From contig CAVXJS010000011.1 of assembly GCA_963762145.1 (NCBI GenBank), positions 608,001 through 672,000 of the forward strand: 64,000 nucleotides of DNA, read 5' to 3'. This DNA comes from an uncultured Candidatus Rokubacteria bacterium. Its GTDB lineage: Bacteria > Methylomirabilota > Methylomirabilia > Rokubacteriales > CSP1-6. The notes under the pieces are model-generated. The model ran no database searches. It had not been told where the DNA came from and saw only the letters and a list, made by a program, of their open reading frames with translations. Below are positions 1 to 64,000 of the stretch, one piece after another. Both the position numbers and the translations under genes were made by a program. Within the stretch, counting starts at the first letter, position 1; every line of letters begins with the position of its first letter.

Positions 1-974
1 TCACGCTGGACGACCTGGCGGGCTACGCCACGATCGAGCGGCAGCCGATTCGCGGCCGCTACCGTGGCTTCGAGATCACGGGCCCTCCGCCGCCGACTGC
101 GGGCGGGCTGCACCTGGTCGAGATGCTGAACATCCTCGAGGGCTTCGACCCGCGCGGCCTGGGCTTCGGCACCGCGGACTACTTCCACCTGATGGCCGAG
201 GTGCTCAAGATCGGCTTCGCGGACCGGAACGCGTGCACTGGAGATCCGGCCTTCGTGGACATTCCCGTCGAGCGCCTGCTCTCGAAGGAGCACGCGGCGG
301 CGCGGCGCGCGCAGATCCGCCCGGACCGGGCGGGGGACTACGCAGTGGGTGTCACGGCGGATGTGGGGGCCGGCTCCGCGCACACCACCCACGTCACGAC
401 CGCCGACGCGGACGGCAACGTGGTCGCGATGACCCAGACCATCAACAACCTGTTCGGCTCGAAGGCCACGGTGCCCGGCACCGGCATGCTGCTCAACAAC
501 ACGATGGCCCTCTTCGACCCGCACCCCGGGACGCCCGCCTCCGTCGCGCCGGGCAAGCGGGTGACCAGCAGCATGGCGCCCACGATCGTGCTGCGCGACG
601 GCAAGCCCGCATGGGCCCTCGGGCTGCCCGGCGGCGTGCGCATCTTCACCTCGGTGTTCCAGGCGGTGGTCAACCTGATCGACCACCGCATGAGCCTTCA
701 AGAAGCGGTGGAGGCCCCGCGGATCTGGAGCCAGGGCCAGGAGCTCGAGATGGAGCAGGATATTCCGGTGGCCGTCCGGGCCGCGGTCGCCGCGCGCGGC
801 CACGACGTGGTGGCGGTCGGGGGCGTGGCGGGCGGGATGAACGCGGTGGCCTTCGCGGCCGACGGCGCGCTCGAGGGCGCGGCCTGCTGGCGCGCCGACG
901 GCACGCCGATCGGCGTGAGCGGCGGGCTCGCCCGGCCGGGGAGCCGGTTCCGGCCGGACGTGAAGCGGCGCTAG
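1..974 (+). CDS. ggt: Gamma-glutamyltransferase family protein (5'-truncated by window)
   Basis: Frame is open from position 3 (TLDDLAGY...GPPPP). Catalytic Thr motif HTTH, then TQTIN-FGS, LLNN, SSMAP and LPGG motifs. Confidence 0.9.
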   Translation, partial: TLDDLAGYATIERQPIRGRYRGFEITGPPPPTAGGLHLVEMLNILEGFDPRGLGFGTADYFHLMAEVLKIGFADRNACTGDPAFVDIPVERLLSKEHAAARRAQIRPDRAGDYAVGVTADVGAGSAHTTHVTTADADGNVVAMTQTINNLFGSKATVPGTGMLLNNTMALFDPHPGTPASVAPGKRVTSSMAPTIVLRDGKPAWALGLPGGVRIFTSVFQAVVNLIDHRMSLQEAVEAPRIWSQGQELEMEQDIPVAVRAAVAARGHDVVAVGGVAGGMNAVAFAADGALEGAACWRADGTPIGVSGGLARPGSRFRPDVKRR

Positions 975-1725
975 CCCTTCGCGCCCGCCGCCGCGCGGTC
1001 GATCAGGTCCTTCGCGCCGGCCTGGATCCACGGGAAGAAGCTGGTCATGATGCAGCGCACGCCCTTGCGCGTGTAGCTCTCCACGTTGGCCGAGCTGACC
1101 AGCGTGCCCGCGGTGCGCCCCGCCTGCACGATCTTGGCGATCGCGCCGTCCACCGTCTTCTGGACCTCCGGATGCGTCATGTTGCCGATGTGGCCCATCG
1201 ACGTCGCCAGGTCGTTGGGGGCGACGAAGAAAACGTCGATGTGGTCCACGGTCAGGATCGCGTCGAGGTTGTTGACGGCCACGATGTCCTCGATCAGGAC
1301 GATGAGCAGGCTCTGGTCGTTGGCGGTCTTCAGGTAGTCGCCCACCCCGAAGCCCTGGCGGCTCGTGAACATGCCGCGCTTGCCGAGCGGGGCGAACTTG
1401 GCGCCCTCCACCACCGCCTGGGCCTCCGCACGGGTGTTGACGTGCGGCACGACGATTCCTTGCGCTCCCCGGTCGAGCGTCCGGTAGATGGTGGCGTAGT
1501 CGTTGTCCATCACGCGCACCACGCTGGTCACGTCCCAGAGATCGCAGGCCCGGGTGAGGTTGCCCAGGTCGGCGTAGTCCACCCCGCCGTGCTCGCCCTC
1601 GAGCCAGATGCCGTCGGCGCCGAGCGGGCCGAGCTGGTCGATCAGGTCCGGATCGTTGGTGCCCGACAGGATGGTCGCCACCTGTCCCGCGGCCAGACGC
1701 TGCTTCACCTTGTTCGCTCGGATGC

Positions 1726-1729
<4 letters not shown>
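971..1729 (-). CDS. HpcH/HpaI aldolase family protein
   Basis: Start MSIRANKVK at 1729. Motifs LEGEH, LDRGAQGIVVPHV, LIED, FVAPNDL. Confidence 0.88.
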
Positions 1730-5381
<3,652 letters not shown>

Positions 5382-5455
5382 GCCTGTTCTTCCCTTCCTT
5401 GGGAGCGCGAGAGCCCGGCTGCTCGAGCCGACCGGACTGGTGCGAGGACGCGCGG

Positions 5456-5533
5456 ATTATCGGCTCGCGGCGTCGAGCCTGTCAAGGAACGCGGCCGGCC
5501 GCGCATTGACCGCGGCGGCTCGCCTGATAGCAT
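5456..5533. promoter_or_regulatory. Divergent sigma70-like promoters
   Basis: Minus strand TTGACA-18-GATAAT (5485-5456) toward dctP. Plus strand TTGACC-16-TAGCAT (5506-5533) toward the kinase. Confidence 0.5.
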
Positions 5534-5560
5534 CCCGCCGGGTCGCCAGGAGCGCGCCGC

Positions 5561-7227
5561 ATGTGCCCAAACGAGAGCGAGACGCCGCGTCGGGTCCACC
5601 GGTCCGGTCCCGGAGACGACGCCGGGCTGGGCGAGCGGATCCCGCGCCTCCTGCTCGCCTACTGGCCCCTGGGCCCGCTCGTGCGGCGCGTCGCCCGCCT
5701 CCGCGCGTCGGTCCACTCGAAGCTCCTCGGCGCGTTCCTCCTGATCGCCCTGCTCCTGATCGCGATGGGGGCCATGAGCCTCCAGTCGATCGCGAGCGTG
5801 GCCCGGCAGAGCCGCCTCCTGGACCAGGCGCGCGAGCGGGTGGACGCCTCCCGCCAGATCGAGCACGCGCTCGGGCCTGCAGATGAACTTCACCCGCAAC
5901 GCGCTGCTCTTGCGGGACGACGCCACCATCGAGAGCATCTTCCGCGAGAACAATCGCTTCCACGACACCTTCGACCGCCTCGAGGCGGCCGCCACCGCCG
6001 ACCAGCGGGAGACGATCCAGCGCCTTCGCAACACGCAGGACAAGGTCATGGCCACGGTGGCCCGCATCGCGGCGCTGATCCGCGAGGACAAGGCCGACGA
6101 GGCGATGGCGCTCCACCTCGAACGAAGGCTATCCGCTGTACCGGGAGATCGCGACCCTCGTCACCCGGGCCGTCCGGAACGAGGAGGCGGGAATGGGCCA
6201 GCTCCGGGAGGGCGTCGAGACCACCTATCGTCGAGCCCTGCTGCTCACCGGCGGCTTCGCGGCCGCGTCCATCGTCCTGGCCCTGGGCCTCGGCTTCGTC
6301 ATCTCCTGGTCCTTCATCCTCCCGGTCCGCGAGGCGGAGGGGTTCCTCGGCCAGGTCGCCAAGGGCGACTTCAGCGCGAGCATCGACGTGCCGAACCGCG
6401 ACGAGTTCGGGGCCCTGGCCCGCCAGATGAACGAGATGAGCCGCGAGCTGCACCAGCTCTACGACGACCAGCGGCGGGCCGCCCACCAGCTCCGGGTGCT
6501 CAACGCGGAGCTCGAGCAGGCCAGCCGGGCCAAGTCCAACTTCCTCGCCAGCATGAGCCACGAGCTCCGCACGCCGATGAACGCGATCCTGGGCTTCACC
6601 GAGATGATCCGCGACGGGCTGTACGGGGAGATCCCGCCCGAGATCCAGGAGCCGGTGTCGGACATCCACACCTGCGGCAAGCAGCTCCTCGGCCTGATCA
6701 ACAACGTGCTCGATCTCTCCAAGATCGAGGCCGGGCACATGGAGCTGGCCCTCGGGGAATACGTGGTCGAGGACGTCGTGAACACCGTGAAGCTCTCGCT
6801 GCGGGCCCTGGCCGCGACCAAGGGGCTGGACCTCGTCACCGCGGTCGCTCCCGACCTGCCGCTCGCGGTGGGCGACGGCAAGCGGATCACGCAGTGCCTG
6901 ATGAACCTGGCCGGCAACGCGCTCAAGTTCACGCGCGAGGGCCGCGTGGAGATCCGCGTGGAGCTCGAGGGCGAGCACCTGCTCTTCGCGGTGGCCGACA
7001 CCGGGATCGGCATCCCGGCCGATCAGATCGACAGCATCTTCGAGGAGTTCCGGCAGGCGGACGCCACCGTCAGCCGGGACTTCGGGGGCACCGGGCTCGG
7101 CCTGTCGATCACCCGGAAGCTGGTCGAGCTGCACGGCGGGCGGATCTGGGTCGAGAGCGTGCCGGGCAAGGGCTCGACCTTCTTCTTCTCGATCCCGGTG
7201 CGGGTGGCGAAGGAGGCGGCCGCGTGA
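5561..7227 (+). CDS. Membrane HAMP sensor histidine kinase (frameshifts near 5880 and 6120)
   Basis: TM-sensor-TM-HAMP layout. H-box MSHELRTP, N-box NALKFT, DTGIG, GGTGLGL. Confidence 0.88.
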
Positions 7228-7592
7228 AGACCGTCCTGTACGTCGAGGACAACGAGTTCAACCGGAAGATCGTCCGGCACCTGCTGGGCCGCACGGCCTA
7301 CCGCCTGATCGAGGCGGTGGACGGGGAGGCGGGCGTGACGAGCGCGCGCGAGGCGGTTCCGGACCTGATCATCATGGACATCCAGCTCCCGAAGCTCTCC
7401 GGGCTCGAGGCCACCCGCCAGCTCCACGCCGACCCGGTGACCGCGTCAATCCCCGTCATCGTCATCACCTCGTTCGCGCTGGCCGGGGACGAGGAGAAGG
7501 CGCGGGAGGCGGGGGCCGCCGCCTACCTGGCGAAGCCCTACAGCCCACGCGAGCTGCTCCAGATGATCCGGCAGCTCGCTCCGGAGAGCTGA
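7224..7592 (+). CDS. Single-domain response regulator (DivK/CheY-like)
   Basis: GTG overlaps the kinase stop. Motifs VEDN, MDIQLP, YLAKP. Confidence 0.9.
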   Translation: MKTVLYVEDNEFNRKIVRHLLGRTAYRLIEAVDGEAGVTSAREAVPDLIIMDIQLPKLSGLEATRQLHADPVTASIPVIVITSFALAGDEEKAREAGAAAYLAKPYSPRELLQMIRQLAPES

Positions 7593-7608
7593 CGTCGCGC
7601 AGCCTTCC

Positions 7609-8769
7609 GTGAAGGGCGCCGAAGCGAGCCCGTGGCGCGTGCTGGCGGCTTCCACCGCGCTCAACGCCCCGATCGGCTCGCTCTACGCGTTCAGCGTGTT
7701 CCTGCAGCCGCTGGAGGCGTTGCTCGGGCTGACCCGCGCGGACCTGGCATTTGTCTTTGCCCTGGCCGCCGCCGCGTTCGGTGTCGGCATGATGGTGGCG
7801 CCGAGCCTCTACCGTGTCGCGTCGACACCGCTCCTGGTGACGGCCTGCGCGGTCGCCAACGCGGTGGGGCTGACGCTGGCCGCGACCGCGGGCGGCCTGA
7901 CCCAGCTCGCGATCGGCTACGGGGTGCTCTTCGGGCTCGGCGGCGGCGCGGCCTACATCCTCGTGCAGCAGATGGTGAACCTGGCGGTGACTCGCCGCCA
8001 GGGCCTGGTCAACGGCTACATCGTGAGCCTGCTGCCCGCCGGCGCGATGATCGCGGCGCCGATGTTCGGCTGGGCGATCCGCGCCTTCGGTGTCCGCGCC
8101 GCGCTCGGCGGCTTCGCCGCGGTCCTGGCCGTCACCGGCGTCGTCAGCGCGTGGCTGGTGGCCAGTGCCGGCGTGGCCATCTCGGCCGAGACCGGGAGCG
8201 TCACGCTCGGGGCAGAGGAGCGCCGCCGGGCCGTGTTCTGGCGGCTCTCGATCGTCTTCTTCCTGGCCGCCTCCGCCGGGCTGATGGTGCTGAGCCAGGC
8301 CGCGGGGATGATCGCCGCGTACGGCGGAGCGGCCGCGCTCGCGGTGTACGGGACCACGTTCATCACCGCCACCATCGCGGTGGCGCGCCTGGGCGGCGGC
8401 TGGATGGTGGACTGGCTCGCCATCCCCACAGTTGCGGCCGGCGCGCACGCGGTCGCCCTGGCCGGCAATGTCGCGCTGACGCTCTGGCCCGGGCCGCTGG
8501 TGTCCGTCTTCTCGCTGGCCCTGGTGGGGATGGGCTACGGGGTGATCTCCGGCGTGACCGCGGCCTCCGTCGCCGTCTACTGGCGGCGGGCGCTCTACGG
8601 TCGCATGGCCAGCCGCGTCTACATCGCGTGGAGCGCGGCGGCCATCGTCCTGCCCGTCGTCGCGGGCCGCCTCTTCGACCTCACGCAGGGCTACGGCAGC
8701 GCGGTGCTCATCGCGGCGGGGGCCAACGCGCTCGGCATCCTCGTCTCCCTCGGGCTGCCGCGGCGCTGA
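7609..8769 (+). CDS. MFS transporter (OFA-like)
   Basis: About 12 hydrophobic segments; GSLYAFSVF and YGVLFGLGGG motifs. Confidence 0.82.
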   Translation: MKGAEASPWRVLAASTALNAPIGSLYAFSVFLQPLEALLGLTRADLAFVFALAAAAFGVGMMVAPSLYRVASTPLLVTACAVANAVGLTLAATAGGLTQLAIGYGVLFGLGGGAAYILVQQMVNLAVTRRQGLVNGYIVSLLPAGAMIAAPMFGWAIRAFGVRAALGGFAAVLAVTGVVSAWLVASAGVAISAETGSVTLGAEERRRAVFWRLSIVFFLAASAGLMVLSQAAGMIAAYGGAAALAVYGTTFITATIAVARLGGGWMVDWLAIPTVAAGAHAVALAGNVALTLWPGPLVSVFSLALVGMGYGVISGVTAASVAVYWRRALYGRMASRVYIAWSAAAIVLPVVAGRLFDLTQGYGSAVLIAAGANALGILVSLGLPRR

Positions 8770-8784
8770 GGTACTATCTCTGCC

Positions 8785-9606
8785 ATGCCGACCACGTCCC
8801 GGCCGATCTCCCTCGCGCACCTCACCGTGCTGGACGCGACGCCTCCCGAGCTGATCACGGTGGCGGCGGCCGCGGGGTTCCGGACGGTCGGCATCCGCCT
8901 GACCGCGACGCCGAGCGTGGGCGTGCCGCCGTACGACGTGCTCCACGAGGGGCCGATGCTGCGGGAGACCCTGCTGCGCCTGAAGGATACCGGCGTCTCC
9001 GTGCTCGACACCGAGTTCCTCCGCTTCGAGCCCGAGCACCCGATCGGCATCCCGGAGGGCTTCCTCGAGGTCTCGGCGCGGCTGGGCGCCAAGCACGTGC
9101 TCGTCATGAGCGCCGAGCCGGAGGAGGCGCGCACGCTCGAGCGCTTCGGCGAGCTCTGCGACCGGGCCGCCCAGTACGGCCTGTCCGTCGGCCTGGAGTT
9201 CGCGGTCTACACGGGGGTCCGTACGCTCGCCCACGCCGCGCAGGTGGTGGCCCAGTCGAAGCGGGCGAACGTCTCGGTGGTGGTGGACGCGCTCCACTTC
9301 AGCCGGTCCGGCGGGCTGCCGGCCCACGTCGGGACGGTGGATCCGGCGCTCTTCCGCTACGCGCAGATCTGCGACGCGGCGGCGGACATGCCGGGCCCCA
9401 CCGATACGCCGAACCTGATCCGCGAGGCGCGCACCGGGCGGCTGCTTCCCGGCGAAGGCGTGTTGCCGCTTCGGGAGCTGGTGGCGGCGCTGCCCGCCGG
9501 CATCCCGCTGGCGATCGAGGCGCCGTCCCGGGCTACCGCCGATCTGCCCGCGCTCGAACGGGCCCGGCGCGCGTACCGGACGATGTCGGACCTGCTGGCT
9601 ACCTGA
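8785..9606 (+). CDS. Sugar phosphate isomerase/epimerase (AP_endonuc_2 TIM barrel)
   Basis: Metal-ligand motifs LEF, VDALH, QICD, RLLPGEG, IE. Confidence 0.85.
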   Translation: MPTTSRPISLAHLTVLDATPPELITVAAAAGFRTVGIRLTATPSVGVPPYDVLHEGPMLRETLLRLKDTGVSVLDTEFLRFEPEHPIGIPEGFLEVSARLGAKHVLVMSAEPEEARTLERFGELCDRAAQYGLSVGLEFAVYTGVRTLAHAAQVVAQSKRANVSVVVDALHFSRSGGLPAHVGTVDPALFRYAQICDAAADMPGPTDTPNLIREARTGRLLPGEGVLPLRELVAALPAGIPLAIEAPSRATADLPALERARRAYRTMSDLLAT

Positions 9607-9609
9607 CCG

Positions 9610-10543
9610 CTAGCCGACCTCGACCAGCTCGAGCGCCTCGCGGCTCGGGCCCTCGATCATCACCGCGCGCGTGTCGCCGAGCGCGTAGGGCTCCTCGAGG
9701 AACCGCACGCCCTCGCCGCGCAGCTTGGCGACCCACGCGTCGAGATCGGTGACGCTGAGCGCGATGTGGTCGTAGAGCTGCCCGCGCGTGCTCGCGAGCG
9801 GCCGGTCGCCCTGGCGCATGTACCAGGGCAAGGCCACGTCGCCGAACACGACGGCGGCCGACGGCGTGCGGAACATCCCCTCGCGGTCCAGCGCCGGCCA
9901 GCTCCGGTCGGGCCCGCGCGGCACCGTGCAGGTGGACTCGGTCAGCGGCGCGCGGCTGGTGCGCCCGGCGTAGATCGGCGCGTTGAGGTGCGTCTGGTAC
10001 CAGAGCTGCGCGCAGAACGGGTCGTCCTGGTAGAGATGCACGTGGTTGAAGCGCTCGGCCGGGTGATTGCCGGCGTATTCCACCAGGGCGTCGTCGGGGC
10101 CCCGCATGTAGCCGAAGCCGCCGGTGCGGGTCGGCTGCACGCCGGTGGCCCGGGCCTCGGCGATCTGCGCCTTCGTCAGGCCGGGCGTGCGGTCCCTTGC
10201 TCGGCCACGTATCGCTGCTGACGAGGACGGAGCCGCCTTCGTCGGTCCCCGGTGTAGAGCGGCAGGAGCTCGACATCCGGCCGGGCCTGGTAGACCGCGA
10301 GGCTGGCCCGCGTGTCCGGCACGTGCCAGCCGAAGTGCCAGATCGCGGTCTGCGGGGACGTCGCGGGCGGCGTCGCGACGCGGGTGAAGAGGATCAGCAC
10401 GTTGTTCGGCGCCGCGAGCGCGGGTCAGGCCGCCCCAGCGCGTCTTCGTGGAGGTCGGGAACGTGCCGGACGTAGAACTCGATCGCCGCGTCGGGGTCGA
10501 CCGAGTTCAGGTGGAGATGATGGAAGCCCGGCGCGGGGAGCAT
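9610..10543 (-). CDS. Multi-domain VOC/glyoxalase family protein (frameshifted 10140-10470)
   Basis: Start MLPAPGFHHLHLNSVDPDAAIEFY at 10543. Motifs IWHFGW, FNHVHL, YDHIALSV...LELVE. Confidence 0.75.
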
Positions 10544-10544
10544 C

Positions 10545-11174
10545 TCAGCGCGCCTCTCCCGCCGCCTCGGCCCTGGCCTGCTTCACGAGCTGCTCCAGGA
10601 CCTCGTAGGGCTGCGCGCCCACCACGCCGCGGTGGCCCGCGACGAAGGTCGGCACGCCGGTGATGCCGTACTGGCGCGAGAGCGCCCAGTCCCGGTCCAC
10701 CGCGTCCTTGAACGTCCGCTTCTCCAGCACCTCGCGGGCGCCGGCGACCGGCAGGCCCACCTCCGCCACGATCTCGAGGAGCACCGCGGGCTCGGAGATG
10801 TTGCGCGCCTGCACGAAGTAGGCGCGGAACATCGCGTCGTGGAACGCGTCGCCCCCCGGCTGGGTGTCGGCCCACTTGCCGAGCTCCTGGGCCAGGCGGC
10901 TGTTGTAGGTCATCGTGCGCTCGCCATAGGGGAGGCCCTCGGCGTCCATGCGCGCCTTCATCTGCGCGTGCATGGCCTTGCGGTCCACGTTGCGGCCGCG
11001 GAACAGATCCTCGAGCGACTGGCCTTCCGGCGGCGTCTCCGGGTGCAGCGGGAAGTGCACCCACTCGATCGTGACGTCGTGCTCGGTCCGGAGCTTCTCA
11101 ATACGCACGGTACTGAGATAGCACCAGGGTCAGACGTAGTCGGAGAAGACCTGAACCGTGATGGGCGTGGTCAT
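10545..11174 (-). CDS. DsbA/FrnE-like thioredoxin-fold protein, probable selenoprotein (U15 in UPWC)
   Basis: ATG at 11174 has an AAGGAGG RBS and ATGA overlap. Reads MTTPITVQVFSDYV-TGA-PWCY, in frame with the 10545-11108 ORF (FPLHP, GITGVPTF, GAQP). Confidence 0.85.
11088..11128 (-). promoter_or_regulatory. Candidate bacterial SECIS stem-loop 3' of the in-frame UGA
   Basis: mRNA: CUGG-U-GCU-AU-CUCAGUAC-(CGUGC)-GUAUUGAG-A-AGC-U-CCGG. 8-bp upper stem, lower stem, and a G near the 5' end of the loop. Confidence 0.65.
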
Positions 11175-12136
11175 GTGGCCTCCTTGATGAGCTTCTGCAG
11201 GCTTCGCAGGCCGGGCGGGATCGGCTGGCCCTTGTAGCGATTGCCCCAGTTAGTGTACGACACCTCGCCGACGTAGATGTCCCCGCGCGAATCCACCGCG
11301 AGGCCGTGCGGGGAGACGAACTGGCCCGGCTCGAGGCCGGCCAGGCGGTCGCCGAGGCGCGCCAGCCGCTCGCCGCGGTGGCTGTAGATGCTGACCCGCG
11401 GCCCGATGTTGGGGACGTCGTAGTTGACGGGCAGCGCGCCGCCGATCTCCCCCACGTAGAAGCGGCCCTGGCCGCCGCGCTCCATGAAGAGGCCGGAGGG
11501 GCGGTGCATGTCGTGCCACTGCGTCTCGAAGCGGCCGTCGCCGTCGAAGACCTGGATGCGATGGTTCTCGCGGTCGGCCACGTAGACCCAGCCGTCGGCG
11601 TCGCAGCAGATGTTGTGGGGGATGTTGAACTGGCCGGGATCGGTGCCCGGCTCGCCCCACGAGCGGAGCAGGGTGCCGTCCGGCGCGAACTTGTGGATGC
11701 GCGCGTTGCCGTAGCCGTCGGAGACGTAGAGATCGCCCTGCGGGGACAGCGCGGTGTGCGTGCAGCGATGGAACGGCTCGCCGCTCATGTAGGGCTTGGG
11801 CGTGCCGGGGATGCCGATGGTCAGGAGCACCTTGCCGTCGAGCGTGCAGTGGCGGACGGTGTGATCGCCGTCGTCGGTCAGCCAGAGCGTGTCGTCGGGC
11901 GCCACGTGGACGCCGTGCGCGCGGTGGAAGACCCCCTCGCCCCAGGAGCGCAGGAAGTTGCCCTCGCGGTCGAGGACGACCATCGGGTGCGCGCCGCGGT
12001 TGAACGCGTAGACCCGGTCCTGCCGATCCACCCCGACCGCGGCCACGTCGGCGTTGAACTCCCGGCCGGGCGGCAGCTTCGCCCAGTCGCCCACCACCCG
12101 GTAGCGGTAGGCGCCGCTCCCCAGGATGGCCGCCAT
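11171..12136 (-). CDS. NHL-repeat beta-propeller (PAL/peptidyl-alpha-hydroxyglycine lyase-like)
   Basis: Repeats YVSDGYGNARIHKF, GQFNIPH, YVADRENHRIQVF, PHGLAVDSRGDIYV. Confidence 0.85.
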   Translation of the reverse strand: MAAILGSGAYRYRVVGDWAKLPPGREFNADVAAVGVDRQDRVYAFNRGAHPMVVLDREGNFLRSWGEGVFHRAHGVHVAPDDTLWLTDDGDHTVRHCTLDGKVLLTIGIPGTPKPYMSGEPFHRCTHTALSPQGDLYVSDGYGNARIHKFAPDGTLLRSWGEPGTDPGQFNIPHNICCDADGWVYVADRENHRIQVFDGDGRFETQWHDMHRPSGLFMERGGQGRFYVGEIGGALPVNYDVPNIGPRVSIYSHRGERLARLGDRLAGLEPGQFVSPHGLAVDSRGDIYVGEVSYTNWGNRYKGQPIPPGLRSLQKLIKEAT

Positions 12137-13092
12137 CACGCGCCTCCCGGCCCGCGCGCCTCGAAGATCGCGCGCGGGTTGCCGACCAGCATCTGCTGGA
12201 TCTGCGCCTCGGTGACCCCCGCCTGGCGGAGCGCGGGCAGGATGTCGTCGGGGATGTGGTTGTAGTTCCACCGGGGCCGCGTCCGCCGCTTGTCGTCCTC
12301 GGAGAGCATGTCGCTCCAGCAGTTGGCGTCGTGCGAGAGGACCATGCGCTCCGCGTAGCCCTCCGCGCACAGGCGGGCGATGACCTCGACCCGCTTCGGC
12401 GTCGGCAGGAAGTGCTCGAGGCCGAAGCGGTCCATGCCGATGGTGCTGCCGCGGTCCATCAGTCCGCGGAGGTAGCCCAGGTCCTCGCTGTCGCCGCTGT
12501 GGCCGATGATGACCCGGCGGAGGTCCACGCCCTCCTGGGCGAAGATCGCCTGCTGCGCCTCCCCGGTCCGGCCCGCGGCCCAGGTGTGGGTCGAGATCGG
12601 CACCCCGGTCGCCTTCTGGGCCCGCGCGGAGGCGCGCAGGATGTTCTCGATGACCGGGGTCACCCCCGCGGTGTCGGTCGCGCACTTGATGATGGCGGCC
12701 TTGACGCCGCTGTCCCCGATGCCCTGCGTGATGTCGCGGACGAAGAGGTCGGCGACCGCGTCCACCCCGTGGCCGCTGAAGTACCGCTGCGGCATCCACC
12801 AGACGCCGGTGGCCACGATCACGTGGACGCGGGAGCGGCGGGCCACGTCGAGGATCAGGCCGATGTCGCGTCCCAGGTCCACGGTGGTCAGGTCCACGAT
12901 CGTGCGGATGCCGCGCGCGTGGAGATCGGCCATCTTCCGCTCCGCCATCGCGAGGATGCCGGCGCGGTCCCAGAGGTGCGGCCAGTTCTCCTGGACGCCG
13001 GGCGAGCGGGTGACGATGTGCTCGTGCATCAGCGTGGCGCCGAGCTCGGCGGTGGCCAGCGGACCGAGGGCCGTCTCTACCGTGGTGGTCAT
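12136..13092 (-). CDS. Phosphotriesterase-related (PHP) amidohydrolase
   Basis: Motifs TLMHEH, IVDLT-x-DLGRD, IIKCA, ISTH, IIGH, LSHD. Confidence 0.88.
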   Translation of the reverse strand: MTTTVETALGPLATAELGATLMHEHIVTRSPGVQENWPHLWDRAGILAMAERKMADLHARGIRTIVDLTTVDLGRDIGLILDVARRSRVHVIVATGVWWMPQRYFSGHGVDAVADLFVRDITQGIGDSGVKAAIIKCATDTAGVTPVIENILRASARAQKATGVPISTHTWAAGRTGEAQQAIFAQEGVDLRRVIIGHSGDSEDLGYLRGLMDRGSTIGMDRFGLEHFLPTPKRVEVIARLCAEGYAERMVLSHDANCWSDMLSEDDKRRTRPRWNYNHIPDDILPALRQAGVTEAQIQQMLVGNPRAIFEARGPGGA

Positions 13093-13106
13093 TCCGGATC
13101 TCCTAT

Positions 13107-14276
13107 CTATCCCGCGACCGCGCGCACGAAGCGCTCGACCTCGGCTTCGTCGTTGTAGTAGTGGACGCTCGCGCGGACGAGCGCGTCGAACCCGCGCGCG
13201 GGCAGGTCGAGCCGCGAGGAGCGGGCCTGGGTGTGGGTGACGTTGATGTTCATGGCGCGGAGGCGCCGGCGGGTGGCCTCCGGGGCCTCGCCGGCCTTGA
13301 GAAAGGTGACGATCCCGCACTGCTCGACACCCAGGTCGTGGACGGTCACGCCGGGCAGTCTCGCGAGGTCCCGCCGGAGCCGGGCGGCGAGCCCCTTCAC
13401 GCGGACCTCGATCGGCTCGATGCCGAGCGCCAGGGCGTAGCGCACCGCGACGCCGAGGCCGATCTGGCCGGCCACGAAGCGCTCCCAGTTCTCGAAGCGC
13501 CGGGCGTCGTCGCGGAGCGTGTAGGTGTCGGCGTCGATCCACGCGGCGGCCTCCAGATCGATGAAGGGCGGCTCCAGCCCGCCGATGGTGTCGCGCCGCA
13601 CGTAGAGGAAGCCGGTGCCGCGCGGGCCGCGCAGGTACTTGCGCCCGGTCGCGGAGAGCATGTGGCAGCCGATGCGGCGCACGTCCACCGCGAGCTGGCC
13701 GACCGACTGGCAGGCGTCGAGCAGATACAGGATGCCGTGCCGCGCCGCGATCCGGCCGACCTCGGCGGCCGGGTTCACGAGCCCGCCCTGGGTGGGCACG
13801 TGGGTGATCGCGACGAGCCGGGTGCGCGGGCGGATCGCGCGCTCGAGGGCGGCCACGTCGAGCTGGCCCGAGGCGTCGTCGTCGACCACGTCGATCTCCA
13901 CGCCCGCGCGCCGCTTCATCTGGAGGAACGCGAGGTAGTTGGACGCGTACTCGGCCCGCGCGGTGATGATCCGGTCCCCGGCGCGGAAGGGGATGGCGTA
14001 GAAGGCCATGTCCCAGGCCCGCGTCGCGTTCTCCACGAACGCGATCTCGTCCGGGCCCGCGCCGATCAGCGCGGCGACCGCGTCGTAGACGTCGGCGATC
14101 CGGTCCTCGGCCTCCGCGGCCGCCTCGTAGCCGCCGATGGCCGCCTCGCGCTGGAGGTGGCCGACCACCGCGTCGAGCACCGGGCGCGGGGGCAATGCGG
14201 CGCCCGCGTTGTTGAAGTGCAGGACGTCGGCCACGCCGGGCGTGTCCGCTCGAAGACGCGGCACGTCGAGCGTCAT
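13107..14276 (-). CDS. Class V PLP-dependent C-S/C-Se lyase-like aminotransferase
   Basis: Motifs [43 protein letters not shown]. Confidence 0.85.
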
Positions 14277-15034
14277 CGCCCGCAGACCTCGAGCACCGGG
14301 TCCGGCCCGCGCACGGCGGCCAGCACCACCGCATGGATCGCCGGCTCGCGCAGGAGGCACCGGGCCGTCTCGCGCGCCGGGGTCCGGTCCGGGAGCGTGT
14401 CGACCTTGTTGATCAGGACGACGACCCGGGCGCCGGCCGGCACGCCCTTGCGCCCTCCGTCCGGATGGGCCAGGACGCGGGCCACGATCGCGGGCGTGAT
14501 CGGCGTCCCCAGCGACGCTCCCGAGAGCGCGCTGACGAGCTCCGGACGGTGCACGTGCTCGGCGTCCAGGGGAGCGCCGAAGACGTCCGCGCCGACCACG
14601 GGAACGACCAGCGTCGTGGCCGCCGGGATGACCGGCTCGTACCCGGCGGGGGCCTTGAAGGGACGCATGCGCGAGCCGTCCGCCTCGTTCAGGAGGCAGG
14701 CGTCCGGGAACCACGCGCGCAGGTGCCGGAAGAGATCGAGGGCAATGCCCTCGGCCTTGCCGCTCCCGGCCTCGGTCGGGCCGATGACGAGCACGTGCCC
14801 GTGGGCGGCCAGGGCGGCCGCGACGCGGTCCCGCGTCAGGTCGGCGGCGGGGACGTGGGCGGGGGCCAGCGCGATCTGCGCGCCGAAGATGCGGGTGGTC
14901 GTGGTGGTGATCGCGCGCCCGCCGCGGTCCACCACCTCGCGCGCCAGGCGGAACATCGCGGTGGTCTTGCCGCCACCCCCGACGAGCGCGACGCTCTCGT
15001 CCGCCGCCATCCGCAGCGCGTCCGCCAGCGTCAT
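14273..15034 (-). CDS. yqeC: Selenium-dependent hydroxylase accessory protein YqeC
   Basis: Motifs [32 protein letters not shown]-x-YEPVIP, INKVD. ATGA overlaps on both sides. Confidence 0.88.
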
Positions 15035-17220
15035 CGACGCGCGCGGAAGCGGTCCAGGACGTTGCGGAGGATGCGCGAGACGTTGTTGTCGTAGCGGTTG
15101 TGCGACAGGCTGCCGCAGAAGGTGATGGAGCCCACCGCGAAGACCGCGCCCCCGCCGGGCAGCTCGGCGTAGGTCATGTCGGCGCGCAGGAGCCGGGCCG
15201 GCTTCTCCCCGGTCACCGTGGCCAGGTGCGAGAGCAGCTCCTCGGGCACCACGATGAAGCTCGGGCCGTGTCCCTCGGAGCTGGCCACCACGATGGCGCC
15301 CGCGGGCGTGCCGAGCGCGGGGTCGGCGCGGTCGAGCTCGAAGCCGGCCGCTCCGCCGCCCGAGAGGCCGAAGTCGCCGATGACCTCGTCGGTGACGCCG
15401 TCCAGGATCCAGGCCGCCCTCGGATCGTCCGCCCCGGGCTGGCGGCGATAGTACGAGCCCTCGAAGAGGCCCTGGCCCGAGAAGCCCACCGTCGCGATCC
15501 GCTGCGGCGGGCGCCCGTTGCGGCGCCAGAGGCCGCCGTAGGCGCCGTCGAGCGCGTGGTAGTACTCGCCGGTCTGCGCGTCCCACGCCCGGATGCCGCC
15601 CTCGGCGCGCCGCACCTCGATGACGCCGGGCACCGCGGCGCTGGTGGCGATGCGCCAGTAGAATCCGTTGCCGCCCAGGTAGACCAGCCGGCCGCCGCCG
15701 TCCAGGTAGCCCTGGTGCGCGTCGAGCGTGCGCGCGGTGTGGTACTCGGGATGCGAGCCGGTGAGCACCGCCGCGTACGGGGCGAGCAGGGCCGCGCCCT
15801 CGGCCTCCACGTCCTCGTCGGTGACGACGTCGACGCGGATGCCCTGCGCCTCGAGCCAGTCGAGCAGATGGGTGTCCGCCGAGTAGTGGCGCAGGCCCGA
15901 GCCGCGCGCGTCGAGGAAGGTGAGATAGCGGGGCCGGAAGGTCAGCACGGGGCGGAGGCGGGACGAATAGCAGATGCCGCTGCCGTCCCGGTGCCGGTTG
16001 TACGTGGACCAGCCGTAGTCCGGATGATCGTCCGGGGTGTGGGGCGCGGCGCCCCACGCGGCGACGCGCTCCCGGTACGCGGCGTTGGTGGAGCCGCGCG
16101 CGTGATTCGCGTAGGCCTGATACGTGTAGGTGGACGCGATGTAGCACACGTCCGCGCGGGGCCCGCCGCGGGGCGGCCGCACGTAGAACGGCAGGTCGTC
16201 GGCGTGGCCCTCCGCGGACAGCCGCATGAGGTAGGCGCCGCTCGGCAGGTCGTCCGGCACCGTGAACTCGAAATCGGTGGCCCAGCCCGCGTCGTGGACG
16301 TCGTCGTCGTGGAAGTGGATGGCCGCGTACTCCCGCGGGGCGTGACGCCAGCACATCTCGTGTCCCGTCCAGCGCGCGCCGGTCACCGCGCGCGTCGGGA
16401 GGTTGACGAGCCGGCCCCCGAGGCGGTGCGGGCCCACGTCGGTGACGGCGAGCCCGTCGATGCCGCGGGAGAAGTCCCAGCCCGCGACCAGCTCCGCGGG
16501 CGGGAGCAGGGGATCGAGCACCAGCGCCTCCGGCGCGCTCGCCGCCGCGGCGAGCAGCAGCGGGTCCTCGATCTTGCCGTTGTAGTGCTCGCGCGCGTCG
16601 GGCGCCAGGCGCGCGCCGATCAGCAGCGGCGCGGCGGTGTCGAGCCGGGCCGCGGGCGGCAGCGGCGCCGACGCGTCCTCCCGGCCGCCGCCGACGAGCG
16701 GCGCGTGGCCGACGCGCAGCGTGCCCGCGGCCGGGTCGGCCACCAGCCAGATGCGGTGCCAGCGCCGGAGCGGGAGCGCCCGGCCGGTGGAGACGGTGAG
16801 CGGGCCGCCACCCGGCGCGCCGACCCGCGCGGTGACGCCGCCGGGGCCGAGCGACAGGGCCCAGCCCGCGTGGCCGGTCTCGTCCCAGCGGGAGATCACG
16901 CACTGCTCGCGCGGCGCCGCGTAGGTCGGCCAGACCAGGGCGGAGACGGTGAGCGGTCCCGGCGTGCGCAGGGCCGTCGCGGCGTCGACGCGGACATAGG
17001 AGCCCTGGGCGAGCGGCTGGACGCGGGAGGGGCGCTCGATCGCGAAGCGGGCGGCGAGATCCTCGATCTTCACGCCGGGCCCGGCCGGGTTCGGATCGGC
17101 GTGGATGACCCGCGCGAGGCGGGCGCGATACGGTCCCGCCGCCGTGCTCGAGACCTTGAAGGCGATGCGCTCGCCGGGCGCGGCGGAGAGCCGGTCGCTA
17201 TAGCCGGTGAGCGGGATCAC
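15031..17220 (-). CDS. N,N-dimethylformamidase large-subunit-like protein
   Basis: Motifs [60 protein letters not shown]. Confidence 0.85.
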
Positions 17221-18568
17221 TTAGCCGAGGAACTGCTCGCACACCTCGAGCCAGGCCTGGGTGGTGAGGGCCAGGGATTCGACGTCGATGCGCTCGTCGT
17301 TGCCGTGGAAGCGGCCGGACATCGCCTCCGCGGTCAGCGTGCGCGAGAAGAGCCCGAAGCCGTAGGCCACCGCGCCCTTCTCGCGGAAGTAGGGCGCGTC
17401 GGTGAAGCCCACGATCATCTTGGGCAGGAGCTTCGCCCCCGGGTAGTGCGCGTCCACCACGCGGCCCAGCACGTGCCAGAGCGGGGTGCCGGTGGGGGAG
17501 GTGGAGGCGGGCTTGGAGAAGAGCTTCTCGACCTCGATCTCCTCGGCGAGGCCGCCCAGGGCCTTGTCGAGATGCCGGCGCACCTCGTCCTCGTTGTCGC
17601 CGGGGACGGTGCGGATGTCCACCTCGACGTCCACCGCGTCCGGGATCACGTTGGTCTTCACGCCGCCGTGGCAGACGTTCGGGGAGAACGTGGTGTGGGT
17701 GGCCGACCACGAGAGCTTGGCGAGGGCGGGCGCGAGGCCTTCGATGGCCTCGTCCACCCGCGAGGGATCGGCGAGGGCTTCCTTCACCGCGGGAGCGAGG
17801 TGCAGCGTGTCCACGAAGGCGCGCCACAGCTCGTCGACGTAGGGCGAGGGCCGGTAGTCGGCCAGGCGGCTCACCACCTGCGCGGCCTTGACCAGGGCGT
17901 TGTTCGAGCCGTAGGGCATCGAGCCGTGCCCGGGCGTGCCCTTGACGCGAAGGCGGCGCCACGCCACGCCCTTCTCGCCGACGTGCACGGTGACGTTCAG
18001 CTCGTCGCCCCGGGTTCCGCGGCTCACGGTGCCGCCGTTCTCGGTCAGGCAGTAGTCGGCCCGGAGCGCGTCCCAGTGCCGCTCGACCACGTGCCCGGCG
18101 CCGAGGGTGCCGCCGGCCTCCTCGTCGGCGCAGGCCAGGTAGACGAGCGTGCCGCGCGGCCGCCAGCCGCGGACGGCCAGGGTCTTGAGCGCGACCGCCT
18201 GCGAGGCGGTGAGGTTCAGCATGTCCACCGCGCCGCGCCCCCACACCTCGCCGTCGACGAGCTCGCCGCCGAAGGGATCGCGCGTCCAGGTCTTGGGGTT
18301 CACCGGCACCACGTCGGTGTGGCCCATCAGGCACAGCGTGGGCGCCTTGGGATCGGTGCCCTCGATGCGGGCCACGAGGCTGCCGCGGCCGGGGGCGTGC
18401 GCGGGCTCGTAGACCTCGAGGTCGAGGCCGCTGCCCTCGAAGTAGCTGCGGAGCGTGTCGCTGTTGCGGGTCTCCTGGCCGGAGAGCAGCGGTGCCGTCG
18501 TTCACGCACTGGTTGCGGATCATGTGCTGCAGCAGCTCCACCGTCTGTCCGGTCAGGGCATCGCTCAT
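17221..18568 (-). CDS. M20/M25/M40 family metallohydrolase (frameshift near 18490)
   Basis: Motifs MGHTDVVP, WGRGAVDM, ADEE, GHGS, TNVIP, FHGNDER. Confidence 0.88.
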
Positions 18569-18579
18569 GGATCGGTATC

Positions 18580-19419
18580 CTAGCCAGCGGGCGCGGTCTT
18601 GTCGAGGGGCCGCTCGAAGACCGCCTGGATCGAGACGAGCCGGCCCTCGTCGCGATTGCGATGGCCGACGCGGATGATCTCGTCGATGGCGTCCCCCATC
18701 ACGAGGCGCTGGATGCTGTGCGCGGGGATCGCGGCCGCGGTCGCGGGGCCTGCGGTCTCCGCGGTCACGTCGTCCCACGCGCGGAGCCGGAATCCGGCGG
18801 CCTCGATCACCGCGCGCATCTCGGCCGGCGGGCGCAGGAAGGTCGTCGAGGCATCGCGCGCCCACATCACCGGATAGAGCAGGGGCTGCACCGGGCCGGT
18901 CATCGGCTCCTGCAGCGCCAGCAGGCCGCCGGGCCGCAGCACCCGATGGAAGCCCGCGTAGAGGCGCTCCTTGTCCGCGATGTTCATGCCGCTGTTCTGC
19001 GTCCACACGAGATCGAAGGCCCCGTCGGGGAAGGGCAGGGCGAGCGCGTTGCCCACGTGGTGGCTGACGCGATCGTCGAGGCGCATCCGCGTGGTCAACG
19101 TCTGCGCGGCGCGCACGTAGGAGGCGGTCAGGTCCACGGTCGTGACGAGGCAGCCGAACTCCACCGCCAGCGTGCGGGCGGGGCCGCCGAATCCGCCGCC
19201 GACGTCGAGGACCCGCATGCCGCGCGCGGCCCCGGCGAGGCGCGCGAGGCGGTCGGTGGCGGGCTTGCCGCCGCCGTGGAACTGGTCCACCGGTGCCACC
19301 GCGTCGGGCGTGAGCGCGTCGAGGTCGGCGCCGCGCGCGGTGAGGGCGGCCAGGATGGCCTCCGCGAGGTTCTCGCGCCCCCAGTAGGCCTCGATGGTGC
19401 GCGCGTCGAATTCGGGCAT
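18580..19419 (-). CDS. Class I SAM-dependent methyltransferase
   Basis: Motifs DQFH, VLDVGGGFGG, LPFPDGAFD, VLRPGG. Confidence 0.88.
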   Translation of the reverse strand: MPEFDARTIEAYWGRENLAEAILAALTARGADLDALTPDAVAPVDQFHGGGKPATDRLARLAGAARGMRVLDVGGGFGGPARTLAVEFGCLVTTVDLTASYVRAAQTLTTRMRLDDRVSHHVGNALALPFPDGAFDLVWTQNSGMNIADKERLYAGFHRVLRPGGLLALQEPMTGPVQPLLYPVMWARDASTTFLRPPAEMRAVIEAAGFRLRAWDDVTAETAGPATAAAIPAHSIQRLVMGDAIDEIIRVGHRNRDEGRLVSIQAVFERPLDKTAPAG

Positions 19420-19420
19420 T

Positions 19421-20257
19421 TCAGCCGGCGAGCGCGGCCATGCGGTCGAGGAAGGGCAGCGCGTCGTCGAGGCGGCGCGGCGCCACCAGGGTGACGCGCG
19501 TCACGCCCAGGTCCTCCAGGCGCCTCACCGCGTCGGGGGTGGGTGGCTTGAACGCGAAGACCGAGACCGAGAGGTCGTCGGGCCGGCGGCCCGCGACCCG
19601 GGCCCGCTCCTGGAGGTCGGCGATGGCGGCGGGCAGGTCGTCCAGCAGCACGTCGATCGGGATCCACCCGTCGCAGTACTCCACCACGCGCGCCCGGCCC
19701 TGAGCGGTGGCGCCGCCGAACAGGATCGGCGGATGCGGGGTCTGCACCGGCTTGGGGAAGGAGATCGCGCGGTCGAAGTTGACGAACTCCCCGTGAAACG
19801 ACGCCTCGTCCTGGGTCCAGAGGGCCTTCATGGCGAGCACGCGCTCGCGCAGCACGCGCCACCGCTTGGCGAACGGCGTGCCGTGATGCTCCATCTCCTC
19901 CCGGTTCCACCCCCCGCCGATGCCGAAGAGCACGCGGCCGCGGGAGAGCCAGTCGAGGGTGGCGACCGCCTTGGCGAGGACGATCGGGTCGTGCTCGACC
20001 ACCAGGCAGATGCCGGTGCCGAGCTTGATCGTCCGCGTCGCGGCCGCCGCCGCCATCAGGGAGACGAACGGATCGGCCATGTGATAGTACGGCTTGGGCA
20101 GCGGCTCGCCGCCCGGGTACGGCGTCTGCCGGGCGGCCGGGATGTGGGTGTGCTCGCCGACCCAGAAGGACTCGAACCCGCGGTCCTCCGCGGCGCGGGC
20201 CAGCTCGTCCGGCCGCGCGCCGTACTCCACGTTGTAGCTGAAGACGCCGAGGTGCAT
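19421..20257 (-). CDS. LLM-class (putative F420-dependent) oxidoreductase
   Basis: Motifs GFESFWVGEHTHIP, LGTGICL, GIGGGWNREE, PKPVQ. Confidence 0.88.
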   Translation of the reverse strand: MHLGVFSYNVEYGARPDELARAAEDRGFESFWVGEHTHIPAARQTPYPGGEPLPKPYYHMADPFVSLMAAAAATRTIKLGTGICLVVEHDPIVLAKAVATLDWLSRGRVLFGIGGGWNREEMEHHGTPFAKRWRVLRERVLAMKALWTQDEASFHGEFVNFDRAISFPKPVQTPHPPILFGGATAQGRARVVEYCDGWIPIDVLLDDLPAAIADLQERARVAGRRPDDLSVSVFAFKPPTPDAVRRLEDLGVTRVTLVAPRRLDDALPFLDRMAALAG

Positions 20258-20276
20258 CGCGGGCGCCGGGCCGCGC

Positions 20277-21287
20277 CTACCTGCCCCGGCGCGCGCGCCC
20301 GGGCGCGTAGACCTCGGGGTTGACCACGTTGATCGGGCGCTCCCGGAGCAGCACGCGGGCGATCTCCTCGCCGCAGCGCTTCGGCACCTGGGCCACCGCG
20401 GGAGAGGAGAAGTAGGCCGCGTGCGGCGTGAGGATCACGTTGTCCATGCGGCGCAACGGGCTGTCGGCCGCGAGCGGCTCCTCCTCGAAGACGTCGAGCG
20501 CCGCGCCGGCCAGCTGCCCCGCCTGCAGCGCGCGGACCAGGGCGCGCTCGTCGACCACCGGACCGCGGGAGGTATTGACGAGACAGGCGGTCGGCTTCAT
20601 GCGCTTGAAGAAGGCGTCGTTGATCAGGCCGCGCGTCTCCGCGTTCAGCAGCGCGTGGACCGAGACGTAGTCCGCCCGCGCGGCCAGCGTGAGCAGGTCC
20701 ACCCGCTCGACGCCGAGGGCGGCGAAGCGGGCGTCGTCCACGTGGGGGTCGCAGGCGATGACGTGCGTCTCGAGCGCGGCGATCCGGCGGGCGAAGGCGC
20801 TGCCGATGTTGCCGAGCCCGACGATGCCCACCGTCTCGCCGTGGAGCGAGCCGGTGACCGCCCCCGGGACCCGCGAGCTCCACGTGCCGGCGTGCACCTC
20901 GCGGTCGAGCGTGACGATCTTGCGGTTCCAGGCCAGCAGCAGGGCGAGCGCGTGGTTGGCCACCTCGCGGATCCAGACGTCGGGCACGTTGATCACCACC
21001 ACGCCCAGCTCCGTCGCGGCCGGCACGTCGATGACGTCGTAGCCCACGCCGGTACGCATCACCGCCTTGACGCCCTCGAGCGACTCCATCACGCGACGGG
21101 TGACCGGCGACGAGGAGATGATGAGCGCGTCGGCGTCGCGGGTGCGGGCGATCACCTCGTCGGCGTCGCCGATGAAGGGCAGCGAGACCAGCTGGGCGGG
21201 CACGCGGTCGAGCGCGGTCTGGCAGTCGGCGTAGTCGCGCTCGCCGCGGCCCTGGATGACGTACACCTTGAACGGTCGGTCGGGCAC
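20277..21287 (-). CDS. D-2-hydroxyacid dehydrogenase (CtBP-like)
   Basis: Motifs GVGYD, GLGNIG, VNTSRG, LDVFEEEP, LTPHAA. Confidence 0.88.
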   Translation of the reverse strand: MPDRPFKVYVIQGRGERDYADCQTALDRVPAQLVSLPFIGDADEVIARTRDADALIISSSPVTRRVMESLEGVKAVMRTGVGYDVIDVPAATELGVVVINVPDVWIREVANHALALLLAWNRKIVTLDREVHAGTWSSRVPGAVTGSLHGETVGIVGLGNIGSAFARRIAALETHVIACDPHVDDARFAALGVERVDLLTLAARADYVSVHALLNAETRGLINDAFFKRMKPTACLVNTSRGPVVDERALVRALQAGQLAGAALDVFEEEPLAADSPLRRMDNVILTPHAAYFSSPAVAQVPKRCGEEIARVLLRERPINVVNPEVYAPGRARRGR

Positions 21288-21325
21288 TGGTCTCTCCGTC
21301 GGAATGGGATGTGGGTCAGAATCGG

Positions 21326-22087
21326 TCAGAATTGGCCGTGGCGGCCGGCGCCCGTCGCGAAGCGTTCCGCGCCCGCCTGGCTCTCGCCGGTGTCGTGGGT
21401 GGCCTTGCCCAGCCGGAACTCGTTGGCCATGGCCGCGGGCAGGGGCAGGCCCGCGCTCTCCCATGCGGAGCGCCGGTCGCTGCGCACGCAGTGCGGGGGG
21501 AAGGCCGCGATGTCCCGGGCCAGCGCCTCCGCCGCCTCGCGGGCCCGGCCGGCCGGGACCACGCGGTTGGCCAGCCCGAAGCCGAGCGCCTCCCGCGCAT
21601 CCACCGGGCGGCCGGTCAGGATCAAGTCGAGCGCGCGCGACAGGCCGATCAGCTGGGGTAGCCTGACCGTTCCGCCGTCGATCAGCGGCACGCCCCAGCG
21701 GCGGCAGAAGACCCCGAAGATCGCGGTGTCGCCGGCCACGCGCAGGTCGCACATCAGCGAGAGCTCGAGCCCGCCCGCCACCGCGTGGCCCTCCACCGCG
21801 GCGATCGTCGGCTTGGTGAACGCCATCCGCGTGGGGCCCATGGGCCCGGGGCCGTCGGCGGCCAGGCGCAGGCCGCGCCCGGTCCCCCGGGCCTTGAGGT
21901 CCGCCCCCGCGCAGAACGTGCCGCCCGCGCCCCAGAGCACGGCGACCCGCAGGGTCTCGTCCCGCTCGAACTCCTCGAAGGCCTCGATCAGGGCCCGCGC
22001 CGCGGGCCCGTCCACCGCGTTCCGGGCCTCGGGGCGGTCCATGACGATCGTCGCCACCATGTCGCTTCGCTCGATTCGAATGGCCAT
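21326..22087 (-). CDS. Enoyl-CoA hydratase/crotonase
   Basis: Motifs RNAVD, FCAGADL, AVAGGLEL, PLIDGG. Confidence 0.9.
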   Translation of the reverse strand: MAIRIERSDMVATIVMDRPEARNAVDGPAARALIEAFEEFERDETLRVAVLWGAGGTFCAGADLKARGTGRGLRLAADGPGPMGPTRMAFTKPTIAAVEGHAVAGGLELSLMCDLRVAGDTAIFGVFCRRWGVPLIDGGTVRLPQLIGLSRALDLILTGRPVDAREALGFGLANRVVPAGRAREAAEALARDIAAFPPHCVRSDRRSAWESAGLPLPAAMANEFRLGKATHDTGESQAGAERFATGAGRHGQF

Positions 22088-22226
22088 CGGGTCTCTCCTC
22101 GTGCCGGTCGCGGCCCCGGAAGAATCTATCACCTTTCGCCGGGGGGCCTTTCACACCGGAGCCCGGCCGGGGTCACACGAGCAGAAGCGAGACCCCACCA
22201 CCCGGCCCACCAAGAGGGAGGACACG

Positions 22227-22676
22227 ATGAGCGAGAAGGCGACGATGCTGCGGGATGCGGACCTGGCGTTCGGGGAGCTGCGTGCAGCGATCGAGGGGTT
22301 GAGCGACGAGGACATGCGCCGGGTCTGGCTCGGGACCTGGGGCGTGCGCGAGATCCTGATCCACATCACGGGCTGGCACGACGAGATGGCGGTCGCGCTC
22401 GGCCGGGTCGCGAAAGGGGATGCGCCGTATCCGAAGGGGACGTACGATGACTTCGATGCGTGGAACGCGCGCTTCGTGGAGCAGAAGGCAGGCGTGAAGA
22501 CCGCCGACGTGGTGGCCGACGTGGAGGCCTCCCACCGCAAGCTGGTGGCCGCGGCCGCCGCGCTGCCGGAGACCCTCTTCGCCGCCGACGGCGCCGCGCG
22601 GGGCCCGTTCGACGGAGCCGGCGCCGGGCACTACCGCGAGCACACGGAGCAGATCCGTCAATGGCGACAGGGCTAG
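22227..22676 (+). CDS. DinB/DfsB-like four-helix-bundle protein
   Basis: GGAGG RBS. Motifs WGVREILIHITGW, WNA, HYREH. Confidence 0.75.
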   Translation: MSEKATMLRDADLAFGELRAAIEGLSDEDMRRVWLGTWGVREILIHITGWHDEMAVALGRVAKGDAPYPKGTYDDFDAWNARFVEQKAGVKTADVVADVEASHRKLVAAAAALPETLFAADGAARGPFDGAGAGHYREHTEQIRQWRQG

Positions 22677-23241
22677 GGACCGGCTTCACCCTCTTCGACA
22701 CCGCGATCGGCGCGTGCGGCATCGCGTGGAACGCCCGCGGAATCGTGGGCGTGCAGCTTCCCGAGCCGAGCCCATCGGAGACACGGGCGCGGCTCGGCGC
22801 CGGTTCCCGGAGGCGCGCGAAGCGCTCCCACCGGGGCCGGTCCGGGAGGCCATCGAGGGTGTCGTGGCCCTGCTGCGGGGTGAGCCGTGCGCGCTCGATA
22901 CGGTGACCCTCGACATGGACGGCGTCCCGCCGTTTCACCGGCGGGTGTACGAGGTCGCGCGCACGATCCCGCCCGGCACGACGGTGTCCTACGGCGAGGT
23001 CGCGGCGCGCCTGGGCGAGCCCGGCGCCGCGCGCGACGTGGGCCAGGCGCTCGGCCAGAACCCGTTCGCGATCATCGTGCCGTGCCATCGCGTGCTCGCC
23101 GCCAACGGCAAGGTCGGAGGCTTCTCCGCGCGGGGCGGGGTCCGGACCAAGCTCCGGCTGATCTCGAGCGAGCGGGCGGGAGGGCACGGCGCGTTGCCTC
23201 TCTTCCGCGGCGTCCCGGAGAACCCGCCGCCGTCGCGCTAG
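22661..23241 (+). CDS. ogt: Methylated-DNA--protein-cysteine methyltransferase (frameshift near 22795)
   Basis: SYGEVA, VGQALGQNP and the active-site IVPCHRV motif. Confidence 0.85.
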
Positions 23242-23265
23242 GACCCATCGTGCTAGACTCCCGCC

Positions 23266-24135
23266 GTGCACATCGGCGTGGTCTTTCCGCAGGTCGAGAT
23301 CGGCGCGGATCCGGGCGCGATCCGTGACTACGCGCAGGCGGTCGAGGCGATGGGCTACACGCACATCCTCACCTTCGACCACGTGCTCGGGGCGAACCCG
23401 GAGCGGCCCGGTGGCTGGAAGGGCCCGTACACGTACCGTCATGCGTTCCACGAGCCGTTCGTGCTGTTCGGCTTCCTGGCCGCGGCCACCCGCCGCGTGG
23501 AGCTGGTCACCGGGATCCTGATCCTGCCCCAGCGCCAGACCGCGCTCGTGGCGAAGCAGGCCGCCGCGGTGGACGTGCTCTCGGCCGGGCGGCTGCGCCT
23601 CGGGGTCGGGGTCGGCTGGAACGCGGTCGAGTTCGAGGCCCTCGGCGAGCGTTTCACGAATCGGGGCGCGCGCATCGAGGAGCAGATCGCGGTGCTGCGC
23701 GCGCTCTGGGCCCGCGACCTCGTGACGATCGAGGGCCAGTGGCACCGGGTCACCGACGCGGGCCTCAACCCCTTGCCGCCGCGGCCCACGATCCCGATCT
23801 GGATGGGCGGCGAGAGCGAGCCCGTCGTGCGTCGCGCGGCGCGCCTGGCGGACGGGTGGATGCCCCACTTCCGCCCGGGACCCCCGGCGCAGGCCATCGT
23901 GGATCGGCTGCACGGCCTGATCCGGGAGGCCGGGCGCGACCCGGCGGCCTTCGGCATCGAGGGGCGCATGACGCTGGCGCAGGTGCCGGCCGACGAGCGT
24001 CAGGCCGAGCTGGCGGCATGGCGCGGGATGCGAGGAATCACGCATCTTTCCGTCCACACGGTGGGACTGGGCTTGAAGACGCCGGCGGAGCACGTGCAGG
24101 CGCTCGAACGCTTCAAGAAGGACCTCCTGACCTAG
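23266..24135 (+). CDS. LLM-class (putative F420-dependent) oxidoreductase
   Basis: Motifs FDHVLGA, FHEPF, LPQRQ, GVGVGWN, PIWMGG. Confidence 0.88.
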   Translation: MHIGVVFPQVEIGADPGAIRDYAQAVEAMGYTHILTFDHVLGANPERPGGWKGPYTYRHAFHEPFVLFGFLAAATRRVELVTGILILPQRQTALVAKQAAAVDVLSAGRLRLGVGVGWNAVEFEALGERFTNRGARIEEQIAVLRALWARDLVTIEGQWHRVTDAGLNPLPPRPTIPIWMGGESEPVVRRAARLADGWMPHFRPGPPAQAIVDRLHGLIREAGRDPAAFGIEGRMTLAQVPADERQAELAAWRGMRGITHLSVHTVGLGLKTPAEHVQALERFKKDLLT

Positions 24136-24141
24136 GCTCCG

Positions 24142-24729
24142 ATGCGGGGGATCGAGCAGATCCCGTGGCTCTACGACGCGCTCTGTGCCCTGTGCGAAGC
24201 CACGGGCCTGGCGCGCTGGCGGAGCTGGCTCGTGGACGGCGCGCGCGGGTGCGTGCTCGACCTGGGATGCGGCACCGGGCGAAACCTGCCGCTCCTGCCG
24301 GGCGGTGCCCGTGCGGTAGGGCTCGAGCCGTCGTGGCCCGCGCTCCAGCGTGCCCGCCGTCGGGCCCCCGGGGTGCCGCTCGTGGTCGGAAGCGCCGAGG
24401 CCCTCCCGTTCCGCGACGCCGTCTTCGACACGGTCCTGAGCGGCCTCGTCTTCTGCAGCGTGCCCGATCCACGCCAGGGCCTGCGGGAGGTCCGGCGCGT
24501 GCTGCGGCCGGACGGCCAGCTCCGGATGCTCGAGCACGTCCGCGCGACCCGGGCCTGGAAGGCCCGGCTCCAGGACCTGCTGCAGCCGGCCTGGACGCGG
24601 ATCACCGGCGGCTGCCATCCGAACCGCGAGACCGAGCGGGTGGTGGAGGCCGCCGGGCTCCGCATCGATCCGACGAGCCGGCGGGCGAAGGGCGAGATGC
24701 GCCGGTTCGCGGCGCGTCCGGTCGCCTAG
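24142..24729 (+). CDS. Class I SAM-dependent methyltransferase
   Basis: Motifs LDLGCGTG, AEALPF, LVFCSV, LEHV, GGCHPNR. Confidence 0.88.
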   Translation: MRGIEQIPWLYDALCALCEATGLARWRSWLVDGARGCVLDLGCGTGRNLPLLPGGARAVGLEPSWPALQRARRRAPGVPLVVGSAEALPFRDAVFDTVLSGLVFCSVPDPRQGLREVRRVLRPDGQLRMLEHVRATRAWKARLQDLLQPAWTRITGGCHPNRETERVVEAAGLRIDPTSRRAKGEMRRFAARPVA

Positions 24730-24832
24730 CCGGGATGGGCTCGGGAACCGCCGGGGCGGTCCCGGGGTTTAGTGCCAGACGTCCGCCTTCGCGCCGTTCC
24801 ACCACCGTCACCCACCGACCGAGGAGGAAGAC

Positions 24833-25327
24833 ATGACGAGGCAACGACTGCTGTCCCTGGCCATCGGCACGGCACTGGTCTTCACCGCAGCCACCGCGGG
24901 CGCGCAGGCGCCGCCGCCTCCGCCGTATGGCCCCGGCATCACGCTCGACCAGGCGAAGAAGGCCATGGCGGGCGCGGAGGCGGAGGCCAAGAAGAACAAC
25001 TGGCCGGTGGTGATCACCATTCTCGATTCCGGCGGAAATCTCGTGATGTCCCAGCGCCTGGACGGGGCCCAGTTCGGCAGCGTCGAGGTCGCTCGCGACA
25101 AGGCGTACTCCGCCGTGGCGTTCCGCCGGCCCACGAAGGCCTTCGAGGACGGGCTCGCTCAGGGCGGCGCCAATCTGCGGCTACTCAATCTGAAGGGCGC
25201 GAGCATGCTCGACGGCGGGTGGCCGATCATCGTCGACGGCAAGATCGTCGGCGGGATCGGCGTGTCGGGCGTGACCGGGGCCCAGGATGCCCAGATCGGG
25301 AAAGCGGGCGTCGACGCCCTCAAGTAA
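24833..25327 (+). CDS. Secreted GlcG/HbpS-family heme-binding protein
   Basis: Signal peptide; motifs LDSGG, RLDGA, KAYSA, GGIGVSG, QDAQ. Confidence 0.85.
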   Translation: MTRQRLLSLAIGTALVFTAATAGAQAPPPPPYGPGITLDQAKKAMAGAEAEAKKNNWPVVITILDSGGNLVMSQRLDGAQFGSVEVARDKAYSAVAFRRPTKAFEDGLAQGGANLRLLNLKGASMLDGGWPIIVDGKIVGGIGVSGVTGAQDAQIGKAGVDALK

Positions 25328-25356
25328 GTTCTTAGCTATTGACGGCTAGCCCCTCA

Positions 25357-25390
25357 CCCCACCCTCTCCTCCCATCGGGAGAGGGTGGGG
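25357..25390. terminator. REP-like inverted repeat / bidirectional terminator
   Basis: Perfect 13-bp stem CCCCACCCTCTCC...GGAGAGGGTGGGG between convergent genes. Confidence 0.6.
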
Positions 25391-25394
25391 GAGA

Positions 25395-26597
25395 CTAGAA
25401 CTCGACCGGGAGGGCCTTGAGGCCCCGGAGCGTCGAGGACTCGCGCCACTCGAGGTCCGGGCCGGCGAGCCGGAGCTTCGGCATGCGCCGCATCAGCGCG
25501 CCCAGGGCGAGCTGGCCCTCCACCCGGGCCAGGGGGGCCCCAAGGCAGAAGTGGATCCCGAACCCGAAGGCGATGTGGCGGTTCTCACTGCGGCCGATGT
25601 CCAGCCGGTCGGGATCGGGGAAGTAGCGCGGATCCCGGTTGGCCGCGCCGATCGCGGTGACCACGAAGGCGCCCGCGGGCAGGGTCTTGCCGCCCACCTC
25701 CACCTCCGCGTTGGTGATGCGGGCGGTGCGCTGCACGGGGCTGTCGAAGCGGAGCAGCTCCTCCACCGCGGAGCCGAGCAGTCCGGGCGTCACGCGGAGG
25801 CGCTCCAGCTCGGCGGGATGCCGCAGCAGCGCCAGCAGGCCATTGCCGATCAGGTTGACGGTGGTCTCGTGGCCCGCGATGAAGAGCAGCACGCAGGTGG
25901 CAAGCAGCTCGCCCTCGGTGAGGCGGTCGCCCTGCTCCTCCACCGCGATCAGCGAGGAGAGGAGATCGGCGCGCGGGTGCCGGCGTCGCTCGGGCAGGAG
26001 CGCGCGGAAGTAATCCGCGATGCCCCGCCGCCCGACCCGCCCGCGCTCGATCACCGAGTCGTCCGAGGGGATCCCGATGGCGTCGAGGCTCCGGATGATG
26101 TCGGAGGACCACTCCCGCATCTGCTCGTGGTCGCCTTCCGGCACCCCCAGCATGTCGCAGATCACGGTGACCGGCAGCGGATAGGCCAGGTCGCCGATGA
26201 TGTCCATGTGGCCGCGCCCCTCGACCCGGTCGAGCAGCCGGTCCACCACGGCCTGGATCTGCCCGCGCATGCCCTCGATCACCCGCGGGGTGAACGCGCG
26301 GTTGACGAGCGCGCGCAGGCGCGTGTGATCCGGCGGATCGCGAAATAGCATCGACCGGGGCAGGCGGCCGGTCTCGGACTCCTCGCCGTACTGGGCGGCC
26401 AGGATGGCCTCGAAGCCGTCGCGCCCGAAGCGCGGATCGCGCAGTGACGTCACGCAGTCGTCGTAGCGCGTGAGGACCCAGAGCCCGAGCGGACTGAGGT
26501 GGACCGGATCGCTCTCGCGCAGGCGCCGGTAGAACGGGTACGGGTCGGCGTGGAACTCCGGCGTGAGTGGGTTGAAGATCGCTTCGTCCGCGGCCAT
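25395..26597 (-). CDS. Cytochrome P450
   Basis: AGHETT I-helix, EELLR (ExxR), and FGFGIHFCLG heme motif. Confidence 0.95.
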   Translation of the reverse strand: MAADEAIFNPLTPEFHADPYPFYRRLRESDPVHLSPLGLWVLTRYDDCVTSLRDPRFGRDGFEAILAAQYGEESETGRLPRSMLFRDPPDHTRLRALVNRAFTPRVIEGMRGQIQAVVDRLLDRVEGRGHMDIIGDLAYPLPVTVICDMLGVPEGDHEQMREWSSDIIRSLDAIGIPSDDSVIERGRVGRRGIADYFRALLPERRRHPRADLLSSLIAVEEQGDRLTEGELLATCVLLFIAGHETTVNLIGNGLLALLRHPAELERLRVTPGLLGSAVEELLRFDSPVQRTARITNAEVEVGGKTLPAGAFVVTAIGAANRDPRYFPDPDRLDIGRSENRHIAFGFGIHFCLGAPLARVEGQLALGALMRRMPKLRLAGPDLEWRESSTLRGLKALPVEF

Positions 26598-26604
26598 CGC
26601 GCGG

Positions 26605-27601
26605 TCAGCTCACCATCGGGTAGGTGCGCTCGATGTTGCCGAGGAGGCCCTGGCGCCACGGGCGGTAGTGCTGATACGCGGCGAACGCGGCCTCGTAGCG
26701 TGGGCGCCAGGCGCGCGGTCACGCGCTGCTTGACCTCGTCCAGGCTCGCCCCCGTCGCGGCTTCCTCGCGCACCGCCGCGACCATGTCGTGGATGTAGCC
26801 GCGGAAGATGCGCAGCCAGTCCCGGCCCGCCGGCTCGCCGTGTCCCATGATGAGCGTGTCCCACTCGAGCTCGGCGAGCCGATCCAGGGTCGTGACCCAG
26901 TCCTCCGGGTAGCCGTCGCCCATGAAGGGCGTCCAGCCGATGACCGCGTCGCCGGTGATGACGACCTTCTCCTTCGGCAGGTAGACGAAGACGTCGCCCT
27001 CGGTGTGGGCCCGGCCCAGGTAGAGGAGCTGGATCTCCCGGTCCCGCCGATAGAGCGTCATCGTCCGCTCGAAGGCCATCGTGGGCAGCGCGGGTTTCAT
27101 CGCCCGCACCTCGGCGAGATACGACTCGGCCAGGCGCAGGTCGGCCTGGAGCTTCGCGCGCGGCTCGGCGCCGGCCGCCGCGGCCAGCTCGGCGCGGAGC
27201 CGCGCGATCTCCGCGGGGACCTGGCGGACGTGGTCCTGGATGCGCTTGAGGCCCTTCTTGACCATGGCCTCGCGGGTGAGCTGGTTGGTGATGATCTCCG
27301 CGCCCGGGTACGCGGCGGGATAGACCTCGTTGCCGTGCCAGTGGTCCCAGTGAAAGTGGGTGTTGACCACGTAGCGCACCGGGCGCGCCGTGATGTCGCG
27401 GAGGCGGTCCACGATCACCCGCGCCGCGGAGGGCTTCGAGTGGGTGTCCACGATCACCGCCCCGTCGTCGCTCTCGATGATCGCGGTGTTGGAGTTCACC
27501 TTGTAGGCGGGAGCGGCGACCGCGACGTGGACGCCGTCGGCCACCCGGCGGAAGTCGAAGCGGGCGTCGCCGCCCGGGCCCTCGTGGCCGCAGCAGTCCA
27601 T
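26605..27601 (-). CDS. MBL-fold metallohydrolase (frameshift near 26700)
   Basis: Motifs [22 protein letters not shown]. True C-terminus is ...[11 protein letters not shown] at 26605. Confidence 0.85.
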
Positions 27602-27656
27602 GGCGGGATACTATGCGAAGGCGGCGAGTGGCTCAAGCCAGTCGCGGGAGGTCTCG

Positions 27657-29048
<1,392 letters not shown>

Positions 29049-29055
29049 CCCGCCG

Positions 29056-30243
29056 ATGCCGGACCCGATCGGGTCGATCTTCGGCGTGTTCCTGCGCCTG
29101 GGCCTCACGTCCTTCGGCGGCCCGATCGCGCACCTGGGGTACTTCCGGCGGGAGTTCGTCGAGCGACGCCGCTGGCTGAGCGAGGCGGCCTACGCGGACC
29201 TGGTGGCCCTCGGCCAGCTCCTGCCCGGGCCGGCGAGCAGCCAGGTGGGCTTCGCGGTGGGCCTCTCGCGTGGCGGGCTCGCGGGCGGGCTGGCCGCCTG
29301 GCTCGGCTTCACGCTCCCGTCCGCGGTGGCCATGGTCCTCTTCGCGCGGGGCGCTGCCGAGTGGAGCGGTCCGCTGAGCCGCGGAGTGCTCCACGGGCTG
29401 CAGGTGGCCGCGGTGGCGGTGGTGGCCCAGGCGGTGTGGAGCATGGCGCGGAGCCTCTGTCCGGATCGGCCGCGGGCCACCATCGCGGTGGCCGCCACCC
29501 TCATCGTCACCGCGGCTCCCACCGCGCTCGGCCAGCTCGGCGCGATCCTCGCGGGGTCCGTCGCCGGCGCGTGGTGCTGCCGCGGCGCGCCCGCGCTCGC
29601 GGCGCCCGAGCGCCTGTCGGTGCCGGTGCCGCGCGCCCACGCGCTGGCCGCGCTCGCCCTGTTCGCGATCCTGCTGGTCGGGCTGCCGATCGCCACGGCC
29701 GTCTCGCCCGTCCCGGCCCTCGCGGTGACGGACGCGTTCTACCGGGCCGGTGCGCTCGTCTTCGGCGGGGGACACGTCGTGCTGCCGCTGCTGCACGCCT
29801 CGGTGGTGGAGCCCGGCTGGGTGAGCGAGGACGCGTTTCTCTCCGGCTACGGCGCCGCCCAGGCGGTGCCCGGCCCGCTCTTCACGTTCGCGGCGTACCT
29901 GGGCGCGATCATGACCGCGCCGCCCGCGGGGTGGCCGGGCGCGGCGCTGTCCCTGGTCGCGATCTTCCTGCCCGGCCTGCTGCTGGTGCTGGGCGTGCTG
30001 CCGTTCTGGACGGCGCTCGGGCGGATGGCGCTCATGCCCGCCGCCCTGCGGGGCGTCAACGCCGCGGTGGTCGGCGTGCTGCTGGGCGCGCTCTACGACC
30101 CGGTGTGGACCAAGGGCATCGGGGGACCCGCGGATTTCGCGCTGGCCCTGGTGGCCTTCGCCCTGCTGGTGATCTGGCAGGCGCCCGCGTGGCTGGTGGT
30201 GCTGGTCAGCGCGGCGGGGGGCGCGGCCGTCTTCGGCCGCTGA
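29056..30243 (+). CDS. chrA: Chromate ion transporter
   Basis: Duplicated CHR motifs SFGGP/QLLPGP and VFGGG/QAVPGP. Confidence 0.92.
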   Translation: MPDPIGSIFGVFLRLGLTSFGGPIAHLGYFRREFVERRRWLSEAAYADLVALGQLLPGPASSQVGFAVGLSRGGLAGGLAAWLGFTLPSAVAMVLFARGAAEWSGPLSRGVLHGLQVAAVAVVAQAVWSMARSLCPDRPRATIAVAATLIVTAAPTALGQLGAILAGSVAGAWCCRGAPALAAPERLSVPVPRAHALAALALFAILLVGLPIATAVSPVPALAVTDAFYRAGALVFGGGHVVLPLLHASVVEPGWVSEDAFLSGYGAAQAVPGPLFTFAAYLGAIMTAPPAGWPGAALSLVAIFLPGLLLVLGVLPFWTALGRMALMPAALRGVNAAVVGVLLGALYDPVWTKGIGGPADFALALVAFALLVIWQAPAWLVVLVSAAGGAAVFGR

Positions 30244-30249
30244 GCCGCG

Positions 30250-33210
30250 TCAGGCGGTGGTCTCGGCCTCGGCGGCCCGCGTGGGATCGGTCATCTTGGA
30301 GAGGACCTCGCGGAGGGTGGCGAGACGGATCGGCTTCTTGACCACCATGTCGACGCCGTCCGGCTTCTCGCCCGCCGCGTTCATGAGGTCGCCGAAGCCG
30401 GTGAGCAGGATGATCGGCGTGTCGGGCGAGACTTCCTTGACCATCGCGGCGAGCTGATCCCCGCCCACTTCCGGCATGGCCCGGTCGGTGATGACGAGCG
30501 CGTAGCGGCCCGCCTTGAACTTCTCGAACGCCTCGCGCCCGTTGACCGCGGTGTCCACCGTGTGCCCGTCGCCCATGAGGTACTCGCTGAGCACGTCGCG
30601 GGCGATCGGCTCGTCGTCGACCACCAGGACGTGGAGCGGTCCGGAGGAGGGCGCCTGCGCCCGCTGCTGGACCTCGCGGGCGAGGCTGGTGTCGGCCGGC
30701 AGCAGGACGATGAACGTGGTGCCCTTGCCGACGGTGGACTCGATGTCCATGGTGCCGCGGTGGCGCTTGACGATGCCGTACACCATGGGCAGGCCGAGGC
30801 CGGTGCCCCGCTCGCCCTTGGTGGAGAAGAAGGGCTCCAGGCAACGTCGCCGGACGTCCTCGGTCATCCCGGTACCCGTATCGCTCACCTCCAGGAAGAC
30901 CTGGGGCACCCGCGGGGCGAGCGGCGTCTCCTCGCTCGCGGAGGCCTCGCGCATGCCGGTGCGGATGCGGATCAGGCCGCCTTCGGGCATCGCGTCCACT
31001 GCGTTGAAGATGAGGTTGGCGAGCATCTCGCGCATCTCGGACTCGCTGCCCAGGATGCGGGGCACCGGCCGCATGTCGGCCTCGACCAGGATGGTGCGGC
31101 CGCTGCCGAGGGCCTCGTCGCGCCAGCGGGGGCGGGTGAGGGCCACCGCCTGCTCCACCATCTGGTTGAGGGAGAGCGGGCGGTACGTCTCGCCTTCCTC
31201 GCGCTTGCGGTAGAACTCGCGCAGCCGGCTCACCACGCTGGCCGCGTCCTCCACGCCGGTCATGATCAGCTTCAGGTACTTGGTGGACTTGACCGCGTCC
31301 TGGAGGATCTCGGGGTGCTCGAGCAGCATCTCCGCGTAGCCGGAGATCGGCACCAGCGCGTTGTTGAAGTCGTGGGCGAGGCCGCTCGCCATCTTGCCGA
31401 CCGCGTTGAGCCGCTCCTGCTCGATGATGTGCCGCTGCGTGCGGTGCAGCTCGATAGCCACCGCGGCCTGCTTGGCGATGCCGTCGGCCAGGCGGAGGTC
31501 GTCCATCGTGAAGACGTGCGCGTCGCGCACCCAGGAGATGGCGAAGATGCCCAGGAGCTCGTCGCTGACCTGGACCGGCTGGATCAGGAGCGACGCCTGG
31601 GGCAGGAGCTGCAGCGCGGCCTGGTTGAAGCGCGGGTCCGTCTTGCTGTTGCTCGAGTGCAGCGCGGTGCGCAGCCGCTTCACGAGGTCGAGCAGCGGGT
31701 CGTCCGGGGCCAGAGGCAGGCCCGAGAGCGGCTCGCGCAGCTCGCGCGGCACGTGATAGCCCGCGAGGGGGATGAAGCGGTCGCCGCCGCCGGTCACGCA
31801 CCACGCCACGCCGGTGTCGGCCCCCAGGATACGCACCATTTCCCGGGTGGTCCGGCGGACCGCTTCGGGGAGATCGGGAGCCGAGCCGATGGCCTGGCTG
31901 ACCGCGAGCAGCGTCTCGGTCTGTTGCAGCCGCTGCTGGATCTCGTCGTAGAGCCGCGCCTTCTCGAGCGCCACCGCGGCCTGGGCGGCCAGCGTGGTGG
32001 CGAGGCGGATCTCCTCATCGGTGAACACGTGGAGGGTCTTGAGATGATCCAGGATCAGCACGCCCGCGGTCCGCCCCTGGTGGATGAGCGGGACCACCAG
32101 CGCGGACTTGGCCTGGAAGAGCCCCACCCAGCCCTGCGGGACGCGGGGGTCGCTGCCCGGGTCGGAGATGACCACCGGCTCCTGACGTCGCACCGCTTCT
32201 AGCAGGAACGAGGGCATCTCCTCGAGCGCGAGGGCCCGCAGGGTCTCGGCGCCGTCCGCACCGCGGGCCGCGCCGGCGCGGTCGGCGTGCTGCGAGCTGA
32301 CCGGGACCATGAGCTGGCCCGACTTGTCGCGCAGGAAGATCGAGCCGCGGTCGACCCGGCACGCGCGCGCCGCGCCGTGCGCGATGACCTCGAACAGCGC
32401 CTTCTGCTCGATCGCCGAGCCGATGGCCTCGGTCACCTCGAGCATCCGGTCGGTCTCCTCGGCGCGCTGCTTCACCGCCTTGAGGGCGTCGCGGAGCTGC
32501 TCGGTGGTGCGCTGCAGCTCCTGGGTGCGCTGCACCGAGCGCTGCGAGGTCGAGCTCGCCTCGGACATCGTGCGGCGGTGGCTGCGCCAGGCCGCGGGCA
32601 GGAGGATCAGGCAGAGGGTCCCGCCCGTGCCGAGCGCGATGTTCCAGGCGAGCACGCTCCAGCGCTCGTGGGCCTGGTCCATGCGCAGCGGGGCCTGGGA
32701 GAGCTCGACCACGCCGACCACGCGCCCGGCGCCCGGGCCGTACACGGGCACGAAGAGATCGGCCACGTTGGGCGAGACGAAGCTCTGGGCCTGCGCGTCG
32801 GGCAGGGCCACCGAGGAGAACCGCACCGCCACCCGGCCGCTGATGGCGTCGCGCAGCTCGTGGCCGTCGGAACGCTGGCCGATGAACCCGGACTGGACGG
32901 CCCACACCACCGTGCCCTGCGGGTCCCAGACCTTGATGTTGACGACGCCGGGCAGCTCCCGGACGAAGCGTGCGCTCTCCTCCGCCCAGCGCTTGGGGCT
33001 GCGCGCGTTCTGGCCCGCGAGCAGCTCGGGCAGCCCGCTCCGATCCACCGCACGCTGGGCGACCGCGGCGGTCTCGGTCCATTCCGGCTCGGAGACCGCC
33101 ATCTCGAGGAGCCACGACAGGCCGACCCCGAGCGCGCCGGTGAAGGCCACGATTCCGATGAGCCGCACCACGAGGGTGCGGGCGAGCCCGCGCAGGGTCA
33201 ACCGAGCCAT
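30250..33210 (-). CDS. Membrane hybrid histidine kinase (2 TM, 2 GAF, HisKA/HATPase, REC)
   Basis: Two GAF domains; LAHDFNN, NAVDAM, DTGTGM, GTGLGL; REC motif VVDDE...TDRAMP. Confidence 0.9.
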   Translation of the reverse strand: MARLTLRGLARTLVVRLIGIVAFTGALGVGLSWLLEMAVSEPEWTETAAVAQRAVDRSGLPELLAGQNARSPKRWAEESARFVRELPGVVNIKVWDPQGTVVWAVQSGFIGQRSDGHELRDAISGRVAVRFSSVALPDAQAQSFVSPNVADLFVPVYGPGAGRVVGVVELSQAPLRMDQAHERWSVLAWNIALGTGGTLCLILLPAAWRSHRRTMSEASSTSQRSVQRTQELQRTTEQLRDALKAVKQRAEETDRMLEVTEAIGSAIEQKALFEVIAHGAARACRVDRGSIFLRDKSGQLMVPVSSQHADRAGAARGADGAETLRALALEEMPSFLLEAVRRQEPVVISDPGSDPRVPQGWVGLFQAKSALVVPLIHQGRTAGVLILDHLKTLHVFTDEEIRLATTLAAQAAVALEKARLYDEIQQRLQQTETLLAVSQAIGSAPDLPEAVRRTTREMVRILGADTGVAWCVTGGGDRFIPLAGYHVPRELREPLSGLPLAPDDPLLDLVKRLRTALHSSNSKTDPRFNQAALQLLPQASLLIQPVQVSDELLGIFAISWVRDAHVFTMDDLRLADGIAKQAAVAIELHRTQRHIIEQERLNAVGKMASGLAHDFNNALVPISGYAEMLLEHPEILQDAVKSTKYLKLIMTGVEDAASVVSRLREFYRKREEGETYRPLSLNQMVEQAVALTRPRWRDEALGSGRTILVEADMRPVPRILGSESEMREMLANLIFNAVDAMPEGGLIRIRTGMREASASEETPLAPRVPQVFLEVSDTGTGMTEDVRRRCLEPFFSTKGERGTGLGLPMVYGIVKRHRGTMDIESTVGKGTTFIVLLPADTSLAREVQQRAQAPSSGPLHVLVVDDEPIARDVLSEYLMGDGHTVDTAVNGREAFEKFKAGRYALVITDRAMPEVGGDQLAAMVKEVSPDTPIILLTGFGDLMNAAGEKPDGVDMVVKKPIRLATLREVLSKMTDPTRAAEAETTA

Positions 33211-34955
33211 GAGGGACTCCCGTGACGCTCGTCGGCGGCGAGGCTGGCCAGCAGATCGGGCACGCGGTCTCCCGCGACCGGCCGCGCGAAGTAGTAGCCC
33301 TGGCCCTGATCGCAGCCGACCGTGCGGAGCTGGACGAGCTGGTCCTGGGTCTCGATGCCCTCCGCGGTGACCGTGATCCCGAGGCTGTGCGCGAGGCCGG
33401 ACACCGCCCGGATGATGGCGGTGTCCTCTGTCTCGTACCCCACACCCTTGACGAGCGAGCGATCGATCTTGAGGCAATCCACCGGCAGGCGCTTCAGATA
33501 GGAAAGGGAGGCGTAGCCCGTGCCGAAGTCGTCGATGGCCAGGCGTACGCCCAGAGCTTTGAGGGCATCGAGCCGGTCGAACATCCGCGGGTCGTCGCGC
33601 ATCAGGACGGCCTCGCTGATCTCGAGCTGGAGGCGGCGCGGCTCGAACCCGGTCTCACGCAGAATGGTGGCGACTTCCTCGGCGAGCGCGTCCCGCTCGA
33701 ACTGGCCCGCCGAGAGATTGACGCTGACGATCAACGGGGGCACGCCGGAGGCTTCCGCCTGCCAGGCTCGGGCCTGGCGGCACGCCTCACGGAGGATCCA
33801 GCGGCCCATCGGCAGGATCAGGCCCGTCTCTTCCGAGAGGCCGATGAAGTCGGCGGGCAGCAGCGCGCCGCGGCGCCGGTGATCCCATCGGACGAGGGCC
33901 TCGACCTCGACGGCGCGCATGGTGCCCAGCGCGATCACGGGCTGGAAGCGCAGGCTCAGCTCCTGCCGCGCGCCCGCGGTACGCAGATCGGCCTGCAGGT
34001 CCAGGCGCTCGCGGGTGGAGACGCTGAGGCCGGGCTCGTAGAGCTCGTACCGGGCGCGGCCCTCCGCCTTCGCCTGATACATGGCGAGGTCGGCGTTGTG
34101 GAGCACCTCTTCCGGCTGCATCGAACCGCCGCCGGTGAGGGCGACCCCGATGCTCGCCGAGATCAGGACGTCGCGTCCGTCCACGACGAACGGGCGCTGG
34201 ATCTCGGCGGAGACCTTCTCCGCCAGCGCGGTGGCGCCCCGGAGGTCGGAGGTGTCTTCCAGCAGCAGGGCGAACTCGTCGCCCCCCAGGCGCGCGACGG
34301 TGTCCTCGGGGCTCAGGCACCCGGCCAGGCGATGGCCGACCTCCACCAGGAGTCGATCGCCGACCTCCTGGCCCAGCGTGTCGTTCAGGATCTTGAAGCG
34401 GTCGAGGTCGAGGAAGAGGACGGCGAGATTGCTGCCGCCGCGCTCCGCCCGGGTCAGGGCGTGGGTGAGGCGATCCATGAAGAGGGCGCGGTTGGGCAGC
34501 CCGGTCAGGGAATCGCGGAACGCCTCGCGAATGAGCTGGTCCAGGCGGCGCGGGAACTCGTTGATCTCCTGGGACTGCTGCTCGATCGTCGCGAGCATGC
34601 GCGCGAAGGAGCTCATGAGGGTGCCGATCTCGTCCTTGCGAGACGGCTCCGCCGGCAGCTCCGGGCTCTGCTCGTTGCTGAGCTGCGCGGCCCGCGAGAG
34701 CGCGGTCGCGATGTCCCACACGATGAAGGCGCCGCCCGCCATGAGGAGGGCGGTGAAGGCGAGGAGCGCGGGAACGCTCACCGAGTCACTCAGGCCCACG
34801 ATGGGGCCCAGGAACTCGCGGACCGGGGCGTGGAAGGCGTAGGTCAGGAGGAGCAGCGGGATGATCGAGCACAAGGTGAGGGCGAAGATCACCTTGCGCC
34901 GGACCTGCTGTCCGGCGAGCGCCACCTCGCGATTGATCGAGCCCGGTTTGGTCAT
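33198..34955 (-). CDS. Membrane GGDEF-EAL c-di-GMP enzyme
   Basis: Motifs DSLTGLPNR, LDLDRFK, RLGGDEF, EALVRW, DDFGTGY, KID, EGIE, QGYY. Confidence 0.93.
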   Translation of the reverse strand: MTKPGSINREVALAGQQVRRKVIFALTLCSIIPLLLLTYAFHAPVREFLGPIVGLSDSVSVPALLAFTALLMAGGAFIVWDIATALSRAAQLSNEQSPELPAEPSRKDEIGTLMSSFARMLATIEQQSQEINEFPRRLDQLIREAFRDSLTGLPNRALFMDRLTHALTRAERGGSNLAVLFLDLDRFKILNDTLGQEVGDRLLVEVGHRLAGCLSPEDTVARLGGDEFALLLEDTSDLRGATALAEKVSAEIQRPFVVDGRDVLISASIGVALTGGGSMQPEEVLHNADLAMYQAKAEGRARYELYEPGLSVSTRERLDLQADLRTAGARQELSLRFQPVIALGTMRAVEVEALVRWDHRRRGALLPADFIGLSEETGLILPMGRWILREACRQARAWQAEASGVPPLIVSVNLSAGQFERDALAEEVATILRETGFEPRRLQLEISEAVLMRDDPRMFDRLDALKALGVRLAIDDFGTGYASLSYLKRLPVDCLKIDRSLVKGVGYETEDTAIIRAVSGLAHSLGITVTAEGIETQDQLVQLRTVGCDQGQGYYFARPVAGDRVPDLLASLAADERHGSPSWLG

Positions 34956-34978
34956 GTGGTCAGCCGGTGTGAAATCGA

Positions 34979-34993
34979 GCAAGAGCGGTGCCA
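34979..34993 (-). promoter_or_regulatory. Sigma54 (-24/-12) promoter of the GGDEF-EAL/kinase operon
   Basis: Minus strand TGGCACCGCTCTTGC (GG-N10-GC), 23 nt upstream of the ATG at 34955. Confidence 0.72.
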
Positions 34994-35222
34994 CGAAAGG
35001 GGGAAGCCAAGGGGCTGATAAGACGAGGGTGCAGCGAGTGCCGGACTTTAAAAAACGTCCATGCCGCCGACGATTTTCGTCAACGTGGACCTTTTCGCTA
35101 AGCCCTCGTTTCGCCAGTCACGATGCGGGTTTTCCCCAAACCTGTAACACGATGTTTGCCTCCCTCTGGACCAAGCTCAAGAAGCGCTCCGGCCCGCCCC
35201 TGACCCCGGCGCAGGCCGCGAA

Positions 35223-35432
35223 CCGCATGTGGCCGTCCGGACGCATCAGGCCCATGTCGCCGGTGTGGAACCACCCCTCGGTGTCGATGGCCCGCTCCGT
35301 CTCCTCGGGCCGCTTGTACTACCCCGGCGTGACGATGGAGCCGCGCACCAGGATCTCTCCCGGCACCGACACCGGCTGGTCGGCCCCCCGTCTCGGATCG
35401 ACGATGCCCACCTCGTAGCTGGGCCGGCCGTG
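35223..35432 (-). pseudogene. Acyl-CoA synthetase (AMP-binding) fragment
   Basis: PSYEVGIVDP...PGEILVRG...PG*YKRPEET...GWFHTGDMG. Internal TAG at 35319; both termini missing. Confidence 0.75.
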
Positions 35433-35522
35433 CACCAGGGAGCATTGGGAAACGGATGGGCTCGATAGCACCTTCGTCCCATAGACCCGTTCCACGTTGG
35501 ACGGCACTCTACTGCCACCAGC

Positions 35523-35720
35523 ATGAATCGCATCCTGGTGTACAACTTCGCCGCGACGCCCGCGGATGCTCCGGAGCTTGCCGGCCAGACTGCCGGTAGT
35601 CCCCCACAGACCGCCCAGGAGATCCAGGCGGGCCGCCAGCTGGGCGCCCAGATCGCCGGCCACCTGGCCCACGAGATCCGCGACATGGGCCTCGCCGGCG
35701 CGGAGGTCCCGATCGTGAGC
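35523..35720 (+). pseudogene. Gene fragment (DUF4410-like lipoprotein remnant)
   Basis: RILVYNFAATPAD...GRQLGAQIAGHLAHEIRDMGL, then degenerates. Family assigned by recall only. Confidence 0.4.
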
Positions 35721-35766
35721 ACCGGGATGAAGGCCTACGGCGAGCGGCGCCATCGCCGTAGGCCTG

Positions 35767-36045
35767 ATGATTGGCCTGACCCGGTCATTGGTCTATGTGC
35801 TGGTGGAACATCTCCATCCAGGGTCCTATCGCCTCGCCTCTACCGGAATACTGCAGGCCCCGGCGAAGGAGCTGCTCTATTTCAGCTATGTCACCCTGGC
35901 CACTCTCGGCTACGGGGACGTGGTCCCGGTGACCGACGGGGCGCGCTCGCTGGCCGTGCTGGAAAGCCTCTGCGGGACCATCTACATGGCGATCCTCGTG
36001 GACCGCCTGATCGGACTGCACCTGTCCCGCGCTTGGACGCCGTGA
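35767..36045 (+). pseudogene. Potassium-channel pore (Ion_trans_2) fragment or minimal ORF
   Basis: LLYFSYVTLATLGYGDVVP...LESLCG. N-terminal TM region appears to be missing. Confidence 0.6.
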
Positions 36046-36097
36046 GCCGGTTCGAAACCGCCAAAGGCCGTTGGACTCTGGCAACGAGGAGGCTGTG

Positions 36098-36703
36098 ATG
36101 CGCCACTTGAAAACGGGAGGCTTCTCGATTCTCACGCTCGCTCTCGTAGTCGCTACGTCGCTGGTGGTGGCCGCGCCCACGACAGGAGAAGCCGCGCCGC
36201 CCACGAAGGAAGAGATAGCGGAAGAGAAGAAGGAGATCCGCCAGAAGAGTAAGGAAATCCTCGCACAGCTCTACAAGGCGCAGCCGAACGCCAAGGCCAG
36301 CATCAACAAGGCTGCGGGCTACGCTGTCTTCAGCAACTTCGGCATGAAGATCTTCGTCGCGGGCAGCGGTAAGGGGAAGGGCGTCGCCGTGGACAACAAG
36401 ACCAAGAAAGAAGTGTTCATGGACATGCTCGAGCTCCAGGCCGGCCTCGGCCTGGGCGTCAAGAAATTCAATCTGGTCTGGGTCTTCGAGACTCCCCAAG
36501 CTCTCGCGACGTTCATGAATTCCGGCTGGGAGCTGGGTGGCCAGGCGAGTGCGGCCGCCAAGGCCGGCGGCAAGGGCGGCGCCTTCCAGGGTGCCATAGC
36601 TGTCGCGCCAGGCGTCTGGGTCTATCAGCTCACCGAGGCCGGCCTGGCGCTGGAGCTCACGGCGAAGGGCACGAAATACTACAAGGACGACGACTTGAAC
36701 TGA
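36098..36703 (+). CDS. Secreted YSC84/SYLF-related protein
   Basis: GAGGAGG RBS and signal peptide; AGYAVF, GSGKG, GLGLG, GTKYYKDDDLN C-terminus. Confidence 0.75.
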   Translation: MRHLKTGGFSILTLALVVATSLVVAAPTTGEAAPPTKEEIAEEKKEIRQKSKEILAQLYKAQPNAKASINKAAGYAVFSNFGMKIFVAGSGKGKGVAVDNKTKKEVFMDMLELQAGLGLGVKKFNLVWVFETPQALATFMNSGWELGGQASAAAKAGGKGGAFQGAIAVAPGVWVYQLTEAGLALELTAKGTKYYKDDDLN

Positions 36704-36730
36704 GCGCTCCCGCGCGGGAGAAGACCGAGA

Positions 36731-36761
36731 GGCCCCCGAGACCATGACGGCCTCGGGGGCT
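36731..36761 (+). terminator. GC-rich hairpin after the YSC84-like gene
   Basis: GGCCCCCGAG...CTCGGGGGCT inverted repeat. Confidence 0.4.
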
Positions 36762-36815
36762 TCACCTCTATGGAACACCGCGCGCTGCCGCTGTACGCAA
36801 GCGAAGGAGATGAAC

Positions 36816-37196
36816 ATGCCTTCTCCCACCAAGCTGGCGCTTACGGTTCTCGCGCTGAGCATGCTCGTGCTGTCCGGTTGTGCTGACCTAGCCATACGCG
36901 ACACGGCCAGCTTGCTCGCGCCCAGATTTCAACGGTCGGAGATCTTTGGCTTCGTGGCGGGCGCGGGAACGACCTTTGCCGCATTACCTGACCTGATCGG
37001 TATGCTCAGGCGCCGGTCGAGCAAGGGCATGAACCCAAGAATGGCAGGCATCATGTGCGTCTTTCAGATCGGCTGGATCTACTACGGCCTGTTGATCGGG
37101 TCCCGGCCGGTTATCGTGTGGAATATGATCGCCGTCGTGATCAACTCTCTGAGCGTCGCTGCCTACTTTCGCTTCGCCCGGCTCGAACTGAAGTGA
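36816..37196 (+). CDS. SemiSWEET/PQ-loop family small membrane protein
   Basis: FGFVAGAGTTFAALP, WIYYG, PVIVWN (three-TM SemiSWEET pattern). Confidence 0.75.
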   Translation: MPSPTKLALTVLALSMLVLSGCADLAIRDTASLLAPRFQRSEIFGFVAGAGTTFAALPDLIGMLRRRSSKGMNPRMAGIMCVFQIGWIYYGLLIGSRPVIVWNMIAVVINSLSVAAYFRFARLELK

Positions 37197-37449
37197 CGAC
37201 GGGGAACTGTTCGGGCTGATACCTGCCCTTCGGCGCGCAGGCCCCGAGGGGGGCTCACTCCTGCCTGGCCACGCCCAGCGCCTTGTGGAGGCGAATGACG
37301 GGCAGCCGTTCGTCCCAATAGGTGCAGACCGCGCAGAGAGCGACAGGTCATTCGGCTTTTGCACAACCTGGACCGATGTCCTTACGCGCGTCGCCGAAAA
37401 CCACTGCGGCCAAAGTCTAATTCACGACGGTTGTCGCCGGATCCTACGT

Positions 37450-37989
37450 CTACGGCGCCTTCCAGACGGCATTGCCGTCTCGATCGGACAGCTGAAGGCT
37501 TGGGCTCTGGGTCGGGCTGGTGGCGACCGTGATCTGTGGCTTACCCGGGTCGTTGCCGAGGGCGAGGCTCGATCCGGTTGGATCCGCGACGAGCCATCCG
37601 CGCTGCCCGCGGGCGGTGACCGAGACCTGGCCGGTCTCGCCCGCGGCCGCGAGCTGGGCCTGGGCGCCCGCGCGGCCAAGCGAGAGCGCGGCGGACTGCC
37701 CCGGCGTGACGGTCAGATCCGCGGTGGTCGTCGCGTCCCGGTCGCTGAGCGTGAGGCGCGTCCGGTCGCTCTCGTCCACCGTGAAGAGCGCGCGGCCGCG
37801 GCCTTCGCCGTCGGTGATCACGAGGCGGCGGGTCTTCACCTCGTCGGGATTGGTGGTGACGGTGGCCGCGATGGCGCCGAAGAGGCCCACGCCGGCGAGC
37901 GCGGCGACCCCGACCCGGCGCCACCAGCCGATCTCGCGCTCGAGACGCTCCAGCCGTGCGTGCAGCCCATCGAGTGACGACTCCCTCAT
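37450..37989 (-). CDS. Hypothetical single-TM protein
   Basis: AAGGAGG RBS; coiled coil RLERLERE, a TM helix, and a beta-rich domain (LVITDGEG...LSDRDG). Confidence 0.7.
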   Translation of the reverse strand: MRESSLDGLHARLERLEREIGWWRRVGVAALAGVGLFGAIAATVTTNPDEVKTRRLVITDGEGRGRALFTVDESDRTRLTLSDRDATTTADLTVTPGQSAALSLGRAGAQAQLAAAGETGQVSVTARGQRGWLVADPTGSSLALGNDPGKPQITVATSPTQSPSLQLSDRDGNAVWKAP

Positions 37990-38132
37990 CGCGCGTCCTC
38001 CTTCGGGTGGTGGATTCGTTCGGCTCGGGGCCGCCTTGACCCCCCTCGACCCGGCATGTTACACAAGGGCGGCCTCCGATGACGCTCCCGCTTCCCGTTG
38101 CCGTGCCCGATCGACTTCGAGGAGAACCTACC

Positions 38133-39146
38133 ATGCATCGTTGCCTGGGTATCGTCGTCGCGCTCTGCCTCGCCGCCGTCCTGGGGGTGCCGTCCCCCGT
38201 CCCCGCGCAATCCGTGATGGTGTGGAAGGCGGGCACCGCGACCGCGGGCGGCAATCCGCTGAATGACACGATGGAGATCTTCGCGAAGCAGATCGCCGAG
38301 CGAAGCAAGGGGCGGATCAAGGTCGACGTGCACATCGCCAACGCGCTGGCCAAGGGCGAGGCCGCGCATCTCGAAGGCGTGCAGCTCGGCACCATCGACG
38401 TGGCCGCGATCGGCAGCGCGCCGGTGGGCGGCATGTTCGAGCCCTCCTACCAGGCCCTCGACCTCCCCTTCCTCTGGGCCACCCGCGAGCAGGTGTGGAC
38501 GGTCATGGACGGGCCGCTGGGCCAGGAGCTGCTCAAGAAGATGGAGGCCAAGAACCTGAAGGCCTTCTGCTTCGGCGGCGGCTGGGGCTTCCGCAACATG
38601 ATGTCGAACAAGCGCGCGATCACGACGCCGGAGGACATGAAGGGGCAGACCATCCGCGTGCAGGAGTCGCCCACCTACGTGGCCATGATGAAGGCGATGG
38701 GGGCCAACCCGGTGCCCATGCCCTACGTCGAGGTCTACCTCGCCATGAAGCAGGGCACGATCGACGGCATGGAGCTGCCGTCCTTCACCATGACCTCGGA
38801 CAAGTTCCAGGAGGTCACCAAGTACTACTCGCTCACCCGCCACTCCTACCCGCCGATCGCCTGGTTCATGAACCTCAAGAAGTACCAGGCGCTGGCGCCC
38901 GACCTCCAGAAGGCGGTCGACGAGTCGATGCGCGAGGCCTGCCAGGCTCACCGCCGCTTCGAGGTCGAGAAGGAGAAGCTCGACTTCGAGATCATGAAGA
39001 AGGCCGGCGTGCAGATCAACGAGGTGAAGGACATCAAGGCCTTCCAGGGCCTCATGAAGCCGGCCTACGACTACGTCGAGGGGCAGGTGGGCAAGGAGTT
39101 CATGGCCAAGCTCCGGGCCGCGGTGCAGGCAGCGGCGCCCAAGTAG
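38133..39146 (+). CDS. dctP: TRAP substrate-binding protein DctP
   Basis: Signal peptide; motifs LDLPFL, GFRN, DMKGQTIRV, EVYLAMKQGTIDG. Confidence 0.92.
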   Translation: MHRCLGIVVALCLAAVLGVPSPVPAQSVMVWKAGTATAGGNPLNDTMEIFAKQIAERSKGRIKVDVHIANALAKGEAAHLEGVQLGTIDVAAIGSAPVGGMFEPSYQALDLPFLWATREQVWTVMDGPLGQELLKKMEAKNLKAFCFGGGWGFRNMMSNKRAITTPEDMKGQTIRVQESPTYVAMMKAMGANPVPMPYVEVYLAMKQGTIDGMELPSFTMTSDKFQEVTKYYSLTRHSYPPIAWFMNLKKYQALAPDLQKAVDESMREACQAHRRFEVEKEKLDFEIMKKAGVQINEVKDIKAFQGLMKPAYDYVEGQVGKEFMAKLRAAVQAAAPK

Positions 39147-39151
39147 CATCC

Positions 39152-39628
39152 GTGCTGATCCGCGCCGGATCGAACCTCGTGGAGGGCGTCCTCCTCGTGA
39201 TGATGGTGCTGCTCTGCGCGGACGTCTTCCTGGGCGTCTTCTCGCGCTACGTCATCCGCAGCACCTTCACCTGGTACGACGAGATCGCCCGGCTGCTCTT
39301 CGTCTGGATCGTGTTCCTGGGGGCGGCGGTGGGCGTGCGGCGCACGGCTCACTTCCGGCTTCACCTCCTGGTCGACCGGCTCCCGACCGCCAGCCGGCGG
39401 GTCGCCCGCGTGTTCGGGGTGCTCGTGTTGATGGGCTTCGGCCTGGTGCTCATCCAGCAGGGCTGGAAGCTCGTGGAGCTCGGGCAGTTCCAGCGCACCC
39501 CGGTGATGGGCCTCTCCAAGCAGTACATCTACCTCTCGGTGCCCGTGGGCGGGGCGCTGGTCATTCTCTACAGCCTCCCTCATCTCTGGCGCGCCCTCCG
39601 CGGCGAGGCCGGGCCCGTCGCGGCATGA
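39152..39628 (+). CDS. dctQ: TRAP small permease DctQ
   Basis: Four TM segments; WYDEIARLLFVWIVFLGA; H-x-R motif. Confidence 0.88.
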   Translation: MLIRAGSNLVEGVLLVMMVLLCADVFLGVFSRYVIRSTFTWYDEIARLLFVWIVFLGAAVGVRRTAHFRLHLLVDRLPTASRRVARVFGVLVLMGFGLVLIQQGWKLVELGQFQRTPVMGLSKQYIYLSVPVGGALVILYSLPHLWRALRGEAGPVAA

Positions 39629-40905
39629 TCGCGCTGATCGCGGTCTGCTTTCTCGTCCTCCTCGCGCTGGGCGTGCCGGTGGCCTTCGTGATCGGAGTCT
39701 CCGGCTTCGTGGGGCTTTGGTGGAGCGGACAGTACCCGCTCACCGTCGTCGTGAAGCAGATGTTCGAGGGCGTGGATTCGTTCGTGCTGCTCGCCATCCC
39801 CCTCTTCATCCTGGCGGGCTCCCTGATGGAGACCGGGGGGATCGCGGTGCGTCTGGTGCGGCTGGCCCAGGTCCTGGTGGGATGGATCCGGGGCGGGCTC
39901 TCGATGGCGGTGGTGGTGGCCGAGTACATCTTCTCCGGCATCTCGGGCTCCACGGTGGCCGACGTCTCGGCGATCGGCTCCACGATGATCCCACCCATGC
40001 TGCGGGCCGGCTATCGGCCGGAGCAGGCGGTCGCGGTGGTCTCGGCGGCCTCCGCCATGGGGATCCTGGTGCCCCCGTGCATCCTGATGATCGTCATCGG
40101 CTCGGTCGCCAACGTATCGGTGGCCGCGCTGTTCGCGGCGGGCTTCGTGCCCGCGGTGGTCATCGCGCTGGCCATCATGACCTACATCTGGTTCGACGCC
40201 CGACGGAGTGGCATCGAGGCGCGGGCCCACGCCACCTGGGCCGCGCTCTGGCACGCCTTCACCGACGCGGTGATCCCGCTCGGGCTGCCCGCCATCATCT
40301 TCGGCGGGATCCTCGGCGGGGTGGTGACGCCGACCGAGGCCGCGGTGCTCGCGGTGGTCTACGCGTTCATCGTGGGGGTCTTCGTGTATCGCGAGATCGC
40401 CTGGAAGGACCTGCCGAGCCTCCTGGTGCACAGCGCGGTGGTGACCGCCGCGGTGTGCTTCCTGCTGGGGACCGCGGCGGTCGTGGCGTGGGTGCTGGCC
40501 GTCGAGCAGATCCCGCAGCTCCTCCTGAAGGCGATGCTGGCGGTACCAGGCGGGAACATCGTCTTCCTCGTTCTCACCGCGGTGCTGTTCATCCTGCTGG
40601 GGGCGGTGCTCGAGGGCCTGCCCGCGGTGGTCATCCTGCTGCCCACCTTCATGCCGGTGGTGACCAGGCTCGGGATCGACGTCATCCACTACAGCACGGT
40701 GGTGGTCGCGGCCACCGGCATCGGCCTCTTCCTGCCCCCGATCGGGGTGGGGTTCTTCATCGCGTGCGGCATCGCCAACGTGCCCAGCGACCGCGCGACG
40801 CCCGCGATGATGCCCTACGTGTACATGATGTGCGTGGGGCTGCTCGTCGTCATCCTGGTCCCGTGGTTCACCCTGATCCTGCCGCGGGTGCTGGGCCTCG
40901 GCTGA
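39625..40905 (+). CDS. dctM: TRAP large permease DctM
   Basis: Motifs LAIPLFILAG, SGISGS, LVPP, TPTEAA, PPIG. Confidence 0.93.
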   Translation: MIALIAVCFLVLLALGVPVAFVIGVSGFVGLWWSGQYPLTVVVKQMFEGVDSFVLLAIPLFILAGSLMETGGIAVRLVRLAQVLVGWIRGGLSMAVVVAEYIFSGISGSTVADVSAIGSTMIPPMLRAGYRPEQAVAVVSAASAMGILVPPCILMIVIGSVANVSVAALFAAGFVPAVVIALAIMTYIWFDARRSGIEARAHATWAALWHAFTDAVIPLGLPAIIFGGILGGVVTPTEAAVLAVVYAFIVGVFVYREIAWKDLPSLLVHSAVVTAAVCFLLGTAAVVAWVLAVEQIPQLLLKAMLAVPGGNIVFLVLTAVLFILLGAVLEGLPAVVILLPTFMPVVTRLGIDVIHYSTVVVAATGIGLFLPPIGVGFFIACGIANVPSDRATPAMMPYVYMMCVGLLVVILVPWFTLILPRVLGLG

Positions 40906-40990
40906 TCTTGCGACGCGCGCCCGCGCCAGAGTAGGCTAGGGCGGCTCACGGGGTTGGCCACGCAGGCCCCCGTCAGACCAGGAGGCCCAC

Positions 40991-41350
40991 ATGCCCGAGC
41001 TGACCCGGCGGTACATCGTCATGGCCATGGCCACCGAAGCGCCGTTCGACGTGCACGACCCCGAGGCGCCGTTCGTGCTCAAGCCGTGGAAGGATCCGGC
41101 GGCCCTGCGCGCCCTCGAGGTGTACCGCGACCATTGCTACCCCGAGCTGGCCGGCGACCTCACCGGCTGGATCCAGGCGATCAGGAACGGGGCGCGGATC
41201 CGCGGCGGGGTGGGCGCCCGCAACGACGCCTACATGGCGTCGCGGCCCAGGCCGGGTCGCGCGGCGCCGGCCGCGCGGCGCCCAGCTAAAGCGGCCAAGA
41301 AGAAACCTGCCAAGAAGGCATCGAAAAAAAAGGGGAAACGGGGCAGGTGA
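40991..41350 (+). CDS. Hypothetical protein with Lys/Ala-rich C-terminal tail
   Basis: AGGAGG RBS; stop overlaps the next GTG; tail PAKAAKKKPAKKASKKKGKRGR. Confidence 0.75.
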   Translation: MPELTRRYIVMAMATEAPFDVHDPEAPFVLKPWKDPAALRALEVYRDHCYPELAGDLTGWIQAIRNGARIRGGVGARNDAYMASRPRPGRAAPAARRPAKAAKKKPAKKASKKKGKRGR

Positions 41351-42134
41351 GTGGAGCGGATCTCGAGCGCCTGGCCGATCTCGTCGCGACCTCTTCGCGT
41401 ATCGTTGCTTTCACCGGCGCCGGGGTCAGCACCGAGTCCGGCATCCCGGACTTCCGCAGTCCGGGGGAATCTGGGATCGCTTCGATCCCCGCGAGTTCAC
41501 CTTCCAGAACTTCATGGCGAGCGACGGCGGCCGCCGCCGCTACTGGGAGCTCGGCCGCACCACCTTCCCGGTGATCCGCCGCGCCGAGCCCAACCCGGCG
41601 CACCACGCGCTGGTGAGCCTCTGGCGGCTCGGCAAGCTCGACTGCGTGATCACGCAGAACATCGACAACCTCCACCAGCGGGCCGGGCTCCCCGAGGACC
41701 GCGTGATCGAGCTGCACGGCAACGCGACCCGCGCCCGGTGCCTCACGTGCGAGCGCGCCTGGGATCGCGAGCGCGTGCAGGAGTGGCTGGAGGCGGGCGT
41801 GGCGGTGCCGCTCTGCGACCCGCCGTGCGGCGGCATCATCAAGCCCCGCACCGTCATGTTCGGGGAGGCCATGCCCCGGCGCGAGATGGAAGAGGCGGAG
41901 CGTCGCGCGCGGGCCGCGGACCTCCTCGTGGTGGTGGGCTCGTCCCTGGTCGTCTACCCCGCCGCCTACATGCCGCTCCACGCCAAGCACGCGGGCGCGG
42001 CGCTCGCGATCGTGAACCTGACCGACACCCCGCACGACGGCCAGGCGGACCTGGTGGTCCGGGGCAGCGCGGCCGCCGTGCTGGCCGCGGTCACCGCCCG
42101 GCTCGAGCCGCGGCCGGCCGCGCGCCGAGCATGA
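41347..42134 (+). CDS. cobB: Sir2/CobB NAD-dependent deacylase (frameshift in G-run near 41465)
   Basis: Motifs TGAGVSTESGIPDFR, TQNIDNLH, ELHG, CxxC, GSSLVVYPAA. Confidence 0.9.
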
Positions 42135-42898
42135 CCGCCGCGCTCGTCGAGCACCTCCTCCAGGGCCGCCTGGGCCGCGCCCCGGGGCGGCCGGTCGGCG
42201 AGCTCGCGCCGGACCTGACGCTCCCGCAGGCCTACGCGCTGCAGCGGCAGCTCGAGGAGGCGCTGGTCGGCCGGGGGGAGCGCGTTGTCGGCTACAAGGT
42301 GGGCTTCACCACCGCCGCGCTCCAGGAGCGCTACGGCGTGACCGAGCCGGTGCTGGGCTTCATGCTCGCTTCCGGCGTCTTCGGCAGCGGTGACGTGGTG
42401 CCGCTCGCGCGGTTCTTCGCCATCGGGGTCGAGGTCGAGGTCGCCTTCCTGCTGAGGTCGGAGCTCGCCGGCCCGGGTGTGACCCCCGCGTCCGCCCTGC
42501 TGGCGGTGGAGGGCGCGATGCCCGCCTTCGAGCTGATCGACTTCCGGCTGAGCGGCACCCCGCGGGGGATCGACATCGTCGCGGACGGGGTCTACACCAA
42601 CGGCATCGTCCTCGGCCGCCCCATCACCGCGGTGGCGGGCCTCGACCTGGCGCTCGAAGGCGTGGTCTTCGAGCAGGACGGCCAGATCGTCGCCACCCAG
42701 ACCGCGGCCGAGGTGCTGGGCAACCCGCTCGTGTCCCTCGCGTGGGCCGCGAACGCCCTCGGCAAGATGGGGCGCGGCCTTCGCGCGGGCGACCTCGTGC
42801 TCACCGGCTCGATCTCGAAAGTGCTGCGCCCCACGGCCGGGCAATCGATGCGCGCTTCCTTTACGCGCCTTGGGTCTGTGGGCTGTCGCTTCGCGTGA
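42131..42898 (+). CDS. 2-keto-4-pentenoate hydratase (FAA hydrolase family)
   Basis: Motifs GYKVGFT, EVEVAF, ELIDFR, VLGNP, VLTGS. Confidence 0.87.
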   Translation: MTAALVEHLLQGRLGRAPGRPVGELAPDLTLPQAYALQRQLEEALVGRGERVVGYKVGFTTAALQERYGVTEPVLGFMLASGVFGSGDVVPLARFFAIGVEVEVAFLLRSELAGPGVTPASALLAVEGAMPAFELIDFRLSGTPRGIDIVADGVYTNGIVLGRPITAVAGLDLALEGVVFEQDGQIVATQTAAEVLGNPLVSLAWAANALGKMGRGLRAGDLVLTGSISKVLRPTAGQSMRASFTRLGSVGCRFA

Positions 42899-42930
42899 GC
42901 CGGCTAGCGACCGGAAGCTTCTCGTCATAT

Positions 42931-42964
42931 GCGGGGGCCCAGAAATGGCCCCTGCACTCCCCCA
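42931..42964. repeat. REP-like GGGGGCC...GGCCCC-CTCCCCCA element
   Basis: GCGGGGGCC-loop-GGCCCCTGC followed by CTCCCCCA; same layout as 55896-55947. Confidence 0.5.
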
Positions 42965-43043
42965 CAGGCGGACATTTCGTCTCCTGCCGGGCTGCCGGCT
43001 CGCCGCGCCGGTTTCTACGGCTCCGGCTCCCGCCGGCCTGAGC

Positions 43044-43649
43044 ATGCCCTCCGACCCGTTGGATCTCGAAAGCCTGCGCCGCCTTCTTGACGCGGGGTTG
43101 AGCCGGCGGCCGCGGGTGGCGCTGGACCGGAGCGATCTGGTGTCGGCGGCGGTGCTGGTGCCGGTGACCGATCACGATGGGCCCCACGTGCTCTTCACCA
43201 AGAAGACGGCGGGCGTGCCGCATCACAAAGGGCAGTTCTCGTTTCCGGGCGGCGTCGTCGAGCAGCGCGACGGCTCGCGGGTGGAGACCGCGCTGCGGGA
43301 GGCGTGGGAGGAGATCCGATTGCCCGCCGAGGCGGTCGAGGTGCTCGGGCTCCTCGACGACACGGAGACGCGCGCCACCAACTTCATCATCACCCCGGTG
43401 GTCGGCATCGTCCGGGACCCCGTCGACTTCGCCCCGGACGGCCGCGAGATCGAGCGCGTGCTGGAGGTGCCGCTCACCACGCTGCGGGATCCGGCCATCT
43501 TCCGCACCGAGATCTGGGAGCGCAACGGCGTGCCGCACCCGGTGCTGTTCTATCAGGTCTCGGGCGAGGACGTGATCTGGGGCGCGACGGCGCGCATCCT
43601 GAGCCAGTTCCTCGAGCTGCTCGACGGGCCCGGAGCGCCCGCGCCGTGA
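43044..43649 (+). CDS. CoA pyrophosphatase (Nudix)
   Basis: AAVLVP, HKGQFSFPGG, ALREAWEEI Nudix box, IWGAT. Confidence 0.9.
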   Translation: MPSDPLDLESLRRLLDAGLSRRPRVALDRSDLVSAAVLVPVTDHDGPHVLFTKKTAGVPHHKGQFSFPGGVVEQRDGSRVETALREAWEEIRLPAEAVEVLGLLDDTETRATNFIITPVVGIVRDPVDFAPDGREIERVLEVPLTTLRDPAIFRTEIWERNGVPHPVLFYQVSGEDVIWGATARILSQFLELLDGPGAPAP

Positions 43650-44443
43650 GCGGGCCGGCGTCGCCGGGTCCCGTTCTGCTGGTGGCCGTCGACGAGGGGG
43701 TGGCGCGCGTCACCCTCAATCGACCCGAGGTGCGGAACGCGCTCAACGCGGCCCTGCTCGGTGAGCTCGAGGCCGCGCTGCGCCGGCTCGAGGACGATGA
43801 CGCGGCGCGGGTGATCGTCCTGCGCGGGGCGGGAGACCGGGCGTTCTGCGCGGGCGCCGATCTCAGGCACGTCGGCGACCGCGGCACCACACTGCAGGCG
43901 CGCGAGTCCTTCGGCGGTCTCGCGCGCATCCTGGAGCTCATGGCGCGGATGCGGACGCCGGTCATCGCCCGGGTCCACGGCTACGCGCTGGCCGGTGGCT
44001 GCGGGCTCGCCGCGGGGTCGGACATCGTCATCGCCTCGGACGACGCGGTCTTCGGCCTGCCCGAGATCAAGGTCGGCCTCCTCCCGCTGATCGTGATGGC
44101 GCCGATCCTTCGCGCGGTCGGTCGCAAGCGCGGGATGCTCATGATCCTGAGCGGCGCGCCGGTCTCGGCCCGGGAGGCCCTCGAGATGGGCCTGGTGAGC
44201 CGGATCGTGCCGCGCGCGGATCTCGACGCGGAGGTGGACGCGCTGGCCCGGACCCTGGCCGGCTACTCGCCGACCGCGCTCGGCCTGGCCAAGGAGGCCG
44301 CGGCCACCGCGCCGGACATGGAGTACGGGGCGGCGCTCCGCTACCTGCGCGAGCTCATCACCCTGGTGGCGCTCTCCGACGACGCCCGCGAGGGCATCGC
44401 CGCGTTCTTCGACAAGCGCCCCCCGCGCTTCACCGGGCGCTAG
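43646..44443 (+). CDS. Enoyl-CoA hydratase/isomerase
   Basis: Motifs LNRPEVRNAL, FCAGADL, AGGCGL, LPEIKVG, REGIAAF. Confidence 0.9.
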   Translation: MSGPASPGPVLLVAVDEGVARVTLNRPEVRNALNAALLGELEAALRRLEDDDAARVIVLRGAGDRAFCAGADLRHVGDRGTTLQARESFGGLARILELMARMRTPVIARVHGYALAGGCGLAAGSDIVIASDDAVFGLPEIKVGLLPLIVMAPILRAVGRKRGMLMILSGAPVSAREALEMGLVSRIVPRADLDAEVDALARTLAGYSPTALGLAKEAAATAPDMEYGAALRYLRELITLVALSDDAREGIAAFFDKRPPRFTGR

Positions 44444-44445
44444 TC

Positions 44446-44634
44446 ATTCCGCCGGTCCGGGAGCCGGGCCTGTGCGCGACGTGCGTGGAGGCGCGCCGCG
44501 TCGTATCGGCGCGCGGGTCGGAGTTCTGGCTCTGCGCCCGCGCCGCTCGTGACCCGGCGTTTGCGAAGTATCCGCGGCTCCCCGTGCTACGCTGTCCGGG
44601 ATATCAGCCCGGGTCTCCGGAGGTCGAAGCGTGA
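44446..44634 (+). CDS. Small Cys-rich protein missing from the ORF track (start uncertain)
   Basis: EPGLCATCVEARRVVSARGSEFWLCARAARDPAFAKYPRLPVLRCPGYQP...*. Stop overlaps the FecR GTG. Confidence 0.6.
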   Translation: MPPVREPGLCATCVEARRVVSARGSEFWLCARAARDPAFAKYPRLPVLRCPGYQPGSPEVEA

Positions 44635-45305
44635 TCAAGATCATGTGGACGACGGGTCTCCTCATCGGGCTAACCGGGGGGCTCATCGCCGGCTCCGCCT
44701 GGGCGCAGCCGGCCGAGCTTCCGGCCCAGGTCGTGACGCTCGGCGGGCCCGCGGAGCTCCACAAGAAGGGCGCCCGCACCTGGAGTCCCGCCGGACTTCG
44801 TGACGAGCTGGATGCCGGCGACAGCGTGCGCACCCAGGTGGGCGGGCGGGTCACGCTCAAGACCGCCAGTGGACAGGCGCTGCGGCTCGGCTCCCGCTCC
44901 CAGGCGGTCATTCTCGCGCCCGAGACCGAGGCCGGCCCCACGCGGATTCGCCTGGACAATGGCTGGCTCTGGGTCGCGGTGTCGCCCAATAGCCCGCCGC
45001 CCACCCAGGTCGAGGTCCGTGCGGGCTCGGGCGTCATCACGGTTCGCGGGGCGGGGGTCGGGCTTCGCCGCGGCCCCGACGGCAGCGTCCTGGTCCAGGT
45101 CCATCACGGAACCGCCGTGTGCGCGGGGCCGGAGAAGCAGTGGGAGCGCACGCTGAACGGGCCGCTGGAGCTGCTGATCCCGGCGTCCGGCATGCCGGGG
45201 GCCCCCGGGCCGCTGACCGTCGACAAGCTCGAGTGGACCTGGGTGAAGTGGAACGCGGACCAGGACCTCGCGGGCGGATACGGCGGCGCGAAGCCCGCGC
45301 CGTGA
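44631..45305 (+). CDS. Exported FecR-domain protein
   Basis: Signal peptide; LDAGDSVRT, LRLGSRS, IRLDNGWLW, ITVRG, VQVHHG. Confidence 0.7.
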   Translation: MIKIMWTTGLLIGLTGGLIAGSAWAQPAELPAQVVTLGGPAELHKKGARTWSPAGLRDELDAGDSVRTQVGGRVTLKTASGQALRLGSRSQAVILAPETEAGPTRIRLDNGWLWVAVSPNSPPPTQVEVRAGSGVITVRGAGVGLRRGPDGSVLVQVHHGTAVCAGPEKQWERTLNGPLELLIPASGMPGAPGPLTVDKLEWTWVKWNADQDLAGGYGGAKPAP

Positions 45306-46168
45306 GCCTCGACGCCCTCGTCGTCGGTACCGCGCTGCCGGAGTACCGCGTCAGCGCCACCCCGACCCACGACCCGTGGGAGAACAAGATCCACGAGGAC
45401 GGGCTGGCCCGGGCGTTCGGGTTCCGGGGCGGCCTCGTTCCCGGCGTGACCGTGTACTCCTGGATGACGCATCCGGTGGTGGCCGCGCTCGGCGGAGCGT
45501 GGCTCGACCATGGCACCTTCTCGGTGCGCTTTGCCAGGCCGGTCTACTTCGGTGAGACGGTGACCGTCCGGGCCAGCGTCGCGGCCCACTCGAAGGACGA
45601 GGTCACCATCCAGACGCGGGTGGTGAACGAGCAGGACGAGGTGTGCGCGACCGCGACCATGGGCCTGCCCCTGGGCCCACTCCTGCCGCTGCCGGACCCG
45701 GCCGCGTACCCGGCCGCCGCCCTGCCCGCGGAGCGCCCGCTCGCGAGCCGCGCCTACCTCGAGCAGCGCCCCGTGCTGGGCACCCCGCAGCTCATCCTCG
45801 AGCGCGCGGTGGCGGACGCGTTCCTGACCAAGGTCAGCGAGAAGCTCTCCATGTACCGCGAGGCCGACGGGCCCGCCCATCCCGGAATCTACCTCGAGCA
45901 GGCCAACCGCGCGCTCGACCGGAACGTGCGGGTCAGCCCGTGGATCCACGTGGAGAGCCACGGCCAGCACCTGAGCGTGCCGCGCGTGCACGAGCGGCTC
46001 GAGACGCGCGCCAAGGTGAAGAGCCTCTTCCAGGGCAAGGGACACGAGTTCGTGGAGCTGGACCTGCTCCTGCTGGCCGAGGGCGCCCGGGCGGTGGCCT
46101 CGATCCGCCACGTGGCCATCTACCAGCTCCGGCCGTCGGCCGCGACGTCGGCCCCAGACCACGGATGA
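45302..46168 (+). CDS. Double hotdog (MaoC-like) protein
   Basis: ENKIHED-x-A-x-FGFRGGLVPGV, VRFARPVY, and a second repeat PWIHVES. Confidence 0.75.
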   Translation: MSLDALVVGTALPEYRVSATPTHDPWENKIHEDGLARAFGFRGGLVPGVTVYSWMTHPVVAALGGAWLDHGTFSVRFARPVYFGETVTVRASVAAHSKDEVTIQTRVVNEQDEVCATATMGLPLGPLLPLPDPAAYPAAALPAERPLASRAYLEQRPVLGTPQLILERAVADAFLTKVSEKLSMYREADGPAHPGIYLEQANRALDRNVRVSPWIHVESHGQHLSVPRVHERLETRAKVKSLFQGKGHEFVELDLLLLAEGARAVASIRHVAIYQLRPSAATSAPDHG

Positions 46169-46172
46169 TCGG

Positions 46173-47564
<1,392 letters not shown>

Positions 47565-47717
47565 ACCCCTCTGGCGGCGCCACTATAGTGGTCGCGCCAT
47601 AGTTCTGGATTCCTCGCGATACCAGGCCTCTTCGATCGCTCTCCCCGGCCGGGGTTGTTCCTCTCCAAGCTCCTGAAAAGACGGGCTGACTTTCCACCGC
47701 ACCCCGCCCAGCGAAGA

Positions 47718-47732
47718 TGGCATCGCCCTTGC
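47718..47732 (+). promoter_or_regulatory. Sigma54 (-24/-12) promoter
   Basis: TGGCATCGCCCTTGC (GG-N10-GC) about 50 nt upstream of a GGAGGAGG RBS and the ATG at 47781. Confidence 0.72.
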
Positions 47733-47780
47733 CCTCTCATGGCAGGCCGGCATATCAGCGAGCCATGGAGGAGGGTGCAT

Positions 47781-48111
47781 ATGGGGACGGTCGAGGACGT
47801 ATTGCCCTGGATCTCTAGCCTGGATATGGGAGCGCTGTCGCGAGCGTCGCTGACCGGCACACTCGCCAAGCCCGCCGCCGCCGCGGCCGGCGCCTCGCCC
47901 GATGGAGGCGCGCGCGCAGGTCGGCACCTGCTCCCTCCGCCAGATCGTGAACGGCGCAGTGGCCGACGCGGAGGGCGACGCGATCCGGCGCGCGCTCATG
48001 GCCACCGTTGGCAACAAGAGCCAGGCCGCGCGGCTGCTCAGGACCAACTACACGACGCTGCACGCGAAGATGAAGCGCTACGGCATCTCCGCCGCGGAGT
48101 TCCAGGGGTAG
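47781..48111 (+). CDS. Stand-alone Fis-type HTH protein paralogous to the adjacent NtrC C-terminus (probable 1-nt indel, or start at 47902)
   Basis: GNKSQAARLLRTNYTTLHAKMKRYGISA versus NtrC GNKSQAARLLRTDYTTLHAKMKRYAISA. Confidence 0.75.
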
Positions 48112-48146
48112 GGGCGATCGCCGATGTCAATCTCTCGGGGGGGCTG

Positions 48147-50642
48147 GTGAGCGGCGTCGGGCAGGGCAACACGCGGCTCGCGCCCACGGCGCCGCGGTCC
48201 ACCGGGCCGGAGGCGGTGACGCCCGCGGTCTGGACCGGCGGACCGGGCCGGCTGTTGCTCGACGCGCTGCCCGCCATGACCGTGATCGTGGACCACCGGG
48301 GCGACATCGTGGCCGCCAACGAGGCCTGGCGGCGCTTCGGCCGCGAGAACGGCGCGCGGCCCGCGGTGGCCGAGGGGGTGGGCCAGAACTACTTCGAGAT
48401 CTGCCGCGACGTGGCGCCGGTCGGATGCCCGCCCGGCAAGCGGGCGGCCGCCGGCATCACCCGGGTGCTGCGGCGCGAGCTGCCGAGCTTCACGCTCGAC
48501 TACGCCTGCCACCGCCCGGACGCGCAGCGCTGGTTCATGCTGACCGTGACGTCGCTCGAGAGCGGCGCGGTGATCGCCCATACCGACATCACCGCCCGCC
48601 GACGCACCGAGATGTCGGCGGCCGCCCTGATCGAGACCGGCCGCGAGCTCGCGGGCGGCCTCGAGCCGGCGGAGGTGGCGCGGCAGATCGCGTCCTCCGT
48701 GGTGCGCGTGTTCGGCGCCCAGCACTCGACGCTCTACCGGCTCGAGCGCGAGGCGGGACGGCTCGTCTGCATCGCGGCGGCGGGGCTCGGTGACGAGGCG
48801 GAGTGGCGCGGCCAGGCCTTCCTGCCCGGGGAGGGCATCGTGGGTCGCGCGGTGGCGGAGGAGCGGAGCGTGTGGACGCCCGACGTGCTCGCGGATCAGA
48901 AGATCAACCTGCCCGCGTGGGCGGCCGACCGGATCCGCGCCGTCGGGTACCGCTCGGTGCTCGCGGTCCCGCTGAAGGCGGGCGATCGCGTGATCGGGGT
49001 GCTGAGCCTGGGCGACGTGGCCGGCCGGACCTATACGGAGGACGAGCTGGCGCTGCTGGCCGCCTTCGTGGGGCAGGGCGCGGTGGCGCTGGAGAACTCG
49101 GCGCTCTACCGCGAGATCCGCAACGCGCGCGACTTTCTCCAGTCCATCACCGAGAACTCCCCCGACGCGATCATCACCACCGACCGGGAGGGCCGCGTCA
49201 CCTACTTCAGCCGGGGCGCGGAGGCGATGTTCGGCTGCCGGGCGGAGGAGATGATCGGCACCTCGGTCGTGGACATGTATCCGGGCGGTCTCGAGGAGGC
49301 CCGCAGCGTGAAGCGGCGGGTGGACCAGGACGGCCTGCTGCGCAACTACGAGAGCGGCTTCGTGGCCCGGGACGGCCGTCGTGTCGAGATCAGCGCGTCC
49401 ATCTCGGTGCTCCGCGACGCGACCGGGACCGCGGTCGGCACGCTCGGCCTCCTCAAGGACATCGGGGAGCGGCGGCAGCTCGAGGAGCAGCTCCGCCAGT
49501 CCCAGAAGATGGACGCGATCGGCCGGCTCGCGGGCGGCATCGCGCACGACTTCAACAACCTGCTCACCGTCATCGCGGGGCGCGCCCAGATGATCCTGGG
49601 GCGCCTGCGCCCGGAGGAGCCGATCCACCGCGACGCCACGCTGGTGCGCACCACCGCGGACCGCGCGGCCGCGCTCACCCACCAGCTGCTGGCCTTCAGC
49701 CGCAAGCAGGTGCTGCAGCCGCAGGTGCTCGATCTGAACGCGGTGACGACCGCCATGGAGCCCATGCTGAGGCGGCTCATCGGCGAGGACATCGAGCTCG
49801 CGGTGGTGCCGGCGGCGGGTCTGGACTGCGTCCGGGCGGACCCCGGCCAGATCGAGCAGGTCATCGTCAACCTGGCGGTCAACGCCCGCGATGCGATGCC
49901 GCAGGGCGGGCGGCTCACCATCGAGACCGCGAACGTGGAGCTGGACGAGGCGTACGCGAAGCGGCACGTCTCCGTTCCCGCCGGCCAGTACGTGATGCTG
50001 GCGGTCAGCGACACCGGCTCGGGCATGGACGAGCAGACGTGCTCGCGGGTCTTCGAGCCGTTCTTCACCACCAAGGAGACCGGGAAGGGCACCGGCCTGG
50101 GGCTCGCCACCGTCTACGGCATCGTGAAGCAGAGCGGCGGCGACATCCGCCTCTACAGCGAGGTCGGCGTCGGGACCACCTTCAAGGTCTACCTGCCGCG
50201 AGTCGCCGAGAGGGTCTCAGCGTCCGAGCCGCCCGCCAGCGCGATCGTGCCCCGGGGAGACGAGACGGTGCTGCTGGTGGAGGACGAGCCGGAGGTGCGC
50301 GACCTGGCCCGGGAGATCCTCGAGGAGAACGGCTACACCGTGCTCCAGGCCTGCGACGCCCAGGAGGCCGTGCTCATGGCCGAGCGCCATGGGGGCCCGA
50401 TCGGGCTGCTCCTCACCGACGTCATCATGCCGCGCCAGAGCGGTCGCGCGCTCGTGGAGCGGCTGCGGCCGCTTCGCCCGGAGATGCAGGTCCTGTACAT
50501 GTCGGGGTACACCAACGAGGCCATCGTGCGGCACGGGGTGCTCGATCCCGACACCCTCTTCATCCAGAAGCCGTTCAGCCCGGCCGCCCTCGGACACAAG
50601 GTGCGGGCGGCCCTCGACGGCTCCCCCCGCTTTCTCTCCTGA
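48147..50642 (+). CDS. Cytoplasmic PAS-GAF-PAS hybrid histidine kinase (start approximate)
   Basis: PAS (ANEAWRRF), GAF, PAS, IAHDFNN, NARDAM, GTGLGL, REC LLVEDE...TDVIMP. Confidence 0.88.
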   Translation: MSGVGQGNTRLAPTAPRSTGPEAVTPAVWTGGPGRLLLDALPAMTVIVDHRGDIVAANEAWRRFGRENGARPAVAEGVGQNYFEICRDVAPVGCPPGKRAAAGITRVLRRELPSFTLDYACHRPDAQRWFMLTVTSLESGAVIAHTDITARRRTEMSAAALIETGRELAGGLEPAEVARQIASSVVRVFGAQHSTLYRLEREAGRLVCIAAAGLGDEAEWRGQAFLPGEGIVGRAVAEERSVWTPDVLADQKINLPAWAADRIRAVGYRSVLAVPLKAGDRVIGVLSLGDVAGRTYTEDELALLAAFVGQGAVALENSALYREIRNARDFLQSITENSPDAIITTDREGRVTYFSRGAEAMFGCRAEEMIGTSVVDMYPGGLEEARSVKRRVDQDGLLRNYESGFVARDGRRVEISASISVLRDATGTAVGTLGLLKDIGERRQLEEQLRQSQKMDAIGRLAGGIAHDFNNLLTVIAGRAQMILGRLRPEEPIHRDATLVRTTADRAAALTHQLLAFSRKQVLQPQVLDLNAVTTAMEPMLRRLIGEDIELAVVPAAGLDCVRADPGQIEQVIVNLAVNARDAMPQGGRLTIETANVELDEAYAKRHVSVPAGQYVMLAVSDTGSGMDEQTCSRVFEPFFTTKETGKGTGLGLATVYGIVKQSGGDIRLYSEVGVGTTFKVYLPRVAERVSASEPPASAIVPRGDETVLLVEDEPEVRDLAREILEENGYTVLQACDAQEAVLMAERHGGPIGLLLTDVIMPRQSGRALVERLRPLRPEMQVLYMSGYTNEAIVRHGVLDPDTLFIQKPFSPAALGHKVRAALDGSPRFLS

Positions 50643-50679
50643 GACTTCGGTTATGCGGGCGGCGTCGGCCGCCCGCCCT

Positions 50680-51642
50680 TTAGGGCCACCACAGATAGAG
50701 GAAGCGGGGCCCGCCGCCGCCGAGGGTGGCCGCGAACTGGGCCAGCGTGCTTTCCGCGGTGGACGGGGGCGGCGTCAGCGAGTAGATGTTGGCGCGGTAC
50801 TCCTTGGGGCGGTGGTACATGACGACCTTCGCCTCGTCCAGGCCGGCCCGCTCCTTCGCCAGCGCCACCACGTCCTCGAGATAGCCGATCCGATCCACCA
50901 GCCCCATCCGGAGCGCCTGGTCCGCGGTGTAGACGCGCCCGTCGGCGAAGCCACGCACCCGGTCCTCCGGCATCTTGCGCGACTGGGCGATCAGGCCGAC
51001 GAAGCGCCCGTACATGTCGTCGATGATGCCCTGGAACACCGCGCGCTCCGGCTCGGTGAGCGAGCGGAAGGGTGAGCCCGCGTCCTTCATCGGCCCCGAC
51101 TTGATGGCGAGCGGCGCGACCCCGATCTTCTCGAGGAGGCCCTGCGCGTTCACCGTGATCATCACCACCCCGATGCTCCCGGTGATGGTGGTCGGGTTGA
51201 CCACGATGGTGTCGGCGGCGAGCGCCGCGTAGTAGCCGCCCGAGGCACCCACGTCCATGATGGCCGCGATCACCGGGATCTTCTTGCGCGCCTTGAAGGT
51301 GAGCAGCTCGTGGTAGAGGATGTCGGACGCGGTGATGGTCCCGCCCGGGCTGTTGATCCGCACGATGAGCGCCTTCACGCGCTCGTCGCTCTCGGCCTTC
51401 TGCAGCTCCTCCCGCACCCGGGCCAGCAGCGGGACGCGTGGCGGCGGCGTGGTGATCGAGAAGCTGGTCACGTCCTCGGAGAGCACGCCGGACAGGTCCA
51501 GGAGCAGGATCTTGCTCGTCCCCTTGCCCTCCACCGTCTGCTCCTCGAGCGGGCGGATCCGGGGCTGGAAGTCGAGCGTGACGAGGGAGCAGCCGGACAA
51601 GGCGACCAGGGCGGTGAGCGCGAGCGTGACGAGCCGAAGCAT
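50680..51642 (-). CDS. sppA: Signal peptide peptidase SppA (short form)
   Basis: Motifs RINSPGG, ASGGYY, TGSIGV, KSGPMKD, DGRVYT. N-terminal LSGC lipobox. Confidence 0.92.
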   Translation of the reverse strand: MLRLVTLALTALVALSGCSLVTLDFQPRIRPLEEQTVEGKGTSKILLLDLSGVLSEDVTSFSITTPPPRVPLLARVREELQKAESDERVKALIVRINSPGGTITASDILYHELLTFKARKKIPVIAAIMDVGASGGYYAALAADTIVVNPTTITGSIGVVMITVNAQGLLEKIGVAPLAIKSGPMKDAGSPFRSLTEPERAVFQGIIDDMYGRFVGLIAQSRKMPEDRVRGFADGRVYTADQALRMGLVDRIGYLEDVVALAKERAGLDEAKVVMYHRPKEYRANIYSLTPPPSTAESTLAQFAATLGGGGPRFLYLWWP

Positions 51643-51683
51643 GGCTGCAGTATACGGCCGCGGCGGCCGCGACGAGCGGAAGC

Positions 51684-52619
51684 TCAGCGGCGGTGATACT
51701 CCGGGCAGACGCGCTCGGCCATGCGCGCGAGCTGGTCGAGCATGCGATCCGGGGGGCAGAGCGGGCGCAGGATGAACTTGGACGCGCCGGCCTTGACGTA
51801 TTCCTCGACCCGGTCCAGCAGCCGGTCCACCGGCCCGAAGGCGGTGCACCGCCGCATCGTCGCCTCGTCCACGCGGCCCCGCGGGATGTAGGGCTGGGCC
51901 ATGGCGAGCGCGGCCTCCTCGGTGTCCGCGATCGCGAAGTTGATCAGCGTGCCGAAGTGATCCTCGGGCACCTGCCGCCCGGCCGCCGCCGCGAGTTCCT
52001 GCACCTTGTGGACCCCCGCGCGCAGCTCCTCGGGCGTGATGAACGACGGGATCCAGCCGTCCCCGAGCCGGGCGGTGCGGCGCATGGCCGCCTCGCTCTT
52101 GCCGCCGATCCAGATGGGCGGCGGCGTCTGCCACGGCTTGGGGAAGACCGAGATGCGGTCGAGCTTGTAGAACTGTCCCTGCCAGGTCACCTCGTCCTGC
52201 GTCCACAGCAGACGCAGCACGTGGATGGCCTCGTCGGTGCGGCGCCCGCGCTCCGCGAACGGCACCCCGGAGGCTTCGAACTCGCGCGGCAGCTCGACGC
52301 CCACGCCGACCGCGGGGAAGAGGCGCCCCTGCGACAGCCAGTCCACCGTGGCCATCTCCTTGGCCGCGACGACCGGCGTGCGATAGGGCAGGACGACCAC
52401 GCTGGGCCCGAACTTGAGCCGGGTGGTGCGCGCGGCGATGGCGGCGAGCGTCGTCATCACCTCGGGGACGGGAACCGGGGACGAGAGGCGATCGGAGAGC
52501 CAGATCGAGTCCACGTCGCTCCGCTCCAGCTGATCGCAGAGCGTCCACAGGAAGGCGGCGCCCTCGCGGCCGGGCGGCCACGGGCCCGGCATGATGCCGA
52601 TCCGGTACTTGAGCGCCAT
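51684..52619 (-). CDS. LLM-class flavin-dependent oxidoreductase
   Basis: Motifs SIWLSD, VVLPYRTP, PPIWIGG, GDGWIP. Confidence 0.88.
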   Translation of the reverse strand: MALKYRIGIMPGPWPPGREGAAFLWTLCDQLERSDVDSIWLSDRLSSPVPVPEVMTTLAAIAARTTRLKFGPSVVVLPYRTPVVAAKEMATVDWLSQGRLFPAVGVGVELPREFEASGVPFAERGRRTDEAIHVLRLLWTQDEVTWQGQFYKLDRISVFPKPWQTPPPIWIGGKSEAAMRRTARLGDGWIPSFITPEELRAGVHKVQELAAAAGRQVPEDHFGTLINFAIADTEEAALAMAQPYIPRGRVDEATMRRCTAFGPVDRLLDRVEEYVKAGASKFILRPLCPPDRMLDQLARMAERVCPEYHRR

Positions 52620-52708
52620 CCCGCGGCATCGTACGCGCCGGTCCCCGGGCCCGTCAAGGCGCGCGCCGAAAGTTGACAGAAAAGCCCCCGAGGCGTCAGG
52701 GTGATTGA

Positions 52709-53350
52709 ATGAGCGGTCACGATCGGCGGGCGTTTCCGAGAGCGACGGCGGCCTGGTCGGCCACGGTCGAGACGGGCGAGGGGCGCGTGGTGTCGGGCGA
52801 GGTCGTCAACCTGAGCCTGTCGGGGATGAAGGTGCGGTCGGGGTGTGATGCGGTGGTGGGCAGCATCGTGACGGTGCGGGTCACGCTGCCGGGCGCGGCG
52901 GGCCGGATGGAGATGGTGGGGACCGTGGTGCGGCGGGATGCGGAGAGCATCGGGGTGGCGTTTCTCAAGAAGTCGGACTCGCCCGCCGGCCGCCTCACGT
53001 CGTTCGTCTCCCGCGGGGACACCCGCCGGCGGTTTCCCCGCGTGCTCGTCTCCCTCCCGATCCGCGTCGAGGGCGGCTCGGAGGGCACCGCGCTGGGGCA
53101 CACCGTCGACCTGAGCGCGTCCGGCGGGCGCGTGACCACCGACACCCCGCTGGTGGAGGGCGACGTGGTGGTGCTCGAGTTGCCGGAGCGCTCGGGCCTC
53201 GACCGCCTGCGGCTCCCCGCGCTCGTCTGGGAGTCGTACGGGGATGGCGCGGTGCTCGTATTCGCGAACGTGGGGGCGAAGGAGTTCACACGCCTGCAGG
53301 AGTACCTCGCGAGCTGCCAGCCGCGCGGCTCGCGGCCAAGTTCCGTTTGA
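52709..53350 (+). CDS. Tandem PilZ-domain protein
   Basis: Two RxxxR + (D/N)xSxxG pairs: RRAFPR/NLSLSG and RRRFPR/DLSASG. Confidence 0.85.
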   Translation: MSGHDRRAFPRATAAWSATVETGEGRVVSGEVVNLSLSGMKVRSGCDAVVGSIVTVRVTLPGAAGRMEMVGTVVRRDAESIGVAFLKKSDSPAGRLTSFVSRGDTRRRFPRVLVSLPIRVEGGSEGTALGHTVDLSASGGRVTTDTPLVEGDVVVLELPERSGLDRLRLPALVWESYGDGAVLVFANVGAKEFTRLQEYLASCQPRGSRPSSV

Positions 53351-53388
53351 CAGCCCCGGGAGCGCCGCATAGAATGAACGGCGGTTCA
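53347..53388 (+). promoter_or_regulatory. Sigma70 promoter with an overlapping palindromic operator
   Basis: TTGACA-17-TAGAAT; TGAAC-GGCG-GTTCA palindrome at 53375-53388. Confidence 0.7.
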
Positions 53389-53397
53389 CCTCCTGCC

Positions 53398-53979
53398 ATG
53401 CGCGATCCTGACAAGCCCCAGCAGATCATCGAGGCCGCGGTTCGGGTCTTCGCGCGGAAGGGCTACTTCAACTCGCGGGTCTCGGACGTCGCGCGCGAGG
53501 CGGGGATCGCGGCCGGCACCATCTATCTCTACTTCAAGACCAAGGAAGACATCCTCATCACGCTCTTCCGCGAGAAGATGTCGGTCTTCGTCGCGTCCCT
53601 GCGGCGTGCGATCGCGGACGAGCCGGACGCGGTGGCCAAGGTCCGGCGGCTCGTCCACCTGCATTTCGAGATGCTCGAGGGCGATCCCGATCTCGCCGAG
53701 GTGGTGCAGGTCGAGCTCCGCCAGGGCCAGAAGTTCTTTCGCGGCGCCTCGAGCCAGGAGATCGCCGCGTACTTCGCGCTGATCGGCTCGGTGCTCGAGG
53801 AGGGCGTGGGACAGGGACACTTCAAGTCCGACCTGCCCGTCAAGGTCGCCACCAAGATGCTGTTCGGCGCCATGGACCAGATGGCCACGTCCTGGGTGCT
53901 GGGCAAGCGGGGCTACCGGCTCGTGGACACCGCGCCCGCGGTGGCCGATCTGTTCCTGCAGGGCGTGGCCCGCCGCTAG
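53398..53979 (+). CDS. TetR-family regulator (FadR/YsiA-like)
   Basis: AAVRVFARKGY...VAREAGIAAGTIYLYFKTKEDIL; C-terminal VELRQ. Confidence 0.9.
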   Translation: MRDPDKPQQIIEAAVRVFARKGYFNSRVSDVAREAGIAAGTIYLYFKTKEDILITLFREKMSVFVASLRRAIADEPDAVAKVRRLVHLHFEMLEGDPDLAEVVQVELRQGQKFFRGASSQEIAAYFALIGSVLEEGVGQGHFKSDLPVKVATKMLFGAMDQMATSWVLGKRGYRLVDTAPAVADLFLQGVARR

Positions 53980-54005
53980 TTCTCCGCCGAGAGGAGATTC
54001 GCCCG

Positions 54006-54779
54006 ATGGCGTACGAGACCCTGATCCTGACCCGCGAGGAGCGCTTCGCGATCATCACCCTCAACCGGCCGCCCGCCAACGCGATCAGCGAGGCGCTCAT
54101 GCGCGAGCTGAACGCGGCTCTCGCCGAGCTGGAAGGCGACGACGGCGTGCGGGCGGTGATCATCACCGGCGCGGGAGACAAGATCTTCTGCGCGGGCGCG
54201 GACCTCGGCTCGGCCTTCCAGGGCGCCGACGTCGGTACCTTCATCCGCTTCGGTAACAGCGTGGTCCGCCGCATCGAGCGCTTCCCGAAGCCGGTGGTCG
54301 CGGCGATCAACGGGCACGCGCTGGGCGGCGGCTGTGAGATCGCGATGGGCTGCCACATTCGCATCCTGAAGGAGACCGCGCGGATGGGGCAGACCGAGTC
54401 CAACCTCGGCATCACGCCCGGCTTCGGCGGCACCCAGCGCTACCCCCGTCTGATGGGCCGCGGCCTGGCCCTCGAGCACCTGATCCTCGGCACCCAGGTC
54501 TCGGCCCAGGAGTGCTACCGCACCGGGCTGGTGAACCGGCTCGCGAAGGAGGGGGAGACGCTCAACGACGCGAAGGCGATGGCCCGCGAGCTGGGCAAGC
54601 GGCCGCCGGTCGCCACCCGGCTCATCATCGAGGCGGTGGACGACGGGCTGCACGCGCCGATCGATACCGCGATCGAGATCGAGGTGCGCGCGTTCCTGCA
54701 GACCCTCCGCACCGAGGACGCGGCCGAGGGGATCCAGGCCTTCTTCCAGAAACGCCCGGCCGACTTCAAGGGTCGCTAG
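54006..54779 (+). CDS. Enoyl-CoA hydratase (crotonase)
   Basis: Motifs LNRPPANAI, FCAGADL, LGGGCE, QTESNLG-x-PGFGGTQR. Confidence 0.92.
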   Translation: MAYETLILTREERFAIITLNRPPANAISEALMRELNAALAELEGDDGVRAVIITGAGDKIFCAGADLGSAFQGADVGTFIRFGNSVVRRIERFPKPVVAAINGHALGGGCEIAMGCHIRILKETARMGQTESNLGITPGFGGTQRYPRLMGRGLALEHLILGTQVSAQECYRTGLVNRLAKEGETLNDAKAMARELGKRPPVATRLIIEAVDDGLHAPIDTAIEIEVRAFLQTLRTEDAAEGIQAFFQKRPADFKGR

Positions 54780-54781
54780 GC

Positions 54782-55531
54782 GTGGATCTCGGCATCGCGG
54801 GCAAGACCGCGCTCGTCACCGGCGGGGCGCGGAGCCTCGGCAAGCAGGACTGCCTGACCCTCGCGGCGGAGGGCTGCCGGATCATCGTGCTGGATCTCAA
54901 CGGGGAGGGCGCCGCCGAGGCGGCCCGGGAGATCACCGACGCGGGCGGCACCGCCCGCGGCTACGCGGCCGACATCACCGAGCGGGCGGTCCTGACCGAG
55001 GTGCTGCGCCGCGCGGAGGCCGAGGTGGGGCCGATCGACATCTGCGTGAACAACGCGGGTTGGATCTACACGATGGGCCAGCTCAAGGACACCGCGGACG
55101 ACGACTGGGACCTCAACCTGCGCATCAACCTGACCGGCACCTTCAACGTCACCAAGGCGGTGTTCCCCGGGATGCGCGAGCGGCGGTGGGGCCGCGTGAT
55201 CTGCATGGCCTCGATCGCCGGCCTGATGGGCGGCTTCGGCCAGGCGGCCTACGCCACGAGCAAGATGGGGGTGATCGGCTTCGCGCGGTCGGTGGCGCTC
55301 GAGGGGGCGCGGTACAATGTCACGTCCAACGTGATCGCGCCCGGGATCGTGGGGCCGAACGCGAATCTGTCGCCACTGTACGAGCGCATGGTGAAGCGGG
55401 TCGCCATGCAGCGGGAGGGGCAGCCCGAGGACATCGCCAGCGCGATCGCGTTCCTGTGCTCGGAGCGCGCGCGCTACATCACGGGGGCCGTGCTCACCGT
55501 CACCGGGGGCATGGACCTCTTCACGTTCTAA
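54782..55531 (+). CDS. SDR (FabG/PhaB-like 3-oxoacyl reductase)
   Basis: Motifs TGGARSLG, VNNAG, GGFGQAAYATSK, IAPG. Confidence 0.88.
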   Translation: MDLGIAGKTALVTGGARSLGKQDCLTLAAEGCRIIVLDLNGEGAAEAAREITDAGGTARGYAADITERAVLTEVLRRAEAEVGPIDICVNNAGWIYTMGQLKDTADDDWDLNLRINLTGTFNVTKAVFPGMRERRWGRVICMASIAGLMGGFGQAAYATSKMGVIGFARSVALEGARYNVTSNVIAPGIVGPNANLSPLYERMVKRVAMQREGQPEDIASAIAFLCSERARYITGAVLTVTGGMDLFTF

Positions 55532-55564
55532 ACGTCGAGCTTCGAGAGGAGAAGGAGACGCGAC

Positions 55565-55885
55565 ATGCCGACCGTCAAGGAGACCTTCGACAACATGGCT
55601 TCCCGCTTCCGCGCCGAGAAGGCCGCCGGGGTGAACGCCACCATCCAGTACGACATCACCGGGGACCAGGGCGGGACGTGGAACGCGGTCATCAAGGACG
55701 GCGCCTGCAACGTCAGCCAGGGCGCGGCCTCGAGCCCGAACCTCACGCTCACGATGTCCTCGCAGGACTGGCTCGACATGACGGGGGGCAAGCTGTCCGG
55801 GCAGATGGCTTTCATGTCCGGCAAGCTCAAGCTCAAGGGGGACATGGGGCTCGCCATGAAGGTGGGGAGCCTGTTCCAGGTATAA
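55565..55885 (+). CDS. SCP2 sterol/acyl-CoA-binding domain protein
   Basis: IQYDITG, AFMSGKLKLKGDMGLAMK. Confidence 0.9.
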   Translation: MPTVKETFDNMASRFRAEKAAGVNATIQYDITGDQGGTWNAVIKDGACNVSQGAASSPNLTLTMSSQDWLDMTGGKLSGQMAFMSGKLKLKGDMGLAMKVGSLFQV

Positions 55886-55895
55886 GTTCCATCGA

Positions 55896-55998
55896 AGGGG
55901 GCCCCTTCTGAAGTTTGAAAAAGGGGGCCCCCTCCGAGCCTCCCCCAGAAGCCTAGGATTGCGCCGGCGGAGCCGGCGCTCGAAAAGGAGCACTCTCC
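55896..55998. repeat. Multi-hairpin REP-like element
   Basis: AGGGGGCCCC...GGGGCCCCCT; CTCCCCCA; GCGCCGGC-GGA-GCCGGCGC; GGAG-CACT-CTCC. Confidence 0.6.
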
Positions 55999-56005
55999 GC
56001 AGAGG

Positions 56006-56034
56006 TTGACGCGTAGCGTCACGGAGCGTAGGAT
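56006..56034 (+). promoter_or_regulatory. phaC promoter with a TGACGC-N3-GCGTCA palindrome
   Basis: TTGACG-17-TAGGAT with the ATG 6 nt after the -10. Palindrome at 56007-56021. Confidence 0.68.
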
Positions 56035-56040
56035 GAAGGC

Positions 56041-57141
56041 ATGAAAGACGAGCTCTTCACGATGATGGGAGAGATGCCGGCGATGTCGCCGGAGATGCTG
56101 GCCCGGATGCGGGAGGAGGCCAACCGCAATCTCCTGCGCATGAAGCACTTCGGCGAGATGGTGATGAACCCCAAGGAGCCGAAGGTCGGGCCCACGCCGC
56201 GGCAGGAGATCTTCCGCACCAACAAGTCGAGGCTCTGGCGGTACGAGTCCCGGCGCACGATCCGGACCCCGCTGCTCTTCGTGCCCAACCTCGGCATCAG
56301 CCGGCCCTACATCTTCGACCTCATGCCGAAGGGGTCGTTCGTCGAGTACATGACGCAGCAGGGATTCGACTTCTATCTGGTGGACTGGGGAGTGTTCGGC
56401 GAGGAGGACAACGGGCTCACCGTCGAGGACGCGGTGACCAAGATCCTTCCCCGGCTGGCCCGCAAGGCGCTCGAGTCCTCCGGCGCCTCCGAGATGTCGG
56501 TCCTCGGCTACTGCATGGGCGCGCCGCTGTCGGCCAGCTTCGTGGCCACGCACCCCGAGTTCCCCCTCAAGAACTACATCGACATGGCGGGTCCGATCGA
56601 CTTCGCGCACGTCGGGCTCTTCGGCAAGTGGCTCGATCCGCGCTACTTCGACGTGGACAAGTACGTCGACACCCTGGGCAGCATCCCGGCCGAGATGGTC
56701 AAGATGGGCTTCAAGCTGCTCAAGCCCACGATGGACACCAGCACGAACCTGAACCTCTGGTGGAACCTCTGGAACCCGGACTACGTCTCGGGCTTCAACG
56801 CGCTCAACAAGTGGGCCAACGAGTACCTCCCGTTCCCGGGCGAGTTCTTCCGCCAGTGGGTGCGGGACTTCTACCAGCAGAACAAGCTGATCAAGGGCGA
56901 GCTCATGATGGCCGGCCGGCGCGTGGACCTGCGCGAGATCCGGTGCCCGGTGCTCGCGGTCGGGGCCAAGGAGGACAACATCGCGCCGCCCGCGTGCGTG
57001 AAGCCGCTGATGGACGTGGTGAGCACGCACGACAAGGAATACGTGGAGCTGCCCGGTGGGCACATCTCGCTGATCGCCGGACGCGGCGCCTCGGTGCATT
57101 GCTGGCCGAAGGTGGCGTCCTGGCTGGCCGCGCGCTCCTAG
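56041..57141 (+). CDS. phaC: Class III-type PHA synthase subunit PhaC
   Basis: 366 aa; PYIFDL, VDWG, lipase-box GYCMG, KEDNIAP (Asp), GGHI (His). Confidence 0.88.
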   Translation: MKDELFTMMGEMPAMSPEMLARMREEANRNLLRMKHFGEMVMNPKEPKVGPTPRQEIFRTNKSRLWRYESRRTIRTPLLFVPNLGISRPYIFDLMPKGSFVEYMTQQGFDFYLVDWGVFGEEDNGLTVEDAVTKILPRLARKALESSGASEMSVLGYCMGAPLSASFVATHPEFPLKNYIDMAGPIDFAHVGLFGKWLDPRYFDVDKYVDTLGSIPAEMVKMGFKLLKPTMDTSTNLNLWWNLWNPDYVSGFNALNKWANEYLPFPGEFFRQWVRDFYQQNKLIKGELMMAGRRVDLREIRCPVLAVGAKEDNIAPPACVKPLMDVVSTHDKEYVELPGGHISLIAGRGASVHCWPKVASWLAARS

Positions 57142-57163
57142 GGCGCGGCCGAGGAGCGTCGTC

Positions 57164-57703
57164 ATGGCCGACAACCCCAATCAACAGCTGCTCGACATGT
57201 GGAAGCGCCAGGTGGAGGAGGGCACCCAGGCCTGGCTGCGCATGATGGGGCAGGCCCAGGCGGCCGCGCCCGGCCCCGCGATGGACCCGCAGGCCTTCTG
57301 GCGGCCGTTCATGGACCAGGGCATGGCCGCCTGGTCGAAGGTCATGACGCAGGGGACGGCGCCCTCGCCGGACCTGATGACGCAGTGGAAGCAGTTCCTC
57401 GACCAATGGATCGCGGCGTGGTCCCGCGTGCTCGAGCAGGCGATGGGCACCGACAACTTCGCTCAGCTCATGGGCAAGCAGCTCGAGACCTTCCTCAACG
57501 TCTCGGCTCCGATCAAGAAGGCGGCCGAGCAGCAGATCGACGCCTCGCTCGCCGGGCTCGGCATTCCCTCGCGCGGGCAGGTCACCGCGCTGGCGCGACA
57601 CGTGGCGCAGGTCGAGGAGAAGATCGACGCGCTCGAGGACAAGGTCGACCGCGTCCTCCGGCGCCTCGACGCGGGCGCGTCGCCCCGGACGGAGCGGGCA
57701 TGA
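57164..57703 (+). CDS. phaE: PhaE-like PHA synthase subunit (short, class IV PhaR-like length)
   Basis: Directly after phaC; Trp-rich helices; LGIPSR...VEEKIDALE coiled coil. Confidence 0.65.
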   Translation: MADNPNQQLLDMWKRQVEEGTQAWLRMMGQAQAAAPGPAMDPQAFWRPFMDQGMAAWSKVMTQGTAPSPDLMTQWKQFLDQWIAAWSRVLEQAMGTDNFAQLMGKQLETFLNVSAPIKKAAEQQIDASLAGLGIPSRGQVTALARHVAQVEEKIDALEDKVDRVLRRLDAGASPRTERA

Positions 57704-58293
57704 TCGGGATCACGATCGACGCGATCGCGGTCGGGGACAGTGCCCAGATCACCCGTCGGGTGACCGACGGCGACATCGCGGCGTTCGTGGACGCGGTGGG
57801 CGACCACAACCCGGTGCACGCGGATCGCGAGTACGCGGCCACCACACCGTTCAAGGAGCCGATCGCCCCGGGGATCTGGACCGCGGGGCTCATCTCGGCC
57901 GTCATCGGCACCCGGCTGCCTGGCCCGGGAGCGATCTATCTCTCGCAGGACCTGAAGTTCCTCAAGCCGGTGAAGGCGGGCGACTCGATCTCGGCCCGCG
58001 TCGAGGTCCTCGAGGTGCATCGCGAGCGGAACCGCGTCCGGCTCCGCACCGTGTGCACCAATCAGCGCGCGGAGGACGTCCTGACCGGTGAGGCGGTCGT
58101 GATGCCCTCGCGCACGCCGGTCGAGTACACGCGCCCCGCGGCGTCCATGAACGCGATGGCGCTCTGGACCCTCCCGCCGCTGGCCTGGATGGCGCAGGGC
58201 GCGGCGATCTGGGGCATGCTCGGGCTCTCCGCGCTCGCGGTTGCCGCGCCGGTCGCGCCTCCGCGCCCGCCCTCGCGCCCACTCTCGAGGTAG
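57700..58293 (+). CDS. phaJ: MaoC-type (R)-specific enoyl-CoA hydratase
   Basis: Motifs GDHNPVH, LPGPGAIYLSQDLKFLKPV. Confidence 0.82.
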   Translation: MIGITIDAIAVGDSAQITRRVTDGDIAAFVDAVGDHNPVHADREYAATTPFKEPIAPGIWTAGLISAVIGTRLPGPGAIYLSQDLKFLKPVKAGDSISARVEVLEVHRERNRVRLRTVCTNQRAEDVLTGEAVVMPSRTPVEYTRPAASMNAMALWTLPPLAWMAQGAAIWGMLGLSALAVAAPVAPPRPPSRPLSR

Positions 58294-58372
58294 ATCCCGC
58301 GTCCCACGCGTCACCCGCGCGTCCGGGCCCGCCTTGTGGGGGTCCGGACCCGGTGCTAGACTGAATTTCGTC

Positions 58373-58873
58373 ATGGCGTACGTCATCAAGCGCTACTCCA
58401 ATCGCAAGCTGTACGACACGCAGGAGAGTCGCTACGTCACGCTCGAAGAGCTCGAGGAGCTGATCCGGGCCGGCCGGGAGATCTCGGTGGTGGACGTGTC
58501 GACCGGCGAGGATCTCACCTCGGTCACGCTGGCCCAGATCATCCTGGAGAACGAGCGGAATCATCGGGCCGCGCTGCCCACCGTCTTCCTGCACCAGCTC
58601 ATCAAGCACGGCGAGGCCTGGCAGGACTTCGTGCAAAAGTCGCTGCGCTCGAGCCTCGAAGGGCTCATGACGAGCCAGCGCGAGGCGGACCGGGTGCTGC
58701 GGGAATGGGTCTCGCGCGCCGGATGGCTCAACGCCACGGGGACCGAGCCGGCGACCAAGACCGAGAAGCGGGCGGAGCCCGCCGAGGCCGACGCGCTGCG
58801 GGAGGAAGTGACGGTGCTGCGGGAGCAGCTGCGCACCCTCGAAGAGCGACTCGAGAAGAAGCGCGAGAAGTAA
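58373..58873 (+). CDS. phaR: PHA accumulation regulator PhaR
   Basis: IKRYSNRKLYDT...YVTL...TGEDLT...LAQII DNA-binding domain. Confidence 0.9.
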   Translation: MAYVIKRYSNRKLYDTQESRYVTLEELEELIRAGREISVVDVSTGEDLTSVTLAQIILENERNHRAALPTVFLHQLIKHGEAWQDFVQKSLRSSLEGLMTSQREADRVLREWVSRAGWLNATGTEPATKTEKRAEPAEADALREEVTVLREQLRTLEERLEKKREK

Positions 58874-58877
58874 CGGC

Positions 58878-58911
58878 CCCGGCCGCGGGCCGGAGGTGGC
58901 CCGCGGCCGGG
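58878..58911. terminator. Hairpin between convergent phaR and phasin
   Basis: Perfect 14-bp stem CCCGGCCGCGGGCC-GGAGGT-GGCCCGCGGCCGGG. Confidence 0.65.
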
Positions 58912-58917
58912 AGCGCG

Positions 58918-59370
58918 TTAGGCGATGCGGGTGTAGAGGCCCTGCACCTTGCCGGTGAGCTGGGTGAAGGTGGCCTGGATCTCCTTGCCGGTGGTCTCCG
59001 CCGTCACCTGCATCCGCTCGGCCGAGCGGGACATGGCCTGGGCGGTGCCCTCGAAGACCTTGAAGGCCCGCTGCGCGGTCTCGACCGACTCCAGCACGCC
59101 CTTCTGGTAGAAGCTCATCGGATCGCGCGGGGCATCCGGCAGCTCGTCCTGACGCCGCTGCATGTACGACTGCCCTTCCTTCATCGCCTCGACCGCGGAC
59201 GACTGGAGCTCGGCATAGAGCCGCACGCCTTCCTTCGCGGTGCTTGCGGACAGGTCGACGAGGTCGCGGAGCACCTTCTGGTTGGCGTCCGCCATCAGGG
59301 AGAAGGCTTCCACCGTGCGGGTCGTGAGCTGGGCCAGGAACTCATTCGGCTGCATCGGGTTCGTCATCAT
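58918..59370 (-). CDS. Phasin-like granule protein
   Basis: AAGGAG RBS; 150-aa amphipathic helical protein with no Cys or Trp; next to phaR. Confidence 0.65.
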   Translation of the reverse strand: MMTNPMQPNEFLAQLTTRTVEAFSLMADANQKVLRDLVDLSASTAKEGVRLYAELQSSAVEAMKEGQSYMQRRQDELPDAPRDPMSFYQKGVLESVETAQRAFKVFEGTAQAMSRSAERMQVTAETTGKEIQATFTQLTGKVQGLYTRIA

Positions 59371-59412
59371 CGCTCGCTCCTTGTTGTCGGGGTTGATCTG
59401 GGCTACGGGGGA

Positions 59413-59462
59413 AGGATAACGCGGTGCGTAACGATGGTCAAGAGTTTTATCGCGTCGCGTCA
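59413..59462 (-). promoter_or_regulatory. Phasin promoter with two TNACGC-N3-GCGTNA-like boxes
   Basis: Minus strand TTGACC-17-TATCCT. Boxes TAACGC-GGT-GCGTAA (59417-59431) and TATCGC-GTC-GCGTCA (59448-59462). Confidence 0.62.
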
Positions 59463-59521
59463 TCCCGCGCATGGTATACGAGTGTCTCCGACGAGATGCA
59501 CGTCCGTAACCCATCGAAAAC

Positions 59522-61032
59522 ATGACGCTAGCGCGCCTGGCCGAGGACGGCCTCGACAAGTACGGTGAGTACGTCGCCCTCGCGTTCGAGGGGCGACAGT
59601 ACACCAACCTGGATCAGCAGCAGGCCGCTTCCCGGCTCGCGCACGCGCTCCGGCGCCTGGGCGTGGCGGCGGGCGATCGCGTCGTGGTGATGCTCCCGAA
59701 CTGCCCCGAGGTCATCCAGAGCTACGGGGCGATCCTCAAGTGCGGCGCGGTCATCGTGCCGATCATCTTCCTGCTCGGCGACAAGGAGGTGACCCACATC
59801 CTGGCCGACTCCGAGGCCAAGGTGGTGATCACGTCCATCGACATGCTGTGGAAGGTGGAGGGCCAGATCGGCGTGCTGCCCACCCTGCGCCACGTCCTGC
59901 TGGCCGACGGCGAGGGTGACGGCCGGACGCGCTCCCTGGCCGCGGAGACCGCGGCCGAGTCCACGACCTTCACGCACGGTGGACCGCGGGCCGGACGATC
60001 TCGCGGTCATCCTCTACACGTCCGGGACGACCGGCGTGCCCAAGGGCGTGGCCCTGTCCCACGACAACCTCGAGTCCAATGCGCGCGCGGCCGCGTCGCT
60101 CAACGAGCTGGGGCGAGAGGACTGGGCGGTGGCGGTGCTGCCCCTGTCGCATTCCTACGGTCTCACCGTGATGAACGCCGGGCACATCCTCGGCACGCGC
60201 GCGGCGCTGCTGCGCTGGTTCCATCCCGAAGCGGTGCTGCAGGCGATCCAGGAGTTCAGGGCGGTCTCGATGTCCGCGGTGCCCGACGATGCTCATCTAC
60301 CTCCTCAATTATCCCGACGCGGAGCGTTTCGACACGCTCGTCGATGCGCGCGTGGGGATCCGGCGCGGCGCCGCTGCCGGTCGAGATCGTCGAGCCCTTC
60401 GAGAAGAAGTTCGGCGGGCGCATTCTCGAGGGCTACGGGCTCACCGAGGCCTCGCCGGTGGTGTCGGCGCACCGCCTCTCGGGACCGCGCAAGCTCGGCT
60501 CGGTCGGACGGGCCATCCCCGGCGTGACCATCTCGATCCAGGACGACGACGGCCGGGCGCTGCCCGCGGACGAGATCGGGGAGGTCTGCGTGCGGGGGCC
60601 CAACGTGATGACCGGCTACTACCGCAACCCGGAGGAGACGGCCCGCACCGTGCGTGGGGGGTGGCTCCACACCGGCGACATGGGGCGGCTCGACGCGGAC
60701 GGCTTCCTCTTCATCGTCGAGCGCAAGAAGGACCTGATCATCCGCGGTGGCTTCAATATCTATCCCCGGGAGGTCGAGGAGGCGCTGTACGCCCATCCCG
60801 CAGGTGGCGGAGGCGGCGGTGGTCGGCATGAAGGACCCGGTGATGGGCGAGGACGTGGTGGCCTTCGTGGTCCTCAAGGACGGCGAGCGCGCCACCGCGG
60901 CCGGAGATCGCCGCGTTCTGCGAGACTCGCCTCGCGCGCTTCAAGTGCCCGAAGCAGGTCCGCTTCGTGGATTCGCTCCCCAAGAGCCCGATCGGGAAGA
61001 TTTTACGCAAAGAGCTCCGCACACAGGTGTGA
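59522..61032 (+). CDS. Long-chain fatty acid--CoA ligase (several frameshifts)
   Basis: Motifs YTSGTTGVPKG, EGYGLTE, LHTGD, RKKDLIIRGG, PKSPIGK. Confidence 0.85.
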
Positions 61033-61042
61033 GGGGGCGACC

Positions 61043-62838
61043 ATGGCCAACGACACTCTGGCGAGCATGTTCTGGAACCGGGTGGAGCAAGACCGAGATC
61101 GCGCGGCCCAGCGGTACAAGGCGCGACGGCACCTGGCACACGCTCACGCTGGCGCCAGGTGGGCGAGATCGTGCGCGAGCTGGCCACCGGGCTGCTCGCG
61201 CTCGGGCGTCGGAAGGGCGACGCGATCGGCATTCTCTCGGCGAGCCGCGCGGAATGGGTGCAGGCCGACTTCGCGATCTTCTCGGCGGGGTGCCGCACGA
61301 TTCCGATCTACCCGACCTATCCGCCCGACCTGATCCAGTACCTCGTCAACGACGCGGGCATGAAGACCCTCTTCGTCGAGGACCCGGGCCAGCTCGCCAA
61401 GGTGCTCGAGGTGCAGGGGAAGATGGAGGGGCTCGAGCAGATCGTGGTGATGCAAGGCTACGAGGGCGAGGCCTCGCCGCGGATCATGACCTGGGACCGA
61501 GCTGCGCCGCCTGGGGCGCGACAACGTGGAGCGCCTGAAGAGCGATCTCGCGGGGCGGGTGGCCGAGGTCCGGCCGGAGGACATCGCGACGATCGTCTAC
61601 ACCTCCGGCACCACCGGGCCGCCGAAGGGCGTCGTGCAGACCCACGGCAACCACATCGCCACGCTGGAGTCGGCGGCCAAGATGGACACCATCGAGGACG
61701 GAGGCGACCCACCTGCTCTTCCTGCCGCTCGCGCACTCCTTCGCGCGCCTCGAGTCGTTCCTGGGCGTGTACCGCGGGCTCACCACCGCGTTCGCGGAGA
61801 ACATCGACAAGCTGCGCGACAACCTGCCCGAGGTGAAGCCCGACTTCATCTGCAGCGTGCCGCGCGTGTTCGAGAAGGTCTACGCGGGCGTCATCGCCAA
61901 GGCGGAGGCGGGCTCGCCGCTCAAGAAGAAGATCTTCCACTGGGCGGTCGGCGTCGGCCGCGAGGTCTCGCGGCTGCAGCAGGCCAGGAAGCCGGTGCCG
62001 GCCGGCCTCGCCTTCAAGCACCGCCTGGCCGACAAGCTCGTGTTCTCGAAGATCCACGCGGCCCTGGGCGGGCGGCTGCGCTTCGCGGTCTCGGGGGGCG
62101 CGCCGCTCTCCAAGGAGATCGCCGAGTTCTTCCACGCCGCGGGCATCCTGATCCTGGAGGGCTACGGCCTCACCGAGACCTGCCCCTCGCTGACCTTCAA
62201 CCGGCTCCAGACGCTTCAAGTTCGGGTCGGTGGGCCAGGCGCAGCCCGGCATCGAGGTGAAGATCGCGCCCGACGGCGAGATCCTCGGCCGCGGGGCCAA
62301 CATCGCCAAGGGCTACTTCAAGAAGCCGGAGGCCACCGCGGAGGTGTTCCTGGCCGACGGCTGGTTCGCGACCGGCGACATCGGCAGGATCGACGAGGAC
62401 GGCTTCCTCTTCATCACCGACCGGAAGAAGGACCTCATCGTGACCGCGGGCGGCATGAACATCGCGCCCCAGAACATCGAGAACCTGCTCAAGGGCGATC
62501 CGTTCATCAGCCAGGCGATGGTGCACGGCGACAAGCGCCCGTACCCGGTGGCCCTCCTCACCCTGAACCCGGAGGAGCTGGCGAAGTTCGCCAAGGAGCA
62601 GGGGATCCTGAACCTGGATCCCGCGTCCCTCGCCAAGCATCCGAAGGTGGTCGATCGGGTGAGCCGCATCGTGGAGGCGCGCAACGGCGAGCTGCAGTCC
62701 TACGCCAAGGTCAAGAAGTTCGCGATCCTGCCCGGCGACTTCACGGTGGACAACGGCCTGCTCACGCCCACGCTGAAGGTCAAGCGGCGGATCATCACCG
62801 ACCAGCACCGGGAGCTCCTCGATTCCCTCTACCGATAA
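61043..62838 (+). CDS. Long-chain fatty acid--CoA ligase, FadD15-like (several frameshifts)
   Basis: Motifs YTSGTTGPPKG, VPRVFEK, EGYGLTE, TGDIG, DRKKD, LTPTLKVKR. Confidence 0.85.
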
Positions 62839-62872
62839 TCCGGCCGCGGCCGCCCAGCGCCTCGACGGCCGC

Positions 62873-63604
62873 GTGGCCATCGTCACCGGGGCGAGCCGGG
62901 GCCTCGGGCGCGCGATGGCGGTGGCCCTGGCGCAGGCGGGCGCCGACGTGGCGGTGGCCGCCCGCGCCCGGCCCGATCTCGAGGAGACGGCGAGACTGAT
63001 CACCGCGGCGGGCCGGCGGGCCCTCGTGGTGGAGACCGATGTCACCGCGTATCCCCAGGTGGAGGCGCTCGTGCGCCGCACCATCGCGGAGCTGGGCGGC
63101 CTGCACGTGGTGGTGAACAACTCCGGCATCGCGCGCGTGGCCCCGGTGGCCCAGATGTCGCCGGAGGACTTCCGCGCCACGCTCGAGGTCAACCTGGTCG
63201 GCGTCTTCAACGGTTGCCGCGCCGCCGCCGCGCACCTGCTGGCGCAGAAGTCGGGCAAGGTCATCAACCTCTCGTCGGTGCTGGGGCAGGCGGGCCTGCC
63301 CGGCTACAGCGCGTACGCGGCATCCAAGAGCGGGGTCATGGGTTTCACCCGCGCGCTCGCCGCGGAGTGGGCGCGTCACGGCATCCAGGTCAACGCGATC
63401 GCGCCGGGCTGGTTCGTCACCGAGATGAACGCGGAGGCGTTCGCGGACGAGCGCACGCGCGACCGGCTGCTCCGCGACGTGCCGCTCCGGCGCACCGGCC
63501 GCCTCGACGAGATCGGTCCACTCGCGGTCTACCTGGCCTCCGCCGCCTCCGACTTCATGACCGGCCAGACGCTCTTCCTCGATGGCGGCCACTCGGCGGT
63601 CTGA
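62873..63604 (+). CDS. SDR oxidoreductase (KduD/FabG-like; start uncertain, RLDGR precedes)
   Basis: Motifs TGASRGLG, VNNSG, YAASK, NAIAPG, MTGQTLFLDGG. Confidence 0.85.
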   Translation: MAIVTGASRGLGRAMAVALAQAGADVAVAARARPDLEETARLITAAGRRALVVETDVTAYPQVEALVRRTIAELGGLHVVVNNSGIARVAPVAQMSPEDFRATLEVNLVGVFNGCRAAAAHLLAQKSGKVINLSSVLGQAGLPGYSAYAASKSGVMGFTRALAAEWARHGIQVNAIAPGWFVTEMNAEAFADERTRDRLLRDVPLRRTGRLDEIGPLAVYLASAASDFMTGQTLFLDGGHSAV

Positions 63605-64000
63605 GGCCGGGCGCCCCCGCGCGCCCCGACCGCCGGCCCGCCTCGCGCTCCACCCGGCGCCCCTCGCCGAGTGCGTCATCTGCGGGCCCGAGAGCCGCAC
63701 CGGCCTGCGCGTGCGCTTCCGGCGTAGAGGCGACGCGATCGTTGGCTCGTTCACGCCGGGCCGCGCCCAGCAGGGCTATCGCGGCCTCATGTCGGGCGGC
63801 CTCCTCGCCGCGATCTTCGACTGCCTGCACTATCGCCTGGCGCTGGTGCGCGGCGTGGTCCTGGCGGTGACCGCGCGGATCGAGGTGGACTACCGCGCGC
63901 CGGTCCCCCTGGGCCGTCCGGTGCGCTTCGAGGCCCGGCTGGTCGCCCGGCGCGGCCGCGTCTTCGACACGCGCGCGGTGGCGCGCCTGGCGGGTGGCAT
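63582..64000 (+). CDS. PaaI-type hotdog thioesterase (3'-truncated)
   Basis: CVICG, QQGYRGLMSGGLLAAIFD, VTARIEVDYRAPVP. Confidence 0.75.
   Translation, partial: MAATRRSEAGRPRAPRPPARLALHPAPLAECVICGPESRTGLRVRFRRRGDAIVGSFTPGRAQQGYRGLMSGGLLAAIFDCLHYRLALVRGVVLAVTARIEVDYRAPVPLGRPVRFEARLVARRGRVFDTRAVARLAGG

Follow-up and report, generated by a model that had tools for sequence, protein, structure and literature searches.

The locus lies on the minus strand of the window, the whole stretch of 64,000 nucleotides that was analysed. It holds a predicted selenoprotein gene and its two neighbours, with the following features:

11171..12136, minus strand: upstream NHL-repeat gene, 321 aa (Pfam NHL, E 2.4e-20); its stop overlaps the selenoprotein start
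11179..11185, minus strand: Shine-Dalgarno-like AAGGAGG, 4 nt upstream of the ATG, read from the sequence
11172..11174, minus strand: ATG start codon, overlapping the stop TGA of the NHL-repeat gene (11173-11171)
10545..11174, minus strand: coding sequence of the predicted FrnE/DsbA-like selenoprotein, 209 aa (translation with TGA as U)
11130..11132, minus strand: predicted Sec codon UGA, residue 15; TGA is invariant in 51/51 orthologs
11093..11122, minus strand: predicted bacterial SECIS core (MFE -12.5 kcal/mol, z -4.75)
11106..11108, minus strand: GTG, the table-11 false start of a 187-aa ORF (10545..11108), inside the SECIS apical loop
10650..10652, minus strand: codon of Pro175 in the GVPTF loop, the conserved active-site proline of the thioredoxin fold; invariant in 38/38 aligned sequences
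9610..10543, minus strand: downstream VOC/glyoxalase-like gene, beginning one base past the selenoprotein stop and split over three frames

Reading frame and neighbouring genes

The initial annotation had placed the start at ATG 11174, with an AAGGAGG ribosome binding site and an overlap with the upstream stop. Both were found, at 11185-11179 and 11173-11171 respectively. From this ATG the frame reads MTTPITVQVFSDYV-TGA(11132-11130)-PWCYL and runs on in frame into the 187-aa ORF called from GTG 11108, as had been described. The sequence statements of that annotation were all confirmed. The redox motif U15-P-W-C18 occupies codons 11132-11121 with the predicted Sec at the first position, and the stop is a TGA at 10547-10545. 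The start codon aligned with M in 35 of 51 orthologs; the others had V (13), L (2) or A (1) there. The false-start GTG corresponds to G24-U25-G26 of the apical loop of the hairpin described below.

The translated product gave a full-length match to Pfam DSBA PF01323 (E 4.8e-36; 124.8 bits against a gathering cut-off of 25.6), with residues 6-197 aligned to model positions 1-190 of 191. No NCBIfam model reached its cut-off for the 209-aa protein. The best match there was a (seleno)lipoprotein family with 37.7 bits against a cut-off of 190, and the protein is not a member of it.

The Pfam Glyoxalase match of the VOC gene fell on its 9610-10140 piece. A relative (L028) has an intact VOC open frame of 312 codons that matches the three frames of the window, and 16 of the 18 VOC genes in related loci have a single uninterrupted frame that aligns over 306-312 residues. 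Because of these indels or frameshifts in the next gene, the base-level quality of the assembly must be regarded as imperfect. In 80 related loci the neighbours were NHL (25), PTE (15) and VOC (18). They were too variable for a pathway to be inferred from gene context.

A GC3-based filter was also applied to the window to look for other hidden selenoproteins. This filter missed the FrnE/DsbA-like gene because the SECIS codons lower local GC3. The one motif-like candidate that it gave, NCPLUCG (TGA 43225-43223, minus strand), had no Pfam match, reads as a non-coding frame and was rejected.

The hairpin after the UGA and the Sec machinery

A SECIS-like stem-loop had been noted right after the UGA. 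It is present and fits all constraints of the bSECIS model. As given in PMC13188914 (Fig. 2 legend), this model calls for an apical loop of 3-9 nt with G within its first two positions, an upper stem of 4-16 bp, a distance of 16-37 nt between UGA and loop and an MFE of at most -7.5 kcal/mol. In the present hairpin the loop measures 5 nt and has G then U at positions 2 and 3, the stem has 8 bp, UGA and loop lie 20 nt apart, and the MFE is -12.5 to -19.7 kcal/mol. The upper stem is CUCAGUAC/GUAUUGAG at 11117-11110 / 11104-11097, the apical loop is CGUGC at 11109-11105 with G24 U25 at 11108-11107, and the lower stem is GCU/AGC at 11122-11120 / 11095-11093.

The 30-nt core folds at -12.5 kcal/mol (z -4.75) and the 45 nt from the UGA at -19.7 kcal/mol (z -4.04), with 0/200 shuffles as good in both cases. 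For a 61-nt segment the values were -23.1 kcal/mol, z -2.63 and 3/200 shuffles. The 45-nt fold contains an outer helix, +5..+8 / +41..+44, which was not counted in the element. It is not conserved, because positions 42-44 vary freely in the 51 orthologs. A permissive Rfam search of 10400-11400 gave three chance-level matches (E 1.3-6.3), none of them SECIS-like, and the hairpin has no primary-sequence likeness to any Rfam family. With the bSECIS consensus, whose prototype is E. coli fdhF, it shares the small loop with G-U, the stem length and the UGA-loop spacing. It differs in being near-frozen in sequence, since the 42 nt counted from the UGA are invariant at 36 positions in 51 orthologs of 61-100% protein identity.

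The hairpin was said to be built from codons unusual for this genome, and codon counts bear this out. Four neighbouring Pfam-supported genes (1098 codons, GC3 0.95-0.98) use TAT in 1/27 Tyr, AGT in 0/42 Ser, CGT in 1/95 Arg and ATT in 0/49 Ile codons. All four are present within seven hairpin codons.

A search for selA, selB, selC and selD, which the initial annotation had called for, found the complete set in a genome that is 88% complete with 5.4% contamination. The tRNA-Sec scored 69.3 bits (cut-off 47) and was also called by ARAGORN as tRNA-SeC tca. SelA (577 bits), SelB (363 bits) and two copies of SelD (341 and 280 bits) were all over curated cut-offs. The genes for tRNA-Sec, SelA and SelB form a cluster on contig 9, which is not the contig of the window. 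One SelD lies on the window's contig and has its own in-frame TGA.

Conservation of the UGA and of the hairpin

The aligned codon is TGA in 30/30 loci and in a further 21/21, giving 51/51 orthologs with identity down to 61%. Among the matches listed, an in-frame TGA is present in every one that reaches 60% identity and includes residue 15. The TGA/TGC alternation that had been suggested as a check was found in the 80 best loci from named genomes. Two of these end before the motif, and the other 78 have 75 TGA, 2 TGT and 1 TGC. These ortholog counts are not independent, because the genomes are related and the locus sets overlap.

The hairpin follows the codon, being retained in the TGA forms and gone in all three orthologs with a Cys codon. 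In one Cys form (L164), whose peptide is otherwise similar, the Arg and Ile codons CGT ATT have relaxed to CGC ATC. SelB was over cut-off in 2/2 distant genomes with the UGA form and in 0/3 genomes with the Cys form, whose completeness is not given.

Conservation of the hairpin among UGA-bearing orthologs had been named as a test, and 99.8% of cells were paired, compared with 28-45% when the partners were slid. The stem changed in one way only, by a compensatory replacement of U-A with C-G, seen in 3 sequences from one genus. With 8 of 11 stem pairs never varying and a single pair showing a two-sided change, possibly one event, the covariation support for the hairpin is thin. Third-position entropy in the 51 orthologs was 0-0.48 bits for codons -6 to +36, and ∼0.8-1.5 bits from codon +39 on at residues invariant in at least 50/51 orthologs. 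As judged from these alignments, this freezing of synonymous sites across the hairpin indicates selection at the RNA level. The frozen 42-nt stretch probably reflects a double constraint, as its bases also specify helix 1 of the enzyme.

A near-identical 42-nt stretch occurs in orthologs of 67-72% identity from genomes labelled Alpha- and Betaproteobacteria, and in one ortholog genome labelled as proteobacterial the gene lies ∼0.7 kb after selB. A paralog family found in the same taxonomic class, ∼30-37% identical, has UGA at the same codon and a hairpin of other sequence with G-U at the same offset. It is conceivable, and in our judgement unlikely, that the hairpin is frozen in sequence and not in structure alone. 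Gene and SECIS might then travel between phyla as a unit matched to a particular SelB type, or the hairpin might do a further job, for example hiding the internal GTG start or adjusting expression to the supply of selenium.

Sequencing runs were also searched. No run held half or more of the words of the stretch, and all matches were contigs; because the run data are contigs, strand, transcript ends and expression level cannot be read from them. The contigs from two soil DNA runs and two RNA-library runs showed no difference at 11130-11132 among the stronger differences listed, a list that leaves aside 160 weaker ones. One RNA-library contig (X16, record 23) spans 11089-11290, taking in the ATG, the UGA and a portion of the hairpin. 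Such contigs cannot prove transcription, because RNA libraries can contain DNA.

A probable FrnE-type selenoprotein and the alternatives

The structure model of the protein (pLDDT 96.9) has strand 1 at residues 5-11. Its best fold match was FrnE (5coh/5co3/5xwh), with TM 0.90, rmsd 1.7 Å over 213 columns and 34% identity. FrnE of Deinococcus radiodurans (DR_0659; 5cnw, 5coh, 5cp1, 5xwh) was also the best solved sequence match (residues 4-203, E 1.2e-25). In this alignment (PDB 5cnw/5cp1) U15 falls on Cys22, the first Cys of CPWC, and the U15 column is Cys in 37/37 full-length homologs. The proposal that the UGA sits at the nucleophilic Cys is thereby upheld. D12, C18 and P175 are likewise invariant, and Pro175 is presumably the cis-proline of the fold. 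Besides Sec15 the protein has a single Cys, Cys18, and it ends at residue 209 without a C-terminal CxxxxC recycling motif. It has no signal peptide, since strand 1 starts at residue 5 and leaves no room for one.

According to PMC8945050, FrnE belongs to the subfamily of that name (cd03024) and is a disulfide oxidoreductase of the cytoplasm. The x-P-W-C centre and the lack of a signal peptide, both part of the subfamily definition given there, are shared with the present protein. The differences are the predicted Sec in place of Cys22, a length of 209 aa compared with 260 aa, and the missing FrnE tail with 239-CxxxxC-244. This absence does not exclude membership, because the same source describes FrnE of S. 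roseofulvus and of D. maricopensis as also lacking the CxxxxC motif.

The second-best solved relative was SCO1869 of Streptomyces coelicolor (PDB 3gl5; E 1.3e-16, TM 0.88), a putative DsbA oxidoreductase that has no selenoprotein annotation and is functionally uncharacterised in the entry title. Periplasmic DsbA of the E. coli type shares the thioredoxin fold with a helical insertion and the Pfam clan. Its centre is CPHC, whereas the present protein has x-P-W-C and no signal peptide, and the two match at only TM 0.54-0.64 and 15-20% identity. With the Pfam model starting at residue 6, assignment as a periplasmic DsbA oxidase was rejected.

Close shortened relatives are named "predicted DsbA family dithiol-disulfide isomerase" by JGI, which we take to be the COG2761 name. 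A DsbA-like UxxC selenoprotein family ("form 1", PF01323, COG2761) was described in 2005 (Zhang, Fomenko & Gladyshev, PMC1088965), and DsbA-like selenoproteins also appear in Zhang et al. 2006 (PMC1794560) and in a 2026 review (PMC13188914). As far as these descriptions go, form 1 and the present protein have in common PF01323, UxxC with Sec first, a downstream SECIS with a loop guanosine, and widespread Cys homologs. The present gene belongs to a Methylomirabilota/Rokubacteria soil branch, as judged from record titles, and is set beside the published examples by description only. It is a new entry in a known family, neither a new mechanism nor a new family.

Taken together, it is very probable that the gene encodes a predicted 209-residue cytoplasmic thiol-disulfide oxidoreductase of the FrnE type (DsbA fold), in which the nucleophilic first residue of the CxxC-type motif is Sec (U15-P-W-C18). 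The initial annotation had taken it for a selenoprotein cut short by gene callers; machinery, UGA conservation and hairpin conservation all agree with this, and none of its three refuting conditions came about. On the mechanism established for bacteria, SelB.GTP.Sec-tRNA(Sec) would bind the hairpin, which begins 12 nt past the UGA and carries G24-U25 in its apical loop, and this complex would bring Sec to the ribosome at UGA15 in place of termination. By analogy with FrnE and with enzymes of the thioredoxin fold, Sec15, placed at the N-terminal end of helix 1, would attack substrate disulfides, and Cys18 would resolve the mixed intermediate to give a selenenylsulfide. Since there is neither a signal peptide nor a C-terminal CxxxxC, the oxidised form would need an external reductant for recycling.

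If the UGA instead terminated translation, the true product would be the 187-aa protein from GTG 11108, or nothing would be made from upstream. Table-11 ORF calling gives this product, 116/120 of the best database relatives are annotated in this way, and 61/150 of the best cluster representatives start just past the site. However, the shorter form would lack strand 1 (residues 5-11) and the whole redox motif, and the Pfam DSBA match begins at residue 6. The 14 codons upstream of the UGA show conservation at the protein level: FSDYV hardly varies, and most changes are synonymous or conservative. The GTG has no Shine-Dalgarno sequence and lies inside the loop of a stable hairpin, whereas ATG 11174 has AAGGAGG. 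We consider termination at the UGA highly unlikely. A further explanation takes the gene for a pseudogene or the assembly for faulty, so that a Cys codon was either hit by a nonsense mutation or miscalled at one base; it could draw on the frameshifted VOC gene next door. Yet the same TGA stands in 51/51 orthologs from separate assemblies and in the contigs of independent soil runs, which carry no listed difference at the site, and the protein is conserved on both sides of it. This explanation is effectively refuted, and the claim that the TGA is not a sequencing error stands.

The UGA might also be read through as Cys, Trp or Gly by a near-cognate tRNA, a suppressor or a reassigned TGA, with the hairpin merely stimulating read-through. 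Gly is indeed recorded at the Sec position in two database relatives (P0008, P0018), but this may come from a source gene caller that used a TGA=Gly table. TGA is an ordinary stop in the same genome, both for the selenoprotein gene and for its upstream neighbour, and the Sec pathway there is complete. Homologs have Cys at the position in 37/37 cases, never Trp or Gly. The SelB-type hairpin carries its loop G-U at a fixed offset in two families, and SelB was found with the UGA forms and not with the Cys forms. All of this argues for insertion of Sec, and leaves read-through with another residue very improbable.

The predicted selenoprotein points to a systematic error in the databases searched. 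Among the 120 best database relatives, 116 are 180-194 aa long and cover just 84-89% of the query, and of the best 150 representatives of 50%-identity clusters, 61 begin directly past the Sec codon. The branch thus appears there almost exclusively as fragments that lack the active site, an annotation that can now be corrected. One well-supported entry is added to the selenoproteome of soil Methylomirabilota/Rokubacteria. The UGA forms and the Cys forms, in which hairpin and SelB are lost in parallel, show in a clean natural case how codon choice is shaped by SECIS constraints.

Reading frame and redox centre

The gene occupies 11174..10545 on the minus strand of the window. Its 5′ end carries the following signals.

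11185-11179, minus: AAGGAGG ahead of the ATG, read from sequence
11174-11172, minus: start codon ATG, read from sequence
11108, minus: GTG start of the 187-aa ORF, from ORF calling (translation table 11)

The ATG overlaps the stop TGA of the upstream gene (11173-11171). The frame reads MTTPITVQVFSDYV, TGA (11132-11130) and then PWCYLSTVRIEKL, and continues into the 187-aa ORF of table 11. Translation with TGA as U gives a 209-residue product. On re-reading, all coordinates that the initial annotation gave were correct, and so were its AAGGAGG, stop overlap and in-frame 187-aa ORF. Its claim that gene callers shorten the protein also holds, as table 11 begins at GTG 11108 and yields 187 aa instead of 209. 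Because the Pfam DSBA match (PF01323, E 4.8e-36, model positions 1-190 of 191) spans residues 6-197 of the 209-aa protein, the 187-aa call lacks the first strand and the entire redox centre.

Database records are mostly short at the same end. Of the best 120 relatives in a set of 5.8 billion proteins, 116 have lengths of 180-194 aa and align to 84-89% of the query. The other four reach 95-99%, with the motif CPWC in P0003 and P0120 and GPWC in P0008 and P0018. When 1.84 billion cluster representatives were searched exhaustively, 8317 relatives passed E ≤ 0.001, of which 149 also passed E ≤ 1e-30. Within the best 150, the active site is covered in 42; in 61, residue 1-3 of the entry already lies opposite query residues 19-40; another 36 are fragments from further along, and the remaining 11 are of other kinds. 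No NCBIfam model reached its cut-off for the protein.

The alignment set consisted of the protein and 37 full-length homologs, 35 of which represent clusters at 50% identity and two of which are closer. Position 15 is Cys in all 37, and D12, C18, G51, P175 and G186 are invariant too. The closest solved relative by sequence is Deinococcus radiodurans FrnE (5cnw/5cp1, E 1.2e-25). Since SDYV-U-PWCY aligns with FrnE SDIACPWCY, the UGA stands exactly at the first, nucleophilic Cys, as originally claimed. An AlphaFold2 model built on this alignment (mean pLDDT 96.9, pTM 0.92) has strand 1 at residues 5-11 and helix 1 from residue 16, directly after Sec15. The top five Foldseek matches were FrnE entries (TM 0.89-0.90, rmsd 1.7-2.0 Å, 33-34% identity), followed by SCO1869 (TM 0.88). 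In contrast, the likeness to periplasmic DsbAs was only TM 0.54-0.64. The N-terminus leaves no space for a signal peptide, so the selenoprotein is cytoplasmic; FrnE is predicted to be cytoplasmic (PMC8945050). The C-terminal CxxxxC tail of D. radiodurans FrnE is missing from the window protein, whose sole Cys is Cys18.

The hairpin downstream of the UGA

With the U of the UGA numbered 0, an upper stem pairs +15..+22 with +28..+35 (CUCAGUAC/GUAUUGAG) around the loop CGUGC, and a lower stem pairs G10-C11-U12 with A37-G38-C39. The 21-nt stem-loop, the 30-nt core, the 45 nt from the UGA and the 61-nt fold have energies of -7.5, -12.5, -19.7 and -23.1 kcal/mol and z scores of -4.34, -4.75, -4.04 and -2.63, with 1, 0, 0 and 3 of 200 shuffles equally good, respectively. 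The bacterial SECIS model of PMC13188914 has an apical loop of 3-9 nt and an upper stem of 4-16 bp (Fig. 2 legend there), a G as loop base 1 or 2, usually with G or U after it, a UGA-to-loop distance of 16-37 nt and an MFE ≤ -7.5 kcal/mol. The window hairpin, proposed earlier as SECIS-like, agrees with it in every constraint: its loop is 5 nt, its stem 8 bp and its spacing 20 nt, G-U occupies loop positions 2-3, and its energy is -12.5 to -19.7 kcal/mol. The false start GTG 11108 is formed by loop bases G24-U25-G26.

The initial annotation considered the hairpin codons unusual, and this proved correct and strong. In 1098 codons of four nearby Pfam-supported genes (GC3 0.95-0.98), TAT makes up 1/27 Tyr codons, AGT 0/42 Ser, CGT 1/95 Arg and ATT 0/49 Ile. 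All four occur inside seven codons of the hairpin, where local GC3 falls to 0.67. Across 51 orthologs, third-position entropy is 0-0.48 bits from codon -6 to +36. From codon +39 onward it is about 0.8-1.5 bits, even at residues invariant in at least 50/51 orthologs (among them Pro +81, His +87, Pro +99 and Gly +108). The 42 nt that begin at the UGA have 36 invariant positions and exist in only 15 distinct versions, the commonest seen 27 times.

Base pairs were counted in 50 sequences (43 distinct), with L052 excluded for a downstream indel. The hairpin is conserved among UGA-bearing orthologs, with 99.8% of 473 cells paired, versus 28.5-44.6% when the 3′ partners were slid by 1-3 columns. Eight of 11 stem pairs are constant, and another is unpaired in a single cell. 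One changes on one side, from U-A to U-G, in 13 sequences. One changes on both sides, U20-A30 to C-G, in three sequences of one genus (AGT>AGC with ATT>GTT). Covariation in the hairpin is thus real but thin. Loop positions +23 and +26 are variable, and G24 and U25 never change.

A second DsbA-like family of the same class, about 30-37% identical and with the motif DYL-U-PWC, has UGA at the same codon in 11/12 fetched loci (L077 and L079-L088); in L078 the motif was not found by pattern search. In 10/11 of these loci a GC-rich hairpin of different sequence places loop G-U at +24/+25, the loop being GGU at the same offset as in the window; L084 folds differently. Between the two families hairpin structure is thus conserved, with little likeness of stem sequence. 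Searched with this query, the window's own genome gave no member of the second family, only a partial match of 31% identity that has no TGA.

Conservation of the UGA and the Sec machinery

A search of 61 genomes (60 relatives and the window's own) gave a match at E ≤ 1e-20 in 31, and all 30 loci returned carry TGA at the same codon. Class-wide, 147/251 genomes matched at E ≤ 1e-15, counting paralogs as well as three genomes that are unpublished (G135, G243 and G094). Every listed match of at least 60% identity that covers residue 15 has an in-frame TGA; those scored as having none at this identity are partial matches short of residue 15. With a further 21/21 loci, eight of them at 61-67% identity, the total is 51/51 orthologs, excluding L055 from an unpublished genome. 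Named species-representative genomes gave 458 related stretches; the best 80, which overlap the earlier searches and so are not independent, comprise 75 TGA, 2 TGT, 1 TGC and 2 ended by a contig end before the motif. They may include the three unpublished genomes, and dropping up to three TGA rows leaves the picture the same. By their record titles the relatives belong to Methylomirabilota/Rokubacteria. The expected alternation between TGA and Cys codons is present.

The three Cys forms (L158, L161 and L164; 68-69% identity) have Burkholderiales/Betaproteobacteria titles, and all have lost the hairpin. Two carry a different peptide, LASARVARL, in GC-rich codons. L164 differs from the window at two residues (LSTPRIERL vs LSTVRIEKL); its 3′ arm is broken because the retained Arg and Ile are encoded by CGC ATC, not CGT ATT. 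SelB was above cut-off in both distant UGA-form genomes (L157, 373.5 bits; L160, 431.7 bits) and was not found above cut-off in the three Cys-form genomes, all five assemblies being of unstated completeness. The best SelB-profile matches of the Cys-form genomes (105-196 bits) are confined to the GTPase part, the pattern that other translation GTPases would give. In L157 (record title uncultured beta proteobacterium) the selenoprotein ortholog (1501-2106) follows the C-terminal part of SelB (256-834) at a distance of about 0.7 kb on the same strand, an arrangement seen in 1/80 loci.

The window's own assembly (6.26 Mb, 25 contigs, 88% complete, 5.4% contamination) was searched for selA, selB, selC and selD, and all were above cut-off.

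Contig 9: tRNA-Sec, 69.3 bits (cut-off 47); ARAGORN tRNA-SeC, anticodon tca
Contig 9: SelA, 577.4 bits (cut-off 267.9)
Contig 9: SelB, 363 bits (cut-off 242.25), model 1-580 of 581
Window's contig: SelD copy 1, 341.4 bits (cut-off 125), with its own in-frame TGA
Contig 14: SelD copy 2, 280.5 bits (cut-off 125), no in-frame TGA

The three contig 9 genes adjoin. As one of the two SelD matches carries an in-frame TGA, SelD itself is probably a selenoprotein in this organism. That copy lies at contig 11, 419505-420437, about 190 kb upstream of the window.

Other readings of the TGA were weighed. The code is not reassigned, since both the selenoprotein gene and the gene upstream of it end in TGA as an ordinary stop. 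P0008 and P0018 are full-length, 76-77% identical and have Gly at the Sec position (YSDYVGPWC, FTDYVGPWC), which may reflect a real GGA codon. Apart from this residue, P0008 nearly matches the translated TGA-bearing locus L043, and our guess is that the source's gene caller used a table in which TGA means Gly. The whole stretch is present in no public run (best DNA runs 0.39-0.43 of sampled words, RNA libraries ≤0.15). Contigs from two soil DNA and two metatranscriptome runs aligned at ≥88% likeness, and among the differences listed, which leave aside 160 weaker ones, none falls at 11130-11132 (deepest bin). One RNA-library contig spans 11089-11290, though contigs cannot prove transcription. 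UGA conservation, the SECIS fit, the Sec machinery and Cys in the homologs together support the 209-aa selenoprotein first proposed, and we are highly confident that the gene encodes a real selenoprotein.

Gene neighbourhood and proposed function

13092-11171, minus: PTE and NHL genes (Pfam PTE E 7e-83), preceding the selenoprotein gene
10543-9610, minus: VOC/glyoxalase-like gene, directly downstream, split over three reading frames

PTE, NHL and the selenoprotein gene have overlapping or abutting stop and start codons and form a compact four-gene block with VOC. The tight arrangement recurs in just 15-25/80 loci, limited to closer relatives, and this context says little on function. The VOC gene is intact in the same-genus relative L028, where its open frame has 312 codons; in 16 related loci the alignment runs through 306-312 residues without a change of frame. 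Soil-metagenome contigs have one base fewer than the window at 10425/10427/10433 and at 10462/10463. The window copy is either a pseudogene or carries assembly indel errors. Elsewhere, a read-through frame with a CxxU-like motif, NCPLUCG (43172-43549, minus), was rejected as a selenoprotein, having no Pfam match and looking non-coding.

In the best-supported reading, a cytoplasmic oxidoreductase of the FrnE type would receive Sec at codon 15 through SelB and the SECIS element. Sec15 would attack and Cys18 resolve, giving a selenenylsulfide. Recombinant FrnE has disulfide isomerase and insulin-reduction activity, and disruption of frnE brings sensitivity to cadmium and diamide (PMC8945050). The window protein may plausibly serve in redox stress in a similar way.

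A DsbA-like selenoprotein family (COG2761, UxxC) was described in 2005 from nine Sargasso Sea sequences (PMC1088965), and a 2006 listing gives a DsbA-like selenoprotein in Anaeromyxobacter dehalogenans, Desulfovibrio desulfuricans and Desulfotomaculum reducens (PMC1794560). A 2026 review has the entry "DsbA-like protein form 1, PF01323, UxxC" and mentions 63 predicted selenoprotein genes in one Methylomirabilota MAG (PMC13188914). The selenoprotein thus belongs to an already known family, and its value lies mainly in the correction of annotation.
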